This document shows positions 1 to 35,008 of a DNA stretch of 35,008 nt, one piece after another. The stretch's first letter is position 1. Each line of letters begins with the position of its first letter. The position numbers and the translations under genes were made by a program. The notes beneath the pieces were generated by a model that did not search any database, was not told the origin of the DNA, and was given only the letters and a program-made list of their open reading frames with translations. This stretch comes from Candidatus Micrarchaeia archaeon (GTDB lineage: Archaea > Micrarchaeota > Micrarchaeia > CAILAH01), in the NCBI GenBank assembly GCA_038740245.1, contig JAVYLZ010000005.1, positions 1 to 35,008 on the forward strand. Reading direction: 5' to 3'.

Positions 1-150
1 AACAACAAGTTCCTCCGAGCCCTTGTCTGCGCTCGTCACAATCTCCTTTCTGGACTTGTATTCCATCTCAATATTGCCCTGCATAAACAGTTCCCTGAGC
101 AGCTTGCCTGATATGCGAGCAGCCCGCGCAGCATCGTCTAAATAGCCCAT
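1..150 (-). CDS. Inositol monophosphatase (SuhB/FIG) family protein, N-terminal part; runs off the window edge
   Basis: Translated by hand from ATG at 150: MGYLDDAARAARISGKLLRELF...YKSRKEIVTSADKGSEELVV, matching the K..(D/E)xVTxAD..SE N-terminal motif of the family. Starts just after the fni stop. Confidence 0.75.
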   Translation of the reverse strand, partial: MGYLDDAARAARISGKLLRELFMQGNIEMEYKSRKEIVTSADKGSEELVV

Positions 151-151
151 A

Positions 152-1207
152 CTATCTCCTTTTGCCGAAATGTGCCACCCGTATGCCCTTGGCGTGCATA
201 TACCTGCCCAATTTGCCCGTAATTATGAGGTTTGCAGATTGCAGGTCGCGCACGCGCCGTGAGTTCGTGAGCATCATCGTGCGCTTAAGGCCCGTGATCC
301 ACCATTCAATCTCCTGCTCAAGCCGCTTTTTGAAGTAAGCATCCATGAACACGCGCGCACCGCCTGCTATGTGTGCGCCAAGCGACAGCGCCTTTGCAGC
401 GTCAAGCCCGGTGCGTATGCCGCCGCTTGCGATTGTGAAGATGCCTGTGCGTGCAACCTCCATCGTGCAGATTGGCGTTGGAGAACCCCATTCACCGAAC
501 TGCCTAGCATTGCCGCCCCGGTATTCCTCAACTTTAGCCCACGATGTCCCGCCCGAGCCGGCCACATCAATGCCAGCAACAGGTATGCCTTTGCGCGCAA
601 TCCTTTCAACAACGCTTCGTGTAATGCCAGCTCCCGTTTCCTTGAGTATAACCGGGAATTCAATCTCGCGCACTATTATGTTTATGCGCTCGGCAAGCCC
701 GCGGAAGTCCCTGTCGCCCTCAGGCTGGATAAGTTCCTGCAAGGTGTTTAGATGTATGGCCAGGTAATCCGCACCAACATCCTTGAGCATATCGTTGATT
801 TGCACCGGCTTGTATGCTGCCAATTGTGCAGCCCCTATATTGCCAACCACGGGAATTGTAGGTGCAACATCACGCACGCAGTATGTCTTGGTGAGGCCCT
901 TGTCCTCAAGCATTGCACGCTGTGAGCCAAGGCCGAATGCTATGCCGTATTTTTCACAGGCACTTGCAAGACCCTTGTTTATCCTGATGGCATCATTGTA
1001 GCCGCCTGTTATTGCACATACCATAAAAGGGCAGTTTAAATCGTGCTTGAGGAAGCGCGCGCTTGTGTCAAGGTCCCCGTAATCCAACTCCGTGAGTGCA
1101 TCGTGCTCAAACTGCATATCATCAAAATAGTTGTGCGAATAAGAGACATCTTTCTTAAGGCAGATATTGATGTGCTCGCCTTTTCTTTTCTTGGTTTGGC
1201 CTTTCAT
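152..1207 (-). CDS. fni: Type 2 isopentenyl-diphosphate delta-isomerase (FMN-dependent)
   Basis: RKGEHI, AITGG, GSQR, HLNTLQELIQPEGD, VILKETGAG, GGTSW and SGGIRTGLD motifs. Start placed at ATG 1207. Confidence 0.96.
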   Translation of the reverse strand: MKGQTKKRKGEHINICLKKDVSYSHNYFDDMQFEHDALTELDYGDLDTSARFLKHDLNCPFMVCAITGGYNDAIRINKGLASACEKYGIAFGLGSQRAMLEDKGLTKTYCVRDVAPTIPVVGNIGAAQLAAYKPVQINDMLKDVGADYLAIHLNTLQELIQPEGDRDFRGLAERINIIVREIEFPVILKETGAGITRSVVERIARKGIPVAGIDVAGSGGTSWAKVEEYRGGNARQFGEWGSPTPICTMEVARTGIFTIASGGIRTGLDAAKALSLGAHIAGGARVFMDAYFKKRLEQEIEWWITGLKRTMMLTNSRRVRDLQSANLIITGKLGRYMHAKGIRVAHFGKRR

Positions 1208-1266
1208 AGCACAACATATTACCTGTAAATATAAAAACAAATCATTTTGCCAGCGAATCCCATTGG

Positions 1267-2046
1267 CTATGCTTCCTTGATTTCCCTGTTCAGCTCCATT
1301 TTAGTGAGCAATAGCAGCGAAATCTCGTTTATTGAGAGGGGGCGCTCGTTTATGCCTTCCTCTTTTGGGAACAGTTTGCTTGAGTCGCCCATAATGAATT
1401 CCCGCCGCATTGAATCCCCATTAGGGAGCCGTGTTTTTACAACATAGCCCTCCATTTTGCCGAAAGATGTCCCGCAAACCTCAATGTAGGTCCCTTTGTG
1501 CGTGTAGATGTTTTTGAGGCCGGGCACACTCCCTTTTTCGTTTGCCTCGTTAACGTAAACAATCTGCTCAATAGCCGGCAACTCTGTGGCTGGGAGGCCA
1601 AATTTCTGCTCCAGTATCCGCTGAAACATCTCAGGCCTGAGGTGCTGCTTTAGGTGAAGCATTGCAGTTGCATCAATCTCAGGCGCAACAGCGTTGCTGA
1701 CCATGCACAGCAAGAACGCCTCCGCACCGTCAAGGTCCGCCATCAGCATTTTGCTTAGTGCCCCTTTCTTGATGGACACTGTGCCATCCTTGCCCACCGA
1801 GCGCAGCTTTATTACGGGCTCATTTTCGCCCCGCTTGTAGGCCTTTGCAGACACTTCCATTAGCGGCTCCTCGTCAAACGGCTTGCAGCAGCCGAAAGCA
1901 AAAACCCTGCGCACACCGCAGCTGAACGATGCCTTCTTGCGGACCTTTACCGGCCGGACAATGTCATAAGGCAGCATACTTGAATTTTTGAGAACCATAT
2001 ATAAATACCTTGCTTTCTGTGCGTCAGGGCCTGTCTGCCACCCCAT
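1267..2046 (-). CDS. Hypothetical protein
   Basis: 259-aa ORF overlapping the end of the upstream gene; no recognised motif. Confidence 0.65.
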   Translation of the reverse strand: MGWQTGPDAQKARYLYMVLKNSSMLPYDIVRPVKVRKKASFSCGVRRVFAFGCCKPFDEEPLMEVSAKAYKRGENEPVIKLRSVGKDGTVSIKKGALSKMLMADLDGAEAFLLCMVSNAVAPEIDATAMLHLKQHLRPEMFQRILEQKFGLPATELPAIEQIVYVNEANEKGSVPGLKNIYTHKGTYIEVCGTSFGKMEGYVVKTRLPNGDSMRREFIMGDSSKLFPKEEGINERPLSINEISLLLLTKMELNREIKEA

Positions 2047-2620
2047 TCATATCCTCGTAGGGGACTACATAGTCCATATAAATGCGGTTGCTGTACGTCC
2101 GCTCCATAAGGTAGCTTGAGCCGGTTATCCGTGCCATTGCGCGCAGCACTTCAAGGGCCTCCGGGTATTTTTTGTCGTGACCCTCCTTGCAGTGGAAAAG
2201 TGAAGTCTCAATCTGCGTCTCAGTCCACCTAAATGGCTCTCCGGAAGTCCCTATCCCCAAGAACATCCTGTAGAAATCAAGCTTGCTCTCGTTGTAGGAC
2301 ATAGGGCGCGTTGGAAACCCTTCAATCACACTTTTAAGCCACCACATCCCCGTTAGTACTGAGAGAAAGCCCCACAGCGTTCCATTCCCGAAAGCATTTG
2401 TTACTGCACATCCCCCAAGCCCCATTGTGATAAGTAGCGTAAATGCTTTGCCGCGCTCCACATTTTCCGGGGTATTGAATTCATCCCACTCCTGGATTTC
2501 CTTATTTACTTTGGCATCCAGCTTTACGTATTCCTTTTCAATAAGCAGCTTGCTCAGGAGCCGTATCTTGTCAACGGATTCCTGCGGCGTTTGTATGCGT
2601 TTTGCGTTTAGTGTGCGCAT
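2024..2620 (-). CDS. Hypothetical membrane protein (about two TM helices)
   Basis: 198-aa ORF with hydrophobic hairpin AFTLLITMGLGG...LWGFLSVLTGMWWL; AT-rich TATA-like element about 25-30 nt upstream. Confidence 0.7.
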   Translation of the reverse strand: MRTLNAKRIQTPQESVDKIRLLSKLLIEKEYVKLDAKVNKEIQEWDEFNTPENVERGKAFTLLITMGLGGCAVTNAFGNGTLWGFLSVLTGMWWLKSVIEGFPTRPMSYNESKLDFYRMFLGIGTSGEPFRWTETQIETSLFHCKEGHDKKYPEALEVLRAMARITGSSYLMERTYSNRIYMDYVVPYEDMNGVADRP

Positions 2621-2694
2621 ATATCTAAGGTGCTCATATTAATTTTTAATACATTTTGGTTTTGCATATCGCTGAAACCTAACTTAACGACGGG

Positions 2695-2781
2695 CGCCCG
2701 AGGCAGGATCGAGCAAACTGAGCGCAGCGAATTTGCGAGATAAGCCGCGGGCCAAGAACTAGGTAAACGCCCGAGGCAGGA
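2695..2781. repeat. 14-bp exact direct repeat (2695-2708 and 2768-2781) duplicating the 3' exon of tRNA-Asn
   Basis: cgcccgaggcagga occurs twice, 73 nt apart. Confidence 0.9.
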
Positions 2782-2957
2782 CAGCCAGCTTGCTGGCGTG
2801 TTGACACCAGCCAAGCATTTGAACCTGCGACCTCCCGGTATGAGGGCGCATCCCCCACATCCGCGGAAATGGGATGCGCATTCCACTTATTATCCACTGG
2901 AAGAAAACCTTCCAGAGGCATAACAGCCGGACGCTCTACCAACTGAGCTACTCGAGC
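2768..2957 (-). tRNA. tRNA-Asn(GUU) with intervening sequences at 37/38 (2840-2920, 81 nt) and 59/60 (2782-2817, 36 nt)
   Basis: Exons 2957-2921, 2839-2818 and 2781-2768 join to a 73-nt cloverleaf: acceptor GCTCGAG/CTCGGGC, D-arm GCTC..GAGC, anticodon stem TCCGG/CCGGG with loop CT-GTT-AA, T-arm GCAGG-TTCAAAT-CCTGC, discriminator G. No encoded CCA. Confidence 0.92.
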
Positions 2958-2983
2958 ATTACGGGGATATTAGAATGGAATTG

Positions 2984-2993
2984 TTTTATAAAT
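2984..2993 (-). promoter_or_regulatory. TATA box of tRNA-Asn
   Basis: TTTATAAA on the minus strand about 30 nt upstream of tRNA G1. Confidence 0.6.
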
Positions 2994-3013
2994 ATGACAC
3001 AAAAACGGAAAAG

Positions 3014-3310
3014 TCAGGCCGTGCTGCACTGCTGGTGCGAGCAGCCCCCCTTGAAGAACCCGCCCACAAAGCCCAGCATTGCGCCCAGCGCCACAAGGTC
3101 TGGGTTTTGCACGCCTACTAGCTCAAACCCGTGTATTACAAGGGGGCCGAGCACGGGCACGTATTGCAGTATGAACCCAGTGGCTGCACCGATAAGCGCC
3201 CCGATGATTGCAAAGAAAAATATGGCAAGTATGCCCACTATCACCGCGAATATGCCGATGAGTGAGGCCATCACCCCCATACCAACTGCCTTCATCAAGG
3301 GCTTGGGCAT
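3014..3310 (-). CDS. Small membrane protein
   Basis: Gly-rich hydrophobic ORF; GGTG RBS upstream of ATG 3310. Confidence 0.75.
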   Translation of the reverse strand: MPKPLMKAVGMGVMASLIGIFAVIVGILAIFFFAIIGALIGAATGFILQYVPVLGPLVIHGFELVGVQNPDLVALGAMLGFVGGFFKGGCSHQQCSTA

Positions 3311-3324
3311 TACCGGCACCTTGT

Positions 3325-3729
3325 TTAGGAGTACTTGTCCGCGTACCCGCCAATGACAGGCAGCTTGTACATTTCGCCCTCAAAGGCCTTCCATGCACCG
3401 AACAGGAGTGAGATTAGGGCTACCAGCCCAAGCGGGAAGATGCACAGGTATACCATCCCGCCTATACCGCCGAGAGGCATTGTTATGATAGTGAGCACGA
3501 ATGATATGCCCAGAAGCACAATGAATACTACAGTCCATGCCACTGCAAGGATGGTCGCCTGCATTGCGTGGAACCTCACGAACTTGCTCTCCTTCTTCAC
3601 AAGATAGAGTATGATTGCAAGCACGCCGAGCAGGTAAGATAGTGCGCCAAGGATATTATCATCCTTATCATTAGATGGCGTAGATGGCTTTACTTCTGCA
3701 GCAGGTTTTGGTTTTTCCTTTTTAGGCAT
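3325..3729 (-). CDS. DUF4870/Tic20-like membrane protein
   Basis: GALSYLLG...KFVRFHAMQA...KAFEGEMYKLPVIG pattern; GGTGAT RBS before ATG 3729. Confidence 0.88.
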   Translation of the reverse strand: MPKKEKPKPAAEVKPSTPSNDKDDNILGALSYLLGVLAIILYLVKKESKFVRFHAMQATILAVAWTVVFIVLLGISFVLTIITMPLGGIGGMVYLCIFPLGLVALISLLFGAWKAFEGEMYKLPVIGGYADKYS

Positions 3730-3816
3730 AATTATCACCACTCGTTATAATGGGCAGATATGTTAATAAAGCAATTTGCATGCACGCATATTTAACTTTC
3801 CCGCTTAAAAGCACGC

Positions 3817-3909
3817 ATGGCGTATTTGGAGATGGCTTTCGTTGTATTGATTGTAGGGGTGGCGGTTGCAGGTCTGTGTGCGATTAGCAGTATGTTTAGG
3901 CGCAAATAA
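3817..3909 (+). CDS. Putative 30-aa single-TM microprotein
   Basis: MAYLEMAFVVLIVGVAVAGLCAISSMFRRK; TATTTAA about 25 nt upstream (leaderless geometry); fills an otherwise empty gap. Confidence 0.5.
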   Translation: MAYLEMAFVVLIVGVAVAGLCAISSMFRRK

Positions 3910-4017
3910 TTTGCGCAAATTAAGGTGTGCGATAGGCCCTCATATAGGTGTCTGGCTGATACTGTGCATATGCAGATCCTGTGGTTATTTATAAGTATTT
4001 ACGCAATACTTTGGATT

Positions 4018-4488
4018 ATGCTTAAGCAGAATGTGCACCGGGGGCAGGGCAGTGTTGAGTATCTTTTCATCTTGGGCGTCCTGTTTGTAGTGGGGCTTGT
4101 GGTGCTGGGCCTGCTTACGGGCCTTGGCGCCAGCAGTGAGGAGGTAAGCCCAGAACAGAGCGCTGAATACTGGCGCACTGCAGAGATAGGCATAGTTAGC
4201 CATTCGGCAAACTCATCAGTCATGCTGCTAACACTGCACAACAGCCAGCCGTTCAAAATAACTATTGATGAGGTTTCGCTTATAGGCAAAAAGGGAAGGG
4301 TTGCGGCTGTATCCCCTGCACTTGAGATGGTTACTGGGCAGGAGTCCCCCGTCCTTATTGAAGGCATACCCTGCGAGCCAGGCTCCGCGTACCGTTACAC
4401 AGTTCAAGTGGTATATTCTGAGCCGACGTCCGGCAGGATGTTTGTATTCGTGGGAAAAGCACCGGTTATGGGCACATGCGGCGAATAA
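4018..4488 (+). CDS. Class III signal peptide (archaeal pilin-like) protein
   Basis: RG|QGSVEYLFILGVLFVVGLVVL prepilin motif; TTTATAAG box at about 3988-3995 supports ATG 4018. Confidence 0.85.
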   Translation: MLKQNVHRGQGSVEYLFILGVLFVVGLVVLGLLTGLGASSEEVSPEQSAEYWRTAEIGIVSHSANSSVMLLTLHNSQPFKITIDEVSLIGKKGRVAAVSPALEMVTGQESPVLIEGIPCEPGSAYRYTVQVVYSEPTSGRMFVFVGKAPVMGTCGE

Positions 4489-4503
4489 TAAATCAACTAA
4501 AAA

Positions 4504-4860
4504 TCAGCCGTTATTTTTAAAGACCGTCGATTCAAGGTATTCCATCTTTTTAATGCCGCCCTCAAAAACCTTCATATCCTTGATTTCGCTGTTGTCAACC
4601 GTAAGGTAATACACTTTTGTGTTGTCGGTCATAAGGACCTTGCCGAACAGCTTGTCCCCCTTCATCTTGAGCCGCGAGGTGTCAATCCTAACATCTTTCG
4701 GCAACTCCTCAGGATTAACGCTTGCGAGCGACTTGTTGATGCGCTCAAGCGACGCCTTCGCGTCCTTGTACACCTTGCTGTTCGGGTCCAGTTGAGGCAT
4801 CAGCTCCTCCAAATTCTTCTTTATCTCAAGCAACCGCTTAAGTATAATCATCCTCATCAT
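4504..4860 (-). CDS. Hypothetical protein
   Basis: 118-aa charged ORF with ATGA-type overlap with the upstream ORF. Confidence 0.65.
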   Translation of the reverse strand: MMRMIILKRLLEIKKNLEELMPQLDPNSKVYKDAKASLERINKSLASVNPEELPKDVRIDTSRLKMKGDKLFGKVLMTDNTKVYYLTVDNSEIKDMKVFEGGIKKMEYLESTVFKNNG

Positions 4861-5120
4861 TTATTCCACCTCTCAATGCATCCAAGCAGGCGTTCACACA
4901 CGTTTGCTTCCCATTGCAATGCTTGGGTGTTCATATTACGCAAGAAAGACTCCTCTTTTAAAAGGGCAGTAGTCTTTTTGGGGGTTTGGTTCTCATATCT
5001 TTCTACTGTTTGTCCAAGTGCAAATAGACCGTTTGCCTCCCGTGTTATCCGTGTTATGGAAGTAGTAAGTTCTTCCAACTTTTTATCCTTTTGAACCTGA
5101 GCAGCCATAATCAGCACCAT
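4857..5120 (-). CDS. Hypothetical helical protein
   Basis: 87-aa ORF with TTTATA about 25 nt upstream; alternative start at ATG 5108. Confidence 0.6.
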   Translation of the reverse strand: MVLIMAAQVQKDKKLEELTTSITRITREANGLFALGQTVERYENQTPKKTTALLKEESFLRNMNTQALQWEANVCERLLGCIERWNK

Positions 5121-5216
5121 AATCCCTTCTCCGTGTAGGAATATAAATGTTTTGGAAGGGAAATGCGCTTTGCACCTTTGGCTGCTGCTGTGTGCAGAGG
5201 CGTATCCCCTAGCAAG

Positions 5217-8072
5217 CTATTGCTTAACCTTGATTGAGATCCACACGGTGTTCCCGCCCACTTCAATTTCCTTTGGCGTGCCCTCGCCGCGCTCCATCCG
5301 TATCTCATCGCCCTGCACGTCGCGCATAATCTCCCTGCCATGCATTTCAATGCACTTGCGCACGTCCTCAGAGTCGGTTTCAACGAAGAGCACAACACGG
5401 TCCTTGATTGTAAGCTTGAGCTCCTTGCGGTAACTGTTGATTTTGCGCGTGAGGTCGCGAGCAAGGCCCTCAATCCTGAGCTCTGGTGTGATGGTTGTGT
5501 CAAGCACAACTGAAACTTCCTTGGCAGCCGTATCAGCAAGTACAGCTTCCCTTACATTAACTTCATCACGTATTATCGCGAGGTATTCATCGCTCAGTGT
5601 GGCCCCGTTTATGGCAAGCCTTGGCAATACCTGCCTCACTGCAACCTTGGCTTTCTCGCGCTGCTCAAGCGCCATGCTCACTATTGTGCGCGCCAGCGCC
5701 ATTTTTTCGTCAATTTCTCCTAAGATTAGCGCCTCATTATACGCCGGCCACTTGTCAAGGTGCACGGACTCCTCAAGCTTTGCGCCGGATTTCCTGAATG
5801 ACTGGTAAATGTGCTCTGGCAGGAATGGCGAGATTGGCGCAAGCAGCCGTGCAGTTGTATGGAGCACGTATGCAAGCGTCCTAACCGCTTCGGTTCGTTC
5901 GGCCACATTTTCGCTCTTGAACCGCTCGCGGCTCCTCCTAACGTACCATGTGGATATGTCATCAACGAGTTTCACGATCTCGGCACATGCATCAGGGGTA
6001 TTGTAATTTTCAAGCGCATCAGTCACATTTTTTGTTGCTGAGTTTACACGGCTTATAATCCATCTGTCAAGCAGGTTTTTTGACGAAGTGTCATTAAACA
6101 CCCTGTTATCTGCACCATAAAGCAGGTAGAACTGGTGCACGTTGCCCAGCAGCATGAACACCTTCCGGTATATGTCCTTAAGGTGCTCCTCGTTGAAGTT
6201 GATGTCCTGCGCCTTCATGAGGTTTGATGCCATCAGGTAAAACCTGAGCGAGTCGGCACCGTATTTCTCAAACATGAGCATGGGATCAGGGAAATTGCCC
6301 TTGGACTTTGACATTTTTGTGCCGTCTGAAGCGAGCATGTTGCCCGTGACAACAACATGCTTGAACGGCGGGTGCCCGAACAGCAGCACACCCATCACGT
6401 GCATGTAATAAAACCACGCGCGCACCTGCCCAACATATTCTGAAACAAAATCACAGGGGTAGTTGTCCTTGAACCACTCAACGTTCTCAAACGGCCAGTG
6501 CTTTGCGGCGTAGGGCATGCTGCCCGACTCAAGCCAGCAGTCAAACACCTCGGGTATGCGCGACATCTGGCCGCCGCATTTTTGGCATTTGAGGTGTATG
6601 CCGTCAACGATATGCTTGTGCAGGTCAACATCATCAGGCACTTTTTCAACTGCCTTTTGCTGAAGCTCCTTTATGCTGCCTATTATCTCCATTGCATTGC
6701 ACTTTTCGCATTTCCATACGGGGATTGCGGTTGCCCAGAACCTGTTGCGTGAGATGCTCCAGTCGGGCGCGGTCTCAAGTATGTCCCTGAACCTGCCTTC
6801 CTTTATGTTTTCCGGGTGCCAGCTTATCTCGCTGTTCTTGTTTATCAGCTCCTGCTTTATGCCCTGTATGTTTATGAACCACGAGTCAACTGCATTGTAG
6901 AACAGCGGTGTGTTGCACCTGTAGCAGAAGGGATACGAGTGCGTGTAATCGCTCGCCTCATACAGGAGGCCGCGCTCATCCAAGTCCTCAATTATATGTT
7001 TGTCTGCGTGCTTGAACCACATGCCCCTGAACTTTTCTGGACCGTCAACTAAGCGGCCATCCCTCCCAACGTGCTGCACTATCGGGAGCCCGTACTTGAC
7101 AATCATCCTGTAGTCAAAATCACCATAGAGCGCCATGTGCACGACACCAGTGCCGTCCTCAGTGGTGACCTCATCGCCGCCATCTATCACGTAATACCCT
7201 TTCTTTCCCTTTGCGGCGGCAACTTCATACAGCGGCTCATATTCCCTTCCCAGCAGTTTTTCACCGCTGAATTCCTCAACAACCGCACCTTCAAGGCCAA
7301 GCGCTTCCACCCGCGGCTTCGCAAGTATAAGCGTTTCTCCGTGGGCCTGCACTTTTACGTATGGGATTTTTGGGTTTACTGCAAGCGCCACATTGCCAAC
7401 AAGCGTCCAGGGCGTGGTTGTCCACGCAAGGATATAGGTGTTGGGCTCATCCTTGAGCCTGAACTTTACTGTTATCGCCCGTTCAGTGACATCCTTGTAG
7501 CTGTTATCCATTGCGATTTCAGCATTGGAAAGCGGGGTTTCGCATCTGGGGCAGTACATAAGTATCTTCTTGCCCTCGTAAATGTGCCCTCCCTCGTAAA
7601 GCTTCTTGAAGATATGCCATATGGTTTCCATATAGGTGTTATCCATGGTCTTGTAGGCATCGTCAAACTCTATCCACTTGCCCATGCGCACAACTGTCTT
7701 TTTCCATTCATTTGCGAAGAACAGCACTTTTGAGCGGCAAAACTCATTGAATTTAGCAACGCCCATTGCCTCAATTTCCTTTTTCTCCTTTATCCCCAGC
7801 TCTTTTTCGGCGATATTCTCAATTGGCAGGCCGTGGCAGTCCCATCCCCACCTGCGCTCAACCCTGTATCCCTTCATAGTCCAATATCTCGGGAACAGGT
7901 CCTTGCTGGTAAGCCCAAGGATGTGTCCATAATGCGGGAGCCCAGTAGCAAAGGGAGGCCCATCATAAAATACATACTGCCGGTTTATAGGCCTCTGCGC
8001 AACGGATTTTTCAAACACGCTGTTCTCTTCCCAGTATTTGATTATTGAATGCTCAATTTCAGAATGGTTCAT
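5217..8072 (-). CDS. ileS: Isoleucine--tRNA ligase (IleRS2/eukaryote-like type)
   Basis: FYDGPPFATGLPHYGH, GWDCHGLP, WTTTPWTL, DWSISRNRFW and KMSKSKGN motifs. Confidence 0.98.
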   Translation of the reverse strand: MNHSEIEHSIIKYWEENSVFEKSVAQRPINRQYVFYDGPPFATGLPHYGHILGLTSKDLFPRYWTMKGYRVERRWGWDCHGLPIENIAEKELGIKEKKEIEAMGVAKFNEFCRSKVLFFANEWKKTVVRMGKWIEFDDAYKTMDNTYMETIWHIFKKLYEGGHIYEGKKILMYCPRCETPLSNAEIAMDNSYKDVTERAITVKFRLKDEPNTYILAWTTTPWTLVGNVALAVNPKIPYVKVQAHGETLILAKPRVEALGLEGAVVEEFSGEKLLGREYEPLYEVAAAKGKKGYYVIDGGDEVTTEDGTGVVHMALYGDFDYRMIVKYGLPIVQHVGRDGRLVDGPEKFRGMWFKHADKHIIEDLDERGLLYEASDYTHSYPFCYRCNTPLFYNAVDSWFINIQGIKQELINKNSEISWHPENIKEGRFRDILETAPDWSISRNRFWATAIPVWKCEKCNAMEIIGSIKELQQKAVEKVPDDVDLHKHIVDGIHLKCQKCGGQMSRIPEVFDCWLESGSMPYAAKHWPFENVEWFKDNYPCDFVSEYVGQVRAWFYYMHVMGVLLFGHPPFKHVVVTGNMLASDGTKMSKSKGNFPDPMLMFEKYGADSLRFYLMASNLMKAQDINFNEEHLKDIYRKVFMLLGNVHQFYLLYGADNRVFNDTSSKNLLDRWIISRVNSATKNVTDALENYNTPDACAEIVKLVDDISTWYVRRSRERFKSENVAERTEAVRTLAYVLHTTARLLAPISPFLPEHIYQSFRKSGAKLEESVHLDKWPAYNEALILGEIDEKMALARTIVSMALEQREKAKVAVRQVLPRLAINGATLSDEYLAIIRDEVNVREAVLADTAAKEVSVVLDTTITPELRIEGLARDLTRKINSYRKELKLTIKDRVVLFVETDSEDVRKCIEMHGREIMRDVQGDEIRMERGEGTPKEIEVGGNTVWISIKVKQ

Positions 8073-8190
8073 TTGGCCACCTTATGCGCCTTTCTTAAAG
8101 CCAGCATATTTTTTATATGTGAATTGGGTGTATCACACCCATGCCGCGTTATTGGAAATGTTTATATATTAGGTTTGATGAAAATAAAAT

Positions 8191-8979
8191 ATGCCCCGCG
8201 CAGTGATTTTTGGGGAGAACCACCAATCACGCAATCTCCAGAAAATAGGTCGCACGCTCAGCCCTATTTTTGACAAGAAAAGGGATGTGCTCATTGCGGA
8301 GGCATGGGGTGCCAAAAGCCCGCATGAATTTGAAAGCCCCCTAAAAAGTGAAATGTACGAGGCCTACCGTAGGGTTGCTGCGCCTATTTATGGCAGCCTG
8401 CTCGGTGAAAACCTAAACGCATACCGTAACGCACGCGGTTTGCCCAATGTCCGGCTGATGGGGCTTGAGCCGCTTTTAGCGCTTGATATGATGTCTGTGG
8501 TAGATTGTGCGGTTAATGGTGGGGAAGTATTGTCCCCCAGAAAAGCGGCATCGCTTATCAGGTATGGCGGGGAAGGCATAAGTGATGAAATGGCACTTAA
8601 CTATTTGGCAGTATACATGTGGGTACTGAAATGCGCATCGGATTTAGGGCCGGAATTTAAGGAAACGGTTGAGAAGCTTTCTGGAAAGAGGATTGAGGCG
8701 GATGGTTTCACGCAGCCCGTGTTCTCAAAGGAGGATTACTGGTGGCTTGTTTGCGTTAGGTCAGTGCTGCAGGCGCAATCCATCATGCATTATCTTAATG
8801 CCGGCAGGAATGTCTATGCGATATGTGGCATGCGGCACGTTAAGCATGTTGTTGATGAGGTGCGCAGCAAAGGGCATTATGATATTGAAATATACTTAAC
8901 CGAGCCTGCCGGCACAGTGGCTAATTCTGTTGGCGAAATATTTGAAATAGAAAAAGTGAAAATCAATTTTATGAATTAA
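8191..8979 (+). CDS. Hypothetical protein, possibly EreA/ChaN/TraB-like fold
   Basis: N-terminal VIFGENH, LIAEA and C-terminal AICGMRHV resemble the GExH...E...GxxH metal-site pattern; TTTATATA box upstream. Confidence 0.6.
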   Translation: MPRAVIFGENHQSRNLQKIGRTLSPIFDKKRDVLIAEAWGAKSPHEFESPLKSEMYEAYRRVAAPIYGSLLGENLNAYRNARGLPNVRLMGLEPLLALDMMSVVDCAVNGGEVLSPRKAASLIRYGGEGISDEMALNYLAVYMWVLKCASDLGPEFKETVEKLSGKRIEADGFTQPVFSKEDYWWLVCVRSVLQAQSIMHYLNAGRNVYAICGMRHVKHVVDEVRSKGHYDIEIYLTEPAGTVANSVGEIFEIEKVKINFMN

Positions 8980-8981
8980 GA

Positions 8982-9854
8982 TTATTTTGGTGGGCGGCAG
9001 AACTTGTAGCTTAGCAGGGTGTACGCAAGCTTGGCTGCCAGGAAATCTGGCGCGCGGTTGTTCTTGTTGGGGGCAAGCTCAACGACGTCAAAGCCAACAA
9101 TCTCCCTTTGCATTGCCACTTCGCGCAGCAGCCCAACAACATCGTACCACCCAAGGCCGCCGGGTTCAGGTGTCCCTGTTGACGGCATAATGCCGCTGTC
9201 AAAAACATCCAGGTCAATCGTGACGTATACCTTATTTCCGAGCAAATCAACTGCACGCCTGATCCATTCATTTGAGCCGTGTATCTCATGCGCAAAAAAT
9301 ATGCGTTTCCTGTCAATCCGCCGGATTTCAGATGAATCCATGCTCCGTATCCCCACCGATATGATGTTTTTGCAGCATTCGCTTGCGCGCGCAATCACGC
9401 ACGCGTGGTTGTACCTGCTGCCTTCGTATTTATCGCGCCGGTCGCTGTGCGCGTCCAAATGCAATACGCTGATTTCACCGTAGTGCTTTGCGTGTGCCCT
9501 AATAGGCCCGATTGATACTGAATGCTCGCCACCTAGGCACACAACAAATTTGCCCTGTTTAAGCAGTGCACCAACTTCCCTCTCGCTTTTTGCAACCATC
9601 TCATTAACACTTCTGCACTTGAGCGGCCGCCCGGTTGCAATACCATTCGTAAAAACTTCGCTGTCAGTTTCTATATCATAGAGTTCCATATTGCGCGACG
9701 CTTCAATTATTGCGGCAGGCCCCTTATCCGCACCTTTGCCCCAGGTGCTTGTCCCATCAAAAGGCATCGGCAGGACCACTATTTTGGCGGTGCGCATATC
9801 CGAATACTCTTTTGGCAGCCCGCAAAAATTGAATGGGACTTTAGTCCTGCCCAT
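8982..9854 (-). CDS. speB: Agmatinase (ureohydrolase family)
   Basis: [25 protein letters not shown] and DVVELAP motifs. Alternative start at 9863. Confidence 0.95.
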
Positions 9855-10410
9855 TGTTTTCATCCATTATGAAAACGGCGGCAGCAATCGCAGTTGTCCA
9901 CTTGCCGTCCTTATCCCCTTCCGCGGACTGGCATATGTGAGTTGTCTTGAAGATGTGCCCGCTCGCCTTGTACATCTGCTTTCTCTCATCCCATGCCTGG
10001 CTCGGGTCAAACGGTATGCCGAGCGTTGTGGCCAGCATTGTTGCGGCCAAATCCTCGGCATATTCACCGGCAATACTCCCCTTTTGCCCGTAGGCGTGAT
10101 GCTCTGAGAGATAACCGTATGCCTCCTTGTTGCAAGGGATTGCAAGGCCGATTGCCGCAGAAATCAGGCGGTTCGGCTCATTTGTCTCTGCCCGAGCCAT
10201 AACGCAGTAGGTTATCTGCCCGGCCTTGAGCTGCTTTAGGCCCTCGGCAGCAGGGATTATCTTCGCACCCGGCGGGAAAATGCTTGAAACATAGACCAGG
10301 TTGCATTTTTGTATCCCAGCATCACGAAGGGCAAGCTCAAACGATGCGAGCCTGTCCTTGTGCACCCCGTTCCCCTTCACGAAGAAGACTTTCTTTGGCA
10401 CAAAATCCAT
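9841..10410 (-). CDS. pdaD: Pyruvoyl-dependent arginine decarboxylase
   Basis: [22 protein letters not shown] with the Ser-Ser autocleavage site; [17 protein letters not shown]. Confidence 0.95.
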
Positions 10411-10420
10411 TTACACCATC

Positions 10421-11452
10421 TCAGTACGGATCGTTGTCCAGCATTTTGTTGAAGTTCTTTGGCTTGCGCTTTTTCCAGTTGCCCTGGTGGTATGCATAGC
10501 TTGCTATGAGCGGCACTGCAAGCGTGGCCTCGGCATAAACCATCTGCTCAAAGTCCTGGTCCACCTTGCCCCAAGAGTGCGCCTCCTTAAGCGTGCTGCC
10601 CGACAGCCCGCCATCACGCTCATCAGCCACTGTTATCTGAACGGCATATTTGTGCATCTTAACATTCTTGCCTAACACATCGGCGGCAACCACCACATCC
10701 TGCGCAAAGTTCTTTGGCACACCACCGGAAATCATAAACAGACCTGTTTCGCCGGCAGCAATTTTAACCTTGGTAAGCTCAAGGAAATCCTTGGCCGAAT
10801 CTATTGAGACCTTTGGCTTGCCTTTCCTGTTCCACTGGTGGTACACGAGGCCGAAGCCGGCACTGCAATCGGAGAATGCAGGCACAAATATAGGCACACC
10901 TTTTTCGTACGCTTTGCGCACCACACTGTCCTTGCCTTTATTGCTCTTAACGAGATACTCACCCATCTTGGCGATGAACTCGCGTGATGAATACGGCCTC
11001 GGCTCCAGCGAGTCCGCGATTTTTGCGACGGTAAGGTCGCATTCGCGCAAATCATCCTCATCTATAAACGTGTCATATATCCTGTCAATGTGTTTCTTGT
11101 AAAGGTCATCATCGTCAACTTTCCATGTGCCCTTGTAGTGCTTGAACCCCAGCCCCTCAAAAAAGTCCTGGTCAACGATTATGGCGCCTGTTGACACGAT
11201 TGCATCAACCATATTGTTGTCCACCATATCGTAGACCGCTTTCTTGAGCCCGGCACTGAATATTGAGCCTGCAAGGCAGAGGATTACCGAGCACTTCTCA
11301 TCTGCGAGCATCCTGTCGTAAATCTCCGAGGCCCGCGCGAGTGTCCTCGCTTGGAACGCCATATCCTTATACTGCCTTATAATCGGCGTGGAATCAAACG
11401 ACTTGATGTCCACGTGCTTTATTTCATCCCGTAGGTAGTCAGATTTTTTCAT
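10421..11452 (-). CDS. dys: Deoxyhypusine synthase / DHS-like (homospermidine synthase-like) protein
   Basis: IVSTGA, IDRIYD, GGVPKNF and DGGLSGSTLKEAHSWGK (catalytic Lys) motifs. ATG at 11452 with TTAAATA box upstream. Confidence 0.92.
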   Translation of the reverse strand: MKKSDYLRDEIKHVDIKSFDSTPIIRQYKDMAFQARTLARASEIYDRMLADEKCSVILCLAGSIFSAGLKKAVYDMVDNNMVDAIVSTGAIIVDQDFFEGLGFKHYKGTWKVDDDDLYKKHIDRIYDTFIDEDDLRECDLTVAKIADSLEPRPYSSREFIAKMGEYLVKSNKGKDSVVRKAYEKGVPIFVPAFSDCSAGFGLVYHQWNRKGKPKVSIDSAKDFLELTKVKIAAGETGLFMISGGVPKNFAQDVVVAADVLGKNVKMHKYAVQITVADERDGGLSGSTLKEAHSWGKVDQDFEQMVYAEATLAVPLIASYAYHQGNWKKRKPKNFNKMLDNDPY

Positions 11453-11514
11453 ATGTGAAAGTAATATCAGTGTAATATATTTAAGCATATCACCAGTTCC
11501 CGAAGGGAAAACGC

Positions 11515-11520
11515 AAAAAA
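11515..11520 (-). terminator. Oligo-T terminator of tRNA-Gly
   Basis: T6 run 5 nt after the tRNA discriminator base on the minus strand. Confidence 0.5.
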
Positions 11521-11525
11521 TTAGA

Positions 11526-11891
11526 TGCGGCAGCCGGGATTTTCACATGGCAGCCCAAGGGGGCTCCGCCCCCTTAGTCCGCCACTGCCCAAACCCCCAC
11601 GTGTGTGAGGTATTTTCTTTTGGCAGCCCAAGGGGGCTCCGCCCCCACTTGCGTGGTTGCAAGGGGTGCGGGGCCGTGCAAACAGAATGTTTGCAGGCCA
11701 CATGCGCAAAGCGCATTCTGGCCCGCTGGGGCCCTGCTTTGAACCCGGATCCTAGGCTTTCTCCAGAAGGACTCCGTCCTCCTAGGAGGTTTACCCCCTT
11801 CCCAAACACCTTTCTTTGGTGTCGCTTTCTTTTCCGCAGAAAAGAAAGAGACTGGGAAGCCCATGTCCTGACCAGGTTAGACTACAGCCGC
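11526..11891 (-). tRNA. tRNA-Gly(CCC) with a 94-nt intron at 37/38 (11759-11852) and a 198-nt intron at 59/60 (11540-11737)
   Basis: Exons 11891-11853, 11758-11738 and 11539-11526 join to a 74-nt cloverleaf: GCGGCTG/CTGCCGC-A (one U-U), D-stem GTCT/GGAC, anticodon stem TGGGC/GCCTA with loop TT-CCC-AA, 4-nt variable loop, CCGGG-TTCAAAT-CCCGG. Splice motifs TTCC-CA|G...GGAG-AA|A and TTCA-AA|G-CA...TG-TGAA-AA|T. Confidence 0.92.
11548..11646. repeat. 26-bp exact direct repeat (11548-11573 and 11621-11646) containing a GGGGGC-GGA-GCCCCC hairpin, inside the tRNA-Gly T-loop intron
   Basis: tggcagcccaagggggctccgccccc occurs twice. Confidence 0.92.
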
Positions 11892-11958
11892 ATAAGGGCG
11901 CATCCGCCCCTAAGGGGTGTGTTATTAAAAGGAGGGAATAAATATAAAACTGAAAAAA

Positions 11959-12264
11959 TCAGACGAGGTTAATTTCTATGTGCACGGTATCCGGCACGCG
12001 CACACGCATAATCTGCTTGAGGACCCGCTCATCGCCTTCAACGTAAATCATCCTCTTGTATATCCTCATCTCCCACTTCTCGTAGGTATCCGAACCGTCA
12101 CCGCATGGCGTCCTCCTTGTTGGCAGAACCAGCCTCTTGCGCGGCAGCGGTATCGGGCCCCGTACGGGGATGCCGCCCATCTTCGCGATTTCGGTTATCT
12201 GCCTTGCGACACCGTCAACTTCCTCGTATGACTTCCCTACAAGCTTTATGCGTGCCGATACCAT
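11959..12264 (-). CDS. rps10: 30S ribosomal protein uS10
   Basis: ARIKL..GPIPLP..RRTPCGDGS..WEMRIYKR; directly downstream of tuf. Confidence 0.97.
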   Translation of the reverse strand: MVSARIKLVGKSYEEVDGVARQITEIAKMGGIPVRGPIPLPRKRLVLPTRRTPCGDGSDTYEKWEMRIYKRMIYVEGDERVLKQIMRVRVPDTVHIEINLV

Positions 12265-12272
12265 GCAATCAC

Positions 12273-13547
12273 TTACTTCTTGGGCTGCGCTTCCTTGACG
12301 TCAAGCACAACGCCTGCTGCCACTGTTGAGCCCATGTCGCGTATTGCGAACCTGCCAAGTGCCGGGTAGTCGGAGTATTTCTCAATAACCACCGGCTTGA
12401 GCGGCTTTATCTTGACCACTGCAACATCACCGGTCTTGATGAAGTCCGGCTTGCCTGCGGACTGGCCGCTCTTGGGATCCTTTTTCTCAACGAGCTCAAC
12501 AAACTGGCCTGCAAACTGTGCTGTGTGTATGTGACACACCGGCGTGTATCCAACGGAGATTGCAGTGGGGTGCTGCAGCACTACTATTTGCGCAGTGAAC
12601 TCTTCTGCAACCTTTGGCGGGTTGTTCGGGTCACCGATAACGTCACCCCTCTTCATGTCCTTCTTGTCAACACCCTTTAGGTTGAAGCCGATGTTGTCAC
12701 CGGGCACCGCCTGAGGTATCTCCTGGTGGTGCATCTCAATCCTCTTTACTTCGCCGCGCGCACCGGAAGGCATCACCACAACCACCTGGCCGGGCTTAAG
12801 CGTGCCTGCCTCAACACGGCCGACCGGCACTGTGCCGTGACCTGTAATTGTGAATACGTCCTGCACAGGCAGCCTGAGCGGCTTGTCAATCGGCTTGGGT
12901 GGCACCACGAATTCGTCGAGCACCTGCACGATGGTCGGGCCGGTGTACCACTCCATCTTTGAGGACTTCTTTGCAATGTTGTCCCCGTTGTATGCCGATA
13001 CCGGGATGACCTTTATTGATTCGGTCTTATACCCGATGCTCTTGAGCAGCGTAAGTATCTGCGTCTTAACATCTTCGTACTTGACGCGGTCATAGTTGAC
13101 GGCGTCCATCTTGTTCATTGCGACGACGAGCTGGTTGATGCCGAGCACCTTCGCAAGGAACGCGTGCTCCTTGGTCTGCGGCTGCACACCGTCTTTTACA
13201 GATACGACCAGCACCGCGGCATCCGCCTGTGATGCACCCGTAATCATGTTCTTGACAAAGTCCCTGTGGCCAGGCGCATCAATAATCGTGTAGAAGTACT
13301 TCTGCGTCTTGAACTCCTTGTGGGAGATGTCAATCGTAACGCCACGCTCACGCTCCTCCTTCTGCGTGTCCATCACGAACGCAAACTCAAAGGTCGGCTT
13401 GCCGATCCTCTCGGCCTCCTCCTTGAGCTTCCTCATCTCCTGCTCCGGTATTGCACCGGTGTCAAAGAGAAGCCTACCGACTGTGGTAGATTTGCCTGCA
13501 TCCACATGTCCTATAAAGACAATGTTCATGTGCTGAAGTTCTGCCAT
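12273..13547 (-). CDS. tuf: Translation elongation factor aEF-1 alpha
   Basis: [37 protein letters not shown] and GRFAIRDMG motifs; GAGGTGA RBS. Confidence 0.99.
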
Positions 13548-13603
13548 TCATATTCACCTCTAGGGTTTCGCCTATATTAACTGGGTTAACTTTAAAACAC
13601 TTA

Positions 13604-14158
13604 TTATAATTTGGGTGTGGGGCCGCTGTCTGCCTGTGCTATGTCAATCCACGGTGCCCTGAACAGCAGGCCGTCCTTGTCCTCAAGTATTTTCCCGATG
13701 TCAGCAAGCACATTCTCAGGCGGCTGTGATGCGAGCACCTCGTGCACGAGCGTCTGTGTGCCCTTATACCTGCGCAGTGAACGCTCGGTGCAGTAGTCAA
13801 GCATCTCCGAATATAAGTTGGCGCGCACCTTTTCATCCGAGTAGCCGCGCCTGCTGAGCCGCTCCTCAAGCACCCTGAGCGGCGCCCTAAGCACTATTAT
13901 CCTCTCAAGCGGTATCCTTATTTCGCATAAAAGGTGGCCTTCAACCACACAGTTTTCCGGCAAAGTTTGCAGGACGCGCGCCAATGCAATTAAGTTCGCG
14001 ATTTTTGCATTATCAACAGGGTCAATTACAGTCCAGAGCTTCTTTTCTTGCACTATTTTGTTTAAATCAACGAGCTCCAGCCCGTACTTTTCAGACACAA
14101 GCCTTGCAATCGTCGTCTTGCCGGTGCCGGGGACACCTGTTATCCCAATCCTCATCAT
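13604..14158 (-). CDS. Atypical adenylate kinase, AK6/Fap7 family
   Basis: ITGVPGTGKTT P-loop, VVEGHL (hhhxGH) and RLSRRGYSDEKVRANL. Confidence 0.9.
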   Translation of the reverse strand: MMRIGITGVPGTGKTTIARLVSEKYGLELVDLNKIVQEKKLWTVIDPVDNAKIANLIALARVLQTLPENCVVEGHLLCEIRIPLERIIVLRAPLRVLEERLSRRGYSDEKVRANLYSEMLDYCTERSLRRYKGTQTLVHEVLASQPPENVLADIGKILEDKDGLLFRAPWIDIAQADSGPTPKL

Positions 14159-14266
14159 GGTGTTTTGGCAAGCAGCAGATTATAAATGTTGCCACATCTG
14201 TGCGGCATTTTAATGCCAATATGGCAGCATCGCAATGTATTTAAGCAAAATCTTTCCAACCACATC

Positions 14267-14947
14267 ATGGCGTATACACTCATACTTCGGCATGCGGACA
14301 GGGTGCCTATCAGGGAAGACCTTAGCACCGCATTTACTGCCGAGCTCACACTCCGCGGTATCTTGCGTTGCGATGAAATGAGCAAGCTTATCCGCAGCCA
14401 GTTTGACAAGATGCACTGCATTTACACAAGTATAGCGCCGAGATGCTATTCAACAGGCGTGTTGCTCGGTTGCTTTAACTCGGCCGGCATAACGCCGCCC
14501 ATAGTGGGTGAACGCTCAAAATACGGTGATTTTAGCGGCGGCTACTTAAAGGAGGGCATGATGGATTCCTGGCTTCGGGTTGTTGCGGATGATTTGCAGA
14601 CACGCCAGCCGTATAGCCATCTTATGCGCAAATGGGTTGAGAGCGGGCTTGCCCATCTAAGCCGTGACGAGTATGCAGAGCATATCCTTTCACGTTACCT
14701 TCAGATTATTAACGTAATCGCAGTTACGCACGATACCAATCTTGCGCCCATTGCAGAATACCTCTCAGAAAAGTACGGGTTTGCGTTTACGGAGGAGATG
14801 TATTTCCCGCAATTTTTGTCCGGGCTGTGCTTGCTTCACGAGAATGGGGAGCCCAGCGCAATAAAATGGATACGGCAGCCCCCCTTGGTGCCTGAAACGC
14901 AGGCGCTACCGCTAATTGAGACCCTCTGGGAGAAAAAGTCCGGCTAG
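14267..14947 (+). CDS. Histidine phosphatase superfamily protein
   Basis: LILRHADR, LTLRG, TSIAPRC..T and VTHD motifs; TATTTAAG box about 25 nt before ATG 14267. Confidence 0.8.
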   Translation: MAYTLILRHADRVPIREDLSTAFTAELTLRGILRCDEMSKLIRSQFDKMHCIYTSIAPRCYSTGVLLGCFNSAGITPPIVGERSKYGDFSGGYLKEGMMDSWLRVVADDLQTRQPYSHLMRKWVESGLAHLSRDEYAEHILSRYLQIINVIAVTHDTNLAPIAEYLSEKYGFAFTEEMYFPQFLSGLCLLHENGEPSAIKWIRQPPLVPETQALPLIETLWEKKSG

Positions 14948-14951
14948 GATT

Positions 14952-15458
14952 TTATGCACTGCTTTTCCGTGAGCGCTGTCCTGCCGCCTTGTATGAAATA
15001 TCGTATATTATAATGTAAACTGCGTATGCAAGCGAAACAGGCGCAAGCAGCAGGCATAGCAGCGGCAGAGCGAGCCGTGATTCAATGATTCTTGCAAGAA
15101 TCCCTCCATATCCACCGCTTTTGCCGTGGAGCCACTCATCGGCAAATGCAGCGCATGCAAACGCAACCGCGAGCGGGAGCGCATCCCATACCCACTGCGA
15201 TGCACAGGCCATCAGGATGATTACAGAAGCAATCACATGCTCCTTGCGGTCAATTTTCCCTGCAGCGATGTTGCCAACTGTTGCCCCCGCAAGAAGAGGC
15301 AGGAGTGCGGGCTCAATCATAACCGCGGCCGCAATCGCGGCACCGTATGCAATGCCCGCCAAGAATGAGATATGGATTGCCCGTACTTTCTGCTCGGAGT
15401 AATCATCCGCTATTTTTGTAAGTGCCCCGCCAATTGCTGCTGCCAATGAATAAAGCAT
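14952..15458 (-). CDS. Multi-pass membrane protein
   Basis: Hydrophobic ORF with GxLTKIADD, GKIDRKEH and AFADE motifs between TM segments. Confidence 0.75.
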   Translation of the reverse strand: MLYSLAAAIGGALTKIADDYSEQKVRAIHISFLAGIAYGAAIAAAVMIEPALLPLLAGATVGNIAAGKIDRKEHVIASVIILMACASQWVWDALPLAVAFACAAFADEWLHGKSGGYGGILARIIESRLALPLLCLLLAPVSLAYAVYIIIYDISYKAAGQRSRKSSA

Positions 15459-15462
15459 AGAA

Positions 15463-16092
15463 TCACTTTACAGCGCCCAGATTTGCACGCTGCTTTTGGT
15501 GCACGTACAGGGTTAGAGCCCCCATAAGCAGCACAATGCCAACCGTGCATAGCTCGCGTTCTGTTTGTTTGTCAGCAGTATCCTCAGCAGGTTTTCTGTC
15601 GTTTGCAGGTGCAGCGGTTTGATTTTTTTGTGTGGTGTTGGCGGCGGGCATTGCTGCCGCTTTGTTTGAGTATACGAGCACATTAACTGAGACGTTGCCG
15701 ACATTATCACGCCGCTGTGTAGTATCGTACATGTGAAGCATAAGCATTCCATCGCCGGCGCACGTGCCTTCATAATACGAGCCGACTGCAAATTCAGCGC
15801 CATCCCCTATTTTGGCGCTCAGCCTGCCCTGCTGCAGGCCAGGCCCCTCGGCAGGCCCGTCCGGTCCCTTGACAAACTGCGGCCGCGGGTCATATCCCCA
15901 CCTGCCCCACGCAGAAATTATTATGTAATCGCCTGCACTCAGATTTAAACCGCTGCCAACCCACTCCACATCTGCGGGCACGACCAATGTCTTGTTATGT
16001 AAAAGTGAATGCCCTTCAGGTACGGAGGAATACGTAACCCCCGCAAGCACGCAAAGGGAAAGCAGTGCCAGGTAAACCCTATGTGCAAGCAT
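15463..16092 (-). CDS. Secreted LecA/PA-IL-like lectin-domain protein with C-terminal membrane anchor
   Basis: Signal peptide; VPAD.EW..SG..L.AGD.I.I.A.G.W...GPDG...G.L.AKIG...G.L.L..YD...DN.G.V.V pattern; low-complexity linker; C-TVGIVLLMGALTLYV-HQKQR tail. Confidence 0.7.
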   Translation of the reverse strand: MLAHRVYLALLSLCVLAGVTYSSVPEGHSLLHNKTLVVPADVEWVGSGLNLSAGDYIIISAWGRWGYDPRPQFVKGPDGPAEGPGLQQGRLSAKIGDGAEFAVGSYYEGTCAGDGMLMLHMYDTTQRRDNVGNVSVNVLVYSNKAAAMPAANTTQKNQTAAPANDRKPAEDTADKQTERELCTVGIVLLMGALTLYVHQKQRANLGAVK

Positions 16093-16112
16093 GCTACACT
16101 TTCATCATGCGA

Positions 16113-16826
16113 TTATTTAAGCGTGAAATAAAGCCGCTTGTTTGTGGCACCCTTGTTTTCAAGCTTGAGCACCTCAATAGTGCCGATTTCGCGCGTGTTG
16201 TGCACGTGCGTGCCACCGTCCGCCTGCACGTCTATCCCCCCTATATCAACTATTCTTAGCATGCTTATTGATGGAGGCAGTGCCCCGGCGAGCTTTACAA
16301 CCCCCTCAATTTTCATTGCCTCATCGCGCGGTAGCTCATATATGCGCACCTCAAGCCCACCGGCGATTAGTGCGTTGGCCTCGCGCACGCACTCTTCCAT
16401 AAGCGCGCGGTCAAACTGCTGTATGCTGAAGTCAAACCTGCTCTTGTCCGTGTCAAGCTGGTTGCCAGTGATTTGTGCACCTGCTTTTTTATAGAACACA
16501 CTTGCAAGGATGTGCGCCGCTGTATGCATCCTCATAAGCGTATACCTTTTTTCCCAGTCAAGCACGCACCTGACCTCATCACCTTGTGCCAACCCTTCCC
16601 TGTCCACTTCAATAACCACAATGCCGTTTTCCTTTTGCGCACGCACAACCTTAAACTCGGCAGAATCGCGCTTCCTTATGATTGTCCCCGTATCAGATGG
16701 CTGGCCGCCGCCTTGCGGGTAAAACAGCACATCACTCAGCACAATGCGCGTTGGTGCCGGCACAGCATCCACAGAAGTTTCGCATTCGCGCATGTATGCA
16801 TCCCTAAGGTAAATAAAAGACTGCAC
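16113..16826 (-). CDS. alaXM: Alanyl-tRNA editing protein AlaX-M
   Basis: FYPQGGGQPSDTG, MRMHTAAH and QADGGTHV motifs; GAGGTG RBS. Confidence 0.93.
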   Translation of the reverse strand: MQSFIYLRDAYMRECETSVDAVPAPTRIVLSDVLFYPQGGGQPSDTGTIIRKRDSAEFKVVRAQKENGIVVIEVDREGLAQGDEVRCVLDWEKRYTLMRMHTAAHILASVFYKKAGAQITGNQLDTDKSRFDFSIQQFDRALMEECVREANALIAGGLEVRIYELPRDEAMKIEGVVKLAGALPPSISMLRIVDIGGIDVQADGGTHVHNTREIGTIEVLKLENKGATNKRLYFTLK

Positions 16827-16835
16827 ACGCCCACC

Positions 16836-18119
16836 TCACTCCCGTATCCTCTTGACATTTTTCAGGCCGAACCACCAGGAGTTCGGGTCCATTTTTGAGA
16901 GTGCACGCGCCCACCGTTTTGCGGTCTTGGTCCTGAGCGATGATTGTATCCGCAGTATCCATTCACGCGCGTTCCTGTATCCTTTGCATTCATATTCGCG
17001 GGCGCTTGCCAGCGCCTCAAGCAAATCAGCGTCCTTGCAGATGTCAGCGATCTTTTGGTTTTTATAATTGTCCCACGCCTCAAGCAAATGCCTGCGCTTG
17101 GCATCATCAAGCCTCGCAACCTGGTCTGCAAATGCGTGCTTCTCAATGGCAGGCTTATTATCTACGTAAGCCATCGTGACCTTGTTCATATCGCCAATTC
17201 TGGCCTCTGCGATATCGTGTGTAATGTTGGTAAACGCGCACTTGTACGGGTCTTCCCCCTCTTCCACTGCAAGCAGGTATGCGATTATTGCAGAGCGGAA
17301 CGAGTGTTCCGCAACATTTTCAGGCGAATCAACCTGCAGGAATGCCCAGCCGCTGCGCGGCGTATACCTAAGCGCGCCCGCCTCATACACAAACTTCATC
17401 TGCTCAAACAGGCTTTTTGTGCCTGATTTTTCAATCTTGTCAACAACCTCGCGCACGTTTGAGTAATCGGCAATCCAGAATCCGTTTTCTTCTGCATAAT
17501 GCCTTAGGGGGCCTTTGGGGTTAAGTGCAATCGGGTATGCAACGCTCTCAAGCAGCGGAAGGTCGTGTATAGTGTCGCCGAGTGCAAACGATTGCGAGGT
17601 GTCAATCGCACGCAGCATTATCGCCTCGCGCACAAGCTCTCCCTTGCCACGCTCATCCAGATGCATCGTGCTTAGCATTTCACCCGTGTATTTTCCATCC
17701 CGTATCTCTGGCTCGGTTGCATGGTAATCCTTAATGCCGAAGTATTCCATTACGAGGTCAACAGGGACTTTTGGCGAGGCGGTTATCGCAACAATCCGAT
17801 ATCCCTTGGCGCGGAACTCGCGCACCAGCCTGAGCGAGCTTTCAGGAATGCTTTTTCTGAACCCAGCAAAAAATTTTTTTGCAAGAGTATGCATTTCCTT
17901 TTCATCCCGCCCCCTTATTATATTACCGTAAAGCATAACCCACTCGCGCGTGAATGAAATATGGTCCAGCATCCCCTTATCGTATGCCTCAACAAGCGCC
18001 TCATGCTGCTCAAACAAGCCCTCGCTTATGTGGCCGTTTGCACCGAGAAAGCGCACCCATGAAATCCCGACATACTCGCACAGCGTGCCGTCAACATCGG
18101 TTATTACCGCCTTTTCCAT
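16836..18119 (-). CDS. HAD-IB phosphatase fused to a YfbR/HDDC2-type HD-domain nucleotidase
   Basis: N-terminal half: DVDGT, ITAS, GDTIHD. C-terminal half: PRSGW, ENVAEHSF, HDIAEARIGD, KDADLLE. Confidence 0.85.
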   Translation of the reverse strand: MEKAVITDVDGTLCEYVGISWVRFLGANGHISEGLFEQHEALVEAYDKGMLDHISFTREWVMLYGNIIRGRDEKEMHTLAKKFFAGFRKSIPESSLRLVREFRAKGYRIVAITASPKVPVDLVMEYFGIKDYHATEPEIRDGKYTGEMLSTMHLDERGKGELVREAIMLRAIDTSQSFALGDTIHDLPLLESVAYPIALNPKGPLRHYAEENGFWIADYSNVREVVDKIEKSGTKSLFEQMKFVYEAGALRYTPRSGWAFLQVDSPENVAEHSFRSAIIAYLLAVEEGEDPYKCAFTNITHDIAEARIGDMNKVTMAYVDNKPAIEKHAFADQVARLDDAKRRHLLEAWDNYKNQKIADICKDADLLEALASAREYECKGYRNAREWILRIQSSLRTKTAKRWARALSKMDPNSWWFGLKNVKRIRE

Positions 18120-18165
18120 AATAAGCACCGTTGATTTTGGCAAAATGCAAACGCACCATTGCCGA

Positions 18166-18678
18166 TTATTGTCTTACAGCTATTCTTCCGAACTTCTTAT
18201 AAGGCTTGCTGGTTGGCGTTTCAAGCCTCTCAAAATATACCTGTGAGACCCGTTCGCCGGCATACAATTTCAGCGTGAATGGTGAGAGATTGGCAATCTC
18301 AAGCACCTGCCTGTTGTCAGACCCGGGCTGAATAACCGCACTGGTCACATGGACAGTCATACCCAGCCGTGCAAACCTGCTCCTGCCTCCCAGTATGCCA
18401 ATCAAATCATTCGGCATCGTTATGCGCTCCTCAGTAAGCGCAAGGCAGAACCCGCCGGGAGGCAGCTCCAGCGATTTGGCAACCACTTTTTTCATGCACT
18501 TGTGCGGGTCTGTGCTCTCCCTCACATCAATTGGGCCGCGCATCCTGCGCGGCACGTAAAATTCGTTTGATAATGCAAGGTCATACGATGCCTGCTTAAG
18601 GTTTTTCTCATCAAAAGGCGCAATCTTCAAGCTGCCCTTCTTTAACTCACGGAGTATGTCAGTGTTTGAGAGGTACAT
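18166..18678 (-). CDS. dcd: dCTP deaminase
   Basis: ASYDLAL, GRSRFARLG, IQPG, LEIANL and GERVSQ motifs. Confidence 0.92.
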   Translation of the reverse strand: MYLSNTDILRELKKGSLKIAPFDEKNLKQASYDLALSNEFYVPRRMRGPIDVRESTDPHKCMKKVVAKSLELPPGGFCLALTEERITMPNDLIGILGGRSRFARLGMTVHVTSAVIQPGSDNRQVLEIANLSPFTLKLYAGERVSQVYFERLETPTSKPYKKFGRIAVRQ

Positions 18679-18687
18679 TGCAGCACC

Positions 18688-18975
18688 CTAAACTTTCTCT
18701 ATTTTACCGCCCTTTCCGGAGGACAGCTGCTTAGTGCCCTTGAACTCTGACACCCAGCCATTTGAAACCTTAACCTTGTCGCCCACCTTGAATTTTGCGG
18801 CATCATCGTTCCACAGTGTGAGCTTTATCTCGCCGCTGTCATCCTTGAGCGTTGCAGTTGCAACCTTCATTTTTACGCCGTACTTGTTCATTACCTCGCG
18901 CGGGTTCTCCAGGTCAATTATCTCGCCTGTAACCTCTCCGTTCATTGCACCTACCTTTATCTCAGATATTTTCAT
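18688..18975 (-). CDS. Single OB-fold single-stranded DNA-binding protein (SSB/RPA)
   Basis: VATATLKDDSGEIKLTLWN...GDKVKVSNGWVSEFKG..QLSSGK. Confidence 0.9.
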   Translation of the reverse strand: MKISEIKVGAMNGEVTGEIIDLENPREVMNKYGVKMKVATATLKDDSGEIKLTLWNDDAAKFKVGDKVKVSNGWVSEFKGTKQLSSGKGGKIEKV

Positions 18976-19049
18976 GCAATCATCCCTTTTGAGCACTAGC
19001 GCATTTAATTTGGAAACATTAAAAAGAATTAGGGAAGTTTCCCTCCAGC

Positions 19050-19538
19050 TTAGCTCTGCTGCTCAATCGTGCTTGCCTTTGCCATAAACGTGCCGCCAAG
19101 GTACTTGTTTACACCTGAGCCGTCGTCATACTTTAGGAACACCTGCCCGCTTGCTGGATCGCCAATCTGCCTGTTCGTGAAATCGGCAAGTTTGCACGTG
19201 AACGTTTTTTGCTGGCCAGGCGAGAGCTGCTCCAAATTCATGCCTTCAAACAGCCCGTCGCTTATTTGCGTGCCGGTACCGCTCCTGCAGTTCATTGCCA
19301 CCTTTACGGGAACTGCCTGCTGGTTGGTTATCTTGAGCGTGAGCGTGCCCTGCGTGCTCAGGCTTGCAACAGTGCACTGCCATCCAACTGGAAGGCTGCA
19401 CTGGTCCTGCAGCCTGCTCTGCGGGTTGAACACCTGCAGGTAGACAAGCACACCCAGCACGATCACGATGAAAAGTATTGCCCACCCGTAGGTCATCAAG
19501 TATTCCATAGCCGCTTGCGCGCGCCTTGCATTTGCCAT
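19050..19538 (-). CDS. Class III signal peptide pilin-like protein
   Basis: RRA|QAAMEYLMTYGWAILFIVIVLGVL followed by a C..P.G..C motif; ATG 19538 preceded by GGTGA. Confidence 0.88.
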   Translation of the reverse strand: MANARRAQAAMEYLMTYGWAILFIVIVLGVLVYLQVFNPQSRLQDQCSLPVGWQCTVASLSTQGTLTLKITNQQAVPVKVAMNCRSGTGTQISDGLFEGMNLEQLSPGQQKTFTCKLADFTNRQIGDPASGQVFLKYDDGSGVNKYLGGTFMAKASTIEQQS

Positions 19539-19696
19539 AAGTTCACCAATATAGTATTTGGAATAAAGCTTAAAAAGCAAAGACCCCGCCTATGGGGATT
19601 CTACACATCCCTGTGAAATAAATGCGCTCATCGGGCCAGAGCAAATGTGCCAAAGCCAATGCACAGCTTGAAAATGGAAGGTAAAATAAAACAAGT

Positions 19697-20638
19697 TCAG
19701 CCTTTCCTTGCAAACGCGAGTGCGCCGGCCGCAAGCAGCAGCAGTGCGCCCATCGGGCATACGCCCTGTGCGGGCACCTCGCCACCTGTTAACGGTGTTG
19801 CGGGCGGCTTGTTTTCATTCTTTGGCGGGATAAGGCTTTCCTCACCGTTGCCGGTGGATGGTGTGCCCGTGCCGCCGGCAGTTTGCTGTGGGCCTGTTTC
19901 TGCAGGCGTCTCCTGCGGCCCACCACCCTGTGCGCACCGTATAGAAGCCATCCGTATGCTTTCAGCAAGCGCATCAGCATTTTGCTTTAGCGTTATTGCC
20001 TTGTTGGCCAATGAAACAAGCTCACACCGCGCAAGCTCTTCCTTGTTTGCTGCATTCTGCGACTCAAGCTGTGACAGTGTCCCGCTGAACTCGCCGCAGC
20101 ATCCGCACTGTGCAAGCGCCGCACGTGCCGATGACACGGCCGCATCGGCAGCCGAAATTTTTGAGGCAATATCAATCTCTATATTGTGCGGCGAGTATCT
20201 GAACTGCGCAGGCGTTGCATATGTAAATTCCTCACCGGTCTTCCGGCACACCGCACGGAATTTTGCCCACTCCGCCATTTCATCACTGCCCGTGCCTTTT
20301 CCCCCGAACCTCAAGTATGCTTTGCCTTCGCATGTGCTGGTGCTCTCGCCAGCAATGCAAAGCAGCTCCTCATCTGTATATTTGTGCAGCGGGAAATCAT
20401 AATATGAGTAGTATATGTCAATGGACCCTTTGCACGCCTCGCGTGGGTAGCCAATCTCAAACCCGATGGTTGCATATTGAGGTGATTCCGGCATATCGCA
20501 GTTGGACAATTGCATAACCCCGTCTTTGTAAATAACCCGCGTGCCCTTGACATATCCTATATCCACTGTAAACGGCTCAGCAGCACTCACGAGCATCACC
20601 GTGAGGACCATTGCAGCAATAGCCTGCATATATCTCAT
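19697..20638 (-). CDS. Secreted Cys-rich protein with C-terminal membrane anchor
   Basis: Signal peptide, many Cys, Pro/Thr/Gly linker, tail GV-C-PMGALLLLAAGALAF-ARKG. Confidence 0.75.
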   Translation of the reverse strand: MRYMQAIAAMVLTVMLVSAAEPFTVDIGYVKGTRVIYKDGVMQLSNCDMPESPQYATIGFEIGYPREACKGSIDIYYSYYDFPLHKYTDEELLCIAGESTSTCEGKAYLRFGGKGTGSDEMAEWAKFRAVCRKTGEEFTYATPAQFRYSPHNIEIDIASKISAADAAVSSARAALAQCGCCGEFSGTLSQLESQNAANKEELARCELVSLANKAITLKQNADALAESIRMASIRCAQGGGPQETPAETGPQQTAGGTGTPSTGNGEESLIPPKNENKPPATPLTGGEVPAQGVCPMGALLLLAAGALAFARKG

Positions 20639-20693
20639 ATATTCACTCTCCTATCCATACTAGTGCCTGCGCATAGCGAGTTCCCGTGCCCAC

Positions 20694-21932
20694 TCATTTT
20701 GGAAGGCCGTATACCGCCTGCGTGCCAAGCATTTCTTCAATCTCAAGCAGGCGGTTATACTTTGCAAGGCGCTCCCCCCTGCACGGCGCACCGCTTTTTA
20801 TCATGCCGCAGTCAAGCGCCACAGCAAGGTCCGCAATGAATGGGTCGCACGTCTCGCCCGACCTGTGGCTTACCATCACGCCGCAGCCGTTGTTTTTTGC
20901 AAGGCCGGCGGCATCCAACGCCTCGGTAAGCGTCCCTATCTGGTTGACCTTGAGCAGCAGCGTGTCCATGCACCCCATATCTATGGCCTTGCGTATGCGT
21001 TCCACGTTGGTTACCGTAAGGTCATCCCCGATTATCCTGAACGTTGCAGATTTCTTGAGCCCAGCAAACGACTCAAAATCCTCCTCGTCAAACGGGTCCT
21101 CTATGCTGAATATGTTATATTTAGCCGCAAGTTCCAAGTATATCTCCGCCAGCCTTGCGGCATCAACACGCCTGCCGTCAATCGCATATTTCTTGCGCGA
21201 GTAAAACGATGATGCAGCGCAATCAAGCGCAATCCGCATCTCCTTGGCATACCCTTCCGCATCAATTGCGGACTGAATTAGGGCAAGCGCATCCTCGGTT
21301 TTCCTGATAGGCGGTGCAAACCCGCCCTCATCACCAACACCGGTTGCTTTCCTGCCGTGCTTTTTCTCAATAAGCGCACGCAGCGTGCCGTATACTTCAC
21401 AGCACATCCGCACTGCCTCTGAAAAATTGCGGGCGCCGACCGGCGCAACCATAAACTCCTGCACTGCAAGCCCGCTGCCAGCATGCTTGCCGCCGTTTAT
21501 TATGTTCATAAACGGCACGGGAAGCCTGCTTGCCGAGGGATTGAGATATGCAAACAGCTCTTTTCCGGAGGCCTTTGCACCCGCGCGTGCAACCGCAAGC
21601 GACACTGCAGTGGTTGCGTTTGCGCCAAAATTTGACTTGTTTGGCGTCCCGTCAGCATGTATTATTGCAAGGTCAATGGCGTTCTGGTCAAGCACGCTCA
21701 TCCCGCGTATTGCATCACGTATTCTCCCAATGCTGGCGAGCGCTTTAGATACGCCTTTTCCGTGAAATTCATTGCCGCCGTCACGAAGCTCCACCGCCTC
21801 AAACTTGCCGGTGGACGCGCCGCTTGGCGCGGCAGCCCTGCCAATCACATTCTCCGCATAAACCGTGCACTCAACAGTCGGGTTGCCCCGTGAGTCAATT
21901 ATCATCCTGCCAGTGACATCCTTTACCTGCAA
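20694..21932 (-). CDS. eno: Enolase
   Basis: DSRGNPTVE, PSGASTG, GDEGGFAP, LLKVNQIG, SHRSGET and ERLAKYNRL motifs; TTG start after a GGTGG RBS. Confidence 0.97.
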   Translation of the reverse strand: MQVKDVTGRMIIDSRGNPTVECTVYAENVIGRAAAPSGASTGKFEAVELRDGGNEFHGKGVSKALASIGRIRDAIRGMSVLDQNAIDLAIIHADGTPNKSNFGANATTAVSLAVARAGAKASGKELFAYLNPSASRLPVPFMNIINGGKHAGSGLAVQEFMVAPVGARNFSEAVRMCCEVYGTLRALIEKKHGRKATGVGDEGGFAPPIRKTEDALALIQSAIDAEGYAKEMRIALDCAASSFYSRKKYAIDGRRVDAARLAEIYLELAAKYNIFSIEDPFDEEDFESFAGLKKSATFRIIGDDLTVTNVERIRKAIDMGCMDTLLLKVNQIGTLTEALDAAGLAKNNGCGVMVSHRSGETCDPFIADLAVALDCGMIKSGAPCRGERLAKYNRLLEIEEMLGTQAVYGLPK

Positions 21933-21994
21933 GCAACCACCACGCTTAAACTCAGCCGCCAATCCTTTTATTTGTTAACCGGCAAATTTAAACG

Positions 21995-22189
21995 ATGGCA
22001 CTGTACATTGACGGCCGCCGCACCGCCGGGAAATTTGCGAAAGCAATAACGGTAAGCGCACTCCTCAGCCGGCTTGGGCTGGGCAGGGAGCGCGCGCTTG
22101 TGAGGCGCAACGGCCGGCTAATAACAGAGTTTGACGAAGTTTCCCCACAGGACAGGGTTGAGGTGTTCACTGTGGGCAGCCAGGGCTGA
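21995..22189 (+). CDS. Ubiquitin-like ThiS/MoaD/SAMP family sulfur carrier
   Basis: TVSALLSRLGL..ALVRRNG..I....V...DRVEVF beta-grasp pattern; next to a tRNA thiolase; ends in SQG. Confidence 0.8.
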   Translation: MALYIDGRRTAGKFAKAITVSALLSRLGLGRERALVRRNGRLITEFDEVSPQDRVEVFTVGSQG

Positions 22190-22307
22190 GCACATGGATG
22201 GCATTAAACTTGTGGCGGGTGTGGTCTTCCCTGTATTCGGTGTTTACACAGGATACGGTGTGCGGCAGTGTTTCCGGTTAGCTTAGTGTTTGTGGCGGGC
22301 TGAGCAT

Positions 22308-23219
22308 ATGAAATGCAGTGAATGCAATGCAGATGCCATAATCTACCTCCCATCCTCACAGAAGTTCCTGTGCGGCAAGCATTTCACGCGGCTTACCGAG
22401 CGCCGGGTTGGCGCGGCGATGCGTGAGCACTCAATGGTGCGCGGCCGGAAACGCATAGGCATTGCAATATCAGGCGGCAAGGACAGCCTCACCCTGCTGT
22501 ACATAATGCACAAGCTGCTGGGCAAGGACAGGCGCCTTAAACTGGTCGCGCTTACAGTTGATGAGGGGATAGGCGAATACCGCACCGAGAGCATCAAAAG
22601 GTGCAGGGAGCTTTGCAGGAAGCTGGGTGTTGAGCACCACGTATACTCGTTCAAGGATTATGCGGTGCCAATGCGCAGGCTTATGCGGCGCGAGCGCACA
22701 GACCCGTGCTCATACTGCGGGGTGTTCCGGAGATGGATACTCAACAGGGCGGCACGCGAGCTTAAGCTTGACGCGCTCGCCGTGGCGCACAACCTTGATG
22801 ACACCGTCCAGACATTCCTGATGAACCTGATGCGCAACGAGCCGCTGAGGATGCTCAGGTTCAGGCCTAACGGCGGGATAAGCGACAGCGAGGATTTTGT
22901 GCCGCGCATCCGCCCCCTGTTCTCAATACCCGAGCGTGAGATTCTTGCCTATGCGCTGCACAACGGCATTAAGTTCCATACCGGAAAATGCCCGTACGCA
23001 CACTATGCTATCCGTAATCACGTTCGCAAATTCATCACTGACATGGAAGAAAGATATCCCGGCGTAAAATTTGCACTGCTAAATTCCTACTTGTACATGC
23101 TGCGCTCGCTCAGGCTTGACGTGGTCCCGGAGATTAGGGAGTGCTCTGAGTGCGGCGAGCCCTCAACATCCGGCGTGTGCAAGCGCTGTATACTGCTTAA
23201 GGAGGCCATGCGCAAGTAG
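22308..23219 (+). CDS. ncsA: tRNA 2-thiolation protein, NcsA/TtuA/Ctu1 family
   Basis: N-terminal CxxC..CxxH, PP-loop SGGKDS, CSYCGVFRR, AHNLDD, CPY and C-terminal CxxC..CxxC. Confidence 0.92.
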   Translation: MKCSECNADAIIYLPSSQKFLCGKHFTRLTERRVGAAMREHSMVRGRKRIGIAISGGKDSLTLLYIMHKLLGKDRRLKLVALTVDEGIGEYRTESIKRCRELCRKLGVEHHVYSFKDYAVPMRRLMRRERTDPCSYCGVFRRWILNRAARELKLDALAVAHNLDDTVQTFLMNLMRNEPLRMLRFRPNGGISDSEDFVPRIRPLFSIPEREILAYALHNGIKFHTGKCPYAHYAIRNHVRKFITDMEERYPGVKFALLNSYLYMLRSLRLDVVPEIRECSECGEPSTSGVCKRCILLKEAMRK

Positions 23220-23251
23220 CGGCAACCCCTCAATTTACTGCATAAAAAATG

Positions 23252-24763
23252 CTATGCATTCTTGCGGCTCATCCACGCGTGCCACACGAGCATTGCAAGC
23301 GCAACAAGCGTGAGCCCGCCATAGTCAAACAGAGGCATGATTATGCAGCAGTGCACAGCCATCGCACCCTCGCCGAGCAGTGCGCCCACAAGCTCGCTTG
23401 CATTGTGCATTGAATGGAAGAACATGGCGGGCAGCAGTGCTGGCAGGAACAGCATGAGGTGCGGCAGCCCGCGCTCCCTGAGCAGGCCGATTATGCCGCC
23501 GGTCATTGAGGTATACACGCCGTGCATGGCCGAGAACGCCACCGAACGCATCAGGAACACGAGCACCCACATCCCTATGTTTGCGCCCATAGGGTTGTTG
23601 AGCAGGTACAGCCAGTTCTCAATGAATGCGAACCCCATGCCCACCGTGAACCCGTAGACCAGGCCATCGCTCATGCTGTCATACTCATGGTGCAGTGAGA
23701 ATATCCCCAGCCCCGCGCCCTTGAAGAACTCCTCAACCGCCGGCGCTATGAGCGCGGCTGTCAGCGCGCCCGCACCGATGGCAAGAAGCGCCGAACCCGC
23801 GAACGTGTTGATGCCTATGGCAAGCAGGCAGGAGAGGCACCCCCACAGGAACAGTGACGCGATTATCCGCAGCGGCTCGTGTTCCTTGTAATCGGCAAGC
23901 CACCACGCGGCCACCCACAGGAACGGTGCGAAGAATGCAATCCCGCCGCTCACAAGGAATGCAAGCATAGCGGTCCCCGATGCGGCCGCTCCCGAGTGAG
24001 CAAGCATGTAAAGCACGATTGCGGCAACCCCAAAAAGCTCAAACACCCAGAACAGCGGCGACGCTATGAACGCCATTATTAAATCGGGCAGCGTGCGTGC
24101 CCCCCTGAACGGGTTGACAAGAGTGCCAAGGGAGTATTCGCCTTCATACCGCGTCCTGTGCTTTTCCCGTGAGCTTATATTGTACATAAGCGCGAACACA
24201 GGCAGCACGATTGCGCCCAGCCCCCCAATTATTGCGAGCGCAGCTATCCCGCCGAACCCCCATACAGATAGTTCATATTCCTCCCAGTTGCACTGGACCT
24301 GCAGCGCTTGTGTGGCCAGCGGCTCGCCGTCAAGCGGTGTAAGCACTGCACGTATTTCAGCCACGCCCTGCCCTTCATACCAGTACGGCACATCCACATC
24401 GCACTCAACTTTCGTTAGCCCGGCATATCCCTCTTCTGCATGGTCCTTAAGGCAGTCGGTACGTGAGATTATGCGTTTGCCGCTGTCAACCACCGCCTCA
24501 AGCGCATCCCCTTCATTGAGCGGCGGGGTGGTAATAACTACACGGTATGCTGCAGGTGAATCCCCTGGCGACATTTGTGGCCCATCAATGCCCTTTATTG
24601 TGAACTGCTCATCCGTGCCGAGCCGGTCCAGCGCCTGCACCTCATATCCTTCCCCGCTTATGGCATCCACTGCAAACAGCAGCAGGCTTGTGCCGCAGCC
24701 AAGCAGGCAGGCGAGCACGAGCAGCCCGGCAATCCCGTAATTTACTGATGGTGGAAGCTGCAT
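23252..24763 (-). CDS. PrsW-family intramembrane protease with an N-terminal extracytoplasmic domain
   Basis: APAVEEFFKG, GMGFAFIEN, HGVYT and HSMHN motifs in a multi-TM C-terminal half. Confidence 0.88.
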   Translation of the reverse strand: MQLPPSVNYGIAGLLVLACLLGCGTSLLLFAVDAISGEGYEVQALDRLGTDEQFTIKGIDGPQMSPGDSPAAYRVVITTPPLNEGDALEAVVDSGKRIISRTDCLKDHAEEGYAGLTKVECDVDVPYWYEGQGVAEIRAVLTPLDGEPLATQALQVQCNWEEYELSVWGFGGIAALAIIGGLGAIVLPVFALMYNISSREKHRTRYEGEYSLGTLVNPFRGARTLPDLIMAFIASPLFWVFELFGVAAIVLYMLAHSGAAASGTAMLAFLVSGGIAFFAPFLWVAAWWLADYKEHEPLRIIASLFLWGCLSCLLAIGINTFAGSALLAIGAGALTAALIAPAVEEFFKGAGLGIFSLHHEYDSMSDGLVYGFTVGMGFAFIENWLYLLNNPMGANIGMWVLVFLMRSVAFSAMHGVYTSMTGGIIGLLRERGLPHLMLFLPALLPAMFFHSMHNASELVGALLGEGAMAVHCCIIMPLFDYGGLTLVALAMLVWHAWMSRKNA

Positions 24764-24874
24764 GCGCTAATATGCGCATGTGTGCTTATAACTGCCAACC
24801 TGCCATATGCTTTTATATATTTGCACTTTAATAGAACCCGTAATTCAGAGGGATTTTGGCAAAGGTGGTATGTG

Positions 24875-25606
24875 ATGTATCCAGTTTCTCCACAGGCGTA
24901 TGACCGGGCGATTACTGTATTCAGCCCAGATGGCCGGCTGTTCCAGGTAGAGTATGCAAAGGAGGCGGTGAAGAGGGGAAGCACGGCACTGGGGATGATA
25001 TGCAAGGACGGCGTTGTGCTGGCGGCCAACCGCCTGGTCCAGAATGACCTGCTGCAGCTTGATTCCGTGAGGAAAATACACATAATAGATGACGGCATAA
25101 TCGCAACCTCATCAGGGCTTGCGGCGGATGCACGCCGGCTGATTGACATGGCACGCATTGAGGCGCAGAAGCACAGGATAACTTATTCAGAGCCGATAAA
25201 TGTGCTTGAGCTCAGCAAGAGGATTGCTGATACCATACAAATTTATACGCAGTATGGCGGCATCAGGCCGTTTGGCGTTTCAATGCTGTTCACGGGCATA
25301 AACGAGAACGTGCTCTCGCTGTATGAGGTTGAGCCCAGCGGCGCATACACGGGCTTTTACGCAACCTCAATCGGCTCGGGCAAGGATGCCGTGGATAAAT
25401 ACCTCTCGGAGAACTACCGGAAGGATATGTCGCTTGAGGAGGCGATATCGCTCTCCATACAGGCGCTCAGCAAGGCATCCGCTGAGGATGACGCAAAGAA
25501 AATTTCGGAGCAGACGCTTGACATTGCAATAGTAAGCAAGAAGGACAGGAAGGCCCGTTATCTTGAGCCGCAGGAGATTCGCAGGTATCTCTCGCGTGGC
25601 AGGTAA
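24875..25606 (+). CDS. psmA: Proteasome subunit alpha
   Basis: YDRAITVFSPDGRLFQVEYA and YTQYGGIRPFG motifs; GGTGG RBS before ATG 24875. Confidence 0.98.
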   Translation: MYPVSPQAYDRAITVFSPDGRLFQVEYAKEAVKRGSTALGMICKDGVVLAANRLVQNDLLQLDSVRKIHIIDDGIIATSSGLAADARRLIDMARIEAQKHRITYSEPINVLELSKRIADTIQIYTQYGGIRPFGVSMLFTGINENVLSLYEVEPSGAYTGFYATSIGSGKDAVDKYLSENYRKDMSLEEAISLSIQALSKASAEDDAKKISEQTLDIAIVSKKDRKARYLEPQEIRRYLSRGR

Positions 25607-25626
25607 TTTTCGGGTGATTGTTTAGC

Positions 25627-26325
25627 ATGGTTTCACTGGACAACGCAGTTATAATCCGCCTTGAAAAGGGCGGTGAGAAGTTTGAGGTTTTTGCAGACCC
25701 AAATAAGGTGGCCGCATTCAGGAAAGGCGAGCAGGTAAGCATAAACGACATGGTTGCAGTGCACGAAGTGTTCAAGGACGGCCGCAAGGGCGATTCACAG
25801 TCCGAGCAGGCGCTTAAGAAGGCATTCGGCACGACGGATTTCAACTCAATCGCCAAGGAAATACTCATGAAGGGGGAGCTGCACCTGACAACCGAGCAGA
25901 AGCGCAAGCTCATGGAGGAGAAGCGCGCCAAGATAGTCCAGTATATCGCGCAAAACTTTGTGGACCCGCATACAGGCGCACCGCACCCTGCCAAAAGGAT
26001 TGAGCTTGCGATGGAAGAAGCCAAGGTGCGAATAGACGATATGCGGTCTGCTGAAGCACAGGTTGATGATGTGGTTAAGCTTTTGCGCCCGCTCATACCT
26101 CTCAGGTTTGAGGTGGTGCGTGTGGCTCTGAAAGCACCGCCACAGTATGCCGGCAGGGTTGCGGGGGTGCTTAAGGAGTTTAATGTCAAGAAGGAGGAAT
26201 GGCTTGGCGACGGCTCGCTGGCCGCGCTTGTGGAGGTTTCCCCGGGCATGCAGTCGGTGCTGTACGACAAGCTGAACAAGGCAACACATGGTGAAATCCA
26301 AACAAAAATAGTTGACAGGCTGTGA
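25627..26325 (+). CDS. Ribosome maturation factor SBDS/Sdo1
   Basis: GEKFEV, FGTTD, LTTEQKR and PHPAKRIE motifs; exosome superoperon context. Confidence 0.96.
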   Translation: MVSLDNAVIIRLEKGGEKFEVFADPNKVAAFRKGEQVSINDMVAVHEVFKDGRKGDSQSEQALKKAFGTTDFNSIAKEILMKGELHLTTEQKRKLMEEKRAKIVQYIAQNFVDPHTGAPHPAKRIELAMEEAKVRIDDMRSAEAQVDDVVKLLRPLIPLRFEVVRVALKAPPQYAGRVAGVLKEFNVKKEEWLGDGSLAALVEVSPGMQSVLYDKLNKATHGEIQTKIVDRL

Positions 26326-26329
26326 TAAT

Positions 26330-26935
26330 ATGAGAAAGATTGTTTATCCGGGCAGTAAGCTCGCAGACAAAAAGCTCTCCGGCAGGGGGATTTATTATGA
26401 GAACGGCGCAAGCTACGCCGCGCTTATAGGGTTTTTTGATGATGAGACCGGCACGCTGATACCGCTTGAGGGCGCGTATGAGCCCGAAGTGGGCGACCTC
26501 CTCGTGGGGTTCGTGTCAGACATAAAGCCTAACGGCTACCGCATATATACGGGCCTTCCCAACAACACGTTTATGTCCTCCAAGGACTTCAGGGACCCCT
26601 TGGATGTGGGGGACATTATAATCGCGAAGGTGCGGGACGTTGACGAGCTTAAGGACATTTCACTGATTGACCCCGTGCTGCTCAGGGGCGGAAATGTGAT
26701 ACGCATTTCACCGGTGAAAGTGCCTCGCGTAATCGGGAAAAAGGGCTCAATGCTCTCACAGATAAAGGAGGCGACGGGCTCCAACATAGTTGTTGGCAAA
26801 AACGGTTTGATATGGATAAGCGGCGGCAATGAGTATCTTGCCACGCGTGCAATACTTAAGATTGAGGCAGAGGCCCACACAAGCGGCCTCACCGAAAGGA
26901 TTGCTGAATTCTTGAAAAAAGGTGGTATGCAATGA
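26330..26935 (+). CDS. rrp4: Exosome RNA-binding subunit Rrp4
   Basis: IPLEGAYEPEVGD (S1), KVPRVIGKKGSM (KH) and AHTSGLT motifs. Confidence 0.96.
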   Translation: MRKIVYPGSKLADKKLSGRGIYYENGASYAALIGFFDDETGTLIPLEGAYEPEVGDLLVGFVSDIKPNGYRIYTGLPNNTFMSSKDFRDPLDVGDIIIAKVRDVDELKDISLIDPVLLRGGNVIRISPVKVPRVIGKKGSMLSQIKEATGSNIVVGKNGLIWISGGNEYLATRAILKIEAEAHTSGLTERIAEFLKKGGMQ

Positions 26936-27666
26936 GTAACCAGGTAAGCGATGTGAAGCTTATAATCAACGGCCGCAGGGTTGATGGCCGTACGCTTGAT
27001 GAGATGCGGCCGCTCTCAATTAAGGCAGGGCTGTTGCACAAGGCAAACGGCTCGGCATACGTTGAATGGGGCGACAACAAGGTGGTTGCCGCAGTTTACG
27101 GCCCCCGCGAGTGCCTGCCCAGGCATGATGCTGATCCGTACAAGGCAAAGTTGAGTGTGAGGTATGTAATGTCGCCGTTCGCATCAAAGGACGAGCACGG
27201 CAGGTCAGGCCCAAATAGGCGCTCAATTGAGCTCTCAATGGTGCTGCGCGAGGCGCTCAGCAATGTTGTGATGCTTGAGCTGTACCCTAACGCGATGATT
27301 GACGTGTTCATAGAAGTCCTGCAGGCATCCGGGGGCACACGGTGCGCCGCGCTTGTGGCCGCCTCAGTTGCACTGGCAAATGCAGGCATCCCTATGAAGG
27401 ACCTGCCCGTGGCAGTTGCGGCGGGCAAGATTGACGGGGAGATATGCCTTGACTGCGGCAAGGAGGAGGACAATTTCGGGCAGTCGGACATACCAGTTGC
27501 AATAGCACCGCGCAACGGTGACATTCTGCTTCTCCAGATGGACGGCCTGCTGACCAAGGAAGAGTTCAATAAGGCGCTGGATTACGTTGAGAGGGCGGCG
27601 CCGCGCATACGTGAGGTGCAGGTGAAGGCGCTTGAAGAGTGCTATAAGGGAGTTGAGCAGGAGTAA
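26932..27666 (+). CDS. rrp41: Exosome core subunit Rrp41
   Basis: RVDGR..DEMRP, GSAYVEWG, YGPRE, GGTRCA and EEDNFG motifs. Confidence 0.97.
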   Translation: MSNQVSDVKLIINGRRVDGRTLDEMRPLSIKAGLLHKANGSAYVEWGDNKVVAAVYGPRECLPRHDADPYKAKLSVRYVMSPFASKDEHGRSGPNRRSIELSMVLREALSNVVMLELYPNAMIDVFIEVLQASGGTRCAALVAASVALANAGIPMKDLPVAVAAGKIDGEICLDCGKEEDNFGQSDIPVAIAPRNGDILLLQMDGLLTKEEFNKALDYVERAAPRIREVQVKALEECYKGVEQE

Positions 27667-27677
27667 AGGTGGTTTTG

Positions 27678-28448
27678 ATGGAAGTTATGGATGAGATTAA
27701 GCGGTCGTACATAAAAGTCCTTTTGGACAAAGGCGAGCGCGCCGATAAGCGCGGCCCGTTTGAATACAGGCAGCTCCGTGTCCGCAAGTCGGTTATAGAT
27801 TCTGCCGAGGGGTCTGCGTGGGTGCAGCTTGGCGAGACGCAGGTGCTTGCTGCGGTAAAGTTCCAGATTGAGAAGCCGTTCCCCGACAGGCCGAAAGAGG
27901 GCGTGCTTTCAACGAATGCCGAGCTTTTGCCGATGGCAAACCCGCGGTTTGAGCCCGGTCCTCCCGATGAGAAGGGCATTGAATTGGCAAGGATAGTTGA
28001 CCGTGCAATCAGGAGCGCCGAGATACTTGACCTTAAGTCGCTGTACCTTGATGAGGACAAGGTATATGGCGTCTACATAGACCTTTATGTCCTTGACTAT
28101 GACGGCAACTACATAGATGCCGCCTCACTTGCGGCTATGGCCGCACTGCGCGATGCCAAGCTCCCGGAGTACAAGGACGGCGTGCTTGTCCGCGACAAGC
28201 CGGGCACACCGCTCAAGCTTTCAGGAAACGTGATTGAATGCACGTTCATCAAGATAGGCGACAAGCTGCTGCTTGACCCGTCACTTGATGAGGAGCGCGC
28301 GATGGACATGCGGCTTACAATAGGCGTCTGCGGCAACAAGATATGTGCGATGCAGAAAAACGGGCCCGGTGCAATCAAGCGCCCCGAGCTTGAGCAGATG
28401 ATTGATGTTGCATTCGCAAAGGCGAAGGAGCTTGAGGCAAACCTTTAA
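27678..28448 (+). CDS. rrp42: Exosome core subunit Rrp42
   Basis: AEGSA.V.LGET, PFPDRP.EG, FEPGPPDE, ELARIVDRAIR and DYDGN motifs. Confidence 0.97.
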   Translation: MEVMDEIKRSYIKVLLDKGERADKRGPFEYRQLRVRKSVIDSAEGSAWVQLGETQVLAAVKFQIEKPFPDRPKEGVLSTNAELLPMANPRFEPGPPDEKGIELARIVDRAIRSAEILDLKSLYLDEDKVYGVYIDLYVLDYDGNYIDAASLAAMAALRDAKLPEYKDGVLVRDKPGTPLKLSGNVIECTFIKIGDKLLLDPSLDEERAMDMRLTIGVCGNKICAMQKNGPGAIKRPELEQMIDVAFAKAKELEANL

Positions 28449-28492
28449 TAGTATTATCCTTTTAATAATCCCCAAACCAATCGGTGTTTAAG

Positions 28493-28822
28493 ATGGCAAA
28501 GTTTCATGTTCGTGGCGGAGCAAAGTGGAGAAAGGCCCACACAAAGATTTACTCTGCAAAGAGGGCAAAGTACGTGTGCCCCGCCTGCCTGAAGCAGTCG
28601 GTGAAGCGCATAAGCGCAGGCATGTGGGAGTGCGGCTCCTGCAGCTCGCAGTTTGCAGGCGGTGCGTACGAGCTTTCAACGCCGGTCGGCAGGCTCACAC
28701 AGCGGCTTATCTCAGACCTTGCGAAGAAGGGCAAGGTTTCCGAGGAGGAGCTCAAGGAGCTTGAGCACGCGCTTGAAGGCAGTGGCAACGTGCCCGCAGA
28801 GGGCGAAGAAAAGGAGGAATAG
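28493..28822 (+). CDS. rpl37ae: 50S ribosomal protein eL43 (L37Ae) with acidic C-terminal extension
   Basis: KYVCPAC..VKRISAGMWECGSC..FAGGAY zinc ribbon; conserved operon position. Confidence 0.95.
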   Translation: MAKFHVRGGAKWRKAHTKIYSAKRAKYVCPACLKQSVKRISAGMWECGSCSSQFAGGAYELSTPVGRLTQRLISDLAKKGKVSEEELKELEHALEGSGNVPAEGEEKEE

Positions 28823-28830
28823 GTGGCGCT

Positions 28831-28962
28831 ATGTACAAGTGTGTCAACTGCAGCAATTCAATAGAGAAGATGGACCCGAACTATGTGCGCTGCCCGTTTT
28901 GTGCCTCACGCATCGTATTTAAGGCCAGGCCGCCAGTCGCAAAAAAGGTCTCAACTGATTAG
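28831..28962 (+). CDS. rpoP: DNA-directed RNA polymerase subunit Rpo12 (P)
   Basis: Not in the ORF track: MYKCVNCSNSIEKMDPNYVRCPFCASRIVFKARPPVAKKVSTD; GGTGG RBS; canonical position after eL43. Confidence 0.95.
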   Translation: MYKCVNCSNSIEKMDPNYVRCPFCASRIVFKARPPVAKKVSTD

Positions 28963-28963
28963 C

Positions 28964-29434
28964 ATGCCGTATATTACTACAAGCAGGAAGGCATCACAGG
29001 TGACGCGCAGGCTTGCGCGGTCCCTGTCGCATTTTTTCCCTGAATCGTATTACGAAAACCGCGGCAAGCGGGATATGGACTCGGTTTTGGCGCGTGCGCG
29101 CCAGCTTGGCTTTGCGCGCGTTGTTTTTGTGTATGAATCGCACGGCAATCCGAGCGAGATTGATTTCATAGACGTTGGCAAAGATTCATGGTCGCGTGCC
29201 GGCAAAATCTCATTTACGGTGGTTGCTGTCGGCAAGGTGCCCAAGGGCCCCTATGCGCTTGAATGTGATGGCTCTGCATGTAATGTTGCAGCCCTATTCC
29301 GCGATCCCGGCATGGGGCCCGATGACGAGGGGCATGAAGGGGATACCGTGGCCAACTTGTCATTGAGGAATAACTACCTAACATTCAGCATTGGCGGTAA
29401 AGAAACAATAAAATTAAAGATGGCCGAAGATTAA
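28964..29434 (+). CDS. Brix/Imp4-domain ribosome biogenesis protein
   Basis: ITTSRKASQVTRRLARSL...NRGK...E.HGNPS; canonical position after rpoP. Confidence 0.9.
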   Translation: MPYITTSRKASQVTRRLARSLSHFFPESYYENRGKRDMDSVLARARQLGFARVVFVYESHGNPSEIDFIDVGKDSWSRAGKISFTVVAVGKVPKGPYALECDGSACNVAALFRDPGMGPDDEGHEGDTVANLSLRNNYLTFSIGGKETIKLKMAED

Positions 29435-29436
29435 GC

Positions 29437-29550
29437 TTAGATTTCGCCTACCCTTCTCTTGAGCTTCCTCTTCATGCGCTTCCTTCTTTTCTTGAGCCAT
29501 TTCCAGCGCATGCGGCCCTTCTTCTTCCATTTTCTTGCAATCGCTCCCAA
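29437..29550 (-). CDS. rpl41e: Ribosomal protein eL41 (eS32), long archaeal form
   Basis: Not in the ORF track: TTG start after GGGTG gives MGAIARKWKKKGRMRWKWLKKRRKRMKRKLKRRVGEI. The internal ATG at 29511 gives the minimal MRWKW form. Confidence 0.88.
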   Translation of the reverse strand: MGAIARKWKKKGRMRWKWLKKRRKRMKRKLKRRVGEI

Positions 29551-29610
29551 TATTACACCCTTAACAAGCGTTAGTGCTCTCATTAAAAAAGTGAATATTT
29601 AAAAAGGTGC

Positions 29611-30192
29611 TCAGAATTTCACCGTGACTGCCTTGGATTCCTCTTCGCCCGCCTTGAAGAATTCTGCTGCCCTGAACCCCAGCAGACCTGCGAAAATGTT
29701 GTTCGGGAACACCTGCAATGATGTGTTGTAGTCATAAACCGAATCATTGTAGAACTGGCGTGCATAGGCAATCTTGCCCTCAATCTCCGAGAGCTCGGAC
29801 TGCAGGTGCAGGAAGTTCTCGTTTGCGCGCAGCTTCGGGTAATTTTCGGCGACCGCGAACAGGCTCTTGAGTGCGGCGGACAGCATATTGTTCGCATCTG
29901 CACTTTCCTGCGGGGTCCTGGCGGACATCACTGCCGCCCGCGCCTTTGTAACCTCCTCAAACACGCTTTTCTCGTGCTTCGCATATCCCTTAACAGTTTC
30001 AACAAGGTTTGGCACGAGGTCATACCTCTTCTTGAGCTGGACATCAATCTGTGCCCACGCATTCTGCACCCTGTTCCTCTTCGTAACAAGGGAATTGTAA
30101 ATAAGCGCAATCCCAATGAGGGCAACTATTATTGCCCCTCCAAGCACACATACACCAAGCGTGCTGATTCCAAGCAGCAAATCTAAGGCCAT
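29611..30192 (-). CDS. lemA: LemA family protein
   Basis: [51 protein letters not shown] and FP.N..A motifs. Confidence 0.96.
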
Positions 30193-30252
30193 AAGTACAC
30201 CTGCTTAAACATCTCTCCACAACTTTTTAAGTGTTAGGGGAGAATTACCGGT

Positions 30253-30507
30253 ATGCTCACTGAGGCCGAGCTGCACAAGATTATCGGGGAGTATGCAGCG
30301 CAGTATGGCGGCGAGGTGGACGTGCATCTTGAGCATTTTGACAAGGAAAAGTTCACTGTGCGGTTCAGCGGGCGCATATGCCGCTCGTGCGGCCTTGAAA
30401 CTTATTTTGACGGCCTGCAGTACATGCTGCGCCTCAGCGGCATACACGCACGGGTCGGCCCGCACAAGGAAGACAACGGGGACATCCTTGTTACGTATTA
30501 CTTGTAG
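30253..30507 (+). CDS. Small NifU-C-like CxxC protein
   Basis: GGEVDV...TVRFSGRICRSCG pattern resembles the NifU C-terminal domain. Confidence 0.6.
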   Translation: MLTEAELHKIIGEYAAQYGGEVDVHLEHFDKEKFTVRFSGRICRSCGLETYFDGLQYMLRLSGIHARVGPHKEDNGDILVTYYL

Positions 30508-30557
30508 ACCTGCCGTCCAATGTCTGTGTTTATATAGTTTGATTGCAAATCTTATGC

Positions 30558-30800
30558 ATGGATCCAACTTTTGTTGAGCTGCACAAATCGGTCATGCAGC
30601 GCGTTGAGGCAACCCTGCAGAGCATAGAGATGAATATGCGGATGGGCAATTTAAATAAGGAGCCTGCCGCAAAGGAGAGGTACGCCAAGATGAGGAGTGC
30701 GCTCAAGTTTTGGATGGATGCGTATGGCAAGCCTGCAACAGAAGAGGAGGTTGCTGAAGGCATAGTCCTGCTCAACAATGTCCTTAGCGAATTAAAGTGA
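30558..30800 (+). CDS. Hypothetical helical protein
   Basis: 80-aa ORF with TTTATATA about 25 nt upstream of ATG 30558; first gene of the unit that contains the giant ORF. Confidence 0.65.
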   Translation: MDPTFVELHKSVMQRVEATLQSIEMNMRMGNLNKEPAAKERYAKMRSALKFWMDAYGKPATEEEVAEGIVLLNNVLSELK

Positions 30801-30806
30801 TTGTAT

Positions 30807-33800
30807 ATGCCGCAGGTAGGGCTTCTCCAAGACGTGCAAAATCAGGCAAGAGAAAACTTGAAAAAGAATGAGCGAAACCTGCAAGAAACAGTTGATAACG
30901 CACTGGTGCAGGCAGTATATACGATGTACCACAAGGCAAACGACCCCACGCTGCAGAAGTTTGGAGATGCCATTAAAAAAGAGTACATGAACGGGAATAC
31001 CGACGCCGCCCAAAAGCTGCTTGCGATATCCCAATTATATACCAAGGCAAAAATGCTTGGCACGGAGAAATGCAATGAATTTGCGAAAAAGTTGATGATT
31101 TTGTAAATAAGGGCAGTATTCAGCTTGATGCGCTTGCCAAGGAAGCTGCTTTATTTATACCGCAGCTGCAGCAAGAGGAGTTCACCGTCTATCTTGAAGG
31201 GCTTGAATCGTCCCTATCAAAGTATGGGTCAAGGACACGTGAATTCCTTTCAAATGTGCTTGGTAACATACGGAGGCTTAACGAGACGGGTATGCGTGAG
31301 GGCAACAGCGAATATCTTGAGCGCTCGTACACGGCGCTGCGCCTCGTTGCAATATACACTGAGAACGTGCTCGGCAACAATATAGAGAAAGGCGCAGGCA
31401 GGGAGGAAATGGAGGCTGCCATAGCCGGCTATATCCAAGGCCGGGAGGGAAGCCTTGAAGTTTTTGGGAAGGCGTACAAGGACAACCTTTCATATCTTAT
31501 GGAAAAACAGAAGAAGGCCTCGCAGGAGGCGATATCCAGTTTGCTTAATCTAGAAAGCAGGAAAATGCGTCTTGATAATATGATAGGCGCGGTTGATGAT
31601 GACATCAAGAAGCTTGAGATGATGACGGACCTCCCAGGCCACGACCAAATGCTTCAGAGGGCCGTATCATTAAAAGAGAAGCTTGTCAAGCTTCGGGAGT
31701 CATTTGAGAATACGCTTGTTCCGGACAAGCTCACTTACGTGCCGGAAAAGATACTGAAACTTCACAAAGAATTCTTACGTGTAGGCAAGGAGTTTTCAAA
31801 GCTGAAGTCTGATTCAGCAGCATACCTTTTTGTTGGGTACCAGCTGCTTAAGGAAAAGGATTACCAGTTGTTCCAGAAGATTAATGACCCACAGGTTGCA
31901 GGCATTGTAAAGGGCTATTCCAAGGACGCTGTTGAAGGCCTTGAAAGCTCGCTTGCCTATATTGCAAAAGGCGACATCGAGTCAGCAAGGGCTGCGTTTG
32001 CAAGGGCCATAGACCGCAAGATGCGCCTGGCTGCAATAGCAAACATCTCACGGGAAAAGAGTGGGATTGAAGAGGCGCTGAGCGGTGTGGACAAGTCCAA
32101 TGAGTTTGATTTTTACAAAAAGGGATGCCTTGCAGTTTTTGATGCTTATTCAACTGGTCGCATTGGTGTGTCTGCTGAGGCTGCAAAGCTCAGCAGCAAC
32201 CTTATTGCCTTTGAGGATGCCATTAGAATGTCCACGGAAAGGCTTTTTGTTACAGGGGAAGCTGAGCTTGTGAAAAGCATAATATCGGACTCCAAGGAAA
32301 TAATCCAGAGGCGCACTGTAAGCATAATCAGCGGCAAGCCCATTGGCAATGATGTTACGGCATATCTTGGGGGCCTGGAACGGGATGTTGGTGCATCATG
32401 GAAGGCGCTTGAGGAAAAGATGGAATGCGGCGAGAGGCGCGCAAGATGGGTGATGATAGGCGCCTCTTTGCTTTCGCCGGAAGTATTCATAGTAGATGCA
32501 ATAAACAACATTGCCACGCAGGCATCAATCAATAAAGGAGAGGTTACTTGGGATAGCTGGGTGATGCTCGGCCTTGCGGTGATGTCGCACGGGTTGGCGG
32601 GGCAGGCTATGAGTGCTATTGCAAGCACGGGCAGGGCCGGCGAGGTTGCGGTTGGGGTTGTGCGGCTTGCACAAGCTGGCGCAGGCGTGGGGATGCTTGG
32701 GCTTGGCGTTGTCGGCGCGTGTGAGATGTTTGCGCAGGGCAAGAATGAGGAAGCACTTGAAATGGTTGCGCAGATGGCGCTGCCCATTTTTCACTATCCG
32801 GTGAAGAAGTTTGTTGTTGCTAAAGGCAGGCAGTATTATGAGATGCTACGCAACACCGATTACAGGAAGTTGTTTGTTACGCTCGTTTCCGAAAAGAGAG
32901 GCTCGGTGCCCGCATCTGCCTTTGAAAGCCAAAGGACCGTTCTTCTTGCCGAAAAGCCCGTGAAGGTTCCCAAAGCCACAGGGAAAAAGGCCCAAGTGGC
33001 AGCGCCTGCGGAGAAAGTCACTAAATCTCCAGATTTTATAACTCCAACTGAAAAATTCCTGAAACTTGACAAAGAAACATTAGAGAACTTTAGGAGGGAG
33101 ATACCTACAGGCCAAATGAAAGTATTCTCCAATACTCTCATTACTCTGATGAAGGAGGGATATTATGCGGTTGTGCTTTCCAGCGACAAAAGTGGCCTCA
33201 GCAAGCTTAACAGCCTAAGCCGAAGGCTTGGCGATGCAAGCATGGACGTGTACGTAAATTCCCTTAGGAGGCTGGGGGCGTTGATTAGAGAGAGATATGG
33301 CGAGGACGTTATCATAGTTGTCCAGAGAACGAGCGAGAGCAGTGATGAGGTCTATTTTTCACTGCTTTGCAAGGACAAGGGAAAGCTTGCTAGTATTATG
33401 AATGAACTGTGGAAGATACATGATGAGATAGTTACTTCTGCTTCTGCAAAAGAGAACCTGTATGGGCTCGCAATTGATGGCATCCCTATTGAGAAGTATC
33501 TGGATATTATAGGGTTGAGGAACCCGAAGCAATTCTATAACCTTACAATAGGTGGCTCCAAGATCCATTCATTGAGACTTGAAAATGGGAATTGGATTCT
33601 TGTAAATGAAGAGAGTGGAAAGTTAAAGAGAAAGGTAGTCTCTGGAGTGGATGGTTCCGAAGCTTTCGGTGAGATGGTATTGAATGCCGAAAATGAAGGC
33701 GTAAAAATAGGGTATAAGAGGAGAATGTTCCACATATTACCAAAGAAAGTCACGTTGGAATCGCTTATGAAAATGTTTGGCATAAAAGGGCGCAGCGGCA

Positions 33801-34615
33801 TTCTTTTTAAGACAGGGAAGGTAGAAGAGGGTGTGACCCCGCAGGCGGCATTTGAAGTAAAGGTTTCGCTTGATATGCAAAAAGGGCAGCAAGATGAGAT
33901 GTTGCGGTATGTTTTTGGGGAAAAAGTGGGCGATGAATATTATGGCACACGCAAAGGGCTGGTTGAAGTTTTAAAAAACCTGTTTGGCATGCGTGGCCTA
34001 AACACATTTTTCGGGCATGCCGGCCTTGATGCAGTTGCAACTGCCGTTGATGAAGGTGTTGCTGCCTTTATGGCGGCCAATACAGGAGTCGAAATAATGC
34101 ATACTGGGCCGCTGAAATACGTGGTTGTAAAGGGATGGACACCGGCTGTTGAAGCGGAGCTTACAAACTACATAACAAAATCCCTGCAGGGCAAGAAAAT
34201 GAAAATGAAAGCCAATATAAACTCAGCGACAGTCAATTCATTGGATGGCGCTTTTGAGGTTCTTTTATCCAAATCGCTTGGGCGTGAGCTTTCCACACAA
34301 GACGCAACAAAAATGGTTAAATCCTCAAATTTCATAATTGCGGCCTTTTCAGAGCTTCAGCCACAAAAGATCGATGCGGTTTTTGAGAGCATGCCTCCAA
34401 ACATAAAATCGGTATTGAAGGAGATATTTTCATCGGATGATAACTGCAGAATTATACGTAATGTTGAAGACCTTTTTGCGTACATTGATATGGTGGCTGC
34501 AAACAAAAAGACCACGCCTGAGACGCGTGCAAGGTATTTGCAATTTAAGGCGGGTTATTTGGATTTTGCATTTAAGATGAATCTGGAGAAGTATCAAGCA
34601 AAGCTTACCGAATAA
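30807..34615 (+). CDS. Giant orphan protein (~1270 aa if joined by a -1 frameshift at 31086-31091): helical N-terminus, Gly/Ala-rich hydrophobic segment and two degenerate GGDEF/Palm-like domains
   Basis: ORF 30807-31106 overlaps the long frame, which is open from about 31079 to 34615. Joining at GCG AAA AAG gives the continuous read EFAKKVDDFVNKG. GGDEF-like motifs: SSDKSGLSKLNS..LGD...SSDEV and GLNTFFGHAGLD. Confidence 0.7.
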
Positions 34616-34628
34616 TATGGCCCCGCCG

Positions 34629-35006
34629 TTAGTAAAGGATAAGCATTTTGGTAAGGTCTTCAAGCACTTTTCTGCAGTCCAAACCGTGTGACTCGCAGTA
34701 TCCCTTCGCTATTGCTGTTGCCCTATCAACAAGCATCTTTTTGTCATGCTCATCTAGCGACCTTAAAATCTCCTCATAATCTTTTTTGCTGAACTTCTCC
34801 TTTATTTCTTGGAACTGGGGGTCAATGCACGAGTTAAGCTCATAAATGAATTCCTGCGGCCCCATGGACTTGACCTCGCCACGATCCTCTACCATCGCTT
34901 CAATATTGCTGAACATAAGCTGCATAAGCAGGCAGACGGCCTTTGACTTTTCGCGCTCAGCAATCGCATACCCTTCATTAAGCAGTACCTTTTTCACGCC
35001 CGCAGG
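34629..35006 (-). CDS. Hypothetical protein, probably truncated by the window edge
   Basis: Frame stays open to the window end upstream of GTG 34997; convergent with the giant ORF. Confidence 0.65.
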   Translation of the reverse strand, partial: PAGVKKVLLNEGYAIAEREKSKAVCLLMQLMFSNIEAMVEDRGEVKSMGPQEFIYELNSCIDPQFQEIKEKFSKKDYEEILRSLDEHDKKMLVDRATAIAKGYCESHGLDCRKVLEDLTKMLILY

Positions 35007-35008
35007 GC

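Follow-up and report, generated by a model that had tools for sequence, protein, structure and literature searches.

A tRNA-Gly(CCC) gene of a Micrarchaeota genome with a 198-nt T-loop intron likely gained by recent copying

Introns in the T-loop of tRNA genes, at position 59/60, are known in the phylum Micrarchaeota. In ARMAN-2 (Candidatus Micrarchaeum acidiphilum; Fujishima et al. 2011, PMC3239211; Hirata et al. 2012; PMC12397907), 56% of 43 tRNA genes are disrupted, and an epsilon2 EndA cuts relaxed motifs (PMC3239211). The 59/60 introns of this organism include one in pre-tRNA-Cys GCA (hBH) and one in tRNA-Pro GGG, which is interrupted at 53/54 as well (PMC3239211). The text of that study gives no intron lengths, shared intron sequences or repeat modules, and its supplementary tables may hold lengths.

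Other archaeal groups offer further points of comparison. In Thermoproteota, similar introns occur in different tRNA species, and intron gain is rapid and lineage-specific (2010, Mol Biol Evol; via PMC4033280, PMC3239211). The tRNA-Trp intron of Euryarchaeota is long and structured and hosts a separate conserved element, a box C/D RNA (Yoshihisa 2014, PMC4090602); the same review gives archaeal tRNA intron lengths of 11-129 nt. In Asgard archaea, interruptions affect more than 90% of the tRNA genes; many lie at non-canonical sites, several introns can share one gene, and annotators miss these genes (PMC11291895; bioRxiv 10.64898/2026.10.13.758758). The median length of the Asgard interruptions is 22-23 nt, and the 2026 preprint reports no general signal of copying between tRNA genes, and no support for any of the several routes of intron arrival that it tested (bioRxiv 10.64898/2026.10.13.758758).

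The gene described here lies in a 35,008-nt window (the whole stretch of DNA that was analysed) of a Micrarchaeota MAG of 688 kb and 81% completeness, designated G000. A 424-aa ORF adjoining the tRNA gene shares 91% identity with a record of 'Candidatus Micrarchaeum sp.', and its remaining top matches are Micrarchaeota records too. G000 shares with ARMAN-2 the phylum, the 59/60 sites, the presence of several introns per gene and the relaxed motifs; the EndA structure 4fz2 is matched over its full length by a 394-aa EndA from the same genus as G000 (E 4.5e-125), and tRNA-Ile(UAU) is present in G000 too. However, whereas 56% of 43 genes are disrupted in ARMAN-2, only 3 intronless tRNA genes were found in G000, and 20 carry T-loop introns. 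As in Thermoproteota, similar intron sequences occur across tRNA species of one genome, but G000 belongs to DPANN and its lineage has an epsilon2 rather than an alpha2beta2 endonuclease; moreover, its intron copies all reside at 59/60, reach 198 nt and are built of hairpin modules that are also found outside tRNA genes. The likeness to the euryarchaeal tRNA-Trp intron lies in a long structured intron with a separate conserved RNA element, yet the G000 intron has no C/D-family or other Rfam match and is located in the T-loop instead of at 37/38, and its element is usually antisense to the host tRNA elsewhere. Asgard archaea resemble G000 in heavy tRNA interruption, non-canonical sites, several introns per gene and annotator misses; in contrast to the Asgard data, the copying signal in G000 is strong, with 95% identity across three tRNA species. 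T-loop introns were thus known before from ARMAN-2, and what is new is the 95% identical copies, the likely recent gain, the length and a 51-nt covarying element. In the open-access literature searched, no description of shared or repeat-built T-loop introns in Micrarchaeota was found.

The gene is encoded on the minus strand and has the following layout:

11891..11526, minus strand: whole tRNA-Gly(CCC) gene, 366 nt, three exons giving a 74-nt tRNA
11891-11853, minus strand: exon 1, 39 nt; acceptor 5' strand, D-arm, anticodon stem 5' strand and anticodon loop to A37, with anticodon CCC
11852-11759, minus strand: intron 1, 94 nt at 37/38; relaxed hBH, four local hairpins
11758-11738, minus strand: exon 2, 21 nt; position 38, anticodon stem 3' strand, 4-nt variable region, T-stem 5' strand and T-loop 54-59
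11737-11540, minus strand: intron 2, 198 nt at 59/60; strict hBHBh', multi-hairpin body
11539-11526, minus strand: exon 3, 14 nt; U60, T-stem 3' strand, acceptor 3' strand and discriminator A73, CCA not encoded
11515..11520, minus strand: T6 run, likely a transcription stop, beginning 6 nt past the tRNA 3' end (direct reading of the sequence)
11922..11930, minus strand: A/T-rich TATA-like box, a possible promoter, about 35 nt upstream of the tRNA 5' end (direct reading of the sequence)

When the three exons were joined by script and submitted with flanks to ARAGORN, one tRNA-Gly(ccc) was called, which bears out the exon lengths of 39, 21 and 14 nt and the introns of 94 and 198 nt proposed in the preliminary description; its figure of 80% intron also holds (292/366 nt). 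Relatives have Gly tRNA genes with the same exon boundaries and the same sequence class of exon 1. All four cloverleaf stems form, apart from a U6.U67 mismatch in the acceptor stem. These features indicate that the locus is likely a functional Gly(CCC) gene. The mismatch could instead be taken as a sign of a decaying pseudogene, disabled by the insertion and the acceptor mismatch, with GGG codons read by tRNA-Gly(UCC), whose paralogous gene has U6-A67 and a perfect acceptor stem. We consider such decay very unlikely. The Gly(CCC) gene of G007 and one G002 fragment share this 3' strand, and at 6:67 G001 shows U.C, so the mismatch is a lineage trait. Furthermore, the remaining stems and both splice motifs are intact, a TATA-like box precedes the gene and a T-run follows it, and the gene is the sole Gly(CCC) gene found in the assembly (81% complete), where an exon-1 query otherwise matches only the Gly(UCC) gene of C34, at 85%. 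The check for a second gene had been suggested at the outset.

The 59/60 junction combines the T-stem CCGGG/CCCGG (h, 5 bp), a central helix UUCA/UGAA, bulges AA|G and AA|U and an inner helix CA/UG. It is a strict hBHBh' motif, and the clean bulge-helix-bulge (BHB) reported earlier at this junction is therefore correct in its helices and bulges. Intron 2 folds with an MFE of -110.9 kcal/mol (z -5.14; none of 200 shuffles was equally stable), in line with the multi-hairpin body described for it. With the cloverleaf alone enforced, the energy is -183.6 kcal/mol, at most 1.2 kcal/mol above the free minimum of -184.8; with the cloverleaf and both BHBs enforced it is -175.1 kcal/mol. A T-arm/BHB script followed by ARAGORN returned 21 rows (20 genes) in the real genome; five random genomes drawn from a first-order Markov model gave 0, 0, 1, 0 and 0. 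T-loop BHB introns thus exceed chance expectation.

Both introns would be cut out by the three-unit epsilon2-type splicing endonuclease of this lineage, and the exons would then be joined by RtcB. Judged by its sequence, the gene is probably expressed and spliced. RtcB is encoded in G000 (C6:25708-27012; E 3e-175, 580.8 bits). EndA, searched with Pfam PF01974 as the sole query, was not found in the 81% complete assembly, which is a point against our preferred explanation. An ARMAN-2-like endonuclease was present in 12 of the 12 relatives searched, encoded by an ORF of about 390 aa with two matches to the catalytic domain; among family members, the seven complete ORFs measure 385-446 aa.

Standard tools overlook this gene, as had been predicted. 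In the window, ARAGORN called 0 genes; permitting introns did not yield any on this contig either, and a whole-genome search with RF00005 gave no match at the locus. No Rfam match at the gathering threshold was obtained in the window. When 11300-12100 (801 nt) was scanned at E up to 10, five noise-level matches appeared (microRNA families, Chlorobi-1 and snoU54, the last outside the gene), with a best score of 21.4 bits versus a gathering score of 63; inside the introns, no C/D-box or other Rfam family rose above noise. Three ORFs over the locus (141, 95 and 87 aa) matched 0 Pfam families. These results agree with the view of the intron as free of ORFs and C/D boxes. An intron-hosted box C/D small RNA was rejected for want of a C/D family match in the Rfam scan, and a group I/II or homing-endonuclease intron for want of an Rfam ribozyme match and of a Pfam family in the three ORFs. 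In G000 as a whole, ARAGORN sees 3 tRNA genes by default (all intronless) and 13 with introns allowed, and therefore tRNA counts and claims of 'missing tRNAs' in small archaeal genomes need intron-aware searches.

Two contigs from DNA runs support the assembly at the gene. Record 14 of X2 (11670-11895, 1 difference) bridges the junctions of intron 2 with exon 2, exon 2 with intron 1 and intron 1 with exon 1, and record 17 of X3 (11387-11613) bridges that of exon 3 with intron 2. All four exon-intron junctions are accordingly spanned, although these runs may be the ones from which the MAG was assembled and so are not independent. An origin of the inserts as assembly artefacts, i.e., repeat-induced chimeras in a metagenome bin, had been raised at the start and was not borne out. 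It finds some encouragement in the intron being a multi-copy repeat (depth in run X1 is 22-32 over 11640-11741 versus 3-4 in the flanks), in contigs that break inside the intron, and in X3 record 17, which has the repeated element in a different arrangement and counts against our preferred explanation. However, besides the bridged junctions, two other tRNA genes, whose exons differ, carry the same intron at the identical nucleotide position, and its ends form with the T-loop a perfect BHB, an unlikely product of a chance chimera given the Markov random-genome control. We regard the artefact as scarcely credible.

T-loop introns are widespread in this genome. At least 20 tRNA genes of G000 have 59/60 introns, with lengths of 43-198 nt; rows of a permissive cloverleaf script with 6 acceptor pairs and odd variable arms were judged false and left out of these counts. 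Other tRNA genes of G000 are equally or more intron-rich, e.g., with introns of 287+74 nt and 180+151 nt. The preliminary description called a T-loop intron of about 200 nt exceptional. This stands against the 11-129 nt range of the 2014 review, which the 198-nt intron exceeds, but not within G000, with its 20 or more T-loop introns and near-copies of 193 and 195 nt. As the intron has kin across the tRNA genes of G000, the main interest of the locus is a copied, modular intron family and not a unique structured RNA.

The closest kin of intron 2 are at the same site in two other genes: across all 198 nt, it is 95.5% identical to the 193-nt intron of Gly(UCC) (C34:3793-3985) and 94.9% identical to the 195-nt intron of Lys(UUU) (C8:15083-15277). 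In Lys(UUU), the similarity starts and stops at the T-arm, and the remaining exon sequence is unrelated. Partial copies of intron 2 are present in three more tRNA genes of G000. One part of the intron is a shared module:

11648..11737, minus strand: 5' module of intron 2, about 90 nt, three to four hairpins, common to T-loop introns of four other G000 tRNA genes

The module matches over its full length in C34 and C8, at 97.8% over 90 nt in C3 and at 100% over 84 nt in C6.

Relatives differ at this site. The 59/60 intron of Gly(CCC) measures 198 nt in G000, 31 in G003, 98 in G006 and 47 in G007, and is absent (0 nt) in G001 (two genes), G002 (two fragments) and G005; the introns of G003, G006 and G007 are unrelated in sequence to that of G000. 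G001 and G002 belong to the same genus as G000 and have intact Gly(CCC) T-loops (in G001 in two genes, one of them syntenic, and in G002 in two contig-end fragments), so the 198-nt intron was likely gained recently. The difference between filled and empty Gly(CCC) sites is exactly 198 nt, and no full-length copy of intron 2 was detected in the 40 relatives searched. Together with the identities above, the sequence comparisons indicate that the intron in Gly(CCC) was likely gained recently by copying.

We therefore consider it probable that the locus is a functional Gly(CCC) gene with two BHB introns, of which the T-loop intron is a recent DNA-level copy. Intron 2 would be a lineage-specific acquisition, copied from a paralogous intron, most likely that of Gly(UCC) or Lys(UUU), and the likeliest route would be ectopic recombination through the near-identical T-arm sequences on either side of the site. 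Flanking identity between Lys and Gly amounts to only about 9+5 nt, which is short for homologous recombination and counts against this explanation. The intron may have arisen from a short 59/60 intron enlarged by uptake of hairpin modules, including a dispersed 51-nt element. Growth from a short intron is favored by the 42-nt 59/60 intron of Gly(GCC) in G006, which has the same termini (GCAGGG...CATGTGAAAA), and DNA-level events by the occurrence of the 51-nt element in both orientations and by the lack of a detected reverse transcriptase in G000 (81% complete). Intron 2 may have persisted because its ends and the T-loop rebuild a perfect BHB, and it would have no job of its own. The differences among the three intron copies are mostly hairpin-preserving: one is a double compensatory change (GGCCC/GGGCC to GGACC/GGTCC), one hairpin survives a 3-nt deletion and several changes lead to G.U pairs. 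These changes hint at selection on intron structure, which is hard to square with an intron that serves no function itself.

The 51-nt element is a hairpin that occurs twice in intron 2:

11548..11598, minus strand: 51-nt hairpin element, full copy in intron 2, tRNA-sense; a G-rich tail of 14 nt precedes a hairpin with 16 base pairs and an A.G mismatch
11609..11646, minus strand: 51-nt hairpin element, truncated copy (3' half) in intron 2; internal repeat, 89-91% over 34-38 nt

The element is present in 30 of the 201 Micrarchaeia genomes sampled, with 1-7 matches per genome, and is conserved in at least 13 families at a mean column identity of 87%. Two pairs of the stem show covariation (GC 15/CG 5; UA 8/AU 5/GC 4/CG 3) and are unpaired in none of 20 copies; the covariation score is 0.186 versus 0.054 in shuffles, and none of 500 shuffles reached 0.186. 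Conserved G.U pairs (20/20 and 17/20) are formed only on the strand that is tRNA-sense in the G000 gene, and the terminal loop accommodates inserts of up to 61 nt.

This conservation, together with the stable fold of intron 2 and the hairpin-preserving changes among its copies, could mean that the T-loop intron hosts a functional small RNA, i.e., that the 51-nt element or the whole intron is released by splicing, like the box C/D RNAs of archaeal tRNA-Trp introns. Several observations make such a product improbable. In G000, the element is tRNA-sense in four introns and antisense in two others (an antisense copy lies at C32:398-471), but outside G000 every T-loop copy seen (about 30 of the 66 exact-core matches) is antisense to its host tRNA and 0 are sense; therefore, co-transcription with the tRNA is not the usual state of the element. 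About half of the copies are located away from T-loops, the element has no Rfam match, and a search of G000 for complements of the G-rich tail with up to 2 mismatches returned the element copies themselves and three unconvincing matches, with no target among them.

The dispersal of the element raises another alternative to copying by recombination between tRNA genes: the intron may have been placed by a dedicated mobile mechanism, as a miniature hairpin transposon mobilized by a transposase acting in trans, with T-loop DNA as the target. Miniature elements of the IS200/IS605 or REP type are small hairpins, dispersed and strand-specific, which pair imperfectly and favor a short motif in the flank. 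The 51-nt element resembles them in these general traits; it differs in being one hairpin rather than two ends, in abutting the junction directly and in lacking a partner transposase in G000. Copies are found in introns, tRNA flanks and intergenic DNA, and their 3' flank usually opens with TT(T)GAA or a similar motif, even away from tRNAs. One copy (L128) lies between direct repeats of 37 nt, which take in the 5' end of a tRNA. The exact 198-nt difference between filled and empty sites also fits a transposon, and IS200/IS605-type TnpA and TnpB genes are present in some element-carrying genomes. We nevertheless judge a dedicated mechanism unlikely. The Y1 transposase (PF01797) was found in only 2 of the 5 genomes searched and gave 0 matches in G000, whose single TnpB-like ORF (C1:60256-60513) is near no copy; likewise, the TnpB-like ORFs of G000, G045, G128 and G058 are not adjacent to element copies with known coordinates. 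There is no clear target-site duplication, the AAA at both junctions being dictated by the BHB, and orthologous T-loop copies across families show compensatory changes, which fit long vertical descent better than recent jumps. Viral contigs contained 0 exact-core matches, and a viral origin of the element was rejected on this ground.

Alongside the recent-copy explanation, we entertain, as a rather unlikely possibility, a broader role for the 51-nt element: it may be an undescribed, structured Micrarchaeota-wide element that seeds and remodels T-loop introns, a mobile BHB-intron 'cassette' that can enter any tRNA T-loop and is then removed by the splicing enzyme. If true, this would provide a mechanism for the origin and spread of archaeal tRNA introns. 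The locus itself is a clean natural experiment, with filled and empty sites in one genus, a 95% donor family in two other tRNA genes, intron ends that, together with the T-loop, restore a perfect splice motif, and building blocks that also occur outside tRNA genes. It thus offers a concrete case for studying the spread of protein-spliced tRNA introns.

Intron 1 has a different character. At the 37/38 junction, the anticodon stem UGGGC/GCCUA is followed by a central helix UUCC/GGAG (one U.G) and bulges CA|G and AA|A; the junction has no inner helix and therefore belongs to the relaxed hBH class, which the preliminary description did not mention. The missing inner helix at the 5' splice site of this intron is a further point against our preferred explanation. 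Intron 1 folds with an MFE of -40.2 kcal/mol (z -3.71) and has no copies in G000 of the kind seen for intron 2. At the same site, the syntenic same-genus ortholog carries a 90-nt intron, and the stretch from exon 1 through intron 1 to exon 2 is 77% identical between the two genes.

The tRNA-Gly(CCC) gene lies on the minus strand of the window (11891..11526). Between its exons of 39, 21 and 14 nt lie inserts of 94 nt following position 37 (intron 1) and 198 nt following position 59 (intron 2), which account for 292 of its 366 nt. When the exons were joined by script from their coordinates, ARAGORN identified the product as tRNA-Gly(ccc); the coordinates and this assignment bear out the three-exon structure proposed in the preliminary description. 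All stems of the cloverleaf are formed except for pair 6:67 (U.U), U33, A37 and discriminator A73 are present, and CCA is absent from the gene. The 6:67 mismatch recurs as U.U in G007 (another genus of the same family) and in one fragment from G002 (same genus), and as U.C in G001 (same genus); this distribution suggests a trait of the lineage instead of decay. A TATA-like box ~35 nt upstream and a run of six T on the 3' side were read from the sequence as putatively functional. Overall, this is probably an ordinary, functional gene.

Standard finders were predicted to miss it, and they do: ARAGORN reported 0 tRNA genes in the window and nothing on this contig with introns of up to 300 nt allowed, Rfam at the gathering threshold gave no match in the window, and the tRNA model RF00005 gave none at the locus.

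At the 59/60 junction, the T-stem (CCGGG/CCCGG) runs on into a 4-bp helix (UUCA/UGAA) with 3-nt bulges AA|G and AA|U beside it, followed by CA/UG. The clean bulge-helix-bulge (BHB) motif claimed here was thus recovered in every part, and it is a strict hBHBh' motif by the definition in the methods of bioRxiv 10.64898/2026.10.13.758758. The 37/38 junction extends the anticodon stem by UUCC/GGAG (one U.G), with CA|G and AA|A as its bulges; the 5' end of intron 1 forms a local hairpin in place of the inner helix, so that the motif is of the relaxed hBH type. With the cloverleaf and both motifs forced, the fold had -175.1 kcal/mol versus -184.8 for the free fold; with the cloverleaf alone forced, it had -183.6. 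Both introns are unusually stable (intron 2, -110.9 kcal/mol, z -5.14; intron 1, -40.2 kcal/mol, z -3.71).

RtcB was found in the genome under study (G000); a search of its assembly (688 kb, 41 contigs, of which the window is one whole contig, 81% complete) for the endonuclease domain PF01974 gave no match. This domain is present in 12/12 relatives searched, where it gives two catalytic-domain matches within an ORF of roughly 390 aa, and the 394-aa enzyme of a same-genus relative matches PDB 4fz2 over its full length (E 4.5e-125). The 424-aa ORF adjoining the tRNA gene shares 91% identity with a 'Candidatus Micrarchaeum sp.' record, its remaining top matches also being Micrarchaeota MAG records. 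As described for ARMAN-2 (Fujishima et al. 2011, PMC3239211), 56% of 43 tRNA genes are disrupted, tRNA-Cys and tRNA-Pro carry 59/60 introns, tRNA-Ile(UAU) is present, and the endonuclease is a three-unit epsilon2 enzyme that cuts relaxed motifs; by these precedents, a gene of this kind is already known. A broad-specificity endonuclease in this lineage would let T-loop introns accumulate.

ARAGORN found three intronless tRNA genes in G000, and 13 genes with canonical introns allowed. A script seeking a T-stem, a T-loop, a 4-bp helix and NN|N ahead of the T-stem 3' strand, with the insert removed before ARAGORN was run, reduced 154 candidates to 21 rows; these stand for 20 genes with a T-loop intron, since one row mixes parts of two adjacent genes on contig C26. 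The same script gave 0, 0, 1, 0 and 0 rows on five random genomes. The introns found span 43-198 nt, and other genes are equally intron-rich (287+74 nt on C32, 180+151 nt on C1). The values we found in print, a range of 11-129 nt for archaeal tRNA introns in a 2014 review (PMC4090602) and a median of 22-23 nt for Asgard intervening sequences (bioRxiv 10.64898/2026.10.13.758758), are exceeded by intron lengths in G000. The description of the T-loop intron as exceptional therefore holds for its length, the longest among the T-loop introns found in G000 and above the review's 11-129 nt, but not for its kind, this being one of at least 20 such introns in the genome.

A second interrupted gene in the window, tRNA-Asn(GUU) (2770-2957, minus strand), carries, besides an intron after position 37, a T-loop insert in which the usual UGAA helix does not form on the 3' side. 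Its 14-nt 3' exon (TCCTGCCTCGGGCG) is present twice, ~71 nt apart, and RF00005 matches only its 5' part (22.8 bits).

Whether the inserts are assembly artefacts was checked in contigs of four DNA sequencing runs (X1-X4), which contain parts of the window.

Contigs of DNA runs over the tRNA-Gly(CCC) gene
11670-11895: X2 record 14, one difference
11769-12033: X1 record 7
11387-11613: X3 record 17

These contigs bridge all four exon-intron junctions and the gene stands, with the reservation that the MAG itself may derive from one or more of these runs, which keeps the bridging contigs from being independent proof. Depth is 22-32 over the 5' module of intron 2 versus 3-4 in the flanks, which fits a repeat. 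X4, from another study, holds a relative with 156 letters where the window has 309.

BLAST of the 198-nt intron against G000 revealed further copies, all five at 59/60; intron 1 has no such copies in this genome.

Copies of intron 2 in G000
C34:3793-3985: Gly(UCC), 95.5% identity, all 198 nt compared
C8:15083-15277: Lys(UUU), 94.9% identity, all 198 nt compared
C3: Ile(UAU), partial, 97.8%, first 90 nt, partly duplicated in C3
C6: Arg(GCG), partial, 100%, first 84 nt
C4: Ser(GCU), partial, 90.9%, last 55 nt

In the Lys(UUU) gene, similarity is bounded by the T-arm at both ends, which argues that the intron was copied and not the gene duplicated. The three full copies show few differences, and most of these preserve the hairpins: one is a double compensatory change, one a 3-nt deletion after which the hairpin still forms, and several are changes to G.U, with the remaining differences in loops and an A-rich linker.

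The 59/60 intron of Gly(CCC) genes
G000 (under study): 198 nt
G001 (same genus): none, T-loop intact in both genes
G002 (same genus): none, T-loop intact, two contig-end fragments
G003 (other genus, same family): 31 nt, sequence unrelated
G005 (other genus, same family): none
G006 (other genus, same family): 98 nt, sequence unrelated
G007 (other genus, same family): 47 nt, sequence unrelated

One of the two G001 genes is syntenic with the G000 gene and has a related 90-nt intron 1. No full-length copy of intron 2 was found among 40 relatives searched. Intron 2 is best read as having been copied recently from a strain-specific composite intron. Gly(GCC) of G006 carries a 42-nt intron with termini identical to those of intron 2, which suggests, from sequence, that intron 2 grew from a short ancestral intron. 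In G006, Gly(CCC) and Gly(UCC) (L142, L005; C1, C6) contain a near-identical T-loop intron of 96-98 nt unrelated to intron 2; intron sharing between Gly isoacceptors thus arose independently.

Intron 2 contains a 51-nt hairpin element that is dispersed in Micrarchaeota.

Units of the 51-nt element in intron 2
11548-11598: full unit
11609-11646: truncated 3' half

The element occurs in 30/201 sampled Micrarchaeia genomes from at least 13 families (1-7 matches per genome). Its exact 27-letter core gave 66 stretches among genomes of 185,579 species, nearly all labelled Micrarchaeota, and no match in viral contigs. We aligned 20 copies, leaving out L103, L104 and L135 (large loop insertions), L120 and L122 (exact duplicates), and L124 and L132 (missed by the pattern). 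In this alignment, the hairpin (16 base pairs and one A.G mismatch) is 96.6% paired, and two pairs covary freely (GC 15/CG 5; UA 8/AU 5/GC 4/CG 3). Two wobbles are conserved (G.U 20/20, U.G 17/20), corresponding to C.A mismatches on the opposite strand. The covariation score of 0.186, versus 0.054 in shuffles, was reached by 0/500 shuffles. Among the 66 exact-core matches, stem triplets are fully complementary in 58 of the 61 with both sides recognised.

In some genomes (L103, L104, L135, L165, L181, L185, L203), the terminal loop holds inserts of 24-61 nt, themselves hairpins, i.e., nested insertions into the element. By eye, the 5' leader of tRNA-Gly(CCC) (11892-11917, minus strand) forms a hairpin like the 3' half of the element, and a similar leader precedes the same-genus ortholog (L002). 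Over 11548-11697, a 345-nt X3 contig skips 46 nt and carries the element twice in tandem, an order reflecting either strain variation or assembly ambiguity inside intron 2.

By pattern, 30 of the 66 exact-core copies directly adjoin T-loop antisense sequence, 31 are located elsewhere and five have no recognisable 3' side. Inspection by eye indicated that about 3 of the 30 calls are false and that at least 4 of the 31 are T-loops lacking one T, which brings the share of T-loop copies to about half. Each of these has the element as the opening part of a 59/60 intron of roughly 72 nt, antisense to the tRNA. G000 has two introns with the antisense element (C32, C16), and the tRNA-sense element is found only in its composite introns (C5, C34, C8, C4). 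Movement of intron 2 most likely took place at the DNA level, given that the element is not oriented alike in all introns and that a search of G000 for a reverse transcriptase found none; the intron may have been retained because it restores a perfect BHB.

Other copies immediately follow a tRNA 3' end, lie upstream of a tRNA or are placed between protein genes. At L128 (G060:C35:27550-28150, minus strand, about 190-357), two 37-nt direct repeats, each combining the opening 12 nt of a tRNA gene with the 25 nt preceding it, enclose the element and 46 nt more; the arrangement resembles a scar of insertion or integration. No transposase could be linked to the element, and no target for its tail was found in G000. 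This conserved element, the most interesting part of intron 2, could act as a small mobile hairpin from which introns start, or as a functional RNA. The sole TnpB-like match (Cas12f1-like_TNB) in G000, C1:60256-60513, lies inside a 629-aa open frame and is not near any intron-family copy. At L123 (G053:C44:6650-7250), the element sits within a tandem array of roughly 118-nt units with a common 19-nt repeat (ACGGTGTCGTCATTGCCGC).

Follow-up and report, generated by a model that had tools for sequence, protein, structure and literature searches.

A short REP-like hairpin element that very probably seeds and extends BHB introns in tRNA genes of Micrarchaeota

Movement of introns between tRNA genes has been described for the Thermoproteales, where near-identical introns occupy different tRNA genes of one genome (Fujishima et al. 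2010; PMC4090602, PMC3239211), and the share of introns in cross-tRNA families has been put at 28.3% for Thermoproteales and 1.5% for Asgard archaea (bioRxiv 10.64898/2026.10.13.758758). The mechanism by which introns transpose is called unknown in the accessible part of a 2014 review (PMC4090602), no arrival route for introns is reported in the accessible part of the Asgard preprint (bioRxiv 10.64898/2026.10.13.758758), and a model for Caldiarchaeum invokes a large integrating element (PMC3293823). In ARMAN-2, 59/60 introns are served by an epsilon-2 EndA that cleaves relaxed motifs, and 59/60 introns with relaxed BHB motifs likewise occur together with a ~390-aa, three-unit EndA in the lineage considered here; the accessible text on ARMAN-2 deals with intron positions and the enzyme, and describes neither introns of as many as 287 nt built from repeats nor where such introns come from (PMC3239211; PDB 4fz2). 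A literature search of incomplete coverage returned no description of an element such as the one reported below, termed element A. How the DNA of new archaeal tRNA introns arrives is a question to which element A gives a concrete lead: intron birth and growth become directly testable because a defined 51-nt donor is found outside genes and also opens 29 introns from their first base, and because it has a target motif, characteristic junctions and orthologous sites that are empty. In eukaryotes, introner-type transposons are small mobile elements whose insertion is neutralised by splicing, so that they create introns. Element A resembles them, but the splice signal is here a BHB structure, which EndA cuts, in place of spliceosomal dinucleotides, and half of that signal must come from filler.

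The window examined here, a 35,008-nt stretch of contig C5 of a Candidatus Micrarchaeia archaeon genome (G000; 688 kb, 81% complete), carries on its minus strand a tRNA-Gly(CCC) gene with two introns spanning 11891-11526: exon 1 (tRNA positions 1-37) lies at 11853-11891, a 94-nt 37/38 intron at 11759-11852, exon 2 (positions 38-59) at 11738-11758, a 198-nt 59/60 intron at 11540-11737 and exon 3 (positions 60-73) at 11526-11539. The locus is presumably downstream of EF-1 alpha, flanked by an ORF that we take to encode ribosomal protein S10 (11959-12264) and by what is presumably a deoxyhypusine synthase-like gene (10421-11488). Both ARAGORN and Rfam missed the unspliced gene on the window; on removal of the introns, the three joined exons restore a cloverleaf tRNA-Gly(CCC) accepted by ARAGORN. 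A 4-bp central helix with 3-nt bulges is found at the junctions of both introns, with 4/4 pairs in each, and both are probably spliced; in the precursor's lowest-energy fold the anticodon loop is paired to an internal stretch and the 37/38 BHB does not form, so that folding by itself is no proof of splicing. The ~390-aa EndA, whose best PDB match is the epsilon-2 enzyme 4fz2 (E 4.5e-125), was found in 8/8 other genomes of the family and in 0/1 for the 81%-complete window genome, and RtcB was present in 5/5 genomes tested; at one locus (G002:C49:39632-42307) the RtcB match falls into two pieces inside a single 965-aa frame, possibly an intein. The acceptor stem of tRNA-Gly(CCC) has a T-T mismatch at 6-67 (window 11886 and 11532), a position mismatched too in the Gly(CCC) orthologs of G001, G002 (T-C or C at 67) and G007. 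Intron comparison at orthologous tRNAs, which had been proposed in the earlier note, separates the two introns: a homologous 37/38 intron occurs in the syntenic congeneric ortholog (L002; 77% across that portion of the gene's 5' part which aligns), in the congener G001 the syntenic ortholog has retained intron 1 and has no intron 2 (59/60), and other orthologs in the family have unrelated 59/60 introns or none.

The 59/60 intron is a composite. Its 5' part (11647-11737, minus strand) is a module designated B, a G-run hairpin followed by an AACC tail, which is shared with introns of Arg(GCG), Ile(TAT), Lys(TTT) and Gly(TCC) and here contains an internal double-hairpin insert of about 48 nt (11719-11672). 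The remainder holds the two exact 26-nt copies that had drawn attention to the locus, at 11646-11621 and 11573-11548, which lie far beyond chance, as 5000 first-order resamplings of the intron gave no exact repeat longer than 14 nt. These 26-mers are parts of one whole and one truncated copy of element A, both on the plus strand. The full copy (11548-11598; 78.5 bits with the covariance model; alignment A1) is antisense to the tRNA and comprises a 37-nt imperfect hairpin (11548-11584) and a tail (11585-11598); the truncated copy, which corresponds to the first 26-mer, occupies 11621-11646. Ahead of the full copy lies a 12-nt flank (11536-11547, plus strand), the antisense strand of the T-stem and BHB helix, reading TTCACA, a 5/6 match to the target TTCAAA defined below. 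A decayed second copy of this flank (11609-11620, plus strand; 38-nt direct repeat D1, 89%) looks like a duplication and may be that of the target.

The earlier note had taken both introns of this gene to share building blocks, but sharing of the module between them is not demonstrable here; sharing is with introns of other tRNA genes. The long hairpin that it had placed in intron 1 is real (11821-11852, minus strand; 14-nt arms, 93%), U/A-rich, and assigned to a family of its own, D; it is akin to two copies that stand in tandem within the tRNA-Arg(TCT) intron of contig C40. Near the 3' end of intron 1 there is likewise an 8-bp hairpin with a GGA loop (11763-11783, minus strand), and its existence stands, but its description as a compensatory variant of the module does not: it scores 7.2 bits (E 2.2; model R1) against 78.5 bits for the full copy, and is one among 22 matches in the window up to E 10. 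In the congeneric ortholog the loop is TGT, and that version of the hairpin is not among the G001 matches to the element-A model up to E 1. As a homologue of element A this hairpin was rejected, its score being at chance level, and kinship with A is suggestive only. The module is thus not demonstrably common to both introns, because of this score and because the U/A hairpin comes from another family. The CCAAA(A)GAAA...TTTGG tract said to be common to both introns proved coincidental. In intron 2 it arises where the truncated A copy meets the decayed flank duplication, and its G is missing in both paralogous introns; in intron 1 it is part of a hairpin from a different family.

Beyond this gene the module does recur, as had been anticipated, in other tRNA introns, at intergenic sites of relatives and at 52 genome loci. 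These 52 loci came from a pattern scan of 185,579 genomes and are all archaeal; by title, 46 carry the name Micrarchaeota or a subordinate name, three 'ainarchaeum' and three no such name. These titles, together with the type of EndA in members of the family, point to Micrarchaeota as the lineage of the window. In metagenomes 106 stretches matched the pattern, of which 80 were examined, and two patterns returned 0 viral loci, on which ground a viral source of element A was rejected. Within the class, element A is present in 14/151 genomes from nine families (reversed-pattern control, 0), at 1-6 exact-pattern copies per genome. It is a unit of ~51 nt, a 37-nt imperfect hairpin with conserved mismatches followed by a C-rich, unpaired tail that lies at the end opposite the hairpin and ends in CCCAAACCCC (alignment A1); invariance in the core is partly by construction, because the scan patterns fixed part of that core in advance. 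The hairpin foot covaries (17 cells versus 5.1 shuffled, 0/500), a figure that kinship can inflate. The opposite strand folds better in 109/109 copies, with triloops of the form GNA in 53/74 on that strand and in none on the other; GCGNAGC, a motif described as an unusually stable DNA mini-hairpin (PMC13037366), occurs in 40/109 copies, compared with 0 on the other strand. Element A itself takes double-hairpin inserts of 51-58 nt, or multiples of this length, between hairpin and tail or in the loop (L032, L047, L057, L065, L074, L092, L112 and others).

Among 109 distinct sites, 29 lie in called tRNAs at 59/60, in sense orientation, with element A starting at the intron's first base; two are T-loop-like, three are in other sense introns, three are antisense, four directly follow a tRNA 3' end, 14 directly follow a stop codon and 54 are elsewhere, an overcount in that several of these were seen by eye to lie in tRNA genes missed by the script. 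At the 31 T-loop sites, A begins after the sixth (28) or seventh (3) base of the loop, which is the splice junction, and the central helix is fully paired in 26 of them. Non-tRNA sites resemble the T-loop, because 33/68 match TTCAAA at 4/6 positions or better against a background of 7.9%; YYC stands at -6..-4 in 28/68 (7.2%) and TCnA in 11/68 (1.4%), a preference and not a strict site. The near junction is precise at the hairpin foot and follows a TTCAAA-like target (YYCnA), the far end is variable, with 0-83 or more nt of filler, and both orientations occur. At 22/109 sites the upstream flank is repeated downstream over 13-67 nt (scored at 12 nt or more; one of the 22 is an array of A itself and one is probably chance), while 87/109 have no duplication; in controls on the first 54 copies, 9/2858 cross-pairs and 0/54 offsets scored. 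Fillers that fold back over at least 6 nt are found at 22/31 T-loop sites versus 13.6%, and inverted copies of the junction lie in the filler of 5/70 non-intron sites at 7 nt or more (1.0%) and of 2/70 at 10 nt (0.007%). Orientation is biased to sense, 34 versus 17 relative to upstream ORFs within 150 nt and 31 versus 3 in tRNAs. A count of copies in introns and in intergenic DNA had been suggested: in the window genome each of the six full copies lies in a 59/60 intron, four of them at the 3' end in antisense and two at the start in sense orientation, with no extragenic copy in this 81%-complete assembly, and many of the 109 sites lie outside introns. The idea of an element that hides in introns is thereby upheld at its core and extended: A does accumulate in BHB introns, is found outside them too, and starts 29 of them at their first base.

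Comparison with known repeats places A nearest to the REP/BIME/REPIN group, with which it has in common a short GC-rich imperfect hairpin, an extragenic location and a habit of abutting stop codons (PMC3733652, PMC3116915, PMC6006769), as well as insertion of copies into those already present and tandem units that take in DNA from the flanks (PMC3116915, PMC3733652). It differs in having no unpaired GTAG or CGTC tag (its four terminal bases are paired and variable in alignment A1), in reaching 1-6 exact-pattern copies per genome and not tens to thousands, in the absence of a RAYT gene flanked by repeats, and in a main niche that is the tRNA intron. The MITE-like character also proposed earlier does not apply, in that a classical MITE has terminal inverted repeats and a duplication of fixed length, and A has a hairpin at one end, an unpaired tail at the other, no TIRs and duplications of 13-67 nt at 22/109 sites. 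From these features, all read from sequence, element A is very probably a REP-like, non-coding and non-autonomous mobile element that seeds and extends BHB introns, much as had first been suggested for the accumulation of such repeats inside introns and as its presence in 59/60 introns and outside them bears out.

As to how it moves, the balance tips slightly towards a complete copy-in route at the DNA level, a geometry to which one precise end, a loose target, a variable far end and the use of both orientations all point. Element A would act as a single-stranded DNA hairpin that inserts one-endedly: a free DNA 3' end, at a nick or on a stalled nascent strand, may switch onto the hairpin foot, copy the hairpin and tail, sometimes fold back on the new strand, and return with it to the chromosome at or upstream of its start, so that a resident dedicated transposase would not be needed. 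The T-loop (TTCRAA, ending at position 59) would be the best natural target, and insertion there, in an essential gene, would survive only if the filler supplied the complementary TGAA helix strand and bulge, which fold-back copying could write; the relaxed-specificity epsilon-2 EndA and RtcB would then splice the insert. Fold-back at T-loop sites may, on the other hand, reflect selection for splicing instead of mechanism; at neutral sites it is rare (5/70). An existing BHB intron would offer, through its 3' helix strand, a mirrored TTCA target on the other strand, so that further copies could land inside it neutrally, which would account for the antisense A copies inside the B-type intron of the window. 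There, the B intron would have come first and A twice afterwards, antisense; the finished composite would then have been copied as a whole into two further tRNA genes, with gene conversion from an anchor in the T-arm as the probable route.

A, B and D are built alike, each as a hairpin after which its 3' arm is repeated, and a B-like motif (G-run hairpin plus AACCCCC) was found at 71 viral loci (L245-L315) of giant viruses, phages and small circular viruses, some of them tandem arrays; three records of ~2.9 kb among these are presumably anelloviruses. No transposase was found among the 60 of 123 ORFs scanned beside the viral motif (1 RT, 1 Rep). A common plan, together with a viral motif that has no consistent neighbour, leans towards copying by host polymerases but may be due to convergence. 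Extended to its limit, this would make A a generator of BHB introns that has no transposase of its own, a DNA template of hairpin plus repeated arm copied by host polymerases, with fold-back writing the splice signal in the same event, and A, B and D one self-copying class that builds most of the lineage's introns, extends to 5S rRNA and is resembled by motifs of unrelated viruses; we entertain this broader scheme tentatively, as a speculation with the odds against it.

An RNA route would account equally for the sense bias and for B hairpins that stop exactly at -1, and such a route is kept in play because junctions coincide with processing sites, notably for the B-like hairpins at -1. In its SINE-like form, tRNA-processing enzymes would release small RNAs that end at the hairpin foot, and an RT would copy from that 3' end into a nick, or jump to these RNAs once it had run off the end of a tRNA fragment. 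A single precise end, filler that varies and long duplications of variable length would all be expected of such a retroposon, as would A junctions that fall at the processing sites 59/60, 37/38 and the tRNA 3' end, and the orientation bias. B-like hairpins end at -1 in 9/38 tRNA leaders of the window genome, tRNA-Gly(CCC) included (11892-11913, minus strand), by a regex drawn from the same leaders that gave 10 matches, one without a hairpin, versus 4 over 40 other offsets. The end of the leader hairpin at -1 is the RNase P site, and selection needs no such position. Against retroposition, a partner RT (PF00078) is found in 1/14 A-positive genomes, against 19/151 overall in assemblies that are incomplete, and in none for the 81%-complete window genome, the GNA triloops point to DNA hairpins, and the four sites after tRNA 3' ends fit the YYCnA target too, so that we regard it as unlikely. 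Short RTs, about 215-280 aa in length, are found repeatedly in two families, and in two class genomes an RT gene adjoins a Y1 transposase gene (G081:C18:104844-106532, G092:C26:655-2048).

Mobilisation in trans, with a Y1 (HUH) transposase binding to the imperfect hairpin of single-stranded DNA, as for REP or IS200/IS605 substrates, was judged quite unlikely. It draws on the conserved mismatches and strand asymmetry of A, on the TCnA preference (11/68 versus 1.4%), and on a conserved tetranucleotide which, on the GNA strand, marks the upper stem's 5' foot and is thus placed like the guides of IS200/REP (PMC6006769). Like IS200/IS605 ends, A has a strand-asymmetric hairpin and a short target preference 5' of a precise junction, and one copy abuts an IS200-like element (L055), 151 nt before its Y1 gene; a second locus in that genome has in common with it A, the filler and the opening bases of the IS end. 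Peel-and-paste transposition needs two ends and leaves no duplication, unlike A with its single defined end and long, variable flank duplications. Of 128 ORFs flanking A, 113 were scanned and a single one is a transposase, the IS200-like TnpA of L055, an element that has a left end of its own, its homology with the G177 copy starting after A; as the autonomous parent of A it is unproven, since its end begins after A. The L055 IS protein was matched in 9/401 genomes of the phylum at E 1e-15. Y1 genes occur in 4/14 A-positive genomes versus 41/151 overall, in 0/9 genomes of the family and in 0/1 for the window genome, and none of 22 Y1 and RT loci had A-like sequence nearby. A GIY-YIG nuclease was found in 0/5 genomes, and none of the trans-acting partners suggested in the earlier note (HUH/Y1 transposase, GIY-YIG nuclease or RT) was detected in the 81%-complete window genome. 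A Cas12f-like gene was considered as the enzyme and rejected, being present in the window genome only (1/5 genomes) and not tied to A. The gene in question (G000:C1:60256-61360) is a Cas12f/TnpB-like gene in a 629-aa frame that lies beside a CRISPR array with seven repeats.

Copying of whole introns is evident in the same genome, and the proposal that only whole introns move, by Thermoproteales-type copying, gene conversion and slippage, with the 26-mers as a slippage duplication and the extragenic copies as escaped intron pieces, starts from it. The 198-nt 59/60 intron is 96% identical to that of Gly(TCC) and 95% to that of Lys(TTT), so that three tRNA genes hold near-identical introns (198/195/193 nt, 94-96%); module B, the 5' part of the 198-nt intron, is also present in Arg(GCG) and Ile(TAT), while the 3' part is found again in Ser(GCT), Thr(CGT) and Leu(TAA), and the Ile(TAT) intron of G001 has the same B-plus-inverted-A plan. 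A census of the window genome gave 38 tRNA genes, among which a 37/38 intron is present in 30 and a 59/60 intron in 26, with intron lengths reaching 287 nt (at least three genes are mis-parsed, and two full and two contig-cut genes are left out); three further candidates were dropped as false. By a pairwise count, 9/56 introns (16%) fall into six cross-tRNA pairs of at least 80% identity, a likeness to the Thermoproteales, though the clustering method differs from that behind the 28.3% of the preprint (bioRxiv 10.64898/2026.10.13.758758). That the mobile unit is a whole intron confined to tRNA genes is accordingly true of the 198-nt composite, and not of A, which instead is smaller than an intron, lies also outside tRNA genes and in both orientations, and has a target preference and flank duplications. 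All six copies in the window genome are intronic, but extragenic copies elsewhere keep the same two boundaries and have no intron ends or exon remnants, both orientations occur at 59/60, and non-tRNA sites have the target preference. In G007 one 105-nt variant of A occupies two intergenic sites and also opens the 59/60 intron of Glu(CTC), with a single substitution within the body, a change in the foot that is paired, and flanks that all differ; the Glu(CTC) gene of the window genome has no such A-initiated intron. Three different flank pairs around one variant already largely refute the movement of whole introns alone, which is very unlikely as the full account. The reading of the module as a functional RNA or regulatory structure (guide, terminator or stabiliser) under selection in introns and at gene ends is scarcely credible, for all its covarying stem and the 14/109 sites directly after stop codons, given that it has no Rfam match, is patchy (14/151 genomes), is absent from the congeneric ortholog and has as its better-folding strand the non-transcribed one at most tRNA sites.

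For annotation, the preferred reading of A as a REP-like element that seeds and extends BHB introns would mean that standard tools miss these tRNA genes because of the introns it seeds or extends; ARAGORN reports 13 tRNA genes in the window genome against the 38 of the census. An insert is also seen in the 5S rRNA gene of this genome (L322:856-1023, contig C22), which is 168 nt long compared with 115-116 nt in six relatives of the family: a D-family hairpin of ~52 nt lies in loop C with a relaxed BHB-like junction and is possibly an intron, and the literature search returned no 5S rRNA intron. Both tRNA-Thr genes (G000:C32:816-384 and C15:5048-4693) have 37/38 introns, of 287 and 218 nt, that end in a B-like hairpin, form 1/4 pairs of the expected BHB helix and may need stepwise splicing. 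In several tRNAs of the window genome the 3' end is duplicated, with a hairpin module between the copies. The tRNA-Asn(GTT) gene of the window (2957-2768, minus strand) has an 81-nt 37/38 intron and a short T-loop insert, and its last 14 nt are duplicated downstream at 2708-2695.
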